A DNA stretch of 64,000 nt from Vulcanimicrobiales bacterium (GTDB lineage: Bacteria > Vulcanimicrobiota > Vulcanimicrobiia > Vulcanimicrobiales > Vulcanimicrobiaceae): contig JBBRLI010000004.1 of the NCBI GenBank assembly GCA_038231455.1, positions 96,001 to 160,000 on the forward strand, written 5' to 3'. This document shows positions 1-64,000 of this stretch, piece after piece. Positions within the stretch are counted from its first letter, which is position 1; each line of letters starts with the position of its first letter. The position numbers and the translations under genes were made by a program. A model generated the notes under the pieces. That model had not been told where the DNA came from and made no database searches. It saw nothing but the letters and a program-made list of their open reading frames with translations.

Positions 1-223
1 CGAACATCTCGGGTCGCGGCGGACCCCCAAGGATCGAGAGACGTCCTGCGGTCGGGCGAGCGAGGCCGACGAGGCACTTGATCGTCGAGGTCTTGCCGGC
101 GCCGTTGGGGCCGAGCAATCCGCAGATCGAGCCTTCGGGCACGTCGAGTGTGAGCTGCGAGACGGCTTCGAAATCGCCGTAGCGTTTGGTGAATCCGTCG
201 ATTGCGATGGGGCCGGTCATCAT
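1..223 (-). CDS. ABC transporter ATP-binding protein (runs off window edge)
   Basis: Minus-strand translation MMTGPIAIDGFTKRYGDFEAVSQLTLDVPEGSICGLLGPNGAGKTS contains a Walker A. ATGA overlap with the GntR stop codon. Confidence 0.9.
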   Translation of the reverse strand, partial: MMTGPIAIDGFTKRYGDFEAVSQLTLDVPEGSICGLLGPNGAGKTSTIKCLVGLARPTAGRLSILGGPPRPEMF

Positions 224-624
224 TCGTTCTCCGTCGGGTACCAGCGTGCGACGAGCGTCGCGATCAGTGCGGTCAATTCTGGTCGCGAGACGCCGATCGA
301 GCGGGCGTCGCGGATGGCGGCTTCGAGGGCGCCGGCGGCAACGTCGGCGAGTGCGCGGCGCGCCAGCGGTGCTGCACCGTCGCGGTTTTTCACAAATGAT
401 CCGCGGCCGGGGCTGGTCTCGATCACTTCTTCGCGTTCGAGATCGCGGTAAGCACGGGCCACCGTGTTGGGATTGACGGTGAGTTCGAGGGCGAGCGCCT
501 TCACCGTGGGGAGACGTTCGCCAGGGGCGAGCGCACCGACGGCGACCGATCGCTTCACTTGATCGATCAGCTGGACGTAGATCGGGACGCCGCTGCGCGT
601 GTCGATATTCAAGTTCACGGGCAC
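220..624 (-). CDS. GntR family (YtrA-like) transcriptional regulator
   Basis: PIYVQL...LAPGERLPTVKALALELTVNPNTVARAYRDLE wHTH, short protein, precedes an ABC ATPase. GTG start at 624 or 618 is uncertain. Confidence 0.9.
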   Translation of the reverse strand: MPVNLNIDTRSGVPIYVQLIDQVKRSVAVGALAPGERLPTVKALALELTVNPNTVARAYRDLEREEVIETSPGRGSFVKNRDGAAPLARRALADVAAGALEAAIRDARSIGVSRPELTALIATLVARWYPTENE

Positions 625-762
625 CAAATTAGAACTTCGGGCCCCAGCCGCCAAACATGCGGACATCGGCCGTCGGACGGGCGAGCGAACGACGTTCGTT
701 CGTCTCGGGGATGGCGATCGGGCGGGGGCGATTCACGCGGACAGTCATTGCTGTGTTCTTTC

Positions 763-798
763 TGCGCTATTGAACTAGCACATTAGTACAATAGCACA
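763..798. promoter_or_regulatory. Probable YtrA/GntR operator (imperfect inverted repeat)
   Basis: TGCGCTATTGAACTA-N6-TAGTACAATAGCACA (13/15 inverted match) with a TAGTACA half-site. AT-rich island upstream of the gntR-ABC operon. Confidence 0.65.
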
Positions 799-850
799 TT
801 AGAACGGCGTGTCAAGGGGGTCGCCCAAGCTTGTTCAAATTCTCCCGGCC

Positions 851-1345
851 ATGCGACCGAAGCGTATCGAGCCGGGTCCGGGGCAAGAATCGGTCTGGGA
901 TTACCCGCGCCCGCCGGCGATCGAGGCCAATCGCAAGTCGCTCCGGGTCGAGTTCGCCGGGAAGATCGTCGCGCAAAGCAGCGGCGGCTACCGGGTGCTC
1001 GAAACGAGCCACCCGCCCGTGTTCTATCTTCCGCCCGAAGACTGCGATTTAAGCGTGCTCCGGCGCGGCGCGGCGACGACGTTTTGCGAATTCAAAGGCG
1101 TCGCGAACTATTACGATCTCGTGGTAGGCGATCGGATCTCGCGCGATGCAGGCTGGTTTTACGCGCATCCCTCCGCGCGGTTCGCTGCGCTCGTCAATCA
1201 CGTCGCGTTCTATGCCACGCGCGTCGATGCGTGCTATGTCTACGACGAACGGATCGAGCCACAACCGGGTGATTTCTACGGCGGCTGGATCACGAGGAAC
1301 GTGGTCGGCCCGTTCAAAGGCGCGAGTGGAACGTGGGGATGGTAG
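851..1345 (+). CDS. DUF427 domain protein
   Basis: ESVWDYPRPP, LETSHPPVFYLP, TFCEFKG and FYGGWIT motifs. Confidence 0.85.
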   Translation: MRPKRIEPGPGQESVWDYPRPPAIEANRKSLRVEFAGKIVAQSSGGYRVLETSHPPVFYLPPEDCDLSVLRRGAATTFCEFKGVANYYDLVVGDRISRDAGWFYAHPSARFAALVNHVAFYATRVDACYVYDERIEPQPGDFYGGWITRNVVGPFKGASGTWGW

Positions 1346-2790
1346 ACGGCGCGCCGCAGGGACTCTTTCGCGGTCCGCTATCGCTGCGGATCAAAGGTGA
1401 ATGGACGCTGCTTGCGATTTGCATCATCCTCGTGGCCGCCGTCGTTCCGGGCGCTGCGCGGCTGATCGGCAACTCATTTGCGATCCAGGAATTCGCGCTG
1501 ATCATCATCGGCGGCATGCTGCTCATCTCACTTGGGCGCGGTCGATTACTCGGCTCGAGTATCCGCGTACAAGAAAAGCAGTTCGGCGACATCGCCGAAC
1601 TCGTTGCCGACTGCGCGCGAATCCTGGGTGTTTCGATGCCGCAGGTCTTCGTGCGCGACGACCCCTTCGTGCCGCTGGTCGCGATCGGCATCGGCGAACC
1701 GTACGCGCTGATCATCTCCGCCCAGTGGGTCGGTCATCTCAAACCGCAGGAGCTGCGCTTTCTCGTTGGGCGCGAACTCGCGCACATCGCAGCGGGGCAT
1801 ACACGACTCACCTCGCTGCTCAGCACGAACGGTCGCGAAAATCCGCTGGTCGCGTTCGCCTTCGGTGCATGGCTCCGGCGCGTCGAATACACCGCCGATC
1901 GGGTCGGCTTACTGTGCTGCAATACGCTCGAAGAAGCATACAACGCGATCGCCGTCTCGGCGTTCCACTCACTTGGCAGAACGATCGATCACCGCGCCTT
2001 CGCCGAACAGCGCGCATCGATCCAAAGCGATCAGACACTGCGGATGGGCGAATGGCTGAGCGCAACTCCGTATGCAACGAATCGTATGCACGCGCTCGCC
2101 GCGTTTACCGCACATCCGCTCTATGCCGCATGGCGTCCGCGATTTGAAAGCGGTCATCCCGTCGTCGCTCGGTCTAGCGCCGATCGCAGCGGCGGTGTGC
2201 CGATTAAAGCGTTCGCGAGTTTTCCGCGTCGTCTTTCGGCACTCGTGATCGATAGCACGCTCGTCTCGATCATTTTTTCAAAAGCGGCTGCGATCAAAGC
2301 CGATTTCAGCGAATCCGCCGTTACCGTCGCACCGAACGCGGCGAAAGCCGTAAAAAAACTCAGCGAGCTCGCTCAAAAAACGACCGACCCGGATGCAAAA
2401 GCCGGCATTGAAGCCGCACAGCATGCGATCTCGCAACTACCCGTAAGCGCGACACCCTTTTTGACACTTCCGCACGTGACGATCAGTCCGGGGTATTTCT
2501 TTCTCTTCGCGTATGTCATCATTTTTGTTGCCGTCGCGGGTCAAACATTCGGAATGATGGTGATGGACTTACGCGTCCTCACCGAGCGTTTTTCTCGCGT
2601 CGGCCTTGGTCGCGCAATCGCGCGCTACGTCATCGGCGTTCTAACGTTCGCGTTTGTCTACGGATTCGTGCGCGTGTTCTCGCGCATACAGCCGTTCGAG
2701 AAAATCAGCGGCACCCGACTCGTGCAAGGAAACGCGGTCCCGCAATCGACGCTACCGTCCCTTAGCGAACCCCAACCGCAACGCGCGTAG
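1333..2790 (+). CDS. M48-like metallopeptidase fused to a C-terminal RDD domain
   Basis: ELRFLVGRELAH...EYTADR is M48-like. FPRRLSALVID...GQTFGMMVMDLRV is an RDD signature. Confidence 0.7.
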   Translation: MGMVDGAPQGLFRGPLSLRIKGEWTLLAICIILVAAVVPGAARLIGNSFAIQEFALIIIGGMLLISLGRGRLLGSSIRVQEKQFGDIAELVADCARILGVSMPQVFVRDDPFVPLVAIGIGEPYALIISAQWVGHLKPQELRFLVGRELAHIAAGHTRLTSLLSTNGRENPLVAFAFGAWLRRVEYTADRVGLLCCNTLEEAYNAIAVSAFHSLGRTIDHRAFAEQRASIQSDQTLRMGEWLSATPYATNRMHALAAFTAHPLYAAWRPRFESGHPVVARSSADRSGGVPIKAFASFPRRLSALVIDSTLVSIIFSKAAAIKADFSESAVTVAPNAAKAVKKLSELAQKTTDPDAKAGIEAAQHAISQLPVSATPFLTLPHVTISPGYFFLFAYVIIFVAVAGQTFGMMVMDLRVLTERFSRVGLGRAIARYVIGVLTFAFVYGFVRVFSRIQPFEKISGTRLVQGNAVPQSTLPSLSEPQPQRA

Positions 2791-3682
2791 AAGAAGCGGG
2801 GGTTGTCGCCGCAACGACGGCGTGCGAACCGTGGCGACGCGCCCAGACCTTCGTAAGCTCCGCACCTAAGAGCAACACGAGCGCGGAGTAATAAGCCCAG
2901 AGTAAGATGACGAGGACCGAACCCGCGGCGCCATAGTTCGAAGTGACGCCACTCTTCCCAAGATAGAGTGAGAGCGCAATCTGACCGATCTCGAAGAGCA
3001 CGGCGGTCGCGATGCCACCGAACCACACGTCGCGCCACGCGATCTTCGCGTTGGGCAAGTAGCGAAGGATCATCGCGAAGAGCAGGCTCAGAACGACGAC
3101 GGAGAGGAGGGTGTTCGCAAACCCAAGGATGAGCCCCATGCCGGGGAACGGCAAGAGCGCGCTCAGATGCGTCGAGACGAAAGCGAGTGCGGCGCTTGCA
3201 AGGAAGCTCGCAAGCATCACAACGCCGATCCCGATTACCATCAGGATCGCCATCAATTTATTTTTGATGATTTCGCCGATGTTACCGTGCGGCGGCTCGA
3301 CATTCCACACCGTATTGAGCGCACTCTCGAGCGCGGCAAAAACCCCGGATGCGCCCAGGAGTACCAGCACCCAACCGACGATGCTCGCAAGCAATCCGTG
3401 ATGCTGTTTATAGCTGCCGACGATCATCCCGTTGACCGTCGCACCTGCGTCGCGGCCCATTGCCGCGGAGATCTGGGCGACGATCTTCTCTTGCACGATA
3501 TGATGGCCGTGGCCACCGTTTGACAGGCCGAAATACCAGCCGGCAATCGCAATCGCGATGATAATCAGCGGTGCGATCGCGAAAATCGCCGAGTACGCAA
3601 TCGCAGCTGCCAGCCGCGGCGACTTATCGGTCGTAAATTCGGTCCACGTTTCCTTGCCAAGAGCAAGCATATCGACGCTCAT
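2762..3682 (-). CDS. YihY/virulence factor BrkB family membrane protein
   Basis: AAAIAYSAIFAIAP, ALNTVW and YGAAGSVLVILLWAYYS motifs; multiple TM segments. Confidence 0.9.
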   Translation of the reverse strand: MSVDMLALGKETWTEFTTDKSPRLAAAIAYSAIFAIAPLIIIAIAIAGWYFGLSNGGHGHHIVQEKIVAQISAAMGRDAGATVNGMIVGSYKQHHGLLASIVGWVLVLLGASGVFAALESALNTVWNVEPPHGNIGEIIKNKLMAILMVIGIGVVMLASFLASAALAFVSTHLSALLPFPGMGLILGFANTLLSVVVLSLLFAMILRYLPNAKIAWRDVWFGGIATAVLFEIGQIALSLYLGKSGVTSNYGAAGSVLVILLWAYYSALVLLLGAELTKVWARRHGSHAVVAATTPASSTRVAVGVR

Positions 3683-3785
3683 GCTGCGTTGTTCCCCATT
3701 TCGAGCCGTCTCCACACGCGGCAAGATCGGGTTTGCAGGCATGATGCTCGCGGTACAAGATAACCTCACCCTCGTGGAGCACTCC

Positions 3786-4340
3786 ATGACCGATCACAGC
3801 GCCTCTCTCACGGTCGCCGCACCCATTCACCAGGTGTACGGGCTCTTCGGACGTTTCGGTGACTATCCGAAATTCTTGACGTACGTCAAAGACGTGCAGT
3901 TCGTCAACGAGCAGACAACGCGCTGGGTTGCTGATATCGCCGGACGCCACGAGTGGACGGCCGCAAACGACAACTGGATCCCTGACCGTCAGATCGGATG
4001 GCAATCGACCGATGGTTTTCGGAACTCCGGTCGCATCGAACTTCTCGCACTCCGCGCGGACCAGACGCAGGTGAAGGTCACGATTTCCTACGATCCGCCC
4101 GCCGGGCCGATCGGCATGGCGGGCGAGGTGCTTGGCATCGGCGCGACGTTCGAGTCTGCGCTGCAGCGCGATCTCGACGCTTTTGCAGCGAAGGTTGCGG
4201 CCGCGCCAAGTGGCGGGCTCGATCCGAACTCCTCGGCGTACGTATTAAGCAACGATCGTACCACGACCGAGCCACCGGGTCTTACCGAGGTCGTACCGGT
4301 TGTGCCGGGCACATCGCGCGCATCGCGCGACGCTTTGTAA
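3786..4340 (+). CDS. SRPBCC/polyketide cyclase family protein
   Basis: YPKFLTYVKDV...PDRQIGWQS...ISYDPPAG. Confidence 0.85.
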   Translation: MTDHSASLTVAAPIHQVYGLFGRFGDYPKFLTYVKDVQFVNEQTTRWVADIAGRHEWTAANDNWIPDRQIGWQSTDGFRNSGRIELLALRADQTQVKVTISYDPPAGPIGMAGEVLGIGATFESALQRDLDAFAAKVAAAPSGGLDPNSSAYVLSNDRTTTEPPGLTEVVPVVPGTSRASRDAL

Positions 4341-4391
4341 CCAAAAAGAAACCAGGGGCGGGCCTCTCACCGTAGGGAAGAAGGCAGGCCA

Positions 4392-6746
4392 ATGCTTGAT
4401 ACCGCGGATTTGGCGACGGTGGTTTTTGCGGAGCATCCGCGACCGATGTGGGTGTACGACCCGCAGACGCTTCGCTTTGTTACGGTTAACGAAGCCGCGA
4501 TTCAAGCATATGGATACAGCGCTGAGGAATTCGCGCGCATGACGATCGCCGATCTTTCGGCGACACCCGATTCGCGCTCAAACGGTCCGTGGAAACACCG
4601 CATTGCCTCGGGCGAGACGATCGATGTCGAGATCTCAAGTCGTACCGTTCAGCTCGACGGTCGCACGCTGCGGCTGGTCGAGGCGCGCGACATCACGCGC
4701 CGCGTCCGCCACGAACGCGAGCTGCTCGAAAGCCAATCGCGCGCGCAAATCGTCCTCTCCCAAATCCCCGCGCTGATCTGGACGACCGACCTCGACCTGA
4801 GGTACACCTCGATCGCCGGCAACGTCTTAAATGAAATCAATCCCGATTTCGAACGCTCGACGCTCGGACGCGCACTACTCGACGTCTTCAATAGCGCAAC
4901 GGAGCGCGAAGCCATGGTTTTGGCCGCGCACGAGCGGGCGCGAGCCGGCGAACGCGTTACCTTCGAGGGTCAGTGGTTCAAGCGTTATTTCGAGGCCGCC
5001 GTCGAGCCATTGCGCGATCGCGAGGGATCGATCGTCGGAACGATCGGGATGGCGATGGACGTCACCTCGCGTCAACGTGTCGTGCGAGAGCTCGAAGAGC
5101 GGCGCGGCGAACTGAGTAAAGCGCAAGAGATCGCGCATCTCGGGAGTTACAGCTCCGCGATCGACAACGACCAAGACACGTATTGGTCACCCGAACTGTA
5201 CCGCATTCTGGGCGTCAAGCCAAACGACAGCAACGCTTCGCGCACGCTCTTCCGATACGATCATCCCGAAGATGTCATCCTGGTTCGGGAAGCGTACGAG
5301 CGCGCGATTGCAAAACTCACGACCTTCGAACTCGAACATCGCATCATCCGGCGCGACGGAGAGATCCGGTTCGTCCGCGAGAAGGGCGAGTTTGTCGTCG
5401 TCGGCGGGAAACCCGTGCGCATCGTCGGCACGTTGCTCGATATCACCGATCAAAAACTCGCGGAAGAACGGCTCGCGCACCTCGCGCAATACGATGCGCT
5501 CACCGACCTGCCGAATCGCTCGTTGCTCGGTGACCGACTCGTTCAAGCGCTCTCGCGCGCCAATCGCCGCAACAAACTCGTCGCGGTGCTCTTCCTCGAC
5601 GTCGACCGCTTCAAATCGATCAACGATTCACTGGGCCACCTCGTCGGCGACGAGTTGCTCGTCCAACTCGCCGAACGGCTCGCCGATCTGATGCGCGACG
5701 AAGATACGATCGCGCGACCGGGCGGCGATGAATTCGTCGTGGTTTTGAGCGATATTGCCGACGAGCAAACGGCGCGGGACCTTGCAACGCGGATCCAACG
5801 CTCGCTCGCGCGTCCGATGGAACTGAAATCCGGGACGCAGTTCGTTTCGTGCAGTATTGGGATCGCGCTCTACCCGAACGACGGCCGCACGCCCGACGAG
5901 CTTTTGCGCGCAGCGGATGCAGCGATGTACAAAGCCAAACGGCGCGGCGGCGGTAACTATCAGTTCTACACCTCCGCTCTGCACGAGTCGGCGGTGCGTG
6001 CGCTCGAACTCGAAAACGCCCTACGCTCGGCGATCGATCGCGGCGACCTGCGCGTTCACTACCAGCCGATCTACCGGATCGACGATCCGAGCGCACCATG
6101 CAATTTCGAAGCGCTCGTGCGCTGGAACCGTGATGGGACGACGATCAGCGCCGCCGAATTCATCCCGCTTGCAGAAGAAACGGGCCTCGTGCATCCGATC
6201 GGTGAGTTTGTTCTCGACACGGTCTGCACGCAAATCGCCGCTTGGACGCGTGCGGGTCGCGCCTTCGATCGCGTGGCCGTCAATCTTTCGGCGCGACAGC
6301 TTCGCGATCGCGAGTTCGGCGAGCGTATCGAGCGCCTACTTCAAGAACGCGCGATCGATCCGCGCCGCCTTGAGTTCGAACTCACGGAGTCGACGCTCCT
6401 GGAGGGCGGCGCAACCGTGCTCTTCAACGTCGACCGACTGCGGTCGCTCGGCATTACGTTTGCAATCGATGACTTCGGCACCGGCTACTCGTCGCTTGCG
6501 TACCTGAAGTGGTTACCGATCGACAAGATCAAAATCGATCGTTCGTTCGTTACCGACCTGACGAGCGACCGTGCGAACCAGGCGATCGTCGAGGCGATCA
6601 TCCAAGTCGGGCACAAACTCGGCAAGACGATCGTAGCGGAAGGCATCGAATCCGCCGCCGAACTCGGAGCACTCGCCGCAATGGCATGCGACCACGCCCA
6701 AGGGTATCACCTCGGGCGTCCGGTCAGCGCTCCGTTCGGCGACTAA
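4392..6746 (+). CDS. PAS-domain diguanylate cyclase/phosphodiesterase (PAS x3-GGDEF-EAL)
   Basis: YDALTDLPNR, GGDEF, FEALVRW and IDDFGTGYSSL all intact. Confidence 0.95.
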   Translation: MLDTADLATVVFAEHPRPMWVYDPQTLRFVTVNEAAIQAYGYSAEEFARMTIADLSATPDSRSNGPWKHRIASGETIDVEISSRTVQLDGRTLRLVEARDITRRVRHERELLESQSRAQIVLSQIPALIWTTDLDLRYTSIAGNVLNEINPDFERSTLGRALLDVFNSATEREAMVLAAHERARAGERVTFEGQWFKRYFEAAVEPLRDREGSIVGTIGMAMDVTSRQRVVRELEERRGELSKAQEIAHLGSYSSAIDNDQDTYWSPELYRILGVKPNDSNASRTLFRYDHPEDVILVREAYERAIAKLTTFELEHRIIRRDGEIRFVREKGEFVVVGGKPVRIVGTLLDITDQKLAEERLAHLAQYDALTDLPNRSLLGDRLVQALSRANRRNKLVAVLFLDVDRFKSINDSLGHLVGDELLVQLAERLADLMRDEDTIARPGGDEFVVVLSDIADEQTARDLATRIQRSLARPMELKSGTQFVSCSIGIALYPNDGRTPDELLRAADAAMYKAKRRGGGNYQFYTSALHESAVRALELENALRSAIDRGDLRVHYQPIYRIDDPSAPCNFEALVRWNRDGTTISAAEFIPLAEETGLVHPIGEFVLDTVCTQIAAWTRAGRAFDRVAVNLSARQLRDREFGERIERLLQERAIDPRRLEFELTESTLLEGGATVLFNVDRLRSLGITFAIDDFGTGYSSLAYLKWLPIDKIKIDRSFVTDLTSDRANQAIVEAIIQVGHKLGKTIVAEGIESAAELGALAAMACDHAQGYHLGRPVSAPFGD

Positions 6747-6895
6747 GCCTTCTTCGGGGCGATCTTCCCGTCGTCGTCTTCGGGATCGTTCTCATCGGTG
6801 TCGAGCACTTGGGTATGCGCCACGTCCTCACGGTCGCCGGGCGTTGGGTAGCGCTCTTCGGTAAGGTCGTCTTGGTAGAGATCTTTGCGTTCCAT
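6743..6895 (-). CDS. Possible small acidic protein (50 aa)
   Basis: MERKDLYQDDLTEERYPTPGDREDVAHTQVLDTDENDPEDDDGKIAPKKA fills the gap between the EAL gene and qor; purine-rich upstream sequence. Confidence 0.4.
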   Translation of the reverse strand: MERKDLYQDDLTEERYPTPGDREDVAHTQVLDTDENDPEDDDGKIAPKKA

Positions 6896-6967
6896 GATCG
6901 CATCGTACCCCGCTCCGCATCGCGCAAAGCAGCAACTCAACCGATCTTGTGCGTTGTCCTCGCATTC

Positions 6968-7933
6968 GTGAAAGCGATACGCGTCGAACGTACGGGCGGA
7001 CCCGACGTTCTCAACCTTACCGACATCGAGAAGCCAACGCCAAAAGCCGGCGAGGCGCTCATCAAGATGACCGCAATCGGTGTGAACTTCATCGATATCT
7101 ACATCCGCACCGGGTTGTATCCCGCACCGCTTCCGTATACGCCCGGCGGTGAAGCCGTTGGCGTGATCGAGTCGGTCGGCGAAAATGAGTATGGCCTTGC
7201 GATCGGCCACCGTGTCGCCTATATGGGGTCGGGTAGCGGCAGCTACGCAGAATACAACTGTGTGGCTCTGGACAAGCTCGTTCCCGTGCCGGACGGCGTC
7301 TCCGATCAAGTCGCCTGCGCCGCGATGCTCCAAGGCGTTACCGCTCAGTATCTCTCACACTCGACGTATCCGATCGAACGCGGCGACACGGTGGTCGTGC
7401 ATGCCGCCGCTGGCGGCGTCGGCAACCTGCTCGTCCAGTTCGCAAAAGCCCGCGGCGCGACCGTCGTCGCAACCGCCTCAACGCCGGAAAAACGTTCGCT
7501 TGCCGTTGCCGCCGGTGCGGACGCCGCGACCGATTACGACGGCTTCGTTGAGAAAGTCAAAGAAATTACCGGCGGTGAAGGCGCCGCGTGCGTGTACGAT
7601 TCCGTCGGCAAAACGACGTTCGATCACAGCATCAAAGCCCTGCGTCCGCGCGGGTTCATGGTGCTCTACGGCGCGGCCAGCGGCCCCGTCCCGGCAATCG
7701 AACCGCAGATGCTCGCCGGCGCGGGCTCGATCTATCTCACGCGCCCGACGGCGGTGCACTTTACGCGCACGCGCGCCGAATTGCTGCAACGCACACACGA
7801 GATCTTCGACCATATCGAAAAGAAAAGCATCAACGTGCGCATCGGCGCAACCTATCCGCTCGCGGATGCCGCCCGCGCGCACACCGACCTCAATGCGCGC
7901 GCGACAACCGGCAAGCTGATCTTACTCCCTTAA
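6968..7933 (+). CDS. qor: NADPH:quinone oxidoreductase (zeta-crystallin/MDR family)
   Basis: GVNFIDIY, HAAAGGVG and YDSVGKTTF motifs; GTG start. Confidence 0.9.
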   Translation: MKAIRVERTGGPDVLNLTDIEKPTPKAGEALIKMTAIGVNFIDIYIRTGLYPAPLPYTPGGEAVGVIESVGENEYGLAIGHRVAYMGSGSGSYAEYNCVALDKLVPVPDGVSDQVACAAMLQGVTAQYLSHSTYPIERGDTVVVHAAAGGVGNLLVQFAKARGATVVATASTPEKRSLAVAAGADAATDYDGFVEKVKEITGGEGAACVYDSVGKTTFDHSIKALRPRGFMVLYGAASGPVPAIEPQMLAGAGSIYLTRPTAVHFTRTRAELLQRTHEIFDHIEKKSINVRIGATYPLADAARAHTDLNARATTGKLILLP

Positions 7934-9384
7934 GGTGATTTGAGGTTCGCCGCGCCAAGGTCGAGCGCGGCGAACGGAATCACTTCGACGTCGCTGTACA
8001 CGGCACGAATGCCGGGCGCGAATTTCGCTGCATCGCCGACGAGCACCACAAAGGGCTTGTCGGCGATATATTTTTTCGAGAACGCGGCAATCGCCGCGGC
8101 GTCGATTGCATTCACGTGCGGGATGAACGTGCCGATATCGGCCAGCGGCACGCCGTTGAGCGCAAGGTCGCCGAACGTTCCGGCGATGCCGTCGATCGTC
8201 TCGATGCCGCGATAGAAGTCACCGGTGACCGTTGCCTTGCGCGGAGCGAGTTCCTCAGCCGGAACCGGCGTATCGGCAAGCGATGCGAGCGTATCGAGCA
8301 CGACCTTCGTGCCTTCGACCACTTTGGTGTGGTCGACGAGCGTTGCGGCCGTAAAGACGCCGGAATCTTTGCGCGCACCAAGACTCGCGCCCGCGCCGTA
8401 CGAGAGTCCGCGTTTGACGCGCACTTCCTGGTTGAGGCGACCGGAGAATCCGGAGAGCACCGCAGTCGAGACGACGCCCGCGTAGTAATTCGGATCGAGA
8501 CGCGCAACCGATGCGCGCCCGGCGACAATCGCCGTGCGACCGGCATCGGGTTTATCGATGATGATGACGCGCGAGCGCGCGGGCACGGGGGTCGAGACGG
8601 GCGCAGCGACGAGTGCCGTCGCCGGTTTCGTCCAGCCACCGAGCACGCGCGTGACGAGCGCGATCGCCGCATCCGGTGCAATGTCGCCGCCGATAACGAG
8701 TAAGGCGTTATCCGGACGATACGCGCTTGCGTGAAACGCGACGACGTCATCGCGCGTGAGGGCTTTGAGCGAGCTTGCCGTTCCGCTCAGCGGGTGCGCG
8801 TACGGTGATGCGCCGTACGCGACGCGGCCGGCAACGAGTCGCGCAAGCGAACTCGGCGAACTATAACCGAGCTGCAGATCGCTAATCGATTTCGTCCGCA
8901 CGCGCTCGACTTCGGCCGCCGCGAACGCCGGATGCAGCACGACATCGGCAAAGAGATCGAACGCCGCCGGAAACGTCGGTGTCGTCGCGCTCACGCTCAC
9001 AAGCGATGCATCGTAACCCGCACCCGCATTGAGCCGCGCGCCAAGCGCATCGACGGCTTGCGAGATGGCAAGCGCGCCGCGCGTTTTCGTGCCCGAGGTC
9101 AGGAGCGTCGAGGTCATGTTCGCAAGGCCGGCGTGCGCTTCGTCTTCCGACGAACCACCGCTACGCACGATGAGCTGTGCGGCGATGAGCGGCACGCTCT
9201 GGGCTTTTGGCTGCGATTTCACTTGGAAAGCGATAACGCGTAGGCCGTTGGGTAGCGTCGCTTCTTGCGCGGTCGGCAGCACGGCGGTGCGGACGGGTCC
9301 GGGCAGCGGCGGGGTTTGGACCTGTTGGGCGCTCACGGCCATCGGTAATCCTACGATCAAGAGAAGGGCGGCGATCGACTTCAC
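7930..9384 (-). CDS. M16 peptidase, non-catalytic subunit (exported)
   Basis: Signal peptide, LPNGLRV, RLNQEVRVKRGLSY; lacks HxxEH. Confidence 0.9.
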   Translation of the reverse strand: MKSIAALLLIVGLPMAVSAQQVQTPPLPGPVRTAVLPTAQEATLPNGLRVIAFQVKSQPKAQSVPLIAAQLIVRSGGSSEDEAHAGLANMTSTLLTSGTKTRGALAISQAVDALGARLNAGAGYDASLVSVSATTPTFPAAFDLFADVVLHPAFAAAEVERVRTKSISDLQLGYSSPSSLARLVAGRVAYGASPYAHPLSGTASSLKALTRDDVVAFHASAYRPDNALLVIGGDIAPDAAIALVTRVLGGWTKPATALVAAPVSTPVPARSRVIIIDKPDAGRTAIVAGRASVARLDPNYYAGVVSTAVLSGFSGRLNQEVRVKRGLSYGAGASLGARKDSGVFTAATLVDHTKVVEGTKVVLDTLASLADTPVPAEELAPRKATVTGDFYRGIETIDGIAGTFGDLALNGVPLADIGTFIPHVNAIDAAAIAAFSKKYIADKPFVVLVGDAAKFAPGIRAVYSDVEVIPFAALDLGAANLKSP

Positions 9385-10718
9385 TTCGGCAGATACTCCA
9401 CCACGGTGCGGTTGGTCGGCACGAAGTATTTCTTCGCGACGCGCGTGATGTCGGCGGGCGTGACCGCTTGCAGCTTCGCAAGATCGGAATTCACCAGCGC
9501 CGGGTCGCCGCGATAGACGACCGCACGCACGAGTGCAAGCGCAATGCCTTGATACGTCGCACGCGAACGCACGAGCGAACTTGCAATCTGCGTTTTGGCT
9601 TTGTCGAGTTCGGCTGCATCGACCGGCGTCGTCTGCAGATGTGCGATCTCCACGTCGAGCGAGGCGTGCGCGTCGCTGAGGGCTTTGCCTTTATTGAGGA
9701 TCGTGCGGAACGTGAAGAGTCCGGGCTGCTGGCGCGCATCGAAACCCGCGTACGCACCCGAGGCGAGCTGCTGATCGTACACCAGCGCCCGATAGAGGCG
9801 CGAACTCTTGCCTGCGCCGAGGATCGTCTCGATCACATCGAGGGCTTCTGCATCGGGGGCGCTTGCCGCCGGAACGTGATACGCATATTCGAGCGCGGGC
9901 AGCGGCACGTTGTTGCCGTGATAGGTGAAGCGCCGCTCTTCGGTTTGCTTGGGTTCCACCACGCTCACGCGCGGCACCGTGCCCGCGGGCTTCACGATCG
10001 GCCCGAAGTATTTGTCGATCCACGCGTTCGTCTGCGCCGGATCGAAATCGCCGACCACGACGAGCACGGCGTTGTCGGGACGATAGTACGTCGTATGGAA
10101 GGCGACGACATCATCGAGCGTGGCGGCGTGCAAGTTGTCGGGATCGCCGATCACGCCGCGCCGATAGGGATGCGTGGTGTACGCTTCGCGATCGACGAGT
10201 TCTCCGAGCATGCCGTACGGTTCGGCAAGCACGCTCTGGCCGTACTCACCGATCACGACCTCGCGCTCGGTCAGGAAGTTCGCTTGCGTTACGTTGAGTG
10301 AGGCAAGACGATCGGCTTCGGCCCACAGCAGCGTCTCGAGATAATTTGCCGGCACCACTTCGTAGTAATTCGTGATGTCTTCGGCGGTGAAGGCGTTGTT
10401 GTAACCGCCCACGTCTTCGGTCAGCCGGTCCATCGTCTCGGACTTGGTGTTGGCCGTGCCTTTGAACATCAGATGTTCGAAGAGATGGGCAAAGCCCGAG
10501 CGGCCCGGCGGATCGTCTTTGCCGCCGACGCGGTAGCCGACGTTGATCGCAACCGACGGCACGCGATGATCCTCGACCAGGAGCACGCGCAGGCCGTTGG
10601 GGAGGGTCCGGTCGGTAAAGCTAAGGGGGGCGAGAACGATCGCCGCCGCCGTTGGTAGGGTCGTCAGCGACATCCATCCGATTCCGAGAATGAGGGCAAA
10701 GAGCCGAGAAAGGCGCAT
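9381..10718 (-). CDS. M16 zinc peptidase, catalytic subunit (exported)
   Basis: GFAHLFEHLMFKGT inverzincin motif; signal peptide. Confidence 0.95.
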   Translation of the reverse strand: MRLSRLFALILGIGWMSLTTLPTAAAIVLAPLSFTDRTLPNGLRVLLVEDHRVPSVAINVGYRVGGKDDPPGRSGFAHLFEHLMFKGTANTKSETMDRLTEDVGGYNNAFTAEDITNYYEVVPANYLETLLWAEADRLASLNVTQANFLTEREVVIGEYGQSVLAEPYGMLGELVDREAYTTHPYRRGVIGDPDNLHAATLDDVVAFHTTYYRPDNAVLVVVGDFDPAQTNAWIDKYFGPIVKPAGTVPRVSVVEPKQTEERRFTYHGNNVPLPALEYAYHVPAASAPDAEALDVIETILGAGKSSRLYRALVYDQQLASGAYAGFDARQQPGLFTFRTILNKGKALSDAHASLDVEIAHLQTTPVDAAELDKAKTQIASSLVRSRATYQGIALALVRAVVYRGDPALVNSDLAKLQAVTPADITRVAKKYFVPTNRTVVEYLPK

Positions 10719-10763
10719 CGGCCGACGATTCCCCCGGGACCTCCGGTGTCCTCGGTCCATCGC

Positions 10764-10792
10764 TTGACATCGAACATACGTTCGATTATGGT
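10764..10792 (+). promoter_or_regulatory. Sigma70-type promoter with LexA (SOS) box for imuA
   Basis: TTGACA(10764)-17 bp-TATGGT(10787); TCGAAC-ATAC-GTTCGA at 10770-10785 lies in the spacer. Confidence 0.9.
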
Positions 10793-10801
10793 GGGTGTCC
10801 C

Positions 10802-11575
10802 ATGGCCGTCAATCCGGCGTTCGCCGCCCTGCGCGAAGCCTTCGACACCCGTCATCGCGAGACGAGTGCGGCCGCCTTTGTCCTGGGCGAAGATGCCATC
10901 GTGAAGACCGGATTTGCGGATTTGGACCGGGTGCTGGGCGGCGGATTTCCACGTGGGGTCATCTCCACGCTCGAAGGGTCGCCGAGCGGCGGCCGCACGG
11001 CGATCGCCGCTCGTCTGCTCGCGACGGCGACCACCCGCAGCCTGGGCGCGATCATCGGCGATGAACTCTATCCGCCCTCGCTTGCGGCCGCCGGGGTCAA
11101 TCTCGAGCGCCTGATGATCGTGCCGGTGAGCGAGCCGATCCAGATCGCCCGCGCTGCGGATATCGTGGTGCGTTCGGGTGCGTTCACGGTCGTCATCATC
11201 CCGACGCTCCCCAGCGGCCGCGGCACAGGCGCCGCCACCTGGACGCGCCTGGCCAGTCTCGCTCACCGCAGCAATACGCTGCTCGTGGCGCTTGGGGTTG
11301 AAGCCTCAAGCGAACTGCGCTACTTCGCCTCGGTGCGGTTGGAACTGGCGATCGAGCGCGTACGCTGGAACGGCCCCTCAGGTCCCTATGGGGAGCTCGC
11401 CGGTTACGACATCCGCGCGCTCGTCAAAAAGCACAAGCGCGCAGCACCCGGCGCAAACGCGCTCGTCTCATGCGGGACTTTCGAGGACCGCCCGATCTTC
11501 ACCGAAACGCGCGAACGCGCGATCGCCGAAGACCACCAGCCGCACTACGCGCGCCCGCGCATTCGCTCCGCGTAG
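10802..11575 (+). CDS. imuA: ImuA-like RecA-fold translesion synthesis accessory protein
   Basis: KTGFADLDRVLGGGFPRG, degenerate Walker A (GSPSGGRT), LYPPSLAAAGVNLERL; SOS box upstream. Confidence 0.85.
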   Translation: MAVNPAFAALREAFDTRHRETSAAAFVLGEDAIVKTGFADLDRVLGGGFPRGVISTLEGSPSGGRTAIAARLLATATTRSLGAIIGDELYPPSLAAAGVNLERLMIVPVSEPIQIARAADIVVRSGAFTVVIIPTLPSGRGTGAATWTRLASLAHRSNTLLVALGVEASSELRYFASVRLELAIERVRWNGPSGPYGELAGYDIRALVKKHKRAAPGANALVSCGTFEDRPIFTETRERAIAEDHQPHYARPRIRSA

Positions 11576-11577
11576 CT

Positions 11578-11832
11578 TTAGGGCGCGAGAATCTCCTCGA
11601 GCGTTGCACGGCGGTCGACGACAACGGTCGAGGCCGGTCGATCGACCCAAGCGCGCGTGACCGTCACCGCGCGCTTGGGACACACGTCGAGACAATCGCA
11701 CGCAACGACGCGGACGTCTTTACGCCCGTCTTTCTTGAGCGCGGCCTTCAAGTCGCGACGCAATCGCTTGCCGCCATCGCACGATTCACAAACGAAGAGC
11801 AGATCGCGATTTTTTACGGATTGCACGGACAT
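11578..11832 (-). CDS. Small CxxC...CxxxC protein (thioredoxin-like [2Fe-2S] ferredoxin/DUF1636-like)
   Basis: LFVCESC...VVACDCLDVCP. Confidence 0.6.
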   Translation of the reverse strand: MSVQSVKNRDLLFVCESCDGGKRLRRDLKAALKKDGRKDVRVVACDCLDVCPKRAVTVTRAWVDRPASTVVVDRRATLEEILAP

Positions 11833-11899
11833 CTGGCATCCGTACCATCGCATCAGCATCCGCAAACAAAAAATAGCCGCGAGCGGCTTGGAAACCGAT

Positions 11900-12121
11900 C
11901 TACGAGGTTACGGTAATCGTAACGAGTTCGTGGATCGAAGGTTTAGGAACCGGCAAGCCCTCAGCACGCAATGTATCGAGGTAATCGGTAATTGCACCCG
12001 GAGCGTCGTCTAACAATGCTTCACGAGTATCGCCAATCAAAAGAAGACCGGGCAAATCAGGTGCGAGTGCAGCCCAGCCATCACCACGTTCATTCTTCTC
12101 GATGAGAATCGTATACGTCAT
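11900..12121 (-). CDS. hicB: HicB family antitoxin (short form)
   Basis: YTILIE...WAALAPDLPGLLLIGDTREALL...GLPVPKP; ATGA overlap with hicA. Confidence 0.85.
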   Translation of the reverse strand: MTYTILIEKNERGDGWAALAPDLPGLLLIGDTREALLDDAPGAITDYLDTLRAEGLPVPKPSIHELVTITVTS

Positions 12122-12321
12122 CGCGGTCTCCATTTTCCCTCGATTTGTTTCAAGATTACTCTCCGTATTCCCCGCGGTAGATCGCGGTTTCCATGAACCG
12201 GAATTGAAAGCAGATACGGATACTCAGGGTGCTTAAAAATCCAATGACTCGCTTTCGATCCAATTCGCAAGAATTGCCAACCGCAACTATCGGCATAAGC
12301 GATAAGAGCACGAGCATTCAT
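12118..12321 (-). CDS. hicA: HicA family mRNA interferase toxin
   Basis: GWQFLRIGSKASHWIFKHP...IPVHGNRDLPRGIRRVILKQ. Confidence 0.85.
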   Translation of the reverse strand: MNARALIAYADSCGWQFLRIGSKASHWIFKHPEYPYLLSIPVHGNRDLPRGIRRVILKQIEGKWRPR

Positions 12322-12386
12322 TGTTGCAACGTCGTTCTGAAAAGCACGAACGAACCGTAGCTTTGCCTTGTTACCTCGCCATTTCC

Positions 12387-12420
12387 AAAAGAAAAACGCG
12401 CCGTCCCCAAGGGCGGCGCG
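12387..12420 (-). terminator. Rho-independent terminator
   Basis: CGCGCCGCCC/GGACGGCGCG hairpin followed by TTTTTCTTTT on the minus strand. Confidence 0.8.
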
Positions 12421-12441
12421 CTTGCTTATGACTGCTGGATT

Positions 12442-12759
12442 TTAGAGGCCGGGCTGGTCGGCGCGGTTGTGTTTGGTGAAGTAGACGCCGTTTGAGGTGC
12501 GGTTGAGCTCGCGATTGAGTTTTGCGCGCTGCGCCGGTGAGAGATTCTTATTGTCGATCGAATGGTCGCGCTGACGGCGGATGCTGTTGAGACGGCGTTC
12601 GTCGACGGTGTATTCGTGGCGCGTGAGCTGACCCGACTGCACGCCTTGATTGATGCGGTCTTGTTGGTTCTCGATGCGGTTATGGAGTTCGCCGGCGTTC
12701 GCGGCGAGCGGCAGTGCGATGAGGGCGGCGACGAGGGCGGTTGAAAAAAGTTTGATCAT
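12442..12759 (-). CDS. Small secreted hypothetical protein
   Basis: Signal peptide ending ANA; NQQDRINQGVQSGQLTRHE helical motif; GGAG SD. Confidence 0.8.
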   Translation of the reverse strand: MIKLFSTALVAALIALPLAANAGELHNRIENQQDRINQGVQSGQLTRHEYTVDERRLNSIRRQRDHSIDNKNLSPAQRAKLNRELNRTSNGVYFTKHNRADQPGL

Positions 12760-13136
12760 TGCAGAAACTCCGTGAGTGCTTGCCCAGTACATGTGAGCGA
12801 GTGATGGATTGAACCCGCTGTACGCGGATTCAATCCGCTAGATGACTCGACAACGACCGCGATCTGCATCGCATTACCGAAGCCGGACACATCTCACCCA
12901 AGCCTAAGCACGCTCTTGCCGCGCGTTCATTTTCCATGTCCGAACCGAGCAAACGGCAAGCTTTCTTAGCTCACGGAACACCAACCGACTTCTCACCCGT
13001 CTCTAAAGCGAAACATTTCCAACTGTGCTACTATATCTTTAGTTGCAAGCCCGATCGGCCCGATTGAGGCCACTGGAAAGGACAACCATGAGACTCGCAA
13101 CCACCCGCCCCGAACCGCCGCGCGAGAATCGCGTAC

Positions 13137-14330
13137 TTACGAACCGGCCCGTAGCGAACGTGCCCTTTGGGGGCTGGGGTCCGCGTCTGGGGTAGCCGCA
13201 AAGCGTGCGAGCACCAGTGCCGCGCACGCGATGAAACCGAACGCCGTCGCACAGACGCCCGTCCAGTTCCACCACTGCCAGGCAACGGCGCCCACGAACG
13301 ACCCCACCGCCCCACCCGAAAACGTCACGAACATATACGTTGTATTGAGTCGGCTCCGAGCCGAATCGTCGAGCGCGAAAATGCGCGACTGATTCGAGAT
13401 CTGATTCGACTGCATCCCGATCGCAAACACGATCGCGCCGATGATGAAGAACGCAACGACGTTCGCGCCGCTCCAGTAGATCGTCCAGGCGATCCCGAGC
13501 ATGACCAGTGCGAACGCACCCGTGACCACATTCCCGTACTTATCGGCAAACGTGCCGACGTTGACGGCAATGAATGCACCGATCATTGCGGTGAGTCCGA
13601 GGGATCCGACGAACGCCGGGCCGAGGCCCATCGATGCGAGATGAAACGGAACCGTCGTCCAAAACGCACTGAACGTGGCAAATGCGCAGAAGCCAAGCGC
13701 GCAGGAAACGCGGAGTGCGCGATGTTCGCGTAAGAGCGGCGCAAGCGATGCCAGCAATTGCCCGTACTTGAGTTTATTGTGACCGCGGTGAACCGGAAGC
13801 GCGCGCCACATGGCAATCGCAGCGAGGGCACTCGCACCGCTGCCGAACCAAAACACCGGACGCCAACCAAAATGTCCGCCGATGAATCCACCGACTACGC
13901 GCGCGAAGATAATGCCCATGATCACGCCCGTCTGCACCTGCGCGATCACGCGACCGCGTTTGTCGTCGCTTGCAAGATCGGCCGCAAACGGAATGAGGAT
14001 TTGCGCGGTAATCGAGGTGATACCGGCGATAAATCCCGCTATTGCAAGCACGAAAAGATTCGGTGCAAGCGCGCAGCCCGCAAGCGCGATGACGGAGACG
14101 GACGCAAGCGCAACGCAGAGCGTGCGCCGCTCGGCAATATCGCCGAACGGAACGAAAAACAAAATCCCCAGCGCATAACCCACTTGAATGGCGACGGCGA
14201 CGAGACCGACGTCTTTGGGTGATGCGCCGAAGGTGTGCGCGATTTCCGCGAGGACCGGCTGCGCGTAATAGATGTTCGCAACCGCGACCCCGGATGCAAT
14301 CGCCTTGACGAGGACGGTTTGTGGGGTCAT
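13137..14330 (-). CDS. MFS transporter (YnfM-like)
   Basis: VANIYYAQP, PFGDIAERR, RSRLNTTYM; about 12 TM segments. Confidence 0.9.
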   Translation of the reverse strand: MTPQTVLVKAIASGVAVANIYYAQPVLAEIAHTFGASPKDVGLVAVAIQVGYALGILFFVPFGDIAERRTLCVALASVSVIALAGCALAPNLFVLAIAGFIAGITSITAQILIPFAADLASDDKRGRVIAQVQTGVIMGIIFARVVGGFIGGHFGWRPVFWFGSGASALAAIAMWRALPVHRGHNKLKYGQLLASLAPLLREHRALRVSCALGFCAFATFSAFWTTVPFHLASMGLGPAFVGSLGLTAMIGAFIAVNVGTFADKYGNVVTGAFALVMLGIAWTIYWSGANVVAFFIIGAIVFAIGMQSNQISNQSRIFALDDSARSRLNTTYMFVTFSGGAVGSFVGAVAWQWWNWTGVCATAFGFIACAALVLARFAATPDADPSPQRARSLRAGS

Positions 14331-14354
14331 TGGCTGCGGTTTTAAACGCGCGCT

Positions 14355-14813
14355 TTAGAACATCCGGTTATAGACGAAAAAGACCTCATCGCGGACGTAG
14401 CCCGCGCGCTCGTACAGCCGCTGCGCGACGTGATTGTTGACCGCGGTACTCAAGGTCAGTCCGACCGCATCGTCCTCGCGTGCGAACCGCTCCGCTGCCG
14501 CCATCAGCGCCGCGCCGACGCCTTCGGTGCGCACGTAGGGATCGACGAAGAGATCGTTGAGAATCCATATCCGCTGCACCTGCGCGCTATCGAACGACGG
14601 ATAGAGCTGCACGAAGCCGATCGCCGCGTTATTGCCGTCCCGGGCAAGAAAAATAACCGACTCGTCACGAGCCAGCCGTTCGGTGATGAAGTTGTGCGAG
14701 GCTTGCAGATTGCTCGCAGCCTTATAGAAGACGCGATACGCATCAAAGAGCGGGGCGATCGCATCGACCTCATGCTGGGCGGCGCGGGCGATCGTCATCG
14801 GGGCAAGCGGCAA
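14355..14813 (-). CDS. GNAT family N-acetyltransferase
   Basis: GFVQLYP, LNDLFVDP..R.EGVGAALM, AQRLYERAGY. Confidence 0.9.
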   Translation of the reverse strand: MPLAPMTIARAAQHEVDAIAPLFDAYRVFYKAASNLQASHNFITERLARDESVIFLARDGNNAAIGFVQLYPSFDSAQVQRIWILNDLFVDPYVRTEGVGAALMAAAERFAREDDAVGLTLSTAVNNHVAQRLYERAGYVRDEVFFVYNRMF

Positions 14814-14883
14814 AAAACCATACCGTGTGATTCAACGCACATAGCGCGAGGCTTGTTCGCATCGCGGGACTTCCGGCCCCACA

Positions 14884-14912
14884 TTGACATCGAACATACG
14901 TTCGATTACACT
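14884..14912 (+). promoter_or_regulatory. Sigma70-type promoter with LexA (SOS) box for imuB
   Basis: TTGACA(14884)-17 bp-TACACT(14907); TCGAACATACGTTCGA at 14890-14905. Confidence 0.9.
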
Positions 14913-14921
14913 TCGTCTCCC

Positions 14922-16406
14922 ATGCCGGTTCTTGCGGTCCTCATCCCCGCCTACAAGCTCGCGGTCGCGCGGCGGGATACGGCTGTTGGCGAAGGGCCCG
15001 TGCTCGTCGCCGACAAGCGCGAGCGTGGCCGCGTCGTCGAGTGTTCGGCTGCGGCAGCCGCACTTGGCGCGCGGCGCGGGATGACGCTCGTTCAAGCGCA
15101 AGCCGTCGCCCGCGATGCGCTCACCCTCATCGACGATGCCGCCACCGGCACGGCACTCTGGAGCGAACTGCTCGATGCGCTCGATGCGGCATCACCGCTC
15201 GTCGAAGATGCGGGCGAAGGCTGTGCGTACCTGGAGATGCACGGGATCGAGGGCGGTGCCCCGGGCTGGCTGGCCGCCGTTCGCGAGACGCTCGCCGGGT
15301 TCGATCTCCCCATCCGCTTGGGGCTGGGGTCGAGCAAATTTGTTGCCCGCGCGGCGGCGATGATCGCCGACGGCACGATCGCGCAGGCCGACGCGCGTAC
15401 GCTCCTCGCCCCCCTCCCGCTCGAACTCTTAGAATGCCCGCCGGGCGTGCTCGACCGGCTGCGTCTGCTCGGCGTTACGACGCTCGGCGAACTCGCCGCA
15501 CTTCCGCACGGCCCGTTCGTGCGCCGGTTCGGCACCGAGGGTGCGCGCTGGCATGCCTTGGCGCGCGGCTTCGACGATGCGCCGCTCGTGCCGCGGCCGC
15601 GTGCGATGAAGATCGATCGCGCCCGCTACGGCGAGGGGACGGCCGAATCCGAGGAAGCGGTGCTTTTCGCGCTGCGAGGCCTTGTCGCCGAGGTCGTCGC
15701 CGATCTCGAACTGGCCGGTAAACGCTGCGGCCGCCTCATGCTCACGCTGGAATGTGAAGACGGCGAGACGCACGACGTGACCACCAGCGTCGCCCAGCCC
15801 ACCGCGCAGCCGCACACGCTCTTCGAACTCTTACGTGCGCGGCTCGAAGGGTTGCGCCTGAGCGCGCCGGTCATCGGCGCACGTCTGTCGGCGGGAGCGC
15901 TGGAGAACGGCGGGGTTCCCCTCACGCTCTTTGCCGGCAGCGACCCCGACCCCGAGGCGCTGGGCCTCGTGCTCGCACGCTTGGATGCGGCGCTTGGGGA
16001 GCATCGCGCGCTGCGTGCGCGGGTGATTGCGGGGACGCGGCCCGAGCAGCGCTACGCCATCGAGCCGTTTACGATCGAGACGCTGGTGACGAAAACCTGG
16101 ATGGCGCTGCCGCCGGGCATGAGCGCGCTCCCCCCGCAGGCAACGCTCCAGTACCGGGCCCGCGATCCCGTGCCGATCGCGGTGAGCCTCGACCGTGGTC
16201 GACCGGCTTTCGTCGGCACGCCGCCGCAGGCGGTGCTGGAGTTCGGGGGGCCCTGGCGGGTCGATGAGGCCTGGTGGTCGCGCGCAACCGGCGCCGGCAC
16301 GATCTCGCTCGAGCGCGACGACTACGACGTGCTCCTCGAAGACGGGGCGCTCTACCGGATCGCCTGCTCCGGCGGCGCCTGGACGCTCTGCGGGACGTAT
16401 GACTGA
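14922..16406 (+). CDS. imuB: ImuB, inactive Y-family polymerase homologue
   Basis: GARRGMTLVQAQA, LRLLGVTTLGELAALP and C-terminal GPWRVDEAWW...RDDYDV; catalytic acidic residues absent; ATG 9 nt after the -10. Confidence 0.9.
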   Translation: MPVLAVLIPAYKLAVARRDTAVGEGPVLVADKRERGRVVECSAAAAALGARRGMTLVQAQAVARDALTLIDDAATGTALWSELLDALDAASPLVEDAGEGCAYLEMHGIEGGAPGWLAAVRETLAGFDLPIRLGLGSSKFVARAAAMIADGTIAQADARTLLAPLPLELLECPPGVLDRLRLLGVTTLGELAALPHGPFVRRFGTEGARWHALARGFDDAPLVPRPRAMKIDRARYGEGTAESEEAVLFALRGLVAEVVADLELAGKRCGRLMLTLECEDGETHDVTTSVAQPTAQPHTLFELLRARLEGLRLSAPVIGARLSAGALENGGVPLTLFAGSDPDPEALGLVLARLDAALGEHRALRARVIAGTRPEQRYAIEPFTIETLVTKTWMALPPGMSALPPQATLQYRARDPVPIAVSLDRGRPAFVGTPPQAVLEFGGPWRVDEAWWSRATGAGTISLERDDYDVLLEDGALYRIACSGGAWTLCGTYD

Positions 16407-16584
16407 AAAATTTTCATCCCGGCCGCTAAGGTTGCCCAGCAATGTGCCGATACAAGTAGTGGTTGAGGTAATTCGGTCCACGCTTAGAAGCGGGCCGGGT
16501 TTTCCGTTCTACCAGCCACCGACCACCAGCGTCCCTCACTTATGAGAACGCTCGGTTTCTCATGGACTTGCGTGCACGACACCC

Positions 16585-16725
16585 ATGGCATACGTGACCC
16601 TCGCGAACATCTGTCTCTTCGGTTCAACCGTTATCACGCTAGCGACGATTGCGTCGATCGCGTTCGATCGTGCCCCGACCGTACGCAAACGCCCTCTGCC
16701 CGAACGTTTTTCCCGGTCGCGGTAA
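16585..16725 (+). CDS. Putative small single-TM protein (46 aa)
   Basis: MAYVTLANICLFGSTVITLATIASIAFDRAPTVRKRPLPERFSRSR: hydrophobic helix plus basic tail; below the ORF-track cutoff. Confidence 0.45.
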   Translation: MAYVTLANICLFGSTVITLATIASIAFDRAPTVRKRPLPERFSRSR

Positions 16726-16803
16726 CGCACGCGACCCGCATGAGTCGAAACGCGAAATGCGTTCACCGACTCCGATGAGCGTGCTGGTCACACGCTCGTC
16801 CAC

Positions 16804-16844
16804 AAAACCCGGCGAACGTATTGGTCATACGTTCGCCGGGTTTT
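16804..16844. terminator. Bidirectional Rho-independent terminator
   Basis: Perfect 18-bp inverted repeat AAAACCCGGCGAACGTAT-TGGTC-ATACGTTCGCCGGGTTTT between convergent units. Confidence 0.9.
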
Positions 16845-16855
16845 CTCTTTGTCGC

Positions 16856-17758
16856 TTAGGGATATTTTTCGAACGCGATCTGACCGCCCGGATAATCCAG
16901 CGTCACGATGTAGCGTTCGAGCAGACTCATGCCGATGAGTCCGGCCGCATACGGATCCGACCAGATGCCGGTGTTTGCCGTTGAGAGTTGCGTTGGCACC
17001 GGACCCAGTGCCATCGATCCGAGCGTGAGCGCGAGCGGTCGCGATTCCAGAAAGCGCGTGTCGCCGGGATTATCCGTCGCGGCACTGCCGGTCGTCCGTG
17101 TGTAGAGCGTATGCGAACTCACGAACGGCGAGGTGAGAATCAAGCTGCTCGTGGTGTTCGTATCGAGCATGAACACACCGGCGATACCATCGACAACGCC
17201 TTCAACGGCGGGGACTTGCCCGCGCTTGATCTCCAGCGGCAGGACGCTTCCCGCAAGCGGAACCGTATCGGTTACGGGATCGGAGAACGTGATCGTTGCC
17301 GCGCGCACGTCGATACGCGACCGCAACCGCGCGAAGAGCGGATACCCGATCGCTCCATCGAGCGAGCCGTGCTTCCAATTCGCGACTGCCGTGAGGTTCT
17401 TGAGCTGGACGCCTTCGATATCCATGAGCGGAACGACGGCGATTTTCGGCTGCGGCGTCCCGCTCAAGGCCGACGTTGCCGCTGCGGACGGCGGCGGCGG
17501 CGGCTGATCGACGAGCGGAATCTTTGCCTCCGCGAGCGCTTCGGGCGAGAGTTGGAGACGCGCGTTCGAACTCAGCATCAGAGAGAACGGCCCCGCACCG
17601 TTGATCGTGGCTTGAATCACGATCCGTTTGCGCGAGTAGGTCATCGGAACGACCACGCGCGGGGATGCGAGGACGACCTCACCCGGCGCCGGTGTCGGCG
17701 CAGGCGTCGGCCCAATTCCAAGCTGCAGCGCGGCCGCAGCAACGACGGCGAGGATCAC
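16856..17758 (-). CDS. Secreted double retropepsin-like (aspartyl protease fold) protein with degenerate motifs
   Basis: ATINGAGPFSLMLSSNA, DGAIGYPLF, FMLDTN, AGLIGMSLLERYIVTLDY. Confidence 0.7.
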   Translation of the reverse strand: MILAVVAAAALQLGIGPTPAPTPAPGEVVLASPRVVVPMTYSRKRIVIQATINGAGPFSLMLSSNARLQLSPEALAEAKIPLVDQPPPPPSAAATSALSGTPQPKIAVVPLMDIEGVQLKNLTAVANWKHGSLDGAIGYPLFARLRSRIDVRAATITFSDPVTDTVPLAGSVLPLEIKRGQVPAVEGVVDGIAGVFMLDTNTTSSLILTSPFVSSHTLYTRTTGSAATDNPGDTRFLESRPLALTLGSMALGPVPTQLSTANTGIWSDPYAAGLIGMSLLERYIVTLDYPGGQIAFEKYP

Positions 17759-17875
17759 GACGCGAACGGCCCGGCGTCACTGCGCGCGACTACGATACGC
17801 ATACACCCCTCATTTCGCTCTGCGATACCAACGCCTCGCGCGCGAGTTTCGTTCCGTCGTCCTGGCCGACGCAGT

Positions 17876-18853
17876 CTACGCCAAATACGGTTCGAAGGGC
17901 GCGACCGGGACCAAAATCCGATCGAGGTCGGCGAAAATCTCTGCGTCGAGGCGCAGATCGGCCGCAACGACGTTGTCCTCGACGTGGGCGGTCTTCGTCG
18001 CCCCCACGATGACCGAACTGACGACGTCTTCGCGCAAACACCAGGCAAGGGCAAGCTGTGCAAGCGTGCACTGTGCGCGCTCGGCGATTGGTTTGAGATG
18101 CTGGACGGCCTCGAGGATCGACTCCGTGAAATATTCTTCGAGCGTCCATTTTTGTGCATCGTTTCCGGCGCGCGTGTCGGCGGGCGGGTGTTCGACCGAG
18201 GCATATTTCCCGCTGAGTACGCCCATCGCGAGCGGCGACCAGACCACGTTCCCAAGCCCGTATTCACGACACGTTGGAAACACGCGATCTTCGACGCGAC
18301 GCCACAGGGCGTTATATTGCGGCTGATTGCTCGTCGGCTCGGCCCAGCCACGCGCGCGGCACAGTTGGACGGCGCTTGCGATCTGATCGGCCGTCCACTC
18401 CGAGACGCCCCAATAAAGAATCTTTCCGGCGCGCACGAGATCGTTCATCGCGGCGCACGTTTCGTCGAGCGGTGTATGGCGATCGAACCGGTGGCATTGG
18501 TAGAGATCGATGTAATCAACACCCAGACGTTTGAGCGAGAGATCGCTCTGCTCGCGAATGTGTTTGCGTGAGAGGCCACTTTGATTGGGACCCTCACCCA
18601 TCGGAAAAAACACTTTGGTCGCGAGCACGATCGAATCGCGCGGATAGTCGCGCAGCGCGCGTCCGACGACTTCTTCGGAACGGCCGCGCGCGTACACATT
18701 CGCGGTATCAAAGAAGTTAACGCCGAGTTCGTAGGCGCGTGCGATGCACGCGCGCGCTGTGTCTTCCTCGACGCTGCCGCCATACGTGAGCCACGAACCG
18801 AGACCGACTGTAGAAACCTGGACGCCCGCGCGACCTAACCGACGATACTGCAT
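17876..18853 (-). CDS. Aldo/keto reductase (Kv-beta/Tas-like)
   Basis: GLGSWLTYG, FFDTANVY, SLKRLGVDYIDLYQCH, WSPLAMGVL. Confidence 0.95.
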   Translation of the reverse strand: MQYRRLGRAGVQVSTVGLGSWLTYGGSVEEDTARACIARAYELGVNFFDTANVYARGRSEEVVGRALRDYPRDSIVLATKVFFPMGEGPNQSGLSRKHIREQSDLSLKRLGVDYIDLYQCHRFDRHTPLDETCAAMNDLVRAGKILYWGVSEWTADQIASAVQLCRARGWAEPTSNQPQYNALWRRVEDRVFPTCREYGLGNVVWSPLAMGVLSGKYASVEHPPADTRAGNDAQKWTLEEYFTESILEAVQHLKPIAERAQCTLAQLALAWCLREDVVSSVIVGATKTAHVEDNVVAADLRLDAEIFADLDRILVPVAPFEPYLA

Positions 18854-18931
18854 GACGCGTTCTTACGCGTTACGGACCGAAAACCATTACTTCTTGCTTG
18901 CAGCAAGCACCGGGCAGTATACTGCGTACAC

Positions 18932-20647
18932 ATGGTAGCCTTGCGCGCACTGGCGGCCTTCGGGATCGTCGCCCTCGTTCTTGCGATCGTCGCACCGGCG
19001 ATGTTCGCGAATCCGCCGCGCGCGTTTAGCGGGATCTCGCTACAGGAGCACGACGGTGCGTACATCGGTTCGACGACCGTTCGCATCGAGCCGGACTCCC
19101 CGGCCGCGCGCGCCGGCTTACAAACGGGTGATGCGATCTCGTGCATCAGTCCGCGAACGTTAACGATCCTCGTCGAACGCAATGGCGAAACGGCACGCTA
19201 CGTTCCGGGAGCCCGTCCGCTCTGCGTGCGGCGCGACGGTCGCTGGCAAGCCTACTCGGTGACGCCGGCGCAGCATCCCATGAAAGGCAACCAGTACGGT
19301 TCGCTTTACGTGTCGGCGTTGCGTCTTGCCGTGTTCGTGGCGTTCGCGGCGATCGGGATCTTTCTCGTCATGGTGCGTCCGGGTGCGCTGACGTGGATTT
19401 TCTACGCCTTCGCACTTTCGAACGTACCGATACACGTTGCAGGTCTCAATAATACGAATTATCCGGAGCTCGCATACAATATCGTCGATACGCTGCTGCG
19501 ATCGTTCACCATTGCAAGCTCGGCATTCATGTTGCTCTTTGCGCTACTCGTGCCGGACGATCGCGCGCCGAGGGGTTGGCGACTTGTCGCCGCCCGGAGC
19601 GCGTGGCTGCTGGTCATCGCGATGGCCGGGGTGCAGATCGCTCAAGCATTCCGTTTGGATATCACCTTCGCGCGCACGTTGGAAATGGTCCTCGATTGGA
19701 TCGCGACGGTGGGTATCGCGATCGTGCTGATCGCGCGACTCGCCCTAACGCGGGGCGAGGTACGTGCCCGCGTCGCGTGGGCAGCGGGAGCGATCCTTCT
19801 CGGCGCGCTCATCAGCGACTTGCGCCACCGACTACCGCTCGAATACGGCGCGTTGTCCGGCTCGGCGACAATCGTAACGCCCCTCGCCCTGATGTACGCG
19901 ATCGTGAAGCGCCGCATCATCGATATCCGTTTCATCATCAGCCGAACCGTGGTCTACGCGACCCTGACGACGATCGTCGTTGCCATCATCGGGCTGCTCG
20001 ACTACGCGACGACCACGCTCCTTGCCCGCGCTCGCGTGGCGATGGCGATCGAGGCGCTCGTGACGGTGGCACTTGGCTTCGCCCTCAACAGCGCGCATCG
20101 GCGGATTGAAAACGCCGTTGATTCATTGATTTTCCGTAAGAAATATATGGCGCAGATCTATCTACAGCGGCTGGGTAAGACGCTGCTTCGTGCATTACAC
20201 GAAGAGACCATCGACCGCGCACTCGTCCACGATCCCTACGAAAAATTAGGCCTGACGATGTCCGCACTCTTTCGCGCCGAAGGCACGTCGTTCGCGCTTT
20301 CTTGCGCAGCGGGTTGGAGCCACCCAACGGCACAGATCTTCGAGGGCGATCACGATCTGGTTCGCTTTCTGCTCACCGAACGCGCCCCGCTCCACGTGGA
20401 CGAGCTGCGTTCGGCGATCGCAGCGCAACTGCGGGAGAACGACATCGACCCGGCCGTTGTCGTTCCGATATTCCAGGACGACGAGCTCACGGCATTCGCC
20501 CTCTTTGGTCTCCATCGCAATGGAACGCGCCTCGATCGCGACGAGATCGAAACGCTGGAGCGGCTGTGCGAGGCCGGTGCTCAGGCCTACACGCGGGTCG
20601 AAAATCTGCGCTATCGCGCGCTGGCGCGCACGCAGACGACCGTGTAA
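18932..20647 (+). CDS. Multi-pass membrane protein, N-terminal PDZ-like and C-terminal GAF-like
   Basis: IEPDSPAARAGLQTGDAI is PDZ-like; about 8-9 TM segments; VVVPIFQDDELTAFALFG...DEIETLERL is GAF-like. Confidence 0.65.
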   Translation: MVALRALAAFGIVALVLAIVAPAMFANPPRAFSGISLQEHDGAYIGSTTVRIEPDSPAARAGLQTGDAISCISPRTLTILVERNGETARYVPGARPLCVRRDGRWQAYSVTPAQHPMKGNQYGSLYVSALRLAVFVAFAAIGIFLVMVRPGALTWIFYAFALSNVPIHVAGLNNTNYPELAYNIVDTLLRSFTIASSAFMLLFALLVPDDRAPRGWRLVAARSAWLLVIAMAGVQIAQAFRLDITFARTLEMVLDWIATVGIAIVLIARLALTRGEVRARVAWAAGAILLGALISDLRHRLPLEYGALSGSATIVTPLALMYAIVKRRIIDIRFIISRTVVYATLTTIVVAIIGLLDYATTTLLARARVAMAIEALVTVALGFALNSAHRRIENAVDSLIFRKKYMAQIYLQRLGKTLLRALHEETIDRALVHDPYEKLGLTMSALFRAEGTSFALSCAAGWSHPTAQIFEGDHDLVRFLLTERAPLHVDELRSAIAAQLRENDIDPAVVVPIFQDDELTAFALFGLHRNGTRLDRDEIETLERLCEAGAQAYTRVENLRYRALARTQTTV

Positions 20648-20658
20648 TCCACCTTCCG

Positions 20659-21189
20659 CTACGGTTGGGCTTTCGGTTCCTCGCTGACGTGCGGGAATTT
20701 GTGTAATACCACGCGTTCGAAACGGCGCAGCCAGTGCGTGTTCCACGGATCGTGCTTCGAGAGCGGCGGCACGAGAATCGTATCGAGCCCGCAAATGCGC
20801 GCTCCTAAAATATCGGTAAAGAGCTGATCCCCGATCACAATGACCGCCTCTTTTGGAAGTTGCATCAGCTCGAGCGCGCGCCGATAGCCGCCTTGAAGCG
20901 GTTTGCGGGCGTTCGGAACGATCGGAATGTTCAAGAGTTCGGCGACTTCGCGCGCCCATGGGCGGCCGTTGTTCGTGAGCATGACGACTTGGATTCCCGC
21001 CGCTTGCGCGCGCGCGATCCAGGCCGATTCTTCCGGCAGCGGCTCGTGCGTACGATAGCCGACGAGCGTATTATCGAGATCGATCAACGCACCGCGAATT
21101 CCGGCAACGCCGAGTTTAGCGATATCGATTTCGGATATCCGTTCGGCATACGAAGTGGGCCAGAACCAGCGGCGTCCACGCAATCTCAT
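20659..21189 (-). CDS. yqeG: YqeG family HAD-IIIA phosphatase
   Basis: DLDNTLV, LTNN, ARKP, IGDQLFTDILG. Confidence 0.9.
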   Translation of the reverse strand: MRLRGRRWFWPTSYAERISEIDIAKLGVAGIRGALIDLDNTLVGYRTHEPLPEESAWIARAQAAGIQVVMLTNNGRPWAREVAELLNIPIVPNARKPLQGGYRRALELMQLPKEAVIVIGDQLFTDILGARICGLDTILVPPLSKHDPWNTHWLRRFERVVLHKFPHVSEEPKAQP

Positions 21190-22103
21190 CGGATTTTCGG
21201 GATCCGATCTTTGGGCACGAGTACGGCAAGCGCACCGGGGTGCGTCTTGAATTCGGCCGGCAGGCGCGTTGCAGGTTCGCCGTCGGCGAAGACGTGGTGC
21301 GCCTTGCGACCGCGCACTTTGAACGACTTTCCGCGCAGCGTCTGCACTTCGTCGACCTCGGTGAATTTGTGGAGCGCGACGGCGGCTGCGACTTTGAGGC
21401 CGCTCCGCCAATCGGCAACATCGATCGAATACAGTTCCATCACGCCGTCGTCGATCGAGGCATTCTCATTCTCGACCACTCCGCCGAAACGATAGGAGTT
21501 GGCAACCGTCAGTTGCACCGTCTTAAACGCGCGCACGCTCCCGTCTTCCAGCTCGACTTCGAGATGATAGGGATGCACGTGTGGAAAGGCGCGCAGCGTC
21601 GTGATGGGCACGGTAAGCATGCCGAGCTTCTTCTTAAGCGGACCGGTCTGCTGGCGCGCGATGTGGGTCGAGAGCCCGATACTCGCTTCGTTCAAATAGT
21701 ATTTACCGTTGACCGATGCGACGTCGATCGTCTGCACGACACCCTCATCGACGAGCGCGCACGCTGCTTCGAGGTCGAACGGAATTCCGAGCGTGCGCGA
21801 GAGTTCGTTAATCGTCCCCAGCGGCAAGATCGCAAGCGGCACGTTCGCCGCGCGTAGTCCGTCGATCGCGGAGATTAAGGTACCGTCGCCGCCGCCGATG
21901 ATTGCCACATCGATCTTGCCCTGGTGTTCTTTGAGGGCACGGACGAGCGATTCTGGACCATCCATCGGCACGCGCAACACCGTATGCCCGCGTGCTTCGA
22001 GGAATCGGACCGCCTGCTCGGCGGCATCCGCACCCCGGCGTGCACGGGTGTTCACGGCGAGGAAGACGCGTTTGCGTGCACCGGTATCTGGATGACTTGC
22101 CAT
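21186..22103 (-). CDS. Diacylglycerol/lipid kinase (YegS/BmrU family)
   Basis: GGGDGT, LPLGTINEL, FADGE. Confidence 0.9.
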   Translation of the reverse strand: MASHPDTGARKRVFLAVNTRARRGADAAEQAVRFLEARGHTVLRVPMDGPESLVRALKEHQGKIDVAIIGGGDGTLISAIDGLRAANVPLAILPLGTINELSRTLGIPFDLEAACALVDEGVVQTIDVASVNGKYYLNEASIGLSTHIARQQTGPLKKKLGMLTVPITTLRAFPHVHPYHLEVELEDGSVRAFKTVQLTVANSYRFGGVVENENASIDDGVMELYSIDVADWRSGLKVAAAVALHKFTEVDEVQTLRGKSFKVRGRKAHHVFADGEPATRLPAEFKTHPGALAVLVPKDRIPKIR

Positions 22104-22125
22104 CTCGGCTGGTAAAGGTTTACTC

Positions 22126-24192
22126 ATGCGCCGTTTCCTTACGCTCGTTACGCTCGTTCTTATCGCTGCATTTGCCACGATCGCCCGCCCCGCCGTGGCG
22201 GATGAAGGCATGTGGACCCTCGATAACTTCCCAACTACGGCGGTCGCCAAGCAGTATGGCTTCAAGGCTACGCCGGCGTTCCTCGATACGCTGCGTACGG
22301 CGTCGGTCCGCCTGCCGGGCTGCTCGGGCTCGTTCGTCTCGGCCAGCGGCCTGATCATGACGAACCACCACTGCGCGCGCGGCTGCATCACGAACAACTC
22401 GAACGAGAAAAACGATTACATCAAAACCGGCTTCTTCGCGGCAAAACAGCAAGACGAACTCGCCTGTCCCGGGTTTTCGATCGTCTCGCTTTTGACCATC
22501 ACCGACGTCACCACGGGCGTGAACGCTGCGACCGCCGGCACGACGGGCGCTGCGTTCAATGCCGCCCAACGCGCGATCTTCTCGAAACTCGAGAGTGCGT
22601 GTGCGCCCGATAAGGGGACGCAGCAGTGCCAAGTCGTCACGCTCTACAACGGCGGACGGTACGCGCTCTACGCGTATCGTAAATACAGCGACGTGCGTCT
22701 GGTGTTCGCGCCCGAAGAAGCCGCCGCGTTCTTCGGCGGCGATCCGGACAATTTCAACTTTCCGCGCTTCGATTTGGATTGCGCGTTCATGCGCGCCTAC
22801 CAAGACGGGAAGCCCGTCACCTCGCCGAATTTCTTCCGTTGGAGCAAGGCCGGACCCTCAGCAAATGAATTGATCTTCGTCCCCGGCAATCCGGGTTCGA
22901 CCTCACGCCTCGAAACGGTCGCCGAACTCGAGTCGCTGCGCGACGTGCAAAACATCGCCGCATTGCGCAGCCTTTCCGAACGCCGCGGACTCTACTCGCA
23001 GTTTGCAACCGAGAGTCCCGAGCACGCGCGTCAAGCAACAAGCGTGCTCTTCGGCATCGAGAACTCGCTCAAAGCGACCATCGGTCACGAGACGACGCTG
23101 CTCGACCCCACGTTCATGGCGAAGAAACGCGCGCAAGAAGCCGCCGACCGCGCAGCGATTGCAAAAAGCCCCGTGCTTGCGAAAAAATTCGGCGGCGCGT
23201 ACGACGCGATCGCCGCCGCGGAATTGCGTGCGCGCGATCTACAAATTACGTATACATACCGCGAGACCCAAGGCGCCCCGGGCTTCTATCTTGCAACAGC
23301 GCGTACGCTCGTGCGAGCCGCAGCCGAGCGAACCAAACCCGATGCGCAGCGTCTGCGCGGCTTCAACGATGCCGCCTTGCCGCAACTCGTCGCGGTCCTG
23401 GGCGCACCCCGTCCGATCTTCGCGGATCTGGAAAAAACCACACTCGCCTACAGCCTGACGAAAACGCGCGAATTTCTTGGGCCTGACGATGCGTACGTCA
23501 AAGCACTGCTTGGCAACGATTCGCCCGAAACGGTTGCAGCACGCATCATCGAGGGTTCGAAACTCGCCGATCCTGCCGCACGCAAAGCCCTCTACGATGG
23601 CGGCGCGGCGGCGATCGCCGCATCGACCGATCCCGCAATCGTCGTGGCTCGCGCGACCGATGCGATGAGCCGCGCAGCCCGGCAAACGTTTGAAGATCAA
23701 GTCGGCGCGCCGATCGCAAAAAACGACGCGCTCGTCGCGCAGGCGCAATTCGCGCTGCACGGTCTCACGACGTATCCCGATGCAACCTTCACGCTGCGCG
23801 TCACCTACGGAACCGTCAAAGGATGGATGGAACGCGGCGCGCCGGTCGCACCGTTCACGACGTTCGGCGGCGCATTCGCGCATGCAACCGGTAGCGATCC
23901 TTTCGCACTGCCAGCATCGTGGACCGCAGCGCGAAGCACGCTCGATCCGGCAACACCGCTCGATTTTGCAAGCACGGCCGACATCATCGGCGGCAACTCC
24001 GGTAGCCCCGTCGTCAACGCGAAAGCCGAAATCGTCGGCTTGATATTCGATGGAAACATCCACTCACTCGGCGGCGACTACGGCTACGACATGCGCGACA
24101 ATCGCGCGGTCGCGGTCGATTCCCTCGGATTGCTGGCAGCGCTACGCACGATCTATCACGCCGACCGCCTCGCAAGCGAACTTGCCCCCTAG
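22126..24192 (+). CDS. S46 family dipeptidyl peptidase (exported)
   Basis: DEGMW, TNHHC, GGNSGS, GLIFDGN. Confidence 0.95.
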   Translation: MRRFLTLVTLVLIAAFATIARPAVADEGMWTLDNFPTTAVAKQYGFKATPAFLDTLRTASVRLPGCSGSFVSASGLIMTNHHCARGCITNNSNEKNDYIKTGFFAAKQQDELACPGFSIVSLLTITDVTTGVNAATAGTTGAAFNAAQRAIFSKLESACAPDKGTQQCQVVTLYNGGRYALYAYRKYSDVRLVFAPEEAAAFFGGDPDNFNFPRFDLDCAFMRAYQDGKPVTSPNFFRWSKAGPSANELIFVPGNPGSTSRLETVAELESLRDVQNIAALRSLSERRGLYSQFATESPEHARQATSVLFGIENSLKATIGHETTLLDPTFMAKKRAQEAADRAAIAKSPVLAKKFGGAYDAIAAAELRARDLQITYTYRETQGAPGFYLATARTLVRAAAERTKPDAQRLRGFNDAALPQLVAVLGAPRPIFADLEKTTLAYSLTKTREFLGPDDAYVKALLGNDSPETVAARIIEGSKLADPAARKALYDGGAAAIAASTDPAIVVARATDAMSRAARQTFEDQVGAPIAKNDALVAQAQFALHGLTTYPDATFTLRVTYGTVKGWMERGAPVAPFTTFGGAFAHATGSDPFALPASWTAARSTLDPATPLDFASTADIIGGNSGSPVVNAKAEIVGLIFDGNIHSLGGDYGYDMRDNRAVAVDSLGLLAALRTIYHADRLASELAP

Positions 24193-24318
24193 GGAACGCA
24201 GCGTTACGGAGTCTCGGCGGAACAAACGCGCACCGCGTAACGTATAAAGCCACAGGCCCCCGACGCGCAATGAACTCCTGAGTCGCCCAAACCCACTATT
24301 GCACCGTAAGGATTGTTT

Positions 24319-24903
24319 ATGCGAAAGATTCGCTTCGCGATCGCTGCCCTCGCCCTGTCTCTGATCTGCGCGCCTGCAGGCGTGCGTGCCGCCGAGTTTT
24401 CGGATACGATTTGCCCGCAGGCTACCCCCAAAGTGATCGAATTCACCGAGATGGGTGCGCAGCCGAAGATCAACCTCGCCGATCTGCGGAAGGTCACGCA
24501 CGAAGTGGTCGACCGTTACGACGATTGCGCGAAACAAAAATTGGCCGACAAGTACATCGAACCGAAGATGCACTACGCGCAGACGCGCAGCGCGTCGTAT
24601 CTCGTCGTCGCCGCACGCGTCGAGGCGAGCATGACGGACTTCGAGAGCGCGCAGTCCGATCTCGATCGCGCGAAGTTCCTTGCTGCCGAAGTCAGCGATT
24701 GGACGCCGATGTCGCAGTCCTATAGTAGCTCGAATAAGACCGGCCTGAGTTCTGACCATAATACCAGCAAGCGCGATTCCGACTACAAAGAGGCCGCCAA
24801 AGCCATCCTCGCCTCCATCCCCGCTGCTCAGGCGCTCATCCCCAAAATGCAAGTCCAGCCGGCAGCCGACGCGCCGGCACCACGGCCGTCAACGCGCCCC
24901 TAA
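24319..24903 (+). CDS. Secreted hypothetical protein
   Basis: Signal peptide ending VRA, two Cys residues, AAGGA SD. Confidence 0.75.
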   Translation: MRKIRFAIAALALSLICAPAGVRAAEFSDTICPQATPKVIEFTEMGAQPKINLADLRKVTHEVVDRYDDCAKQKLADKYIEPKMHYAQTRSASYLVVAARVEASMTDFESAQSDLDRAKFLAAEVSDWTPMSQSYSSSNKTGLSSDHNTSKRDSDYKEAAKAILASIPAAQALIPKMQVQPAADAPAPRPSTRP

Positions 24904-24933
24904 CTGCCGGGTAAACTCCTTCGCTCGGGCCCC

Positions 24934-24962
24934 TTGTTATCGAACATACGTTCGATTATCAT
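24934..24962 (+). promoter_or_regulatory. Sigma70-type promoter with LexA (SOS) box for dnaE2
   Basis: TTGTTA(24934)-17 bp-TATCAT(24957); TCGAACATACGTTCGA at 24940-24955. Confidence 0.9.
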
Positions 24963-24970
24963 AGGGGCCC

Positions 24971-27900
24971 ATGTCGTCTTCCCCCGGCTATGCCGAGCTC
25001 CACTGCTGGTCGAACTTCAGCTTCCTCGAGGGTTCATCGCACCCCGAAGAGTTGATCGGGCGCGCCCACGCGCTCGGCTTGCGCGGAGTCGCCCTCACCG
25101 ACCGGGACGGCGTCTACGGGGCGGTCCGCTTCGCCAAAGCCGCGCGCGACCTCCCCGGTTTTGCCGCCATCTGCGGCGCCGAGCTGACGCTCGAATTGGA
25201 ACCGCCTGCGCGCGTTCGGGGGCGTGAAAAAGGCGCGCGTCCCGCAAGCGAAGTGCCGACCGATACGCCGCGCATCGTGCTCCTCGCCGAGAACGCGACC
25301 GGCTATGCCAATCTTGCCCACCTCATCTCCGCTGCTCAACTGCGCGGCCGCAAACGCGACGCGCGCCTCCATCTCGAGGATCTTGCGGGTCGTACCGAGG
25401 GGCTCATCGCGCTCTCCGGCGGACGTAACGGTCTGCCCGAACGCGCGCTCATCCGGCGCGACGACGCGCAGGCGCTGGCGTGGGGGGCGCAACTGCGCGA
25501 TGCGTTTCCGGGCCGCTTTTACATCGAATTGCAGCATCACTTACGGCCGGAAGACGGGGCGCTCGTCCAAGCGCTGGTGCGGCTAGCGGCGCAGCTCGAC
25601 GTGCCGTACGTCGCGACCAACGGCGCGGCGTATAGTGTCCGCGAAGATGCGCGGCTGTGCGATATTCTGACCTGCGTCAAATACAAGACGACGTTGCAGA
25701 ATGCCGGTACCATGCTCCGGCCCAACGCCGAGTCGTATCTGAAATCGCCCGCGCAGATGGCGCGGCTCTTCGCTCCATATCCGCTCGCGCTTGCAAACAC
25801 GCTCGTCATTGCAGAACGCTGTGCGTTTCGCCTGGACAAACTCCACGGACAGTTCCCGCACTTCCCGATTCCCGCAAGCGAAACAAGCCACCAATCGTAT
25901 CTGCGCACGCTCGTTTATGCGGGCGCGAAACGACGCTATGCAATGCCGCTCGATCCCAAAGTCGAACGCCAGCTCGAATACGAACTGGGGATCATCGCGC
26001 GCATGGATCTGGCGGGTTACTTCATCGTGGTGTGGGACATCGTACGCGCAGCCGAAGAACTCCAAGTGCTCTGCCAAGGACGCGGTTCGGCAGCAAATTC
26101 CGCGGTCTGCTACGCGCTGCACATTACCGCGGTCGATCCGGTGGGACACGGTCTGCTCTTCGAACGCTTTCTCTCGGAAGAACGCAAAGAAGTGCCCGAT
26201 ATCGATATCGATTTCGCGCATCAAGATCGCGAAAAAATCATTCAATACGTGTACGACCGCTACGGCCGCGAACATGCGGCGATGGCAGCGGAGGTGATTA
26301 CGTATCGCACGCGCTCGGCGATTCGCGACGTCGGTAAGGCGATGGGACTCTCGCTCGCGCAAGTCGATACGATCGTGAACGATTACGACGCACGTGAGTC
26401 GCTCGCGGGTGCGCTCGGTGCGAGCGCCGCGGCGGTGAGCGCGCTCCCCGAGTCGGTGCGCAAACGGCGCGATCTCGATGCGGGGTCGAATCAGCGTCTC
26501 TCGCGAGCGGAGGCGGGCGACCAACCCGCCGCGTCGAGCGGCCGCGCACACACACCGGGCTTCGGTTCGGTCGACGACCTCGCGCGCGACGTGCGAGCGC
26601 GCACCGATCCGTCGCGCGCGATTCCATCCGTCGTCAAACCGCGTCCCCAGCATCTCTACGGGTTCGTTGCCAAAGACTTTGGCCCCGATCCCGATCCCGC
26701 GCATCCCAGTTCCGTGGGCGGAGAACTCGGCGATACGCTGATGGCGATCTGCCGGCGCATCGATGGCTTTCCGCGTCATATGGGTATCCATTCCGGCGGC
26801 ATGGTGATCACGCGCGATCCGCTCGTGCAAGTCGCGCCGGTCGAATGGGCGACGATGCGCGACCGCACGATCATTCAGTGGGACAAAGACGACCTCGGCG
26901 ATCTTGGTCTGATTAAAATCGATCTGCTCGGTCTTGGCATGCTCTCGCTCTTACGCGATGCCTTTACGCTCTTTGGGCGCGTGTATCCGCAGCGGCCGCC
27001 GCTCTCGCTTGCCTCGATCCCGCAAGACGATCGGCCGACGTACGAGATGCTGCAGCGCGGCGATTCGATCGGCGTCTTTCAAGTCGAGTCGCGCGCGCAG
27101 CAATCGATGCTGCCGCGTCTTAAACCCGCGTGCTTCTACGATCTCGTCATGCAGGTCGCGATCATCCGACCCGGTCCCATTCAAGGCGACATGATCCACC
27201 CGTTTCTGCGCCGCCGCAATGGCCTCGAACCCGTCACCTATCCGCATCCCAAACTCAAACCCATTCTCGAACGGACGCTCGGCGTACCGCTCTTTCAAGA
27301 GCAAGGCATGCGCATGGCGATCGAAGCGGCGGGGTTCACGCCCGGCCAAGCCGATCAACTGCGGCGCGCGATGGGCAACAAACGTTCGCGCCAGCGCATG
27401 GCCGAGATCTATCCCAAGCTCATCGACGGAATGGTCGAAAACGGCATCGACCGTGCGAGTGCCGACGCACTCTTTCACATGCTCGAAGGCTTCGCCGACT
27501 ACGGCTTTCCGGAATCTCACGCGGCCAGTTTTGCACTGCTCGCCTACGCATCGGCGTATGTCAAATGTCACGAACCCGCGATTTTCTGCGCAGCGATTCT
27601 CAACGTTCAGCCGATGGGATTCTACGCAACCGAAGTACTCGTCAACGATGCCAAACGTCACGGCGTCGTGGTGAAACCGATCGCGGTGAACGAGAGCGAG
27701 TGGTGGAGTTTTGTCGACAAAGCCGGTTCCTTGCGCCTGGGTTTCCATCTCGTGCGCGGCATGGGCGAGGCGCAGCGCGAGAAACTGGAGGGCGCACTCC
27801 AAAGCGGCGGCGAGTTCGAAGACGTCGTCGATTTCGCGCGCCGCACGGGACTCGCGCGTGAGGCGCTCGAGAATCTGGCTGCGGCAAATGCGTTCTCGCC

Positions 27901-28438
27901 GTGGTTCGATTCGCGCCGCGAGGCGATGTGGGCGCTGCGCGGACTCGACGAACGCGAAGCGCGTGGGGAACTCGGCCGCGGGATGGAGATCGAAGAACCT
28001 GCCGCGCAGTTCGCCTCGTTGCAGCCGCTCGAAGCAACGGCGCTCGACTTGCATGCAACCGGCGTCTCCGACGTCCAGCCGATCGACCATTTCCGCCCCG
28101 AACTCGATCGGCAAAACGTGCTCGCGGCAAACCGCTTACCCGCGATGCCGAAGAATCTGGTGTGCAAAGTCGCCGGGATCGTGATCACGCGTCAACGCCC
28201 CGGCACGGCGAAAGGCTTCGTCTTTCTCACCCTCGAGGACGAAACGGGTCTGGTCAACGTGATCGTGCGCCCAGACGTCTACGAACGCAATCGCCGCGTC
28301 GTGCGACAATCGCGCGCGCTCATCATCGAGGGTGTACTGCAAAAAGATCAAGGCACGATCGACGTGATCGCCAAGCGCTTTTGGCCGCTCGATACGAGCG
28401 GCACGGCCGACAACGTCCGCGCGCGAAACTTTCACTAG
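24971..28438 (+). CDS. dnaE2: Error-prone DNA polymerase DnaE2 (ImuC)
   Basis: YAELHCWSNFSFLEG, GRGSAANS, PDIDIDF, QVESRAQ, YGFPESHA, RQRPGTAKG and C-terminal RNFH. Confidence 0.97.
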   Translation: MSSSPGYAELHCWSNFSFLEGSSHPEELIGRAHALGLRGVALTDRDGVYGAVRFAKAARDLPGFAAICGAELTLELEPPARVRGREKGARPASEVPTDTPRIVLLAENATGYANLAHLISAAQLRGRKRDARLHLEDLAGRTEGLIALSGGRNGLPERALIRRDDAQALAWGAQLRDAFPGRFYIELQHHLRPEDGALVQALVRLAAQLDVPYVATNGAAYSVREDARLCDILTCVKYKTTLQNAGTMLRPNAESYLKSPAQMARLFAPYPLALANTLVIAERCAFRLDKLHGQFPHFPIPASETSHQSYLRTLVYAGAKRRYAMPLDPKVERQLEYELGIIARMDLAGYFIVVWDIVRAAEELQVLCQGRGSAANSAVCYALHITAVDPVGHGLLFERFLSEERKEVPDIDIDFAHQDREKIIQYVYDRYGREHAAMAAEVITYRTRSAIRDVGKAMGLSLAQVDTIVNDYDARESLAGALGASAAAVSALPESVRKRRDLDAGSNQRLSRAEAGDQPAASSGRAHTPGFGSVDDLARDVRARTDPSRAIPSVVKPRPQHLYGFVAKDFGPDPDPAHPSSVGGELGDTLMAICRRIDGFPRHMGIHSGGMVITRDPLVQVAPVEWATMRDRTIIQWDKDDLGDLGLIKIDLLGLGMLSLLRDAFTLFGRVYPQRPPLSLASIPQDDRPTYEMLQRGDSIGVFQVESRAQQSMLPRLKPACFYDLVMQVAIIRPGPIQGDMIHPFLRRRNGLEPVTYPHPKLKPILERTLGVPLFQEQGMRMAIEAAGFTPGQADQLRRAMGNKRSRQRMAEIYPKLIDGMVENGIDRASADALFHMLEGFADYGFPESHAASFALLAYASAYVKCHEPAIFCAAILNVQPMGFYATEVLVNDAKRHGVVVKPIAVNESEWWSFVDKAGSLRLGFHLVRGMGEAQREKLEGALQSGGEFEDVVDFARRTGLAREALENLAAANAFSPWFDSRREAMWALRGLDEREARGELGRGMEIEEPAAQFASLQPLEATALDLHATGVSDVQPIDHFRPELDRQNVLAANRLPAMPKNLVCKVAGIVITRQRPGTAKGFVFLTLEDETGLVNVIVRPDVYERNRRVVRQSRALIIEGVLQKDQGTIDVIAKRFWPLDTSGTADNVRARNFH

Positions 28439-28561
28439 CGGGAAAGCAAACGCTTCACAGATCGCTCGCTGGAAAGCTCGTCCATCCGACCGTCCGTAGC
28501 CTCGTACAGAGTAGCTCACCGACCCCACGTTAGGTTGCCGATTTGTGGGTATGTGGCGGGC

Positions 28562-29104
28562 ATGAAGCACCGTATATTCGCAACGACTCTTGGCCTCGCG
28601 GCTTGCCTCACGCTGGGCGCAGGCGCATTCGCACAGACCGCTCCCACAACGATGGCAACGCCCGACCCGAGCGCGACCACGGTTCCCGCCGTTCTCGTGA
28701 GCCCGCCGCCCGGCACCACGGTGATCCCGGGTGAAGTTCCGAGCGATAACGGTGACGGCATCCGGCGCCTGCTCTCGCAGCAGAATAATTCCGGTGAACT
28801 CGGTAGCGTCACGCTCTTCCGCATGCCGAACAACAAGACGCGCGTCGTTCTCAACCTCAAAGGCGCCAAACCCGGCACGATGCAGCCTGCGCACATCCAT
28901 CGCGGCCGCGATTGCAGCAATCTCGATCCCAAACCCGCTTTTCCGCTAACGACGGTGATGACGTCGGAATCGGGCGGTTCGTCGACGACGATCGTCAACG
29001 CCCCGATTGCAAAGCTGCTCTCGGGCAACTATTCGGTCAACGTCCACGCGAGCACGACGAACATCGCGCGCTACGTGTCCTGCGGGAATCTCTACCTGAA
29101 GTAG
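28562..29104 (+). CDS. Secreted CHRD/Cu-Zn SOD-like fold protein
   Basis: Signal peptide, Pro/Thr linker, QPAHIHRG.DC...NVHAS...YVSCGNL. Confidence 0.6.
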   Translation: MKHRIFATTLGLAACLTLGAGAFAQTAPTTMATPDPSATTVPAVLVSPPPGTTVIPGEVPSDNGDGIRRLLSQQNNSGELGSVTLFRMPNNKTRVVLNLKGAKPGTMQPAHIHRGRDCSNLDPKPAFPLTTVMTSESGGSSTTIVNAPIAKLLSGNYSVNVHASTTNIARYVSCGNLYLK

Positions 29105-29121
29105 TCGTACATCATCCGGTT

Positions 29122-30120
29122 ATGATACGTACCGGATTCTCAGGAACGATCGGCAACACGCCGCTCATCGAACTGCCGAACCTCTCGGCTGCGATCGGGC
29201 GGCGTTTGCTTGGAAAAGCGGAATTCCTCAACCCCGGCGGGTCGGTGAAAGATCGCGCCGCGCGCGGCATCATCGATGATGCCGAACGCAGCGGCAAACT
29301 TCTCCCCGGCGGCACGATCGTCGAAGGCACCGCGGGGAATACGGGAATCGCACTCGCGCTGCTCGGCAACGCGCGCGGCTACCGGACGATCATCTGCATT
29401 CCGGATGACCAGTCGGAAGAAAAGTATGCTTTACTGCGCGGCTTCGGTGCGGACGTGCGGGTGATCCCCGCCGCACCGTACACGAATGACGAGAACTACT
29501 ATCACGTCGCGCGGCGCACGGCCGAGTCGATTCCAGGCGCATTCTGGGCCGACCAATTTAATAACACCGCCAATCGCGACGCGCACGCGGCCACGACCGG
29601 ACCGGAAATCTGGGAACAAACCGGCGGCACGCTCGATGCATTCGTCGCCGCCGCCGGTACCGGTGGGACGCTAGCTGGGACTTCGCTGGCACTCAAGGCC
29701 CGCAATCCAAAGATTCGCACGATATTGAACGATCCGTACGGATCGTCGCTCTATTGTTATATGAAGAACGGCACGCTCGAAGTCGAGGGTGATTCGAATG
29801 CCGAAGGCATCGGGATCAAACGCATCGTTGCCAACTTCGAAGGCGCACCGATCGACGATGCCATTCGCACGGGCGACCGCGCGATGGTCGAGATGGCGTA
29901 CTGGCTCGTACGTGAAGAAGGCCTCTTCATCGGCGGCTCGGCGGCACTCAACGTTGCGGGTGCCGCGCGCTACGCGATGTCGCTGCCCGAGGGAAGCGTC
30001 GTTGCAACGATTCTGTGCGACGGCGGCGAACGTTACCGCTCGCGACTTTACAACCGCGCGTGGCTCGAAGAAAATGACTGCGTGCCGACCGCGACCGACC
30101 TCTCGTTCCTCACTGCATAA
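29122..30120 (+). CDS. cysK: Cysteine synthase (PLP-dependent)
   Basis: IGNTPL, KAEFLNPGGSVKDR, EGTAGNTG, GTGGT. Confidence 0.9.
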   Translation: MIRTGFSGTIGNTPLIELPNLSAAIGRRLLGKAEFLNPGGSVKDRAARGIIDDAERSGKLLPGGTIVEGTAGNTGIALALLGNARGYRTIICIPDDQSEEKYALLRGFGADVRVIPAAPYTNDENYYHVARRTAESIPGAFWADQFNNTANRDAHAATTGPEIWEQTGGTLDAFVAAAGTGGTLAGTSLALKARNPKIRTILNDPYGSSLYCYMKNGTLEVEGDSNAEGIGIKRIVANFEGAPIDDAIRTGDRAMVEMAYWLVREEGLFIGGSAALNVAGAARYAMSLPEGSVVATILCDGGERYRSRLYNRAWLEENDCVPTATDLSFLTA

Positions 30121-30134
30121 CTAAAGGATACATT

Positions 30135-30998
30135 ATGGATACGCTCAATCGCGGCGCGTTCGTCGCCGTCACCGCCGGCGCAACGGCAACGCTTGGAACC
30201 ATCGCATCGGCGCTTGCCGCAGGCGAAGGCTTCGGCCAACCGCACCCGCCGATCGTCGCCGAGAACGATCCCGCGATCGTCGCAACGATGGTGCAGCTCG
30301 ATCGGCCCGGCATCAAACTCAACGCCTACATGGCGCACCCGAAAACGATCACCGCAACGACACCCGGTATCGTCATGGTGCAGCATATTTGGGGCGTCGA
30401 CGCGCAGATTCGCGACACCGTTCGCCGCTACGCAAAAGAAGGCTACATCTGCATCGCTCCCGACCTGTTCCAACGCACGAATCCGCCGAGCGGCGATGGA
30501 CTGAGCGACTACACGGTGTTCCGCGCGAGTGCATCGGCGCTCACCGACGAACAGACGCACGGGGATCTTAAGGCCGGCTACGATGCGATTCGCAAACATG
30601 CATCCAAGTCGAAGATCGGCGTGACCGGCTTCTGCATGGGCGGCGGCATCGCGCTCAAACAAGTGATCGGCAATAGCGACTACGGTGCCGTCGCGGTTTT
30701 CTACGGCGATGTGCGCCCGGGTACCGCGGACCGCAAAGCGCCTTCGACCGATGAGACGTTCGACTATGCAAAAAAAATCACGACGCCGGTGGCCGGCAGC
30801 TGGGCGGGACTTGACACGGGGATTCTGCCCGTCGACGTGCTCGCGCTCGAAAAGCATTTGACCGTACCGCACGACATCAAAGTCTATGAAGGCGCAAACC
30901 ACGCGTTTTTCGATGACACCCGCAAAGCGTACAAGGCCGATGCCGCTGCCGATGCGTGGACACGAACCCTGGCGTGGTTTAAGAAGCACCTCGCCTAA
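30135..30998 (+). CDS. Dienelactone hydrolase family protein with Tat-like leader
   Basis: GVTGFCMGG nucleophile, YEGANHAF. Confidence 0.9.
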   Translation: MDTLNRGAFVAVTAGATATLGTIASALAAGEGFGQPHPPIVAENDPAIVATMVQLDRPGIKLNAYMAHPKTITATTPGIVMVQHIWGVDAQIRDTVRRYAKEGYICIAPDLFQRTNPPSGDGLSDYTVFRASASALTDEQTHGDLKAGYDAIRKHASKSKIGVTGFCMGGGIALKQVIGNSDYGAVAVFYGDVRPGTADRKAPSTDETFDYAKKITTPVAGSWAGLDTGILPVDVLALEKHLTVPHDIKVYEGANHAFFDDTRKAYKADAAADAWTRTLAWFKKHLA

Positions 30999-31067
30999 AG
31001 AGTGCGCGGTGTCGCTTGGAACGATTCCAAGCGGCACCGCCGCCCTGCTCGTTGAATCGACCGTTTG

Positions 31068-32162
31068 ATGGCGTATACGCTCGTACACTGTTCGGACGTT
31101 CACCTCGAAACCGTTTTTACCGAACTGCGCGGCGGCGCACGGCGGCGTGCGGCTCTTGCAGACGCGTTCGTGCGCATCGTCGACCTGGCGTGCGAACGCA
31201 AAGCGGACGCCCTCACGATCGGCGGCGACCTTTTTGAATCCGCTCGGGCAAGCGAACAGACGGCCCGGTTTCTTGCAGCACAGTTCGCCCGCTTCGACGG
31301 AGCGATCTTCATTGCGCCGGGCAACCACGATCCGCACGGTGAGAGCGCACTGCTCTCGCGCAGCGATTTGCCCGCCAACGTCCGCATCTTTCGCGAGGCG
31401 GCTTGGAGCGCGTTTCCGCTTGCAGACAATCTAACGCTCTATGGCTACGGCCACACGCCCGCCGAGCCCGGCCGTCCGTTTGCCGGCGCACGCTTCGAGC
31501 GGCCGGGCGTACGCATCGCGCTCGTTCATGGCAGCGATGAAGAACGGTGTCCGCCGAATAAGCGCGCGACCGCGCCGTTTACGGCGATGGAAATCGCGGC
31601 TTCGGGCGCGACGCTGCTGTTGACCGGACACTATCACGGCGGCTACATCGCCGAACACGACGGTCGGCCGCTCATCGCGTATCCCGGCTCGCCCGAACCG
31701 ATCAAATTCGGCGAACGCGGCACGCACGGCGCGCTCGTCGTCACGATCGAGGACGTGTCCGTTGCAATCGAAAGCGTCGAAATTGCGCGCACGCGACTGA
31801 TCGACCTCGACATCACGGTGGACGGTGCGTCGAGCGAACACGCGATCGCGGAGTTAGTCGAAGCGGCACTCGTCCCGTACGGAAACGACGACTACTTGCG
31901 TGCCCGCCTGACCGGCACGATTCCCAGTGGTACGCGCATCGATCGCGCGTTTCTCGAAGAGCGCTCGAACGCACGTCTAGGCGCACTCGAACTCATCGAT
32001 GCAACGGTGAGTGCGGACTACGACGCCCTCGCGCGCGAGCCGAACGTCCGCGGTCACGTCGTGAACGATTTGCTCGCGCGGGCGCACGACGGAGACGCCG
32101 ATGCGGATGCGGCGCTGCGCTACGTCGTCGCGGCGTTTGCGGGCGGCGAGATCGCACCGTGA
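31068..32162 (+). CDS. Metallophosphoesterase DNA repair nuclease (YhaO/SbcD/Mre11-like)
   Basis: SDVHL, GGDLF, PGNHD, VHG, GHYH, YPGSPE. Confidence 0.9.
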   Translation: MAYTLVHCSDVHLETVFTELRGGARRRAALADAFVRIVDLACERKADALTIGGDLFESARASEQTARFLAAQFARFDGAIFIAPGNHDPHGESALLSRSDLPANVRIFREAAWSAFPLADNLTLYGYGHTPAEPGRPFAGARFERPGVRIALVHGSDEERCPPNKRATAPFTAMEIAASGATLLLTGHYHGGYIAEHDGRPLIAYPGSPEPIKFGERGTHGALVVTIEDVSVAIESVEIARTRLIDLDITVDGASSEHAIAELVEAALVPYGNDDYLRARLTGTIPSGTRIDRAFLEERSNARLGALELIDATVSADYDALAREPNVRGHVVNDLLARAHDGDADADAALRYVVAAFAGGEIAP

Positions 32163-34615
32163 AACTTACGCAACTCCACGTCGACGGCTTCGGCGGGTTG
32201 GTCGATCGCACGATCGACTTTGCGCCCGGCCTCACGATCGTGTACGGCGAGAACGAAGCGGGGAAATCGACGCTCGCACGCGCGATCGTTGCATCGCTCT
32301 ACGGCGTTGGCCGCAAAGAAGACCGCGACGCGTGGCGTCCCTGGAGCGGCGCACGCTACGCATCGATTCTGCGCTACGAGTTGGCAAGCGGCGAGGCGAT
32401 CGAAGTGCAGCGCGAGTACGATCGCGATCCCAAAGGCGTCCGCGTGTACGACCGCAGCGGCAACGATATCAGCGCGCAGGTGTCGATCGGGAAGACCGTC
32501 GCACCGGGCGAGGCAGCACTGCGCATTCCACTCGAAGTGTTTATTAACGCCGCCTGCGTGCAACAGCAACACGTCGCAATTGACGGCACGCGTGCGAAAA
32601 GCATTACGACCGCGCTCGCGCATGCGCTCGACGGCGGACCCAAAGACGATGCGGCGCTCGGGGCCTTGGGGCGACTCGACATCGCACTCAAAACCCATGT
32701 TGGCACGGAACGGGCAACCAAAAACAATCCGTTACGCGCCGCGACCGAACGCGCCGCGGACCTCGGGCGCCGCGCACAAGAAGCGCGGATACGCGTCGAA
32801 GCGCTCGCTGAGCTGCGCGCGCGACACGAAGGCGCACTGGTCGAACACGCGCGCATCGCCCAGTCGCGCGCCGAATTCGACCGCCGCGCCGCCGCGTATC
32901 GCGCGCGCGCGATACGAACGCGGTTAGACAATCTCGCCCGAATCCGCGACGAGCTCGCTGCCGTCAACGAAGAGCGCGCACGCTTCGAGGACGTCGCGCG
33001 CTTCGATGCTCCCCGCGTCGGCGAACTCGACGCGGCGTTTTACGCCGTCGGGAGTGCAGCCGAACTCCTCGCGCATGCGGAATCCGAAGATCGCGAACGG
33101 CGCATGCGCTCCGAAGAACATCACGAACTTAGCGCCCGGCGGGCCGATGTGGGAACGATCGACGACGTTGCCTTTGAGTCGCTCGTTTCGGCCGCAGCCG
33201 AAGCCGATGGCGCGCGCGCGCGCAGCGCTGCCGCACAAACCAATGCCGCAAACGCACGACGCGACTCGGGAAGCGGTGCGACCGTCCTCGGTGCCGGCGT
33301 TGCTGCCGGACTCGCGGCGCTTGCCGTTGCGGTCGGCTTCGCCATCGCGCACGACTGGATCGTCGCCGGGATCGCGGCGATCGTCGCCGGGGCGATTCTC
33401 CTCGTCGTCGGATTGCGCGCGAACGGGCGCGCGCAGCGCGGGCGCGATGCGGCGCGCCTCCAGCAGACCGCTGATGCCGCCCTTGCCGCCGAACAAGCGG
33501 CTGCATCCGCCGTCGCAGCGGTGCTCGAACCACTCGGACTTGCCTCGATCGACGATCTCACGCGACGACGCGACCGCTTACGAGAGCTCGAAGCGCTCGC
33601 GCGGTCGGAAGGACGCGCAAGCGAGCAGTTCGCCTCGATGCGCACGCGACACGCAGACGCAGCGCGCGCCTTCGACACGCTTGCCGGGACACTCTTGCCC
33701 GATGCCGGCGGCACGCGCGAACAGATTCGCGATGAGGCGAAACGGCGCGCATCGCGGCGCTACGAACGCGACGGGCTCGACGCCGCGCGCGGGATGATCG
33801 AACTCCGTCGCGGCGAGGTGCTCGGCGGCGAAGATGAATTCGCGCTCGAACGGGAGCTCGCGGAGCTGGCCGCCGAGGGCGTCGAAGCGGCACCGGAAGA
33901 ACCGGACTTCTCGCAGCGGCTCTTCGATCATGAGCGCGCAGAAATCGAGTCGCGATTCCGTGCGGCGGAGATCACCTTGGCGACGCTCGTCGCTGACCGC
34001 CGGAATGCCGAAGAACACGCAACCGATCTCGCAACGCTCGATGAAGCCTGCGCACTCGCGCGCTCCGACATAACGAAGCTCGAGACGTTCGCGCGCGCGA
34101 TCGCGCTCGCACGCACGACGCTCGAGACACGCACGCGCGAGGCGCACGAAAAATTTGCGCGGCGGCTCGAAGATTATGCCGCCGAACAATTTACGACGAT
34201 CACCGGCGGTCGCTACACGGATCTCTTCGTCGATCCGACAACCCTCGAGGTGCGGGTGCGCGTTCCCGAAACGCGGGCGATCGTCGAGCTCGAAGCGCTC
34301 TCCGCCGGGACGCGCGAGCAAGCGTACCTCGTCGTGCGCTTCGCCATGGCGCGCATGTTTAGCGAGGGTCTCGAGACACCGCCGCTCTTACTCGACGATC
34401 CGTTCGCATTTTGGGATACGGCACGCATCGAACGTTGCTTGCCGATTCTCATCGGCGGAGCGCAGACGATGCAGGCGATCGTCTTTACCGCAAGCGCGCA
34501 GCTGGCCGAGGCCGCTCGCGCCGCAGGCGCGGCGGTCGAAACCTTAGACCGGGACGCCGTCGGGGATTTTGTCGACGCGCTCGATCGCGATGAGAATCTG
34601 CTCTTTCCCCGCTAG
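32159..34615 (+). CDS. YhaN/SbcC/Rad50-like coiled-coil ATPase with two central TM segments
   Basis: GENEAGKST Walker A, LSAG signature, LLLDDP Walker B; GTGA-coupled to the nuclease. Confidence 0.9.
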   Translation: MKLTQLHVDGFGGLVDRTIDFAPGLTIVYGENEAGKSTLARAIVASLYGVGRKEDRDAWRPWSGARYASILRYELASGEAIEVQREYDRDPKGVRVYDRSGNDISAQVSIGKTVAPGEAALRIPLEVFINAACVQQQHVAIDGTRAKSITTALAHALDGGPKDDAALGALGRLDIALKTHVGTERATKNNPLRAATERAADLGRRAQEARIRVEALAELRARHEGALVEHARIAQSRAEFDRRAAAYRARAIRTRLDNLARIRDELAAVNEERARFEDVARFDAPRVGELDAAFYAVGSAAELLAHAESEDRERRMRSEEHHELSARRADVGTIDDVAFESLVSAAAEADGARARSAAAQTNAANARRDSGSGATVLGAGVAAGLAALAVAVGFAIAHDWIVAGIAAIVAGAILLVVGLRANGRAQRGRDAARLQQTADAALAAEQAAASAVAAVLEPLGLASIDDLTRRRDRLRELEALARSEGRASEQFASMRTRHADAARAFDTLAGTLLPDAGGTREQIRDEAKRRASRRYERDGLDAARGMIELRRGEVLGGEDEFALERELAELAAEGVEAAPEEPDFSQRLFDHERAEIESRFRAAEITLATLVADRRNAEEHATDLATLDEACALARSDITKLETFARAIALARTTLETRTREAHEKFARRLEDYAAEQFTTITGGRYTDLFVDPTTLEVRVRVPETRAIVELEALSAGTREQAYLVVRFAMARMFSEGLETPPLLLDDPFAFWDTARIERCLPILIGGAQTMQAIVFTASAQLAEAARAAGAAVETLDRDAVGDFVDALDRDENLLFPR

Positions 34616-34936
34616 TTTGAGAAACGTGATCGTCACGTCGACCGAACCGTGTGCGAAGGGAAAGAAGTAGTCGAACGATTCGCTGACGCGGTCTTTTGAC
34701 TTGATGAACTCGTACATCCGGCCTTCGAATGCTTTGACCGCGGTACACGGCGCGATATCGTGGAAGAAGTTGCGCCCGATGACGGCTTGGGCATCTTTGT
34801 GCGCCATGCGTGCTTCGTATTGATTATACGCAACGATGTTGCCGACATAATCGACGACGACCGCGCCGAACGGCAACTCGTCGAGTCCGTCAAACGAGAT
34901 ATCGACGATGCGCCAGAGGCGTTCGCTATCGGGCAC
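34544..34936 (-). CDS. pyp: Photoactive yellow protein (PYP) homologue
   Basis: LDELPFGAVVVD..GNIVAYNQYE...VIGRNFFHDIAPCT aligns with PYP; Y42, E46 and C69 equivalents conserved. Confidence 0.85.
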   Translation of the reverse strand: MPDSERLWRIVDISFDGLDELPFGAVVVDYVGNIVAYNQYEARMAHKDAQAVIGRNFFHDIAPCTAVKAFEGRMYEFIKSKDRVSESFDYFFPFAHGSVDVTITFLKLAGKEQILIAIERVDKIPDGVPV

Positions 34937-34938
34937 TG

Positions 34939-35481
34939 CTACTTACGCTCCAGCTTGCGCACGGCAGCGAGCGTATTCTCAACGTGTTTGTCGGGGTCCA
35001 GATCCGAGTACACGTAGGCGATTTTGCCGTCTTGCGCGATTACATACGACGTCCGGTTGGCAAACGTATTGGCAACGATCGAATCGTACGAATGCGCGAC
35101 GATCAGCTTCTCGTCGGCTGCGACCGGAAACTTCGAGCCGCATTCGCTCACCGAGAATTTGTTGAGCGTTGCGATGTCGTCACCCGAGACGCCGATGACC
35201 GTTGCGTTCATCTTCTTATACTCGTTCATGCTCGAGGCAAAGTCGTGCGCTTCTTTGGTGCAGCCCGACGTGAACGCCTTGGGATAGAAGTACACCACGA
35301 CCGGCCCTTTTTTAAGCGCGGTTGCAAGGTCGAACGTGAACGGCTTGCCGCCCAGAGTCGCCGGCAAAATAAACGTCGGCGCGGATTCGCCGACTTTCAT
35401 GCTTGCCGAGGCAACGGCGGTGGTGAACGCGACAGCACCCGCAAGGGCGAGCCAACCGGTAAGGACCGAACGTCGTTTCAA
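34939..35481 (-). CDS. Peroxiredoxin (BCP/PrxQ type) with signal peptide
   Basis: YFYPKAFTSGCTKEA, VIGVSGD, RTSYVI. Confidence 0.9.
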   Translation of the reverse strand: MKRRSVLTGWLALAGAVAFTTAVASASMKVGESAPTFILPATLGGKPFTFDLATALKKGPVVVYFYPKAFTSGCTKEAHDFASSMNEYKKMNATVIGVSGDDIATLNKFSVSECGSKFPVAADEKLIVAHSYDSIVANTFANRTSYVIAQDGKIAYVYSDLDPDKHVENTLAAVRKLERK

Positions 35482-35483
35482 AG

Positions 35484-36632
35484 CTACAACCCCATCATGC
35501 GAGCGATTACAAGGCGTTGGACTTCGTTTGTCCCCTCGCCGATCTCATTAATTTTCTGATCGCGGTACATCCGCGACACCGGATATTCATCCATGAAGCC
35601 GTAGCCGCCGTGGATTTGGACGGCCTCGTTGACGACCCGGCGCGAGACTTCACCCGAGTAGAGCTTAGCAAGCGAGGCCGTCATCCCAAAGTCGCGATCG
35701 TTGTCTTTCTCCCACGCGGCCTTGAGGATCATCGTCTTTGCGTGCTCGATCTCCATCTTCATGTCGGCGAGCTTGAACTGAATCGCCTGGAACTTGGAGA
35801 TCGGCTGCCCGAACTGGTGGCGCTCTTGCGCGTATTTAAACGCCTCATCGAACGCCCCCATCGCAAGGCCTACCGAGAGCGCCGCGACCGAGATGCGACC
35901 GCCGTCGAGGATTTTTAGGAATTGCTTGAGCCCTTGGCCGCGCTCGCCCAAGAGCATTTCCTCGGGGACCGTGGCATCGTTGAACGAGAGCTCGCGGGTA
36001 TCCGACGCCTTCCAGCCCATCTTGTTGTATTTCTTGGAGCGGGTGAAGCCGGGCGTCTCCTGGGGGACGATGATGTTCGAGATCTCGCTGCGGCCTTTGG
36101 CCGTGGTCCCGGTGACGGCGGTAATCGTGGTGCCGCCGGTCACATCGGTGCCGGAGTTGGTAATGAAGGCCTTGGTGCCGTTGATGACCCACTGGCCGCC
36201 TTTGAGCTCAGCTTTCGTGGCCGTGCCGCCCGCATCGCTGCCGGCGCCGGGCTCCGTGAGACCGAAACCCCAGAGCTTCTCTCCTTTGGCAAGCGGGACG
36301 AGGTACTTCTGTTTTTGCGCTTCGGTGCCGAAGTAATAGAACGGCGTCGCGCCAAGCGAGACGTTTGCGGCAAGCGTGATCCCAACCGAGGCGTCGGCCC
36401 GGGAAATCTCCATCACCGCAAGCGCATAACTCACGGTATCGGCACCCGCTCCACCGTACTCTTCGGGGAACGGTAAACCAAAGAGTCCGAGTCCCGCCAT
36501 TTTCTTGACCAGATCGTAGGGGAACTCGGCATGCCGATCGAGATGTTCGGCTTGCGGCGCGACTTCGTTTTGCGCGAAGTCTCGGCAGAGGTCTTGAATT
36601 GCTTTTTGTTCGTCGGAGAGATCGAAATTCAT
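35484..36632 (-). CDS. Acyl-CoA dehydrogenase
   Basis: FGLTEPGAGSD, NGTKAFITN, QFGQPISKFQAIQFKLADM, QIHGGYG, IGEGTNE. Confidence 0.95.
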   Translation of the reverse strand: MNFDLSDEQKAIQDLCRDFAQNEVAPQAEHLDRHAEFPYDLVKKMAGLGLFGLPFPEEYGGAGADTVSYALAVMEISRADASVGITLAANVSLGATPFYYFGTEAQKQKYLVPLAKGEKLWGFGLTEPGAGSDAGGTATKAELKGGQWVINGTKAFITNSGTDVTGGTTITAVTGTTAKGRSEISNIIVPQETPGFTRSKKYNKMGWKASDTRELSFNDATVPEEMLLGERGQGLKQFLKILDGGRISVAALSVGLAMGAFDEAFKYAQERHQFGQPISKFQAIQFKLADMKMEIEHAKTMILKAAWEKDNDRDFGMTASLAKLYSGEVSRRVVNEAVQIHGGYGFMDEYPVSRMYRDQKINEIGEGTNEVQRLVIARMMGL

Positions 36633-36732
36633 CAAAGGTATCCCTAAGTGGCGACCGGAAAAATCCCTCTAATAATCCCACGGCACAAGCCGTGTGGATG
36701 CATCCTCCGCCGGATGCATCTGTGAGGACCAT

Positions 36733-37443
36733 GTGATCGCACTTCGCGGCGTTTCGCTCACGTATCCCAACGGCGTCCGGGCACTCGAAGATGTCGACTT
36801 AGAAGTTGCGAAGGGAGCCTTCGTCTTTCTAGTCGGCCACTCCGGTACGGGCAAGTCGTCGCTCCTGAAACTGCTCTACAAAGAAATCGTTCCGACGCGC
36901 GGTCAGGTGCACGTCGACAACATTCGCGTGGACACGCTCAAGCGGCGCAAGATTCCGTATCTCCGTCGGAACGTGGGCGTCGTCTTTCAAGACTTCAAGC
37001 TGCTCTCACACAAAACGGTGTGGGAGAACGTTGCCTTCGCCCTCCAGGTCACAGGTGCAGCGACCAAAGACGTCATGCGTCAGGTGCCGCGTGCGCTCGA
37101 CCTCGTCGGCCTCTCGCACAAAGCGCGGATGTTCCCGGGTGAACTCTCGGGCGGGGAGCAGCAACGTGCCGCGATCGCCCGGGCGCTGGTGAACAATCCC
37201 AAGATCTTGCTCTGTGATGAACCGACCGGCAACCTCGATCCGGTCAACACCACCGAGATCATGGAACTGCTGATGCGCATCAACCTCAAAGGAACGACGG
37301 TGCTCGTCGCCACTCATAACCAAGCGGTCGTCGACCGCATGCGCCGTCGCGTCGTGCGTCTGGAAGACGGGCGCATTCTCAGCGATGAAGAGCGAGGATT
37401 TTACGTACGTGGACTGGGGCAAAGTCAAGTTCTTTCTGGGTGA
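36733..37443 (+). CDS. ftsE: Cell division ATP-binding protein FtsE
   Basis: GHSGTGKS, IPYLRRNVGVVFQDFKLL, LSGGEQQR; GAGGA SD before GTG. Confidence 0.95.
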   Translation: MIALRGVSLTYPNGVRALEDVDLEVAKGAFVFLVGHSGTGKSSLLKLLYKEIVPTRGQVHVDNIRVDTLKRRKIPYLRRNVGVVFQDFKLLSHKTVWENVAFALQVTGAATKDVMRQVPRALDLVGLSHKARMFPGELSGGEQQRAAIARALVNNPKILLCDEPTGNLDPVNTTEIMELLMRINLKGTTVLVATHNQAVVDRMRRRVVRLEDGRILSDEERGFYVRGLGQSQVLSG

Positions 37444-38281
37444 GGTTTTTGCGAACTTCAGCCGCAACGCCGGGATGCAGCTTACGGCGATTGGAACCGT
37501 CTGCGTCACGATCGTGATGCTCGGCGCGTTTCTCTACACGCGCGAGACGGTTGCCTCGCTCGGCAACGGCATCCTCAACAAAATCGAGATCGCCGTCTAT
37601 CTCGATGATTCAGTCAGCGATACGGACGCCAAAAAACTCGGCGATCAATTCGCGAGCGACCCGCGCGTGTCGTCCGCGCAGTACGTCCCCAAGAAAGAAG
37701 GCTTGCGCCGGATGCACGACGTGCTCGGTCGTGACTTCGATCTCTCGCTGCTCACGGCGAACCCGTTCCCCAACGCCTATCACGTGCGGGTCAAGAACCC
37801 CGATCTCGTGCCGCAAGTCGCCGCACACATCGCAAAGATTCACGGCGTCGCGAAAGCCGACTACGCGGCCGACACCGTCACGAAGCTACTCAAAGTGAGC
37901 GATACGCTCGGACGCGTCGGACTCGTCATGATCGGGCTGCTCGTGCTCACGGCCGCGATCATCATCGCCAATACGATTCGCCTGACGGTCTTCGCGCGCC
38001 GGCGCGAGATTGCAATCATGCAGCTCGTCGGCGCCACCAACGGCTACATTCGCGGCCCGTTCATCATGGAGGGCATGGTCGCGGGACTCACCGGTGCGCT
38101 CGCCGCGATCGGCGTGCTTTTCCTCGCACGCTGGCAAGTGCTGCCGAAACTGACTTCAGCCCTAGCATTCGTACCCTTTCACGCAAACGAACCGCTCATC
38201 GCAGGCGAACTGCTCGGGGTCGGCGCGGCGGTCGGCTTCATCGCTGCGTGGATCTCTGTCGGACGCTACCTTCGCACGTGA
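37409..38281 (+). CDS. ftsX: Cell division permease FtsX
   Basis: IANTIRLTVFARRREIAIMQLVGATNGYIRGPF; four TM segments. Confidence 0.95.
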   Translation: MDWGKVKFFLGEVFANFSRNAGMQLTAIGTVCVTIVMLGAFLYTRETVASLGNGILNKIEIAVYLDDSVSDTDAKKLGDQFASDPRVSSAQYVPKKEGLRRMHDVLGRDFDLSLLTANPFPNAYHVRVKNPDLVPQVAAHIAKIHGVAKADYAADTVTKLLKVSDTLGRVGLVMIGLLVLTAAIIIANTIRLTVFARRREIAIMQLVGATNGYIRGPFIMEGMVAGLTGALAAIGVLFLARWQVLPKLTSALAFVPFHANEPLIAGELLGVGAAVGFIAAWISVGRYLRT

Positions 38282-39213
38282 ACGACGAGCCGCGAAACTC
38301 GATTTTGGTGGTCGATGACGATCGCAATCTGCGCTCGATCATCGCAAGCAATCTCGAGCTTGCCGGCTATTCGGCGCGCGAAGCCGCCGACGGCAGCGCG
38401 GCGCTCGCCTACATGGACGCCGAGGTCCCGGATCTCGTGCTGCTCGACGTGATGCTCCCGGTCATGGATGGCTATGAAGTCTGCCGGCGCATCCGCAAAC
38501 ACCCGACCTGCGCGCACATCCCGATCATCATGCTCACCGCGCGCGGCGAGACGGAGGATGCGGTGATGGGTTTCGAAGCGGGTGCCGATGACTACATTGT
38601 CAAGCCGTTCTCACCGCAAGAGATGCTCGCGCGCGTACGCGCGAAGATCCGGCGCGTGAACGTCGATAGCTCGCTGCAGCCGCTCACGCGCCTGCCCGGC
38701 AACGTTGCAATCGAAGCGGACGTGCAGCGCCGCTTCCGCGATCGCATCCCGTGGGCCGTCCTGTATCTCGATCTCGACAATTTCAAAGCGTTCAACGACG
38801 TCTACGGATTCGTACGCGGCGACGATGCGATCCGCTTGCTCGCAACGACGCTCTCCAATGCCGTGCGTCACTTAGGTGCGGAGGGCGACTTCGTCGGGCA
38901 CATCGGCGGCGATGATTTCATCGCCGTGACCAGCCCGACGCATGCTGAAAAAATCGCACAGGAAGTCATCGTGAATTTCGATCGCGACGTCAAAGAGTTG
39001 TACGCCTTCGAGGATTTACGGCGCGGCTACATCGAGACGCGCGACCGCCGCAACGTCTCGATGCGATACCCGATCATGTCTGTCTCGATCGCGATCGTAG
39101 CCGGCGGCGCCATCGACACCTACCAGCAGATCGGCGAAGTCGCCGCGGAGTTGAAGAAGCTTGCCAAACGCCAACCGGGATCGGTCTTCGTGACCGACAA
39201 ACGCCGCTCGTGA
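38278..39213 (+). CDS. Response regulator (REC) - GGDEF protein (GGDDF variant)
   Basis: ILVVDDD, LLDVMLP, YIVKPF; PLTRLPGN, YLDLDNFKAFNDVYG, GHIGGDDF; GTGA overlaps on both sides. Confidence 0.92.
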   Translation: MNDEPRNSILVVDDDRNLRSIIASNLELAGYSAREAADGSAALAYMDAEVPDLVLLDVMLPVMDGYEVCRRIRKHPTCAHIPIIMLTARGETEDAVMGFEAGADDYIVKPFSPQEMLARVRAKIRRVNVDSSLQPLTRLPGNVAIEADVQRRFRDRIPWAVLYLDLDNFKAFNDVYGFVRGDDAIRLLATTLSNAVRHLGAEGDFVGHIGGDDFIAVTSPTHAEKIAQEVIVNFDRDVKELYAFEDLRRGYIETRDRRNVSMRYPIMSVSIAIVAGGAIDTYQQIGEVAAELKKLAKRQPGSVFVTDKRRS

Positions 39214-40418
39214 TGCGCCGAACCATCGCAGCCGTCCTGACGCTCGCCGCGCTTGCCGGGCCGCTCTCGCCGGTGGCACGGGCCTCGGTCGACGAAAAGA
39301 TCAAGGCTCAGCAACGCAAGATTCACGATCTCCACGAACGTCTCAATGAAAAACGGGGCGAACTGGCGGGCGCCAAACGCAAAGTCCAGACACTCGCCGA
39401 ATACGTCGAGCAGACCAATCATTCGATCGCAATCGTCTCCGGCAACCTTTCCGTTTTGCGCTCGCAACAGCACACAAACGAAAAGAATCTCTCCTGGAAT
39501 AAAGTGCAACTCGGCGCGGCGCAAGCAACGCTCTCGCGTCATAGCGAAGCGCTCAAGCGGCGGTTGGTCGATGCCTACGAGCACGGCGACCTCGGCTATC
39601 TCGAAGTGATGCTCGAAGCAAAGTCGTTCGGCGATTTTGTCGAGCGATGGAACGCGATTCGCTACGTGATCAAATCCACCCAATCGACGATCCGGCAGCG
39701 CAAATCCGACGAGCACAAAGTGCGCCTGGTGCGCTCGAATCTCATGGTCGCCGAGCAACAGCTCGCGCGTTCTCAAGCCGCCGCCGAACAAGAACAGCGC
39801 GCGCTCGACGTACTCGCCGAGCAGCGGCGCGGACTGCTTGCGAGTGCCGAGACGCAAAAAGGCCAGATCGCAAAAGAAGTCGCCGACCTCGACGAAGTGA
39901 GCGCTGCACAGTCCGCGGCGCTCGGCGAACTCATCCGTCAGAAGCAAGCCGAGGAAGCGGCAAAGCGCGAAGCCGCGCGCCGCGCTGCACAGCTTGCGGG
40001 TCAAACGGTCGCGCCGATTGAGAACGCGCCCGGGATTCTCTCTTGGCCCGTCTCCGGCACCATCACCTCACCGTTCGGCATCCGCAATCATCCGGTGCTC
40101 GGCGTCATCCGGCCGCACGAAGGCATCGATATCGGCGCCAACACGGGCACGACGATCGCAGCGCCTGCCGGCGGGAAAGTCATTATCGCCGGCTGGTCGG
40201 ATGGCGGCTACGGCAACATGGTAACGATCGATCACGGCGGCGGCATGTCCACCGTCTACGGACATCTCAGTCAGATTTTCGTTTCGACAGACCAGAGCGT
40301 GCAAAAAGGCCAAGCGATCGGAGCGGTTGGTATGACGGGCCTTGCGAACGGTCCGCATCTCCACTTTGAAGTGCGTATCAACGGCAATCCAGTCGACCCG
40401 ATGGGCTACTTGCGCTAA
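39210..40418 (+). CDS. Coiled-coil M23 peptidase (EnvC-like murein hydrolase/activator)
   Basis: Signal peptide, long coiled coil, HEGID and GPHLHFEVR (Zn ligands intact). Confidence 0.92.
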   Translation: MMRRTIAAVLTLAALAGPLSPVARASVDEKIKAQQRKIHDLHERLNEKRGELAGAKRKVQTLAEYVEQTNHSIAIVSGNLSVLRSQQHTNEKNLSWNKVQLGAAQATLSRHSEALKRRLVDAYEHGDLGYLEVMLEAKSFGDFVERWNAIRYVIKSTQSTIRQRKSDEHKVRLVRSNLMVAEQQLARSQAAAEQEQRALDVLAEQRRGLLASAETQKGQIAKEVADLDEVSAAQSAALGELIRQKQAEEAAKREAARRAAQLAGQTVAPIENAPGILSWPVSGTITSPFGIRNHPVLGVIRPHEGIDIGANTGTTIAAPAGGKVIIAGWSDGGYGNMVTIDHGGGMSTVYGHLSQIFVSTDQSVQKGQAIGAVGMTGLANGPHLHFEVRINGNPVDPMGYLR

Positions 40419-40431
40419 GCCCCCGCTGAAG

Positions 40432-40464
40432 AAAAAAGAAGCCGCCGCGGATGCGACGGCTTCT
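40432..40464 (-). terminator. Rho-independent terminator
   Basis: AGAAGCCG...CGGCTTCT hairpin with a T-tract on the minus strand after the Phi_1-like gene. Confidence 0.75.
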
Positions 40465-40475
40465 CATCACTCGAG

Positions 40476-41453
40476 TTATTTCGAGAACTTACATCCGTGT
40501 GAGTAATTCGAATACTCGGATTGAATGTAGTAGCTCGTCCCGTTGAGTGAGACATTCCCGCGCGCTGATGCGCAGATGTCGCCGATCTCTCCGAGCGAGT
40601 TATTGTACCAAGCCACGTTTTGTGGAACATCCGGATCGGTAATCGCTTCGAACATTTCGTGCGAGAGTGTCGAGGCTGTCGAGTTCACGACGGTACTTGC
40701 CTGACAACCGTTGATTCCTTGATAGGGCTCGACGGAATAAATCACGTGGCCGATATCGCTAAAGTCCGTGTTACCGTGGTAGGCACAATATTGCTGCGCG
40801 TAACATCCGCCGGCATTTTGACTGCACTGCGAGACGCCTGCCTGGAGAAACACGTGATACATCTTGCCGTAACCGGTGCCGTATGACGCGGCGGCGGTGT
40901 GAATGAGATTGTAGATATCTTGATCTTGCAGCGTGCCGGACGTATCGTAATTCTCCGTGACGCTGCCATAGAACGGATAGCGGCTATTCGCGCTCGATCC
41001 GATGTACTGGTCGATAACATGCACGAAATTGCTGGCCGCTAAATTGCGCTCGAACACGGCAGGCGAGGTTCCGCCCCAGCAGCTATTGCCACAGTTGACG
41101 TAGATATTGATGTTCTGCGAACTCGTGAGCGTCGGACCACCGTAGAATGCAAGATCGTTCGGCGAAGTCGACTGAACGGATCGCAGCCCGAGGCCTTGCG
41201 GACGGCGTCCTTCGATCGGCGAGGCGTAGGCACTGGCCTGGGTAACGTGGGCCGAGGCGCTGCGGTCGACGGTCAACGTATCGATCGCGGTTTCGTCGGC
41301 GGAGAGCGGACGCACGGATGGCGCAACCGACGCGGCCACAGACGACTGCGCGGGCGCTACGGATGAACCGCCGCCCGCACACCCGACGGTCGCGAGCAGC
41401 CCGGCGGCACCCAAAGAAAACAGAACGGCTGAGAGCCGTTTGGAACTTGTCAT
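40476..41453 (-). CDS. Phosphate-induced protein 1 (Phi_1)/EXORDIUM-like lipoprotein
   Basis: Lipobox-like LATVGC; FYGGPTL, YCAYHG, SHEMFEAITDP, AWY..GEIGDIC. Confidence 0.7.
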   Translation of the reverse strand: MTSSKRLSAVLFSLGAAGLLATVGCAGGGSSVAPAQSSVAASVAPSVRPLSADETAIDTLTVDRSASAHVTQASAYASPIEGRRPQGLGLRSVQSTSPNDLAFYGGPTLTSSQNINIYVNCGNSCWGGTSPAVFERNLAASNFVHVIDQYIGSSANSRYPFYGSVTENYDTSGTLQDQDIYNLIHTAAASYGTGYGKMYHVFLQAGVSQCSQNAGGCYAQQYCAYHGNTDFSDIGHVIYSVEPYQGINGCQASTVVNSTASTLSHEMFEAITDPDVPQNVAWYNNSLGEIGDICASARGNVSLNGTSYYIQSEYSNYSHGCKFSK

Positions 41454-41797
41454 AAACACCCAATTACCCTTGTAAGAGATACGGAGCCGGGCTGGTCACA
41501 CCCGGTGCGGCAATTAATCTCCGCTTAATCTCGGGGTTCCTGCAGAAAAGTTCCCGTCGGATTGTCGGGTGTGATCGTGCGTCGGGCAAGGGACGAGTCG
41601 GTCACTTGCTCAGCAAATCCCCGGCGGCTTCTAATGTATGTCCAAAAACAATCCCGATCCGCTGGGCGTATCGTTGATACTGTACCAGCCGAGTTGGGAA
41701 CATTGGCGCTATCGCCACCAACGGACCCCGAGGTTGGGTTCATGGCAAAACAGAACGTCGCTGACCCCCGCTCGGCGGGATTCGCGCACACCCCGGA

Positions 41798-43207
41798 TTG
41801 GACGCATCGTTGCCAGCTCGCCTTCGCCTCCTCTTTGCTGCCGTCATCGTCTTGCTCGCCTCGCTCGGAGGCGCCGCCTATATCAGCCGAGCGTCGGCCG
41901 ACACGGCGCCTACGCTTGCCGGGAACGCAAGCGGCATCGACCTGCGTTCGCTCTCGCTTGCCGGGCGCGATACCAACCAGCAGATGCTCGACATGTCGTT
42001 CCAGCGCGTTGAAGACGTCTTCTACAAACCGGTCAACGCGCAGACCCTGCTCAGCGGTGAGCGCAAGGCGCTCATCGATTTCCTGAAGTCGCGCAAGGTG
42101 AAGAACCCAAGCGTCCCCGCAATGACGGCGACGGGCGATCAGATGCACGATCTCTCGGTCGCGCAGTCCACGGTCAAAGCCGTCGAAGCGCTCTATCCGA
42201 AATCGGCAACGAAAGCGGAATACACGCAGTACGCGATCGCCGGTATCATGAGTTCGCTCAACGATCCGTATACGACGTATCTAACGAAGCACGACATCAA
42301 CGGATTGCAAGAGCAGCTCAAAGGCGGCGACTTCGGCGGCATCGGCGTCTACATCCAGCAGGATCCGAAGACCAAGAACATCCTCGCGCAGCCGATCGAT
42401 GGAAATCCCGCGATAAAAGCGGGCGTGAAGATCGGCGATGTCATCGACCGTGTCGACGGTAAGGCCGTGCGCGGTATGAAGCTCGACTCCGTCGAGAGCA
42501 TCATCCGCGGCCCGATCGGCAGCGTCGTTTCGCTCGACGTGCATGGCATGACGAATAAGGCTCCGCGAACGGTGAAAGTCACGCGCGCGCAAGTTCACGT
42601 TCCGTCGATTCTTGCAAAGAACGAGAACGGGATCGAATACGTGCGCCTGGCTGACTTCGGTCAGAGCTCCGCCGAAGAAGTGAAGAACGCGCTGCTCGAG
42701 GGCAAGAAGCACAACGTCCACGGCTACATTCTCGATCTGCGGTACAACGGCGGCGGCCTTTTGGATGCCGCTGTTGACATCAGCTCGCTCTTTATCAAGA
42801 GCGGTACGATCGTCTCCACGATCGACCGCGCCGGCAACAAAGAATCCAAAGCCGCCACGGGCGATGCGATCGGGACGCTGCCGCTTGTGATTCTCGTCAA
42901 TCGCTACACGGCCAGCGCATCGGAGATCACCGCAGGCGCGGTGCAAGATTATCGCGTCGGCACGCTGGTCGGCGAGAAAACATTCGGGAAAGGCGTCGTA
43001 CAGAGTCTCTACAATTTGCCCGACGCATCCGCTCTGAAAATCACGACGGCGCGTTACGTCACGCCCCTCGGACGCGACATCCACCACAAAGGCATCGTGC
43101 CCGATGTCGTCGTTCCACAGCGCGTCGATATTCCGCTCATCGACGGCCCCGGTGACAAACAACTCGCCGCTGCAAAAGCGATCATCAATCGCAAAGGGAA
43201 ATCGTGA
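41798..43207 (+). CDS. S41A C-terminal processing protease (CtpA-like), copy 1
   Basis: DPYT, GIG PDZ, DLRYNGGG, TASASE, KTFGKG; start uncertain. Confidence 0.93.
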   Translation: MDASLPARLRLLFAAVIVLLASLGGAAYISRASADTAPTLAGNASGIDLRSLSLAGRDTNQQMLDMSFQRVEDVFYKPVNAQTLLSGERKALIDFLKSRKVKNPSVPAMTATGDQMHDLSVAQSTVKAVEALYPKSATKAEYTQYAIAGIMSSLNDPYTTYLTKHDINGLQEQLKGGDFGGIGVYIQQDPKTKNILAQPIDGNPAIKAGVKIGDVIDRVDGKAVRGMKLDSVESIIRGPIGSVVSLDVHGMTNKAPRTVKVTRAQVHVPSILAKNENGIEYVRLADFGQSSAEEVKNALLEGKKHNVHGYILDLRYNGGGLLDAAVDISSLFIKSGTIVSTIDRAGNKESKAATGDAIGTLPLVILVNRYTASASEITAGAVQDYRVGTLVGEKTFGKGVVQSLYNLPDASALKITTARYVTPLGRDIHHKGIVPDVVVPQRVDIPLIDGPGDKQLAAAKAIINRKGKS

Positions 43208-44583
43208 AACGCATCATTCCGCTCGCCATCATCCTGACGCTGCTCGCAACGACGACGCACGCGCCCGCTGCCGCCCCGATTCTCGGTCAATCCGAGCGTG
43301 AAGCGCTGGTTACGAGCTACGAACATCTCGTCGGTGACTTCTATAAGAAAGTCGACGGCGGCGCTGCCGTTACCGGCGCACACGATTCACTCATTGCGTT
43401 TTTGAAAAAAAAGGGCATCGCAAATCCGACGATCTCGCCGGTGAGCGTCGGCGCTGACGACAACGTCAACGAGCGCGAACTCCAGCGCGAAGTAGCAGCC
43501 GCGGTTACGACGTACGGTGCCAAATTCGGCGCCCGCGATTTGACGTACGCAGCGCTCGATGGCGTGCTCGGTTCGGTCAAAGACAAATACACAGTGTTCC
43601 TTACGCCCAAGCAATTTGCCGACCTCAACGAAGGACTCGACGGTGGCGCGAACTTCGGCGGCGTCGGCCTCGCCTATCACGCCGATTCGCCCGACGACAA
43701 AACGGTAACGGGCGTGAGCGGCGTGCACGTGGAGAATGTCATTCCCGACGGACCGGCCGATAAAGCCGGCGTGCTCACCGGCGATATCATCACTGCCGTT
43801 GACGGCCATCTCATCAAAGATCTCGATCACTCAAGCGCCGAGAAACTCTACGCGGCGATCACGAAACTCTTGCGCGGCGACGCGAACACCGCGGTCACAC
43901 TAAGCATCATTCGCGCCGACGGACCGATCGCACCGATCGTGGTCACCCGCGCGATGATCCATCCGCCAAGCGTGTACTCAAAGCTGCTGCCCAGCGGTAT
44001 CGGCTATGCGCAGCTCACCGTCTTCGGCCAAGCTACAGCAAACGAACTCACCACCGCCCTCACGCGCCTGCAAGCGCAGGGCGCAAAAGCCTACATCCTC
44101 GATCTGCGCAACAACGGCGGCGGATACCTCACGACGGCCGTCGACGTCAGCTCGAAGTTCGTTGCGAGCGGTCCGATCGTCTCGGTCGAATCGCGCGCGG
44201 GCAACAACACCGAATACGATGCGGAGAATACGGCCGTAAAACCGCTGCCGCTCGCCGTGCTCGTCAATCGCTATACCGCATCGGCTTCAGAGATCACCGC
44301 GGGCGCGATTCAGGATAGCGGTGTCGGAACGCTCATCGGCGAGAAGACCTACGGGAAAGGCGTCGTCCAAACGATCTTCCCGATGCGCGATGGCTCGGCG
44401 ATCAAGATCACAACGCAGCGCTACTTCACACCGCATGGCCGCGATATCAACGGCGTCGGTATTCAGCCGGACGTCGCCGCGGTGCAGAACAAAAACTACC
44501 GACTCGGCGATCCCACCGCTGACGACGTGCTCAAACAGGCTGTCGGCTTTCTCCAGGGGAAAATTACCGCACTCAGTCAGTAA
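43204..44583 (+). CDS. S41A C-terminal processing protease (CtpA-like), copy 2
   Basis: DLRNNGGG, TASASE, KTYGKG; GTGA overlap with copy 1. Confidence 0.93.
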   Translation: MKRIIPLAIILTLLATTTHAPAAAPILGQSEREALVTSYEHLVGDFYKKVDGGAAVTGAHDSLIAFLKKKGIANPTISPVSVGADDNVNERELQREVAAAVTTYGAKFGARDLTYAALDGVLGSVKDKYTVFLTPKQFADLNEGLDGGANFGGVGLAYHADSPDDKTVTGVSGVHVENVIPDGPADKAGVLTGDIITAVDGHLIKDLDHSSAEKLYAAITKLLRGDANTAVTLSIIRADGPIAPIVVTRAMIHPPSVYSKLLPSGIGYAQLTVFGQATANELTTALTRLQAQGAKAYILDLRNNGGGYLTTAVDVSSKFVASGPIVSVESRAGNNTEYDAENTAVKPLPLAVLVNRYTASASEITAGAIQDSGVGTLIGEKTYGKGVVQTIFPMRDGSAIKITTQRYFTPHGRDINGVGIQPDVAAVQNKNYRLGDPTADDVLKQAVGFLQGKITALSQ

Positions 44584-45244
44584 ACAGTTTGCGTTCGATT
44601 TGAGCGAATGAATCGAACGGGCGGAATGCTAGGCCGCGCTTGGCGAGATACGTCTCGAGAGCGCGGCCTTTTTTTGCAAAGCGAATGTCGGCGATCTCCG
44701 CGGCCGCATAGTCCGAGAGGCCATCGCCAATGAAGACGGTCCGTTCGCCGCGCGCTTTTGCTTCCCGGACGTGCACGGTCTTGTCGTGGCCGTGGTCGGT
44801 TGCATCGCGGAATGTCATAACCCAACCAGTCGGTTCGTAGCCAACATCGTTTGCGAGAATCTCGATCTCGGGAACACCTGCACGCGCGAGGTTGGCGCGC
44901 ATGAGCGAGCCGATCCCGGCGCTCAGAATCGTCGTGCTCGCGCCGTGTTCGCGCGCATGCTCGAGGAACGATGAAAACGTCGGATCGACGATTGCGGCGA
45001 CCGCAAGATACGCAAGTGCGTCGGCTTGCGATCCGGTAAGTGCGAGTGCCTGGCGGCGTAAGGCCTCGCGGAGGGTGATCTCGCCGCGCACGAGCGCACC
45101 GTCGAGTTCGTGCCAGAGCGCTTCACCCGCCGCGTGACGCACGAGCACATCGAAGGTGTCAACATTCGTGATCGTGCCGTCGTAGTCGATGAAAATGGAA
45201 AGCGCGCCCGTTTGGGGCGCGCTTTCGGCTTGATGGAGATCCAC
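44573..45244 (-). CDS. MtnX-like HAD-IB phosphatase
   Basis: DYDGTIT, LSAG, DK, IGDGLSD. Confidence 0.85.
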   Translation of the reverse strand: MDLHQAESAPQTGALSIFIDYDGTITNVDTFDVLVRHAAGEALWHELDGALVRGEITLREALRRQALALTGSQADALAYLAVAAIVDPTFSSFLEHAREHGASTTILSAGIGSLMRANLARAGVPEIEILANDVGYEPTGWVMTFRDATDHGHDKTVHVREAKARGERTVFIGDGLSDYAAAEIADIRFAKKGRALETYLAKRGLAFRPFDSFAQIERKLFTD

Positions 45245-45251
45245 GCGTGTC

Positions 45252-48200
45252 CTAGGACTTTTTGCGCGCGGTTTTTTTCTTAGCGGTATCGCTTGCCGCG
45301 CGCTTGGAGGTGGACAACGCGCCGGCCGCCTTCTTCGCGGGAGCTTTCGTGGCCGTTGCTTTTGGCGCGGGTGTTTTTACCGCCGTTGCTTTCGCAGCGG
45401 TCGCTTTGCGCGCCGGTGCTTTCTTCGCGACCGCGGGTTCGGTTGCGGCTTTCTTCGCAGCGGCGACACGCTTGGGGGCGGCCGCAGCGGCTTTTCGAAC
45501 GGAAGCAGCCCGCGCCGTCGGCGCATCGGCGTCTGCGCTTGCCGCTTTGCGCGTACGCTTCGGTGCTTCGGCAGCGGGAGCGGGAAGCGCGGCGAGCGTT
45601 TTCGATGCTATCGCCGGAGCCGGACCGCGCGTTGCAACTCCGGTAGCACGCCTACGAGCCGGAGTCGTCACTTTGAGGTCATCGGCGGGAGCCGGGATGA
45701 TGCGTTTGGGCGCATCGAGTGCAACGGCACCGCGACGGCTATCGATGCGAGCGATCGCACGCGAGGGTTCCTTTGGAGCAACGTCACCCGTGGGGTGCGC
45801 TGCGCCATCGGCGCCGACGCGGAAGATCTGACGATCCGGCGAGACCGGAGCGCCGTTTTGAGCCGCGACATCGGCGCCACCACGTCCGCGACGACGACGA
45901 CGGCGACGTTTGCGACGCACGTCTCCATCGGCGGCGACGCCGGTGAGACCCTGGACTTCGGCCTGATCGCCATCATCTTCGTCTTCGGTGTCCGCGTCAT
46001 CATCGAGCACGGCCCCATTGTTCAGCGCCGGGTTCGCGCCAACCGCCGCATCGGCACCGACACCACCGCGTCCGCGGCGACGACGGCGACGGCGCTTCCG
46101 GCCGGGCGCGCCGTCCTCGCCTTCGGCAGCGGGAACAGCGTTCGCAGCCGCCGGTTGCGGGCGCGGGGCGGGCGCGGGACGTTCGGTTTGATAGCCGCGC
46201 TCGGCAGCAGCCGCTGCAAAGTCCACGACTTTGGCGGAGACGAGATTGCCCGAAAGCGTCTCGCCGGGAAGTTTGGCGACTTTGTCGCCGGAGAGCGACT
46301 CGCCCGGGAACACCGTGCGCAGCCCGGAGCCCGCTGACGCAGCCGGAGCCGCGGGGCGAGGAGCAAACGGAACGGGCGCCGCGGGTGTCTCGGCACTGCG
46401 CTCGGCGCGGTCGCGACCCGGACGGTCCGTGCGATCGCGGCGTCCGCCACGCTCGCGCGGCGCCGGTGCGCCATCGTCCTCGCCTGCCGCGGCGCGCGCC
46501 GCCGCGGCAGCGGCCGCGGCAATCGCGATTTGCGCTTCATCGGCGAGTTTGTTTGCATCTTCGGCATCGGCCTCGGCTTGCGTCGAGATGCCGATTGCCG
46601 TACGCACTTCGAGGCCGCGCGCCGCTTCTTCGGCCAGTTCGCGCAGCTCTTCGGCTTGCTCGGCAGCCGTGAGTTCTTTCTTGCGTCCGCGTCCGCCGCG
46701 ACGACGACGTTTCTTCGCCGCCCCATCGGCACTTGCAGCAGCGGGAACGCCCACGCCGCCCGAACGCGGTTCGGCCAGAATATCGTCGCCATCGACGTCG
46801 ATCACTTTGATTTTGATCGTGTGGCCCGCGATGTTTGCCGAATTTTCCACTTCGACGAGGCGGCCGTTGACAACCGCAACCGCTGAAGTTGCGTTGGGCA
46901 TGCGCGTATTGAGGAGTTCGACTTCGAACTCATCGCCCACGCGAACGGCGGCAGCTTCTGTTTTCTCGGCTCCGCGCACCAGCACCGGTTTCTCCGGATG
47001 GATCGCGGGGTCGACGCGCACGTCGATCGTCGTGCCGATTTGCTCGGCGAGTTTTTGAAGTTCGGTCTCGTACCAGTATTCGACTTGCGCACCGACGATC
47101 GGGGCGGCGTGAATGTGCACGGGTTCGTTCTTGCCGTTCGATTCGAAGGCGATCTTCCGGAAGGTCGAGATCGTCACCGATTCCGGTGACATGACGGTTC
47201 CGATACCGCTGCACGTCGGGCACGCGCCGCGGAGCTGGCCCGCAAGATCCTTGCCGACGCGCTTACGCGTGAACTCGAGGAGTCCGAGCGGTGAGAACGA
47301 CTGAATCGTCGTTCGTGTACGGTCTTTTTTGAGGCCCTGTTCGAGGGTCGCGATAACTTTCGTGCGCGCCGACTCCGAGTTCATGTCGATGAAATCGCAG
47401 ACGATGATGCCGCCGATGTCGCGCAGGCGCACTTGGCGCGCGATCTCTGCAGCCGCTTCTACGTTGGTTTTTACGATCGTATCTTCGAGATTCTTGCCGC
47501 CGGTGAATTTACCGGAGTTCACGTCGATGACGGTGAGGGCTTCGGTCGTTTCGATGACGATCGAACCACCCGATGGCAAATTCACTTTGGGGCGCAGCAG
47601 CTTTGCCATCTCGTCGTCGATTTTGTAATCGCCGTAGAGTTTGCGGCCGCCGGGATAGGCCTGAATGCGATCGACGTACTGCGGTCCGAGCAGACGCATG
47701 AAGTCCTTCACGCGCTCGGCTTCTTCCGGATCGTCGATGAACACGTTCTCGACTTCGGGCGTGATGAAATCGCGCGCCGCTTTGAAAACGAGATTCATGT
47801 CTTTGTGGAGGAGCGCGGGCGAAGCCGAGCGCTTGTAATTCTCAAGGATGCCGTGCCACATGCGAATGAGCACGCCAAGGTCGGCGATGAGCTCGGCCTG
47901 GCTAACACCGGCCGCCGCCGTGCGCACGACCGTTGCCATGCCTTCGGGGCGAATCACTTTGAGCAGCTGCTTGAGACGGTTACGTTCGTCGGCCGACTCG
48001 ATCTTGCGCGAGACGCCCGAGTACTTGCCCGTCGGCATCAAGATGAGGTAGCGGCCCAGCAGCGAGATGTTCGTCGAGATGCGGGCGCCTTTAAGGCCGC
48101 GCGGCTCCTTGACGATCTGCACGAGGACATCGTCCCCGCGGCTGACTTTTTCGTTGATCGCCCAGCCGGTGCGGCCTTGGGTGATCTCGACGTCGCCGAT

Positions 48201-48431
48201 ATTGAGCGGCGTCTTGTTGATGTCATCGACGTAGAGGAACGCGTTGCGTCCCAGTCCGATGTCGACAAAACTCGCTCCCATACCGGGGAGCACGTTTTGA
48301 ACTTTGCCTTTGAAGATCGAGCCGATGACTTTTTCTTCACGCTCGACGTAGAGTTCGGCGAGAGTCCCATCCTCGAGGATCGCGACGCGGTTCTCCCACG
48401 GATCGCTCGAAATGAGAATGTTGGTTGGCAC
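45252..48431 (-). CDS. rne: Ribonuclease E/G family endoribonuclease with long disordered C-terminus
   Basis: S1 domain (GKVQNVLPGMGASFVDIG), QIVKEPRGLKGARI, TEALTVIDVNSG, DFIDM, CPTC Zn-link. Confidence 0.95.
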   Translation of the reverse strand: MPTNILISSDPWENRVAILEDGTLAELYVEREEKVIGSIFKGKVQNVLPGMGASFVDIGLGRNAFLYVDDINKTPLNIGDVEITQGRTGWAINEKVSRGDDVLVQIVKEPRGLKGARISTNISLLGRYLILMPTGKYSGVSRKIESADERNRLKQLLKVIRPEGMATVVRTAAAGVSQAELIADLGVLIRMWHGILENYKRSASPALLHKDMNLVFKAARDFITPEVENVFIDDPEEAERVKDFMRLLGPQYVDRIQAYPGGRKLYGDYKIDDEMAKLLRPKVNLPSGGSIVIETTEALTVIDVNSGKFTGGKNLEDTIVKTNVEAAAEIARQVRLRDIGGIIVCDFIDMNSESARTKVIATLEQGLKKDRTRTTIQSFSPLGLLEFTRKRVGKDLAGQLRGACPTCSGIGTVMSPESVTISTFRKIAFESNGKNEPVHIHAAPIVGAQVEYWYETELQKLAEQIGTTIDVRVDPAIHPEKPVLVRGAEKTEAAAVRVGDEFEVELLNTRMPNATSAVAVVNGRLVEVENSANIAGHTIKIKVIDVDGDDILAEPRSGGVGVPAAASADGAAKKRRRRGGRGRKKELTAAEQAEELRELAEEAARGLEVRTAIGISTQAEADAEDANKLADEAQIAIAAAAAAAARAAAGEDDGAPAPRERGGRRDRTDRPGRDRAERSAETPAAPVPFAPRPAAPAASAGSGLRTVFPGESLSGDKVAKLPGETLSGNLVSAKVVDFAAAAAERGYQTERPAPAPRPQPAAANAVPAAEGEDGAPGRKRRRRRRRGRGGVGADAAVGANPALNNGAVLDDDADTEDEDDGDQAEVQGLTGVAADGDVRRKRRRRRRRGRGGADVAAQNGAPVSPDRQIFRVGADGAAHPTGDVAPKEPSRAIARIDSRRGAVALDAPKRIIPAPADDLKVTTPARRRATGVATRGPAPAIASKTLAALPAPAAEAPKRTRKAASADADAPTARAASVRKAAAAAPKRVAAAKKAATEPAVAKKAPARKATAAKATAVKTPAPKATATKAPAKKAAGALSTSKRAASDTAKKKTARKKS

Positions 48432-48719
48432 GAGTGGTCGCCTTTCCTGACGGTCACCACGCTCGCACGTTCACCCCGCGATGCGCCCCCGTACGCGCCG
48501 CAATACGGCCGCGCTCTGGCGACGGAGATCGAGCGGGTGCGCGATCTGCGCAGCCCCGTTTCCTATAATGCTTGAAAGCTTGCCCCTAAGCCGACGGTCC
48601 AAGCGCGACAATAGCCGGCGCGACCCGAAGACTTGGGATGGGGCGCTGTTCATGGGGCTGGCCAATTGGTCCTTTACGCGCGACCGACTGCCACCCACGC
48701 TCGGAAGATTTTGGCGAGC

Positions 48720-48785
48720 CAGAAGCGTAGCTGGATTGATTCGGTATCGTAGCTAAATTGGTGCAATACCGTAGCTTTTATGATA
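48720..48785 (+). repeat. Three tandem 22-bp repeats with invariant CGTAGCT core (putative operator)
   Basis: CGTAGCT at 48726, 48748 and 48770 (exact 22-bp period), abutting TGaTACACT (48781-48789). Confidence 0.75.
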
Positions 48786-48795
48786 CACTCGGACC

Positions 48796-49134
48796 ATGAC
48801 AGCCGGTCAGCTCTTCGGCGGGCGCCTGCGAACTCAGACGCTTTACGCCATCTCTGCTCTCAAAGACACGTATGCCACCGAGATCGCCAAAGCGATTGGC
48901 GCGCATCGCCCCAACGTGCAACGGCTCCTCGATGCACTGGAAACCGACGGCATCATCGTGAGCCGCGGCGAGCGCGTTCGCCGCGTTTCTCTTAATCCAC
49001 GATTTGTGGCGGCTCGCGAACTTGCGATGCTCCTGGAACGCCTGGTCGATTCCGATCCGGAATTCATGGACCGACTCGGTGAGCTACGCCGGCGGCCACG
49101 CCGTCCCGGAAAAGCCGTCGTGCCCCCGGCATGA
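48796..49134 (+). CDS. Winged-HTH DNA-binding protein
   Basis: YATEIAKAIGAHRPNVQRLLDALETDGIIVS. Confidence 0.8.
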   Translation: MTAGQLFGGRLRTQTLYAISALKDTYATEIAKAIGAHRPNVQRLLDALETDGIIVSRGERVRRVSLNPRFVAARELAMLLERLVDSDPEFMDRLGELRRRPRRPGKAVVPPA

Positions 49135-49676
49135 CGCTTCGAGACGTCTGCTTTCACATAGCAAAGATACTCGACGAGGCATCGATCAAGGCGACACTAA
49201 CAGGCGGAGCGGCCGCGACGATCTACGCGCCGGACGCGATCAGTTCACAAGACGCCGATTTCATCTTGTCTTTTTCCGGTGATTCCAAAGCAGCTCATGA
49301 TGCGCTGACGAATGCAGGCTATAGCCTTCGCAACGGAATGTATGAGAGCAATAAACATCCGTTCACCGTCGAATTTCCTCGCGGCCCACTAGCGATCGGA
49401 TCGACGAACGAGCCCATCGAGACAATCGAAATTTCTGAAGGCGATTCACGGCTGAGCCTTCTCTCCGTAACCGACTGCATAAAAGATCGACTCGCCGGCT
49501 ACTACGCATGGGACGATCCCAACTCTCTTCGACAAGCGATCGCCGTTGCGAAGGCTAACGCCGACCTCATCGAACTGCCGCGCTTACGCAAGTGGAGCGA
49601 AGCCGAAGATCGCATTGATTCGTCGATGCGCGCGCTAACCAAATTCCAGCGGTTCGTAAACCGCCTCGATTCTTAG
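49131..49676 (+). CDS. Pol-beta-like nucleotidyltransferase (AbiEii/DUF6036-like)
   Basis: LTGGAAATIY...SQDADF (GG..S.DxD); ATGA overlap with the HTH gene. Confidence 0.65.
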   Translation: MTLRDVCFHIAKILDEASIKATLTGGAAATIYAPDAISSQDADFILSFSGDSKAAHDALTNAGYSLRNGMYESNKHPFTVEFPRGPLAIGSTNEPIETIEISEGDSRLSLLSVTDCIKDRLAGYYAWDDPNSLRQAIAVAKANADLIELPRLRKWSEAEDRIDSSMRALTKFQRFVNRLDS

Positions 49677-49734
49677 GTGTACGACCGCACTTCGCGACTC
49701 CAACGGCGCTTGGCGCTAGCCGCCGCACTTGAGT

Positions 49735-50835
49735 TTAGAAAACGAGTTTATCTCGCTGCATTGCGATGTTGAGCAGCACGCCGACGGCAAGATAGTCGGT
49801 GAGAATCGCGCTTCCGCCGTAACTCATGAACGGCAGCGGGATGCCGGTGATCGGCATGATGCCGATCGTCATGCCGATGTTGATGATCATGTGGAAGGCG
49901 AGCATTGCGACAAGACCGACGCCGAGCAGTACGCCGAAGCGGTCACGTGCCGCGAAGATTGCGCGGATGCCGCCGGCGATGATGATCGCGTAGAGTGCGA
50001 CGAGGATCATTGCACCGAGGTAGCCGACTTCTTCGCCGACAACCGTGAAGATGAAGTCGCGCGAATGTTCCGGTACAAAATTGAGTTGCGTCTGCGTGCC
50101 GTGGAAGAGCCCTTTGCCAAACCACTCGCCACTGCCGACGGCAATCTTTGACTGTCGCAGATTCCAGCCGACGCCTTGTGGATCGGTCGTTGGATTGAGG
50201 AACACGAGCAAGCGCGCTTTTTGAAACGGTTTGAGCAGCTTGTCGCTTGTGAGTACGAACGACGCGACCGCCGCACCGCCGCCCATCACGATCAAGAAAT
50301 CCATCAAGTTCGGCAAACCGAAAAACAATTCGGCGAGCAAAATCGTCACGATGACGAGCGTCGTACCGAGATCCGGTTGCTTGAGAATGAGCAATGCGGG
50401 GATTGCAACTGCGGCAAGCGGGAGCAGCAACTCTTTAAAATTCTTGTACGTGCCGCGACATAGGAGCGCCGCGATTGCCGCGGCGAGCGCGAACTTCGCG
50501 GGCTCCGATGGCTGGAACGTGCCGAGCGGTCCGAGTGAAATCCAGCGCACGGCGCCGAGTGCGCCGTGGCCCTTCACAAGAATGAACCCGAGCAGGCCGA
50601 CGCAGACGATATAAATTGGTAACGCATAGCGTTGCCAAAAGTGATAGTCGACGAACGAAATGCCGAACATCAGCGCGATGCCGGCGATCGCGTACACCAT
50701 CTGGCGTTTGTATTCCATCGCGGCACTCGGATCGTGCAACGTGGCGGAATGAATGAACACGATCCCCGCGAGCGTGACGAGCACGCACGCTATTGCTAGC
50801 GGCCAGGCAAACGAGGCATACCAGGGACGATCCAC
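49735..50835 (-). CDS. rodA: Rod shape-determining SEDS protein RodA
   Basis: GAVRWI, FQPSEPAK, QPDLGT, QSKIAVGSG, PEHSRDFIF, GIPLPFMSYGGS. Confidence 0.93.
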   Translation of the reverse strand: MDRPWYASFAWPLAIACVLVTLAGIVFIHSATLHDPSAAMEYKRQMVYAIAGIALMFGISFVDYHFWQRYALPIYIVCVGLLGFILVKGHGALGAVRWISLGPLGTFQPSEPAKFALAAAIAALLCRGTYKNFKELLLPLAAVAIPALLILKQPDLGTTLVIVTILLAELFFGLPNLMDFLIVMGGGAAVASFVLTSDKLLKPFQKARLLVFLNPTTDPQGVGWNLRQSKIAVGSGEWFGKGLFHGTQTQLNFVPEHSRDFIFTVVGEEVGYLGAMILVALYAIIIAGGIRAIFAARDRFGVLLGVGLVAMLAFHMIINIGMTIGIMPITGIPLPFMSYGGSAILTDYLAVGVLLNIAMQRDKLVF

Positions 50836-50851
50836 GCCCCTGGCTTCGCGA

Positions 50852-51352
50852 TTAGGTCGCCGGTGCTTGCTGGCTGAGGTTGGGTCGGCGGCGGCGACGC
50901 TTACGCGCCGCCTTCGGCTTGGCCGGTTCGACCGTGCTTGTGACCGTGTCCGCGGGGACGGCGGTCTCGACGGTCGGCGTGACCAGCGCCGTATCGGCCG
51001 CCGCCTGCGGCTCGTGCGCGAGCGCGGCGTGAGCCGGCGTTGCGCTCGAAGGCGGTTCGTAGGGTGGTGCGGTCGGGGAAGCGGGCGGTGTCGATCGTCC
51101 GTTCCGCAGACCCAGGATCGGGATATTTGCGAGCATGGCAACGGCGCTGTCTTGCTGCTCGAAGCTCACGTCGGTGTTGGCGACGTCGACTTCGCAGTAG
51201 CGCGAGATCACCTCGATCAGATCGCGCTTGAGCGACTCGACCACATCGGGTGCAAGCGAGAGATGATCGGAGAGCAGCACGAGACGCAGGCGTTCTTTGG
51301 CAGTTGCGCCGGAGCGTTCGGGTTTGAAGAAGCGGGTGAGAAAGTCGAGCAA
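50852..51352 (-). CDS. minE: MinE with C-terminal Pro/Ala-rich and basic extension
   Basis: TTG start 1 nt after the minD stop; LDFLTRFF, AKERLRLVL, LKRDLIEVISRY, LANIPI. Confidence 0.9.
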   Translation of the reverse strand: MLDFLTRFFKPERSGATAKERLRLVLLSDHLSLAPDVVESLKRDLIEVISRYCEVDVANTDVSFEQQDSAVAMLANIPILGLRNGRSTPPASPTAPPYEPPSSATPAHAALAHEPQAAADTALVTPTVETAVPADTVTSTVEPAKPKAARKRRRRRPNLSQQAPAT

Positions 51353-51353
51353 T

Positions 51354-52190
51354 TTAGCGTCGTCCTCCGAAGAGCTTCTCGAAGAACGTGGGTTCTTGCG
51401 GAATCTCCGGCTTGGAAGTATCGGTACCGGCGATGCGCCCGGCGATCGCGCGAAACGACGCGCCCGTGCGCGAGGTATCGTCGTTCGCAAGCGGCTCGCC
51501 GCGATTGGTGGAAACGATGACGTCGGGTTCATCGGCGATCACGCCAAGCAGCGGCAGTCGAAGAATGGCATTCACATCCTCGACCGAGAGCATCTTGCCT
51601 TTTTTCACGAGCGCCGGGCGGATGCGATTGATGATGAGTTGCACCTTCATCGCATTCCCCAGCAGTCCGACGACGCGATCGGCATCGCGCACGGCGGAGA
51701 CTTCCGGCGTACAGACGATGATCGCTTCTTCGGCACCGACGATCGCGTTTTGAAATCCGGCCTCGATACCCGCAGGACAGTCAATGATCACGTAGTCGAA
51801 TTTGTCGCGCAAACGTTCGACGAGCGCCTTCATTTGCGCGGTATCGACTTCGTCTTTTTCGCGCGTCTGCGCTGCGGCAAGCAACTGCAGCGAGGGCACG
51901 CGCTTGTCGATGACGAGTGCTTCTTCGAGCGTCGCTTTTTCTTCAAGCACGTCGAGCACGTGACTGCGAACGCGATTCTCTAAGCCGAGAACGATATCCA
52001 AATTCCGGAGACCGACATCTGCGTCGATCAAGACGACGCGCGCGCCGGTGCGCGCGAGTGCCGTGCCGAGATTCGCGGTCGTCGTCGTCTTGCCGACGCC
52101 GCCTTTCCCGGAGGTAACGACGATTGCGCGACCGCGCGGCTTTGGAACGGAAGCGGCGACGGCCGCATTCTGCGGAGTCATCTCTTGCAT
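51354..52190 (-). CDS. minD: Septum site-determining ATPase MinD, copy 2
   Basis: TSGKGGVGKTT, DADVGLRNLD, DCPAGIE, PEVSAVRDADR; MTS TFFEKLFG. Confidence 0.93.
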   Translation of the reverse strand: MQEMTPQNAAVAASVPKPRGRAIVVTSGKGGVGKTTTTANLGTALARTGARVVLIDADVGLRNLDIVLGLENRVRSHVLDVLEEKATLEEALVIDKRVPSLQLLAAAQTREKDEVDTAQMKALVERLRDKFDYVIIDCPAGIEAGFQNAIVGAEEAIIVCTPEVSAVRDADRVVGLLGNAMKVQLIINRIRPALVKKGKMLSVEDVNAILRLPLLGVIADEPDVIVSTNRGEPLANDDTSRTGASFRAIAGRIAGTDTSKPEIPQEPTFFEKLFGGRR

Positions 52191-52193
52191 CGG

Positions 52194-52985
52194 TCAGCCT
52201 GCCTTAAACGCGCTCATGATCCGGCCGAAGAAGCCGGGGGCGCTTAGATTCGTGAACGGAATGAGTTCGCCGTCGAGTCGGCGCGCGATCTTATCGTAAA
52301 TCGGTGCGAGATGATTGTTCGGATCGAGGACGATCGGCTCGCCCCGGTTGGTCGTGTCGATGACTTCTTCATCGTCGGGAACGATACCAAGCAACTCAGC
52401 GGAGAGAATGTCGCATACATCTTCGACCGACATCATATCGCCATTACGCACCATCTCGGGGCGAATGCGATTGACGATCAGGCGAATCGGAACGCCGCGT
52501 TCGTGCAGCTTGCCGATCACGCGATCCGCATCGCGAATCGCACTGACTTCGGGCGTGGTGACGACGATTGCTTCAAGTGCGCCCGCGATCGCGCTGCGGA
52601 ACCCGTGTTCGATGCCGGCCGGGCAATCGATGAGCACGTAGTCGCAGAGTTCGGCGAGTTCTTCGACGACCTTGGCCATCTGCAGTTCGCTCACAGCGCC
52701 TTTGTCGCGCGTTTGCGCTGCGGGCAGAATCGAGAGCGATTCAAAGCGTTTGTCTTTGATGAGCGCTTGACGCAATTGGCAGCGCCCTTCAACGACTTCC
52801 ACCAGATCGAAGACGATGCGCTTCTCAACGCCCAGAACGAGGTCGAGATTCCGTAAACCGATATCCGCATCGACGAGCACGACCCGTTTGCCGCGCTGCG
52901 CGAGAGCCGCTCCAAGGTTCGCGGTGGTCGTGGTTTTACCGACGCCGCCTTTGCCGGAGGTGAGAACGATCCGCCGGCCGCTCAT
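52194..52985 (-). CDS. minD: Septum site-determining ATPase MinD, copy 1
   Basis: TSGKGGVGKTT, DADIGLRNLD, DCPAGIE, PEVSAIRDADR; MTS GFFGRIMSAF. Confidence 0.95.
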   Translation of the reverse strand: MSGRRIVLTSGKGGVGKTTTTANLGAALAQRGKRVVLVDADIGLRNLDLVLGVEKRIVFDLVEVVEGRCQLRQALIKDKRFESLSILPAAQTRDKGAVSELQMAKVVEELAELCDYVLIDCPAGIEHGFRSAIAGALEAIVVTTPEVSAIRDADRVIGKLHERGVPIRLIVNRIRPEMVRNGDMMSVEDVCDILSAELLGIVPDDEEVIDTTNRGEPIVLDPNNHLAPIYDKIARRLDGELIPFTNLSAPGFFGRIMSAFKAG

Positions 52986-53833
52986 CGGGCCTGCTCCCGC
53001 TGCGGAAACGAGGCTTCGGCGTGCGGCACGACGACGATCCGGCCGTTGTCGATATACGCTTGCTCGGGGACACTCGTCTTGCGCGGCTCGCCCGCATCGG
53101 CCGCGATCACCGTCGCGATGCGAAGCTGCGTCGGCGCGAGCTCGAGCGCGATCACGCGCGACTGCGCATCACCTTGCGCGCCGGCGTGCGCGACGCCGCG
53201 CATCGACCCGAAGACGAGGATATCACCGCTAGCGATCAATTCGGCGCCCGGGTTCACATCGCCGATCACCACGATATTGCCGAGGTTGTGAAGCGCCTGA
53301 CCGCCCCGGAGCGTACCGCGGTGGTAGAGCGTCGATACGCCCGCGGGCGCGGCGATCGGGATTGGCGGGATCACGACGGAGCTGGGGGCGGCGACCGTGG
53401 CACGGACGGCTTCGCGCTGAATGCGGCGTTCGGCGAGATCCTGACGGGCGCCGGCAAAGTCGGCCACGAGCGAGCGCGCGGCATCGGAGAGCACGACCGT
53501 CTTTTCGCCGCGGTTCTTGCGCACCGGCAGCGGCGCGACATCGGCGATCGGCGGCGTTCCTAAATAGGAGAGTTCCAGACCTTCGACGATCTCGCCGAGC
53601 TGCGCGGGGCCGTAAACGCCGTCGAGCACGATGCCGTAATTTCCGAGGAACGTGCGAAACGTTGCGAGCGCCGCAGCGTCGGATTCGAGCGTCCCCAGGT
53701 TCGCCGTGGCGCGGCTACCGCGGTAAAAGTCGGGGCGATCGGCAAACTGCGCGCGCAAATCCTCAGCCGCCTCGAGCAGCGGCCGGTCTACCGTGATCTC
53801 CAAAACTCGGCCTCGGCCGCGAACTGTCGTCAT
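52982..53833 (-). CDS. minC: Septum site-determining protein MinC
   Basis: TLRGGQ, GDVNPGAELIASGDI, RGVAHAG, PTQLRIA. Confidence 0.93.
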   Translation of the reverse strand: MTTVRGRGRVLEITVDRPLLEAAEDLRAQFADRPDFYRGSRATANLGTLESDAAALATFRTFLGNYGIVLDGVYGPAQLGEIVEGLELSYLGTPPIADVAPLPVRKNRGEKTVVLSDAARSLVADFAGARQDLAERRIQREAVRATVAAPSSVVIPPIPIAAPAGVSTLYHRGTLRGGQALHNLGNIVVIGDVNPGAELIASGDILVFGSMRGVAHAGAQGDAQSRVIALELAPTQLRIATVIAADAGEPRKTSVPEQAYIDNGRIVVVPHAEASFPQREQAR

Positions 53834-54081
53834 ACGTCCATCCTCCCGATCATCCGCGGCGCATTCCGATGGCTGCTAGGGCGGCCCTCCGCTCTCCACA
53901 TGGCTCCCACAACTAACTTCACTTATGCACACGCCCCCCACGGATTCGTCCACAGGCGCTCGCCCGCCTCAGGCTCCGAGGGGGGCGGGCAAGAGACTCC
54001 GTGCCCCACCGTGTCGAATGAAAGAACCCCGGAGAGCACTCGCAGCTCCTCGGACGCCTTGCGCCGCGAAAGAGATTGCCT

Positions 54082-56100
54082 GTGATCGCTCGCCGCTTCG
54101 TCCCCATCGTCCTGATCATGTCACTGCTGAGTGCCACCATCCCGGCACCCGCGTTTGCACTTTCGACCCAAAGTGAAGTGCAGCTCGGCAAAGAGACCGA
54201 CAAAGAGATCACGGACTCGACGACCGTCATTACCGACCCGTTGCTCAACGCCTGGGTCAACGAGATCTCGCAAAAGCTCTGGACGCAAGTCGCGCGCAAA
54301 GACGTCCCGTATAACATCAAAATTTTAGATGTGAACGACGTCAACGCGTTCACCACGCTTGGCGGTTACATCTACATCAACGAGGGGACGCTCGATTTCG
54401 CGCAGTCCGATGACGAACTCGCGGGAGTGATCGCTCACGAAACCGGCCATGACGAACGTCGTCACGCCATCACCGGCAGCACCAAGGCGAATATCGTCAA
54501 CATTCTCTTCGGCATCGGCTCGCTGTTCTCGCCATTCTTATATCGTTTCGGCCAGATCATGCAAGCGGGCGTGCTTGCGAAAATTTCGCGCGGACAAGAA
54601 ACCGAAGCCGATAAATACGGCCTGATGCTCATGACGCGCGCCGGATACGATCCCGATGCGATGGTCTCGTTCATGAAGCATTTAGGTGCGGCATACGCCG
54701 ATCACGACGATCTGGTCAGCAAGTATTTCGCCGATCATCCGGGCGTCCCCGATCGCGTCGCGCACCTGGTCGGTTATCCCGAACTCGATCCCAAGAATCG
54801 GACGCTCGATCAGCGTGTCGTCGCCGCGCTTCACAACGAAGCAACGGCGCGTTACGCAATCGCCGCGCGCGAATTTGCATCGATCGTCAAAGCCGATCCG
54901 CATAACGCGGTCGCGCAGTTTCACCTCGGTCAGTCGCAACTCGCGCTCGGTCAAACATCCAAAGGCGAACAGAATCTCGCCGAAGCGGCTACCGCCGGAA
55001 CACCCGAAACGAAGACCCTTGCGCTCTCGCGCATCCGTCAATTGCGCGATAGCGAAAAACGCCTCGACCTGCTCAAACCCAACTTGCAGCCGCTGCGCGA
55101 TGAACTCGCGGAGGCACAGCTGAAAGAATCGCAGGCCGTGACCGCGATTCAATCGCGTCACGACTCGGGTCGCGATCAACTCAAAGCCATCTCCGCGCGC
55201 CTGCAGAATCTCACGTACAGCGTGCCGGACTTCAGCCGCGTGCAAGTGCGCAAAGGCGGCCGGCTCGAAGCAGTAATCAAGAACCTTACCGGCATGAGCC
55301 GCTCGGTCGACACCGTGCAGGCCCATGCAACGGAGGCAATCCTTGGCGTCGGTTCGCTTGAAAAGAATAAAGAAGGCGGACTGCTCAAAGAAAACGCGGC
55401 GATTTACGCCGAGATGGCAGCACCGCTCAAGCTCACCCCCGTTCCGCCGCAGTCGCTCGCCACGCTCGCCGATTATCCGCGCACCTTCACGACGCTCCAA
55501 GCAGCCGATGCCGACATGCTGCGCGGTGTCGATGCCGGACGCGCCTCGCTTGCCATGATGGACGCGGGGCTCGGCGATCTCGACGTCTTCCTGCGCACGC
55601 TCGCACATCTGCAGTACGATATCCAAGGCGAGATCTCGATTGGCGACTATAACATGCTGCTGCCGCTCATGACGAAGGCGACCGACTCACTTAACAAAGC
55701 AGCCGTCGCCGCTTCGCAGTCATCGCAGCTCTTCAACATGGCGCGCTCGCGTCAGCTCGAAGCGCACATCACGCTTCTCGGCGTGCAAGGCAGCGGCGAC
55801 CGCTACGCGACGCTGCAAAAGGCGCTCAACGTGCGTTTCCACAACGACGGCCTCGCCTTCGATGAAATGCTCAAGAGCGATCTTGCACCGGGCGACGTCG
55901 TCGCTGCAACGATCGTTGCGGCCGACACGAACACAACGCCGGCCGCAATCGTGCAAGAAGCCCGCGCGACGAATAAGTCGATCGTGGACGTTGCCAACGC
56001 CCGTGGCATGCACGCCGAGGCCTTGGAGATTTTCCTCGGCTTGATCTACCTCAACTATACCGACGACCCCGAGAAAGAAGCCCGCGGCATCGGGGCGTAG
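54082..56100 (+). CDS. Exported M48 metalloprotease with TPR and long helical extension (BepA-like N-terminus)
   Basis: VNAF..GGYIY, ELAGVIAHETGH, SRGQETEAD, DHP; TPR-like segment. Confidence 0.85.
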   Translation: MIARRFVPIVLIMSLLSATIPAPAFALSTQSEVQLGKETDKEITDSTTVITDPLLNAWVNEISQKLWTQVARKDVPYNIKILDVNDVNAFTTLGGYIYINEGTLDFAQSDDELAGVIAHETGHDERRHAITGSTKANIVNILFGIGSLFSPFLYRFGQIMQAGVLAKISRGQETEADKYGLMLMTRAGYDPDAMVSFMKHLGAAYADHDDLVSKYFADHPGVPDRVAHLVGYPELDPKNRTLDQRVVAALHNEATARYAIAAREFASIVKADPHNAVAQFHLGQSQLALGQTSKGEQNLAEAATAGTPETKTLALSRIRQLRDSEKRLDLLKPNLQPLRDELAEAQLKESQAVTAIQSRHDSGRDQLKAISARLQNLTYSVPDFSRVQVRKGGRLEAVIKNLTGMSRSVDTVQAHATEAILGVGSLEKNKEGGLLKENAAIYAEMAAPLKLTPVPPQSLATLADYPRTFTTLQAADADMLRGVDAGRASLAMMDAGLGDLDVFLRTLAHLQYDIQGEISIGDYNMLLPLMTKATDSLNKAAVAASQSSQLFNMARSRQLEAHITLLGVQGSGDRYATLQKALNVRFHNDGLAFDEMLKSDLAPGDVVAATIVAADTNTTPAAIVQEARATNKSIVDVANARGMHAEALEIFLGLIYLNYTDDPEKEARGIGA

Positions 56101-56112
56101 GCCCCAAACTCC

Positions 56113-56142
56113 AGGCCGCCCGCGCTAGGGCGGCCTTTTTTT
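56113..56142 (+). terminator. Rho-independent terminator
   Basis: AGGCCGCCC-GCGCTA-GGGCGGCCT followed by a T-run. Confidence 0.9.
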
Positions 56143-56196
56143 ATGCCGTGGGCTATAAGGTGGAACAACCAACCTCAGAATCGGGTACAGAAGAGT

Positions 56197-57204
56197 ATGA
56201 ATTATCAAGCGGGCGTCATGGGCGCCGCCGACGTCTTCAACAAGCTCCGCTCCAGCATCAACGTCGGTGCCGTGCGCGCGCAGACACGCGCTCCGTTCCG
56301 CTTTTTGCTCTGCGGCGATCCGGGGCTCGTCTCCGAACTGCGAGCCCTCTTGCTTGCGGGCGGCGATGCGGATTTCATCCCGATGGACGCTGCCGCCACG
56401 CTCGAGACGATCGACCCGGGCCGGCTCGTCGAGACGAGCGACGCGAAGGCGATTCTGTTCCTCGGCCGCGTGGGCGACCGTGACGGCGCGCGCCTCGATC
56501 TCCTGCAGACATTCAAACTGCCGATTCTCTCATTGCTCGTCGATCCGGAGGTCGCCGCGCCATCCGGTCCGGCGTCCGCACCCGCCGCCGGAAATATCGA
56601 GGACTACATCGTCGCGAAAATCGATCGCGACACGCTCAAAGGCCGCTTTCTCCCACACCTGATCGATTGTTGCAAAGGCATCGAGATTGCCGTCGGACGC
56701 CGCCTCCCGGCGCTGCGCGAAACCGTCTGCGCGAAACTTACGCGCGATGCGGCAATGAACTCGCTCAAGATCGCGGGCGCAAGTGCCCTTGCCGATAAAA
56801 TTCCGTTCGTCGGCATCGTGCTCGGCGCGTTCGCATCGGCTGGCGACATGGTCGCCATCACCGGCATCCAGATGATGCTCATGCTGCAGATCGGTGCCGT
56901 GTTCGGGAAAGAGCCCGACATGCAGCGGATGTGGGAATTGCTGCCGATCGTCGGCGGCGGCTTCGGCTGGCGCATGCTCTCGCGCGAACTCTCGGGCTTC
57001 ATCCCCGTCGCTGGCATCTTCATCAAAGGCGCAATCGCGTACGCGGGCACGATCGTCGTCGGCGAGAGCGTGACGTTCTATTTTCTGCACGGCCGCCACA
57101 TGAGTCCGAGCGATGCATCAACGGTCTATGCGGATGCAAAGAGCGCCGCGATGCGTCTAGGGCGCGATATTTTCGACCGGTTACGTCCGCGTCGCGATCC
57201 CTAA
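56197..57204 (+). CDS. DUF697/YcjF-like protein
   Basis: DMVAITGIQMMLMLQIGAVFG, IPVAGIFIKGAIAYAGT; start uncertain. Confidence 0.7.
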   Translation: MNYQAGVMGAADVFNKLRSSINVGAVRAQTRAPFRFLLCGDPGLVSELRALLLAGGDADFIPMDAAATLETIDPGRLVETSDAKAILFLGRVGDRDGARLDLLQTFKLPILSLLVDPEVAAPSGPASAPAAGNIEDYIVAKIDRDTLKGRFLPHLIDCCKGIEIAVGRRLPALRETVCAKLTRDAAMNSLKIAGASALADKIPFVGIVLGAFASAGDMVAITGIQMMLMLQIGAVFGKEPDMQRMWELLPIVGGGFGWRMLSRELSGFIPVAGIFIKGAIAYAGTIVVGESVTFYFLHGRHMSPSDASTVYADAKSAAMRLGRDIFDRLRPRRDP

Positions 57205-57888
57205 GAGAAACGCATCGTCGTCGAGCTGCGCGAGAGCCGGCTCGGGGAACTTCGCCCGCAAGCGATTTGCGAGTTCGGTTGCAATTCGCTTGCGCGCCGT
57301 CGAGCTGAGCATCGCGCGGCGTTCGATGTAGCGTTCGACGAGCGCGCGCTCGTCGCGATCGAGTCGCACGTCGCTTGACGACGGACGATATCCCTGCGCA
57401 GCACGTTTACCTTCGCGCACGACGATCGTTCCGGCCGCAAAATCGCCGAGCCGCTTATTTTCTTTGGAGACGAGCGTGCTGATTGCGGAAATGAGGTAGA
57501 ATCCAAGACCAAATTCGATCGCACGAATCACGTTGCGAATCGTGACGGTGAGAAAGTCGACCGGAAATCCGCCGTCGCGTACGACGCGAATCCCGATCGC
57601 CTTCTTGCCCGGTGTTTGGCCGCGCCACAACCACTCGAAGATGATGAAGTAGCCGAAGAAATTCAAGAACGTCAGGAAAATATAGAACGCATAGATCCAG
57701 GGCTGCGGTACGATGCGCGGACCTTTGTGCGTGCTGCCGATCGCAGCGAATATTGCGGTTGCAACGATCAAGAGCACGATCTGAATCGCAAAATCGATGA
57801 ACACCGCAAGGAAGCGGCTCCCGAGCCCCGCGAGTTCGTAGGAGATCGCGATCGACTCGGGGGTGCGGACATCGAGGGAACGCTCCAC
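57181..57888 (-). CDS. RDD family membrane protein
   Basis: AGLGSRFLAVFID, GQTPGK, KRLGDFAAGT. Confidence 0.9.
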   Translation of the reverse strand: MERSLDVRTPESIAISYELAGLGSRFLAVFIDFAIQIVLLIVATAIFAAIGSTHKGPRIVPQPWIYAFYIFLTFLNFFGYFIIFEWLWRGQTPGKKAIGIRVVRDGGFPVDFLTVTIRNVIRAIEFGLGFYLISAISTLVSKENKRLGDFAAGTIVVREGKRAAQGYRPSSSDVRLDRDERALVERYIERRAMLSSTARKRIATELANRLRAKFPEPALAQLDDDAFLLGIATRT

Positions 57889-57932
57889 TAGCGCACCGAG
57901 GCCGCGCTGCGGCGGGACGGGAAGCCACGCTT

Positions 57933-58967
57933 ATGCGCGAGGAGACATTCGTCGCTCGGGGGAGCGAACGCTGGGAGCGCCTCGATGTTCTGCTGGGGCG
58001 AGCCGATCGCGGCGGCATTCGCCGCCTTGCGCCGAGTGAGGTGGTAGAACTTGGGCTGCTGTATCGCCGCCTGACCTCGGACCTTGCCTATGCGCAGGGA
58101 CGCCGCTTCGATCCGAATCTGATCGGCTACATCAATCGCCTGGTCGTACGCGGCCATTCGTACATCTATGGCGGGGCGCTCGAAAGTGGCCGCGCCCGTC
58201 TGGTCTCGTTTTTTACTACGGTATTCCCGGCGGAATTCCGTCGCTCGTGGATCCCGATCGCGCTCTGCGCGCTGCTGTTCACGCTGACGACGGTCGTGTC
58301 GTTTGCGATCGTGCGGCACGATCCGAGTACCGCATACGCGCTCGTCCCCGGCGAGATCCCCAAAGTCGAAAAGAGCCTGCACGATTCGAACTTCGCGGTC
58401 AATCGGTCCGATGCCCCGGAGATGTCGGCGCTGATCATCACCAACAACATCCGCGTCTCGGTCATGGCGTTTGCCGGCGGCATGACGCTGGGCGCACTCA
58501 CGGTCTGGGCAATCTATTTCAACGGTCTGGATTTCGGATCGATTGGCGCACTCTTCGCAAACGCCGGTTTCGGCTACGATTTCTTTGCGACGGTTGCACC
58601 GCACGGCGTCATCGAACTCACCGCGATTCAAGTCGCCGGCGGCGGCGGTTTATTGCTCGCAGCCGGTGTGCTCGTGCCCGGACGCTTGCGGCGCAGCGTC
58701 GCGCTCGTGCGTAACGCGCGGCGTGCGGGCGTGCTGATGCTCGGTGTCTGCGCGATGCTCGTCGTTGCGGGAACGATCGAGGGATTCTTCTCGCCGCTGC
58801 GCCTGAGTGCTGAAATTCGCCTCGCTTTTGGTGCGCTCACCGCCGTCGCCCTCATCGCGTACTTTGGATTTGCCGGACGGCCGCGACCTAAATCGCTCCG
58901 CGCGTCTTCATTTCGATATACCGGTTCACCAGCGCTAATCCGAGATCCGGCGCGGGCACATCGATGA
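57933..58967 (+). CDS. SpoIIM/DUF95 family membrane protein
   Basis: LYRRLTSDLAYA, IITNNIRV, PHGVIELTAI, AGTIEGF. Confidence 0.9.
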   Translation: MREETFVARGSERWERLDVLLGRADRGGIRRLAPSEVVELGLLYRRLTSDLAYAQGRRFDPNLIGYINRLVVRGHSYIYGGALESGRARLVSFFTTVFPAEFRRSWIPIALCALLFTLTTVVSFAIVRHDPSTAYALVPGEIPKVEKSLHDSNFAVNRSDAPEMSALIITNNIRVSVMAFAGGMTLGALTVWAIYFNGLDFGSIGALFANAGFGYDFFATVAPHGVIELTAIQVAGGGGLLLAAGVLVPGRLRRSVALVRNARRAGVLMLGVCAMLVVAGTIEGFFSPLRLSAEIRLAFGALTAVALIAYFGFAGRPRPKSLRASSFRYTGSPALIRDPARAHR

Positions 58968-60225
58968 CGCCGATGCCGCGCCGCGCGAGCAAGAGCGCGG
59001 CGCGGCGACGTTCCTCGCCCAGCGTCGCGGCAACCGAAGCGCGATACGCCTCATCGACGCTCGTCGGTCGGAGTGACACGGCATTTGCGATCGCCTCATC
59101 GTTCATCATTACGACGACGATGAGGTGCCGACGTGCGAGCGCGCCGAGTTCGCCAAGAAGTGCCGCCGAGGCAACCGGATCGAACATGTCGGTAAACACA
59201 ACGACCAAGCTCCGTTTGGTTTGACGGCGGCGCAGATACGCAAACGCCCCTTCGTAATCGGACTCTTCAAAGCGCGGTTGAAGATCGGCGATGCGCCGCG
59301 CGATGAGCGCCGCATGTGCGGGACGCGCCGCGGGTGCGACGTAGTCGACGATACCACCGGCGAAGGCAAGGAAACCGACTTTGTCGTCGGCGGCGGCGGC
59401 GCGGCTTGTAAGCATGAGCGCCGCCGTCAACGCGTAGTCGAACTTGCGCTGACCCGCGACGGGCGCGGTCATCAAGCGGCCCGCATCGAGCGCGAGAATG
59501 ACGCTCTGACTGCGTTCGACGGTCCGTTCGACGACGATCGTCTTGCCGCGCCGCGCCGTAGCTTGCCAGGCGATCGATCGGAACGCATCGCCCGGGACAT
59601 AATCGCGCAAGCTTTCAAAATCACTACCGGTTCCGGTCCGACGCAGACGTCGCAACCCGGCATCGATCGTGCGCCGACGCTGCGCGAGCGTTCCCGGTTG
59701 AACGAGCGCACGCAGATCCGGCCACACACGAAACGGCGACGGAGCATCGTGGGATGCGTAGGCACGCACGATTCCCAGCGGCGTTTCCCACCACGCGGCA
59801 AACCCGGTCAGCGTCCCCGACCCGCGTTCGTGCGGCACGAACGGCAGCACCACCTCGAGCCCCGCGTTGGCTTCGATCGATGCAATCGTTTCGCGCTCTT
59901 CAAACCGCAAGAGTGCAACGGGCGCTTCGAGCAAGCCGATACGAAGCCGCAGCGGACCACGATTCTCAAGCTGATAGCGGAGCGCACCCGCTTCGCCCAG
60001 CGTCAGGCGCCCGAGCGGCTCGCGCACGATCTGCACGCGTGCGCGGCCCGGAACGAGCGCGCAATCAACCACCGCGACGATGACGAATGCGACTCCGAGC
60101 GCGATGCCAAGACCGATGCAGAACGGAAAGACCGATCCAACGCCAATGCACGCCGCGACAATCAGCGCGACGAACAACGCGCGACGCGTAAACCAGCGGC
60201 GCGGCAGCAGACGGCGAATCGTCAG
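58888..60225 (-). CDS. DUF58 (vWA-like) protein, MoxR partner
   Basis: DFESLRDYVPGD, LDAGRLM, VVFTD; start uncertain. Confidence 0.88.
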   Translation of the reverse strand: MTIRRLLPRRWFTRRALFVALIVAACIGVGSVFPFCIGLGIALGVAFVIVAVVDCALVPGRARVQIVREPLGRLTLGEAGALRYQLENRGPLRLRIGLLEAPVALLRFEERETIASIEANAGLEVVLPFVPHERGSGTLTGFAAWWETPLGIVRAYASHDAPSPFRVWPDLRALVQPGTLAQRRRTIDAGLRRLRRTGTGSDFESLRDYVPGDAFRSIAWQATARRGKTIVVERTVERSQSVILALDAGRLMTAPVAGQRKFDYALTAALMLTSRAAAADDKVGFLAFAGGIVDYVAPAARPAHAALIARRIADLQPRFEESDYEGAFAYLRRRQTKRSLVVVFTDMFDPVASAALLGELGALARRHLIVVVMMNDEAIANAVSLRPTSVDEAYRASVAATLGEERRRAALLLARRGIGVIDVPAPDLGLALVNRYIEMKTRGAI

Positions 60226-61172
60226 CTCGCAGCGATGACGGGAACGGGGACGGCATCCAAGATGCGCGCGATCACGGCGAGCGTATCGATGCCCTCGATC
60301 TCCGCTTCCGGCTGCACGATCATACGATGTCCGAGCACCATTGCGGCCGTCGCTTTGCAATCGTCGGGCGTTGCAAACGTGCGATCATCCAGAAAAGCCG
60401 CACACTTCATCGCGGTTAGGAGAGAAATCGCTGCGCGCGGACTCGCGCCAAGGGCGAGTTCCGGTGTGTTGCGCGTCTTCGCGATCACTGCATACAGATA
60501 GTCGATGAGTTCCCCCGCGACGTGAATCGTTCGGACGTGAGCCTGTGCCGCACTTATTTCTTCGAGCGTCGCGACCGGCTGAATCGCCTCGAGATCGAGT
60601 GCATTGAATCCGGCGTTCGCGCGCGCGAGCAGATCGCGCTCTTGCGCTGCCGAGGGATAATCGGTCGTCGTCTTCACCATGAACCGATCGAGCTGTGCCT
60701 CCGGTAGCGGATAGGTGCCTTCGAACTCGATTGGATTCTGGGTTGCCGCCACGATGAACGGCGTCGGCATCGCGATCCGGTTGCCGTCGATCGTGACCTG
60801 GCGTTCTTCCATCGCCTCGAGAAGGGCCGATTGCGTCTTAGGCGGCGTGCGGTTGATTTCATCGGCGAGCACCACGTTGGCGGAGATCGGCCCCACACGC
60901 AGTGAGAATTGTGCGCTGCGAGGATCGAACGTCGTGGTCCCGATGACGTCGGCGGGCATGAGATCGGGCGTGAATTGAATGCGTCGGAACGAGCCGCCGA
61001 TTAGCCGCGCGAGCGTCCGCACGAGCAATGTTTTGGCCGTACCCGGCACGCCTTCGACGAGCAGATGTCCGCCGCCGAAGAGTGCGACGAGCGCGGCGAA
61101 AATCGGGCCGTCCGTACCGACGAGCACGCGTCGAAATCCCTCATCGAGCCGCTGCGCGACGCTGTGTTCCAT
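60222..61172 (-). CDS. moxR: MoxR family AAA+ ATPase
   Basis: EGVPGTAKT, RIQFTPDLMPAD, DEINR, ATQNP, YPLPEAQLDRF. Confidence 0.95.
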   Translation of the reverse strand: MEHSVAQRLDEGFRRVLVGTDGPIFAALVALFGGGHLLVEGVPGTAKTLLVRTLARLIGGSFRRIQFTPDLMPADVIGTTTFDPRSAQFSLRVGPISANVVLADEINRTPPKTQSALLEAMEERQVTIDGNRIAMPTPFIVAATQNPIEFEGTYPLPEAQLDRFMVKTTTDYPSAAQERDLLARANAGFNALDLEAIQPVATLEEISAAQAHVRTIHVAGELIDYLYAVIAKTRNTPELALGASPRAAISLLTAMKCAAFLDDRTFATPDDCKATAAMVLGHRMIVQPEAEIEGIDTLAVIARILDAVPVPVIAAS

Positions 61173-62310
61173 CCGTGTCCAGTTCCTTTCGGAGTTCCGC
61201 GCAAAGCTGCGCGGCATGTAGGAGTTGTGAATCATCGACGCCCGAGCGCGCACGTAGCGCGGCAAGTTCGCGAATGCGTTCGGGAGCACCGGTTCGACCT
61301 TGCGCGAGGACGGCAAGCGTGTTCGGATCGGTGTGCGTGGGGAGACCGAACGCACGCGCGACCGATGCAAACGTCGCATCGATCAAGTCGGCAAGCGCGC
61401 GCGTCGCCGCCCGCCCACGGCGCAGCAAAATCGCAAGCGATGCTAAATAGGCAGCGGAATTCGGGTCGGAGGCGATGGGAACGGCGGCGGCCGGGACAAA
61501 TCGTATGGCGGACCCGACGAGCGCGACGAGGCAAGCCCCTATCGCGATGAGGATCGCAACGCGCAGCGGCTCGGGCAGCACGAGCCAAGCCGATTCCGCG
61601 CGGCCGTATCCGTGTACGAATTCATCGAATGCAACCGTCGTATCCGGACCGGCGCCGAGAACGTTTACGGCAAAGCGCGCGTTGTCGGCGCGTTCGAGCA
61701 ATCGGTTCGTAAAAATCGTGGGGTCGCTCAGGACAACAATACGGCCGCGACCGAGCGCGTAGCTCGCAAGCACCGCACCACTTGCATCGGCAACGATCGG
61801 CACGACGGCGGGAAACGCACGGTACACGATGCGCGTGGTATCCTCGCCGACAATCTGATCGACGCCGCGCGTGTACGGCGATGCGATGATCGGCACGGCA
61901 CCGTACGTGTTACGAACGGTGATCTCGCGCGTCACCGGAAGTTTCAGGGTCTTGCGCGCATACGCGCTACTACTGCCGATGACAACGAGCGTCTTGCCGC
62001 GTTTCGCGACAAAATCACGTAGCTCGTCGACGTCGACTTTGGCATACGTGCCGATTCCCGATAGAACCAATCGGTCGGCGACCAGAAATCGCGGATGGCG
62101 ATTGCTTTCGACAACGCGGACGCCTTCGCGCTCGAGCAAACGGCGCACGGCAAGATAGCCTCCGCGATCGCTATCGTGGGTCGAATACGTATCGACGTAA
62201 TCGGGCGGCGCGGCGCGCTGTGCACCCACAATTCCAGCAACGATCAGGGCCAGCGTAACGAGTGCGAGCGCGATGACATCACCCGGCCGCAGCGCGCGCA
62301 GGAGCATCAT
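61141..62310 (-). CDS. DUF4350 domain membrane protein
   Basis: N-terminal TM, YST, GRGRIVVLSDP..FTN, FDEFVHG; sits in the MoxR cluster. Confidence 0.75.
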   Translation of the reverse strand: MMLLRALRPGDVIALALVTLALIVAGIVGAQRAAPPDYVDTYSTHDSDRGGYLAVRRLLEREGVRVVESNRHPRFLVADRLVLSGIGTYAKVDVDELRDFVAKRGKTLVVIGSSSAYARKTLKLPVTREITVRNTYGAVPIIASPYTRGVDQIVGEDTTRIVYRAFPAVVPIVADASGAVLASYALGRGRIVVLSDPTIFTNRLLERADNARFAVNVLGAGPDTTVAFDEFVHGYGRAESAWLVLPEPLRVAILIAIGACLVALVGSAIRFVPAAAVPIASDPNSAAYLASLAILLRRGRAATRALADLIDATFASVARAFGLPTHTDPNTLAVLAQGRTGAPERIRELAALRARSGVDDSQLLHAAQLCAELRKELDTDGTQRRAAAR

Positions 62311-63071
62311 GCGAAGACGCGCTCGTACGCAGCAAGCGTGCTTGCCCACGCCAATTCATCGGGTTCGCGATTTCCGTACACCGCGACGACGTATTCGCGC
62401 GCGAGCGTATCGAACGGCTCGGCGAGCGGCGCCTGCGCGCGACGTACGGCCCGCCGATATTCCCCAGGCGTGCGCGCAGCGTCGTATCCGACGATTCCAC
62501 GTTCGTCGAGCGACCGCAGTGCAGCCCCGAACGTCAGGCCGATCGCCTGGGCGAATTCACCGCGCGAAGCACGCGCGCGTGCTGCTGCAAGCAACTCTGC
62601 CGAGCCCGCATCATGCGATCCGGCAGCGGTGCGCATCGTAGCGCCGATCCGGCGCTCGACACGACGTCGAACCACCGTTACGAGCAGCGCCAGCGCCCCG
62701 AGCGACGCGAGCGCGGCAAGTAGTAAGACGAGCGTCTGATTCTGTTGCGAGTTCAGATTTGTCGCGCGGCGTAAACCCTTGAAGAGTTTCTCGAGGATCG
62801 AACCGAGCCAATTGAAAAAACGGTCGATCAACGACTCTTCTTTCTTCCGTGGCTTCGGATGGGGATGCGCGAATTCCGGGGCCGCAAGAATCGTGTGCGC
62901 GAGCCAGTGTGCGTCGCGCGGCGGCACAAATGCGACCTCATTTGCCGCACGCTTCGCGCGCTGCAATCCGAGCGCGATGGCTTTAGGATCGGCTTTCTTC
63001 GCGCGTCGCGCGGCGTCCACAAAGTCCGCAAGCGATGGCACCGGTGGACGGCGATGCACGATCGCCGGCAC
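62307..63071 (-). CDS. DUF4129 domain membrane protein
   Basis: Single TM; ARTPGEYRR...AVYG; cluster context; start uncertain. Confidence 0.75.
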   Translation of the reverse strand: MPAIVHRRPPVPSLADFVDAARRAKKADPKAIALGLQRAKRAANEVAFVPPRDAHWLAHTILAAPEFAHPHPKPRKKEESLIDRFFNWLGSILEKLFKGLRRATNLNSQQNQTLVLLLAALASLGALALLVTVVRRRVERRIGATMRTAAGSHDAGSAELLAAARARASRGEFAQAIGLTFGAALRSLDERGIVGYDAARTPGEYRRAVRRAQAPLAEPFDTLAREYVVAVYGNREPDELAWASTLAAYERVFA

Positions 63072-63099
63072 CGGCGGCGGTGTCGTTACGATCGGAATC

Positions 63100-64000
63100 T
63101 CACGCGATGGGCGCGAGTGGGACCGCTGCCGACGTCGCCATCAAGTCCGAACCTTCGCGACGCAGGCGTACATCCAGATAGTAAATGGTTGCCGTTGCCG
63201 TCGAAAAGATGACCCCGATCGAACTAAAGAGCTGCGCGATGACGACATAACTTGCGAACCACTTCGTGAGCGCGAAGACGAGGCCGCCCACGACCAAACC
63301 CAGGAGCGATGTCGCTAAGGTAACGGCGAAGAGCGCGAGCGAAACCACGATCGATCGCAAAAATTCGCGCCGGGCGAAAATTCGCGCAAAAGACCGGCCG
63401 ATCGCAACGAATGGGTTGCCCGTTTCGAGAACGGCGCTAGCGAACGACACGATCGCGAGTGCATAGCCGAGCGCGCCGAGAGGAACGCTTATGACAAGCG
63501 CAACCAGACCAATCAGCAGGCTCGCAACGATCCCACCTTGATCGGGGACGGCGACACCTTTGGTGCGCACAACGGTAAAAATAATCAGTCCGAAGACGAT
63601 CGAGAAGACGAAAATCACAGCGACGAAGATGAGGAACCAGACGGCACCCGTCCCGAGCATGCTCGGCAAGCGACGAAGCGCGCTGCGATAGATTCCACCA
63701 ATCGTTAACGACTCGCCGTCGAGCGCGCGTGCGATGGCAAGCGTTACGACGCCGATCATCAGCGGCGTGATCAAGAGTGCGATCAGCACGATCGCATAAT
63801 CGAACGGTCCGGATTTTGGGATCGAATTCAGGATGGCTGCGGTGTCGGTCTTGCCACCTTTGGCCGCAGCTTGGATCGCCGCAATGTACTGATTGAGCGG
63901 ATTCACCGAAAAGCTCTGCAAGATTGCAAGTGGGACCGAAAGCACCGCAACCAACGCGATCAACATCGGAAAGCGCTGCACGCTCACCGTCACAGCACGG
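63100..64000 (-). CDS. Multi-pass membrane protein of the MoxR/DUF58 cluster (5' end outside window)
   Basis: Multiple TM segments, AIGRSF, YYLDVRLRREGSDL C-terminal motif. Confidence 0.75.
   Translation of the reverse strand, partial: RAVTVSVQRFPMLIALVAVLSVPLAILQSFSVNPLNQYIAAIQAAAKGGKTDTAAILNSIPKSGPFDYAIVLIALLITPLMIGVVTLAIARALDGESLTIGGIYRSALRRLPSMLGTGAVWFLIFVAVIFVFSIVFGLIIFTVVRTKGVAVPDQGGIVASLLIGLVALVISVPLGALGYALAIVSFASAVLETGNPFVAIGRSFARIFARREFLRSIVVSLALFAVTLATSLLGLVVGGLVFALTKWFASYVVIAQLFSSIGVIFSTATATIYYLDVRLRREGSDLMATSAAVPLAPIA

Follow-up and report, generated by a model that had tools for sequence, protein, structure and literature searches.

How does a PYP encoded behind an acyl-CoA dehydrogenase (ACAD) and a peroxiredoxin obtain its chromophore? 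The question is raised by the gene run acd–prx–pyp in a 64-kb window (the whole stretch of DNA analysed here) on contig C4 of the genome, denoted G000, of a phototrophic soil bacterium (Vulcanimicrobiaceae, Eremiobacterota); this genome carries pufLM and four PYP paralogues. The first-pass annotation had proposed that the dehydrogenase provides p-coumaroyl-CoA independently of tyrosine ammonia-lyase (TAL). We favour, with a probability of roughly 0.7, a different reading, namely that a genuine PYP was added to a housekeeping acd–prx pair and receives its chromophore through a TAL and a feruloyl-CoA synthase (Fcs)-like ligase encoded elsewhere in the same genome.

The acd–prx–pyp run and its neighbours

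The three genes are minus-strand ORFs in the order acd–prx–pyp, and their coordinates bear out the 2-nt spacing described earlier for both intergenic gaps:

31065-32162: Mre11/SbcD-like gene, accompanying the SMC/Rad50-like gene
32159..34615, plus strand: SMC/Rad50-like ATPase gene, convergent with pyp and marking the conserved site
34544..34936, minus strand: pyp, single-domain PYP homologue of 130 aa with Y37, E41 and C64, the 'site A' paralogue
34939..35481, minus strand: prx, putative BCP/PrxQ-type peroxiredoxin of 180 aa with a signal-peptide-like N-terminus (by eye)
35484..36632, minus strand: acd, predicted YngJ/FadE19-type acyl-CoA dehydrogenase with an IGEGT motif, a housekeeping and most likely isovaleryl/short branched-chain enzyme
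36694..37443, plus strand: ABC ATPase gene (Pfam ABC_tran), divergent from acd and first in an ftsE-ftsX-type cluster

At its 3' end pyp shares 72 nt with the convergent SMC/Rad50-like gene, and acd can start either at the ATG at 36632 (382 aa) or at a TTG at 36635 (383 aa). The ABC ATPase gene, which we take to be ftsE from its sequence and context, is the most constant neighbour of both acd and site-A pyp. A promoter/terminator scan yielded no sigma-70-like promoter on the minus strand, which counts against the preferred reading; the two promoter-like sites found lie on the opposite, plus strand, terminators were near chance level, and the scan as a whole was uninformative.

The 130-aa protein is likely a genuine PYP

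In the PDB, the 130-aa protein best matches the PYP domain of R. centenum Ppr (1mzu, 1.2e-15), with H. halophila PYP also among the top entries; Y37, E41 and C64 align with Y42, E46 and C69 of the latter. These three residues are invariant in 20/20 aligned family homologues, an alignment that took in 20 of the 25 pyp loci. Seven of the nine residues of the p-coumarate pocket listed in PMC12826048 are identical and two are conservatively replaced (I31V, V66I); among further conserved PYP positions in that list, 12 of 15 are identical. Searched with Foldseek, the AlphaFold model (pLDDT 76) produced top matches to PYP structures (best 2phy, 5.7e-11, TM 0.76-0.79), ahead of the first non-PYP PAS domain at 3e-7. 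The protein thus shows the features by which the PYP family has been delimited (Xing 2022; Dohmen 2025), that is, equivalents of Cys69, Tyr42 and Glu46, the pocket residues and a PYP-type PAS fold whose closest structures are PYPs rather than other PAS domains. The family is further characterised by p-coumarate held as a thioester, absorbance at about 446 nm and a photocycle.

The PYP equivalog model TIGR02373 does match, but at 88.3 bits, below its cut-off of 143.05, and this too weighs against the preferred reading. According to PMC9664959, however, just 20% of PYP homologues are captured by this model, so that the score excludes membership in the narrow equivalog rather than in the PYP family. 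Compared with 2phy and 1mzu, the protein is alike in fold, single-domain size, the Tyr42/Glu46/Cys69 triad and most pocket residues, whereas it is only ~30% identical to them, differs from H. halophila PYP by T50A, R52K, M100H and W119I, and is encoded outside a pyp-pcl-tal operon as one of four paralogues. Collectively, the triad, the PDB matches and the fold uphold the earlier assignment of this PAS protein to PYP, and it is likely a genuine single-domain PYP that would bind the chromophore and undergo a photocycle.

Predicted chromophore enzymes in G000

The first-pass annotation had noted the absence of TAL and pCL nearby, which is true of contig C4, where no PF00221, TIGR02372 or PF00501 match was found, but not of the genome, in which a TAL and an Fcs-like ligase are predicted on other contigs. 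The TAL gene is on contig C31. Its product has as best PDB match 2o6y (4.7e-121; YHLATG vs HHLASG), presumably the Rhodobacter sphaeroides TAL although the entry is labelled putative histidine ammonia-lyase (HAL). The equivalent of His89, the TAL specificity residue, is intact, as is the Ala-Ser-Gly MIO motif; the paired entry 2o78 has Phe at the His89 position. The C31 lyase fails the HAL models and is 67% identical to the TAL of the one complete pyp-pcl-tal cassette detected, in genome G124. We therefore predict a Rhodobacter-type tyrosine ammonia-lyase that resembles the R. sphaeroides enzyme in these residues but lacks neighbouring pcl and pyp genes: no remnant of either was found beside it, and a rhodopsin-crtY-blh run lies downstream. 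The other ammonia-lyase of G000 is the HAL of a hut operon.

The activating ligase is a less certain matter. There is no TIGR02372-type pCL in G000 (best 51.6 bits against a cut-off of 334.7), a further point against the preferred reading, and the G124 pCL used as a query against this genome retrieved nothing better than 8e-5. Among 15 AMP-binding (PF00501) matches, our guess for the best candidate p-coumarate-activating ligase is a gene on contig C1, which Atlas assigns to the 'feruloyl-CoA synthase family' at 0.99 and whose product shares 39% identity with the ligase from a hydratase-aldehyde dehydrogenase-ligase cluster in Ralstonia. In genome G025 an AMP-ligase gene immediately precedes a pyp paralogue; it was rejected as a pCL, given that its product is FadD7-like and that the 65% identical G000 counterpart has no pyp nearby. 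A hydroxycinnamate-degrading hydratase-lyase was likewise discarded for G000, the best match reaching only 9e-34 on a different contig from the ligase. With a TAL and an Fcs-like ligase, G000 needs no new chromophore route.

PYP and its chromophore supply across relatives

Among 201 genomes of the family, which are related MAGs at least 85% complete and thus do not provide independent counts, 45 match PYP, and only 2 of these 45 possess this TAL. All 23 pufLM-bearing genomes match PYP, at a median copy number of 4 versus 1; PYP matches also occur in 22 of the 178 genomes without pufLM. One paralogue belongs to the photosynthesis gene cluster (bchZ-dprA-pyp-hemL), a second lies opposite a Crp-type regulator gene, sometimes with an MCP signalling-domain gene, and a third occupies the acd–prx site. 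Apparent crp matches overlapping pyp itself were disregarded, since they stem from a query ORF that was too long. In a PYP tree, which serves as an orthology check only and not as a guide to origin, 18 site-A sequences grouped with weak support (82/72) and a warning of long-branch joins.

No lyase or Fcs match was found near pyp at any of 80 loci, up to 5 kb on each side. Eight of the 45 PYP carriers have no ammonia-lyase match at all (three were re-tested with PF00221, including the single-contig genome G066), which defeats HAL promiscuity as a general chromophore source, and in all 15 carriers without this TAL whose lyase motif was read, it is the Ser-His motif of HAL. In G001, the sister species of G000, four PYP matches persist alongside a TAL reduced to a 24-codon remnant. 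With only 2 of 45 PYP carriers having it, TAL is dispensable in this lineage, so that the ligand may be something other than p-coumarate made by the cell itself; this, too, counts against the preferred reading. The absence of this TAL from 43 of the 45 PYP carriers calls for some TAL-free supply, and TAL-independent provision of the chromophore is a real question for the relatives rather than for G000.

For the family at large, the chromophore is probably scavenged p-coumarate. A stricter version, in which scavenged plant hydroxycinnamates (p-coumarate, or caffeate/ferulate), activated by general CoA ligases, are the sole chromophore source for all these PYPs, so that light would be reported only in the presence of plant phenolics and the TAL of G000 would be an optional extra, is possible, although we would not bet on it. 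It is consistent with the rarity of TAL, the carriers without any ammonia-lyase match, the HAL motifs and the remnant in G001, and uptake has been raised as a possibility in PMC12826048. The Fcs-like ligase was found in all 5 site-A genomes of a 61-genome set, but this apparent link to pyp weakened in the 201 genomes, where the ligase is present in 17 of the 45 PYP carriers against 24 of the 156 others and in 13 of the 23 phototrophs, leaving it a candidate only. Also at odds with the stricter version, in genomes G015 and G035 this ligase lies inside aromatic catabolic clusters, no transporter was identified, and G000 itself has a TAL.

Less probable, and in our judgement rather unlikely, is that the PYP pocket is kept without a photoreceptor role in vivo, holding another acyl group or ligand or serving, jointly with the ACAD and the peroxiredoxin, in acyl-CoA or redox sensing. 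The four substitutions listed above, the PYP matches in genomes without pufLM, the scarcity of TAL and the lack of a canonical pCL, in G000 as well as in five near-complete PYP carriers without a TIGR02372 match over the cut-off, are compatible with this idea. Against it stand the Y/E/C residues and the NFF-D-APC pocket, which vary little or not at all between five paralogue groups, the presence of PYP in all 23 phototrophs and its higher median copy number there, the paralogues in the photosynthesis cluster and opposite the Crp-type regulator, and the signal-peptide-like N-terminus of the peroxiredoxin, which PYP lacks.

The acyl-CoA dehydrogenase and the peroxiredoxin

Some support for the proposed dehydrogenase route comes from the 2-nt spacing, from the position of acd immediately upstream at 11 of the 15 site-A loci, and from the near-universal presence of the ACAD in a lineage largely devoid of this TAL; moreover, some ACADs can show side activity on arylpropionyl-CoAs. 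However, acd has a single-copy orthologue in 49 of 61 relatives (68-100% identity), against 10 of the same 61 with PYP. Furthermore, pyp adjoins acd in 4 of 30 acd loci and stays where acd is gone: acd is missing from 4 of the 15 orthologous pyp sites, and in G025 pyp is kept at site A with acd ~177 kb away. Conservation of the neighbourhood, which the first-pass annotation had put forward as a check, is accordingly partial, and with a TAL encoded elsewhere in G000 the findings named there as refuting the route are largely in place. The site-A run as such is fairly stable (acd 11/15 and prx 14/15 directly upstream of pyp), which counts against the preferred reading.

For both the Bacillus YngJ-type enzyme (57.6%) and the Tsukamurella FadE19-type enzyme (54.7%), the acd product is the best match in G000, and against Bacillus YngJ, mycobacterial FadE19 and PDB 7szv it is 55-58% identical, with the IGEGT motif shared. 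This motif, with Gly before the catalytic Glu, is present in all 30 acd loci; such a Gly makes room for a beta-branch. None of 384 alignment columns separates 11 pyp-linked from 20 unlinked orthologues, a twelfth linked locus having given no sequence, and caffeyl-CoA reductase CarC ranks only 17th among the PDB matches (6.7e-88 vs 1.3e-131 for the top one). The Bacillus and Tsukamurella genes lie in carboxylase-containing operons of leucine catabolism, the former also with HMG-CoA lyase, and mycobacterial FadE19 belongs to the bkaR regulon (PMC3920632). In G000, by contrast, methylcrotonyl-CoA-carboxylase-like subunits and HMG-CoA lyase are encoded on contigs C27/C84, where no ACAD match was found, and acd is detached from them, divergent from ftsE. 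Judged by orthology, the acd product is a class-wide housekeeping enzyme, most likely one of leucine/branched-chain catabolism acting on isovaleryl or short branched-chain substrates.

Desaturation of 3-(4-hydroxyphenyl)propionyl-CoA to p-coumaroyl-CoA by a dedicated arylpropionyl-CoA dehydrogenase, loading PYP without TAL, is therefore very improbable, given the class-wide occurrence of acd without PYP, its loose linkage to pyp, the absence of a diagnostic column, the TAL already present in G000 and the lack of an identified phloretate source.

The prx product contains the peroxidatic motif PKAFTSGC with a second Cys 40 residues on, and the PxxxT/SxxC motif and the Cys at +40 recur in 33 of 34 aligned rows; among NCBIfam models, BCP and PrxQ match it best, at scores below their cut-offs. 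The gene follows acd in 22 of 30 acd loci, 18 of them without pyp. Hence, of the suggestion that an exported peroxiredoxin links blue light to oxidative stress, export survives as a prediction from the N-terminus, whereas the link is not specific to PYP.

Preferred reading and implications

We propose that in a mainly phototrophic subclade pyp was added at the 3' end of an older acd–prx run between ftsE and the SMC-like gene, and that it probably rides on the acd–prx transcript. The PYP would work as a cytoplasmic blue-light sensor, with p-coumarate bound as a thioester on C64 and its phenolate hydrogen-bonded by Y37 and E41; dark recovery may be slow owing to the replacement of Met100 by His. 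Leucine catabolism would supply the short branched acyl-CoAs that the ACAD oxidises, and the peroxiredoxin would be an exported peroxide reductase, neither enzyme making the chromophore. In G000, p-coumarate most likely comes from the C31 TAL and would be activated by a broad hydroxycinnamate-CoA ligase, for which the C1 Fcs-like gene is the best candidate. The operon logic proposed earlier would then be mostly a positional accident, and the locus an ordinary one with one more PYP.

PYPs in Eremiobacterota and TAL-poor pyp operons are already published. The supplement of PMC12826048 lists 11 PYP accessions from this phylum, and PMC9758169 reports one PYP homologue in the phototactic isolate WC8-2. 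According to the former, 5% of pyp operons contain TAL and 32% contain pCL, and its authors can only guess that TAL lies elsewhere in the genome or that p-coumarate is imported; the present protein shares phylum and family with the published ones, and its TAL-less operon conforms to the norm in print. Neither the acd–prx context nor the paralogue sites, the association with pufLM or the absence of TAL from whole genomes turned up in the searched portions of text and supplements.

What matters is the lineage pattern, with many PYP-rich phototrophs lacking TAL in whole-genome screens and some lacking any ammonia-lyase match. Tentatively, and with less confidence than in the reading of the locus itself, phototrophic Vulcanimicrobiaceae may possess a lineage-specific multi-PYP set that in nearly all members has no self-made chromophore and either is switched on only by moss, peat or root hydroxycinnamates or uses an undescribed TAL-free route. 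In the former case PYP would be a joint sensor of plant phenolics and light. If true, this reading would resolve the puzzle, already in print, of pyp genes without TAL, and would do so in a lineage of which one cultured member shows blue-light phototaxis. The natural pair of G000, with TAL, and G001, with a remnant only, together with the TAL-less phototrophs makes the question of chromophore supply directly testable, and these PYPs are candidate receptors for the as yet unexplained blue-light phototaxis of the phylum (PMC9758169).

A photoactive yellow protein gene at the end of a three-gene run

The window carries three closely packed genes, present on the minus strand as the first-pass annotation had described, with gaps of 2 nt between acd and prx and between prx and pyp:

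36632-35484, minus, acd, acyl-CoA dehydrogenase (ACAD)
35481-34939, minus, prx, peroxiredoxin
34936-34544, minus, pyp, photoactive yellow protein (PYP)

The run is flanked by a divergent ftsE-type ABC ATPase gene on one side and by a convergent SMC/Rad50-like gene, overlapping the 3' end of pyp by 72 nt, on the other. A pair of genes for an Mre11/SbcD-like phosphoesterase and the SMC/Rad50-like ATPase (31065-34615) is kept at this site across the family. Elsewhere in the window, a DNA polymerase III alpha-like ORF (24971-28438), which we take from its motifs to be of the DnaE2 type, has a long stretch of low complexity inserted around residues 480-590.

Judged by sequence and predicted fold, the 130-aa product of pyp is a genuine PYP. 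It aligns with Ppr-PYP (1.2e-15) and with the PYP of H. halophila, and the proposed signature was borne out, with Y37, E41 and C64 falling on Y42, E46 and C69; the AlphaFold model (pLDDT 76) retrieves PYP structures as its first matches. Compared with the residues listed in the accessible part of PMC12826048, 7 of the 9 pocket positions match exactly and 2 differ conservatively, and 12 of the 15 further conserved positions are unchanged; where H. halophila PYP has T50, R52, M100 and W119, the window PYP has A, K, H and I. The TIGR02373 score is 88 against a cut-off of 143, a threshold below which 80% of PYP homologues fall (PMC9664959, accessible part). All 20 copies that were aligned, from 20 of the 25 loci, keep this Tyr, Glu and Cys unchanged.

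The window PYP belongs to an already known family: the accessible part of PMC12826048 gives 11 Eremiobacterota accessions, and isolate WC8-2 has a PYP homologue and shows phototaxis to blue, green and red light (PMC9758169, accessible part). No Eremiobacterota entry was found in the available text passages and supplement of PMC9664959, and a search with most subscription literature outside its coverage yielded no publication that treats PYP paralogues of the phylum or how their chromophore is supplied.

PYP paralogues occupy recurring sites

The genome containing the window (G000, 93.7% complete) has four PYP homologues alongside photosynthesis genes (pufLM and bch). Paralogues sit at recurring sites:

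Recurring positions of pyp genes (C, contig; L, locus compared)
Site A: window copy, acd-prx-pyp, between the ftsE-type and SMC/Rad50-like genes
Site B: transcribed away from a Crp/Fnr-type regulator gene, the pair being flanked in many genomes by truA and rplM; G000:C20:33115-34176 (L030), L163-L204
Site C: within the photosynthesis cluster, bchXYZ-(dprA)-pyp-hemL-like; G000:C8:77894-78310 (L029), L182-L216
Site D: solitary
Site E: near thiC, seen in genomes without pufLM

Among the matches listed, a gene for an MCP signalling domain lies downstream of site-B pyp in five loci, as it does in the relative G025, making this copy the strongest clue to an output partner of PYP. The site-C copy, recurring in about a dozen loci among the matches listed, is a candidate for light-dependent control of photosystem genes; dprA is in its own right an odd gene to find within a photosynthesis cluster. 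A PYP-PAS-GGDEF-EAL fusion in the relative G023 (C140; L128:3646-5814) is of a type already recorded for the phylum in the accessible supplement of PMC12826048. The rhodopsin gene of the same genome (C290:19136-19880) matches in three pieces across frames, which may reflect a broken gene or an error of assembly. Two or three pufLM copies with identical scores, which may be true duplicates or an artefact of assembly, occur in G005, G031, G095 and G079, spaced by ~26-37 kb in the first three.

The named homologues closest to the window PYP, among the matches listed, are mostly Vulcanimicrobiota/Eremiobacterota records. Six records (L150, L154, L155, L157, L161 and L187) are titled Armatimonadota, Rhodospirillales, Janthinobacterium or Alphaproteobacteria, yet have Vulcanimicrobiaceae gene order, with ACAD or RplM 79-86% identical. 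Their labels may be wrong, in which case published PYP taxonomies could be distorted.

The dehydrogenase and peroxiredoxin are not dedicated partners

An acd orthologue, one per genome at 68-100% identity, is present in 49 of 61 relatives, and PYP in 10 of the 61. Conservation of the acd-prx-pyp neighbourhood is partial. Of the best 30 of the 49 acd loci by score, viewed with 1.5 kb on each side, 28 have a divergent ftsE, 22 a prx next in line and 4 a pyp; G005, G018 and G035 show acd-prx-SMC with the pyp site empty. Conversely, 15 site-A pyp loci among 80 matches listed, of at least 500 confirmed, include acd in 11 and prx in 14, the remaining 4 without acd reading ftsE-prx-pyp, as does G025, where acd lies ~177 kb away. 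The two sets are not additive because they probably share genomes.

The top annotated plasmid-collection matches of the ACAD lie in one Bacillus operon (acd-ligase-carboxylase-HMG-CoA lyase), which matches the yng operon, and one Tsukamurella operon (carboxylase-acd-MaoC-CoA ester lyase), which matches the fadE19 operon. The yng operon has a role in leucine metabolism. The fadE19 operon has been tied, as speculation, to branched-chain amino-acid catabolism (PMC3920632, accessible part). The window ACAD is the top G000 match for both enzymes (57.6% and 54.7%, respectively) and shares IGEGT with them; the carboxylase subunits and HMG-CoA lyase of G000 are on C27/C84, where no ACAD match was obtained. 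No alignment column separates pyp-linked (n=11) from unlinked (n=20) orthologues. The window ACAD is a housekeeping enzyme whose predicted substrate is a short branched-chain acyl-CoA, although its presence at 11 of the 15 site-A loci is still substantial linkage.

Of the genes around site-A pyp, the one that stays with it most often is prx, for the BCP/PrxQ-like peroxiredoxin (14 of 15 among the matches listed). The proposed export of this protein agrees with a signal-peptide-like N-terminus, judged by eye, in 34 of 34 rows, but the proposed tie to oxidative stress would not be peculiar to PYP, as 18 of the 22 acd-prx loci (among the best 30 of 49) lack pyp. The second Cys follows the first by 40 residues in 33 of 34 rows, the other being cut off. 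Peroxiredoxin and PYP are probably in different compartments. Neither an acyl-CoA nor a peroxiredoxin link is mentioned in the searched text or supplements of PMC12826048.

Chromophore supply in G000

Neither tyrosine ammonia-lyase (TAL) nor p-coumarate CoA ligase (pCL) had been noticed near the run; genome-wide, a TAL is present and a TIGR02372-type pCL was not found. G000 has two aromatic ammonia-lyases:

C20, histidine ammonia-lyase (HAL), within the hut operon
C31:6997-8589, TAL, top match R. sphaeroides 2o6y (4.7e-121)

The C31 lyase retains the His89 equivalent and scores below HAL cut-offs; the TAL assignment is supported by 67% identity to the lyase that G124 encodes in a classical pyp-pcl-tal cassette with all three genes present (C303:7816-10953, L243). 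That cassette was probably acquired separately; its PYP, one of seven profile matches in G124, exceeds the TIGR02373 cut-off and has T50, M100 and W119. The C31 TAL gene is immediately followed, in the same orientation, by a rhodopsin-crtY-blh run (C31:3640-8589, L028), placing chromophore genes of two light systems side by side. Among 15 AMP-binding matches in G000, the feruloyl-CoA-synthetase-like (Fcs-like) protein at C1:122262-123878, with no adjoining hydratase-lyase, is by sequence the best pCL candidate.

Our preferred reading, with a probability of roughly 0.7, is that the window PYP would bind p-coumarate and act as a blue-light sensor, its gene having been appended to a housekeeping run, and that loading in G000 would proceed through its own TAL and then a general ligase. 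Paralogues B and C may point to transcriptional and motility control.

A TAL gap across the family

Among 201 family genomes (completeness >= 85%), 45 have PYP matches (profile matches, two with a stop and Cys checked in part), 23 have pufLM, 41 have the Fcs-like ligase and 2 have a G000-type TAL (E <= 1e-104); these counts include related, hence non-independent, genomes, and a gene missing from a MAG is not proven to be missing from the organism. The ligase is present in 17 of 45 PYP carriers versus 24 of 156 others, a weak association. With a broad lyase profile, 8 of the 45 carriers gave no ammonia-lyase match, and PF00221 re-tests of three of these, and of G023, were likewise empty. Only two carriers, G000 and G197, have more than one lyase, all three of G197 reading Ser-His, and the motif is HAL-type in all 15 further carriers read. 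G001, of the same genus as G000, keeps four PYP matches, and upstream of its rhodopsin gene only TAL codons 494-517 are left (a 24-codon remnant, 83% identical), which suggests TAL loss without PYP loss. Unpublished genomes are included among the 30 acd loci and 20 unlinked ACADs (G009, G020), the 49 acd-bearing relatives (G009, G020, G059), the 45 PYP carriers and 8 without lyase (G213) and the broad-lyase matches (G020, G022, G029, G110, G115, G155); no conclusion depends on them.

According to the accessible part of PMC12826048, the share of pyp operons that include TAL is 5%, against 32% for pCL, and TAL encoded elsewhere or uptake is suggested. Loading solely with scavenged plant hydroxycinnamate, which would concern mainly TAL-less relatives and is compatible with our preferred reading, is a tentative possibility. 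PYP matches are found in 23 of 23 phototrophs (weak and partial in G129), which carry a median of 4 copies; of the 178 other genomes, 22 have a match, and their median is 1. Beside this distribution a non-photosensory use of PYP appears improbable. The TAL-independent route initially envisaged, in which the ACAD makes p-coumaroyl-CoA from 3-(4-hydroxyphenyl)propionyl-CoA, is very improbable: the gene is a housekeeping one, missing from 4 of the 15 listed site-A loci, and G000 has a TAL and a candidate ligase and therefore does not need it. With the window PYP read as an appended sensor loaded through TAL in G000, the real puzzle is the lineage-wide TAL gap of its relatives rather than the acd-prx-pyp operon.
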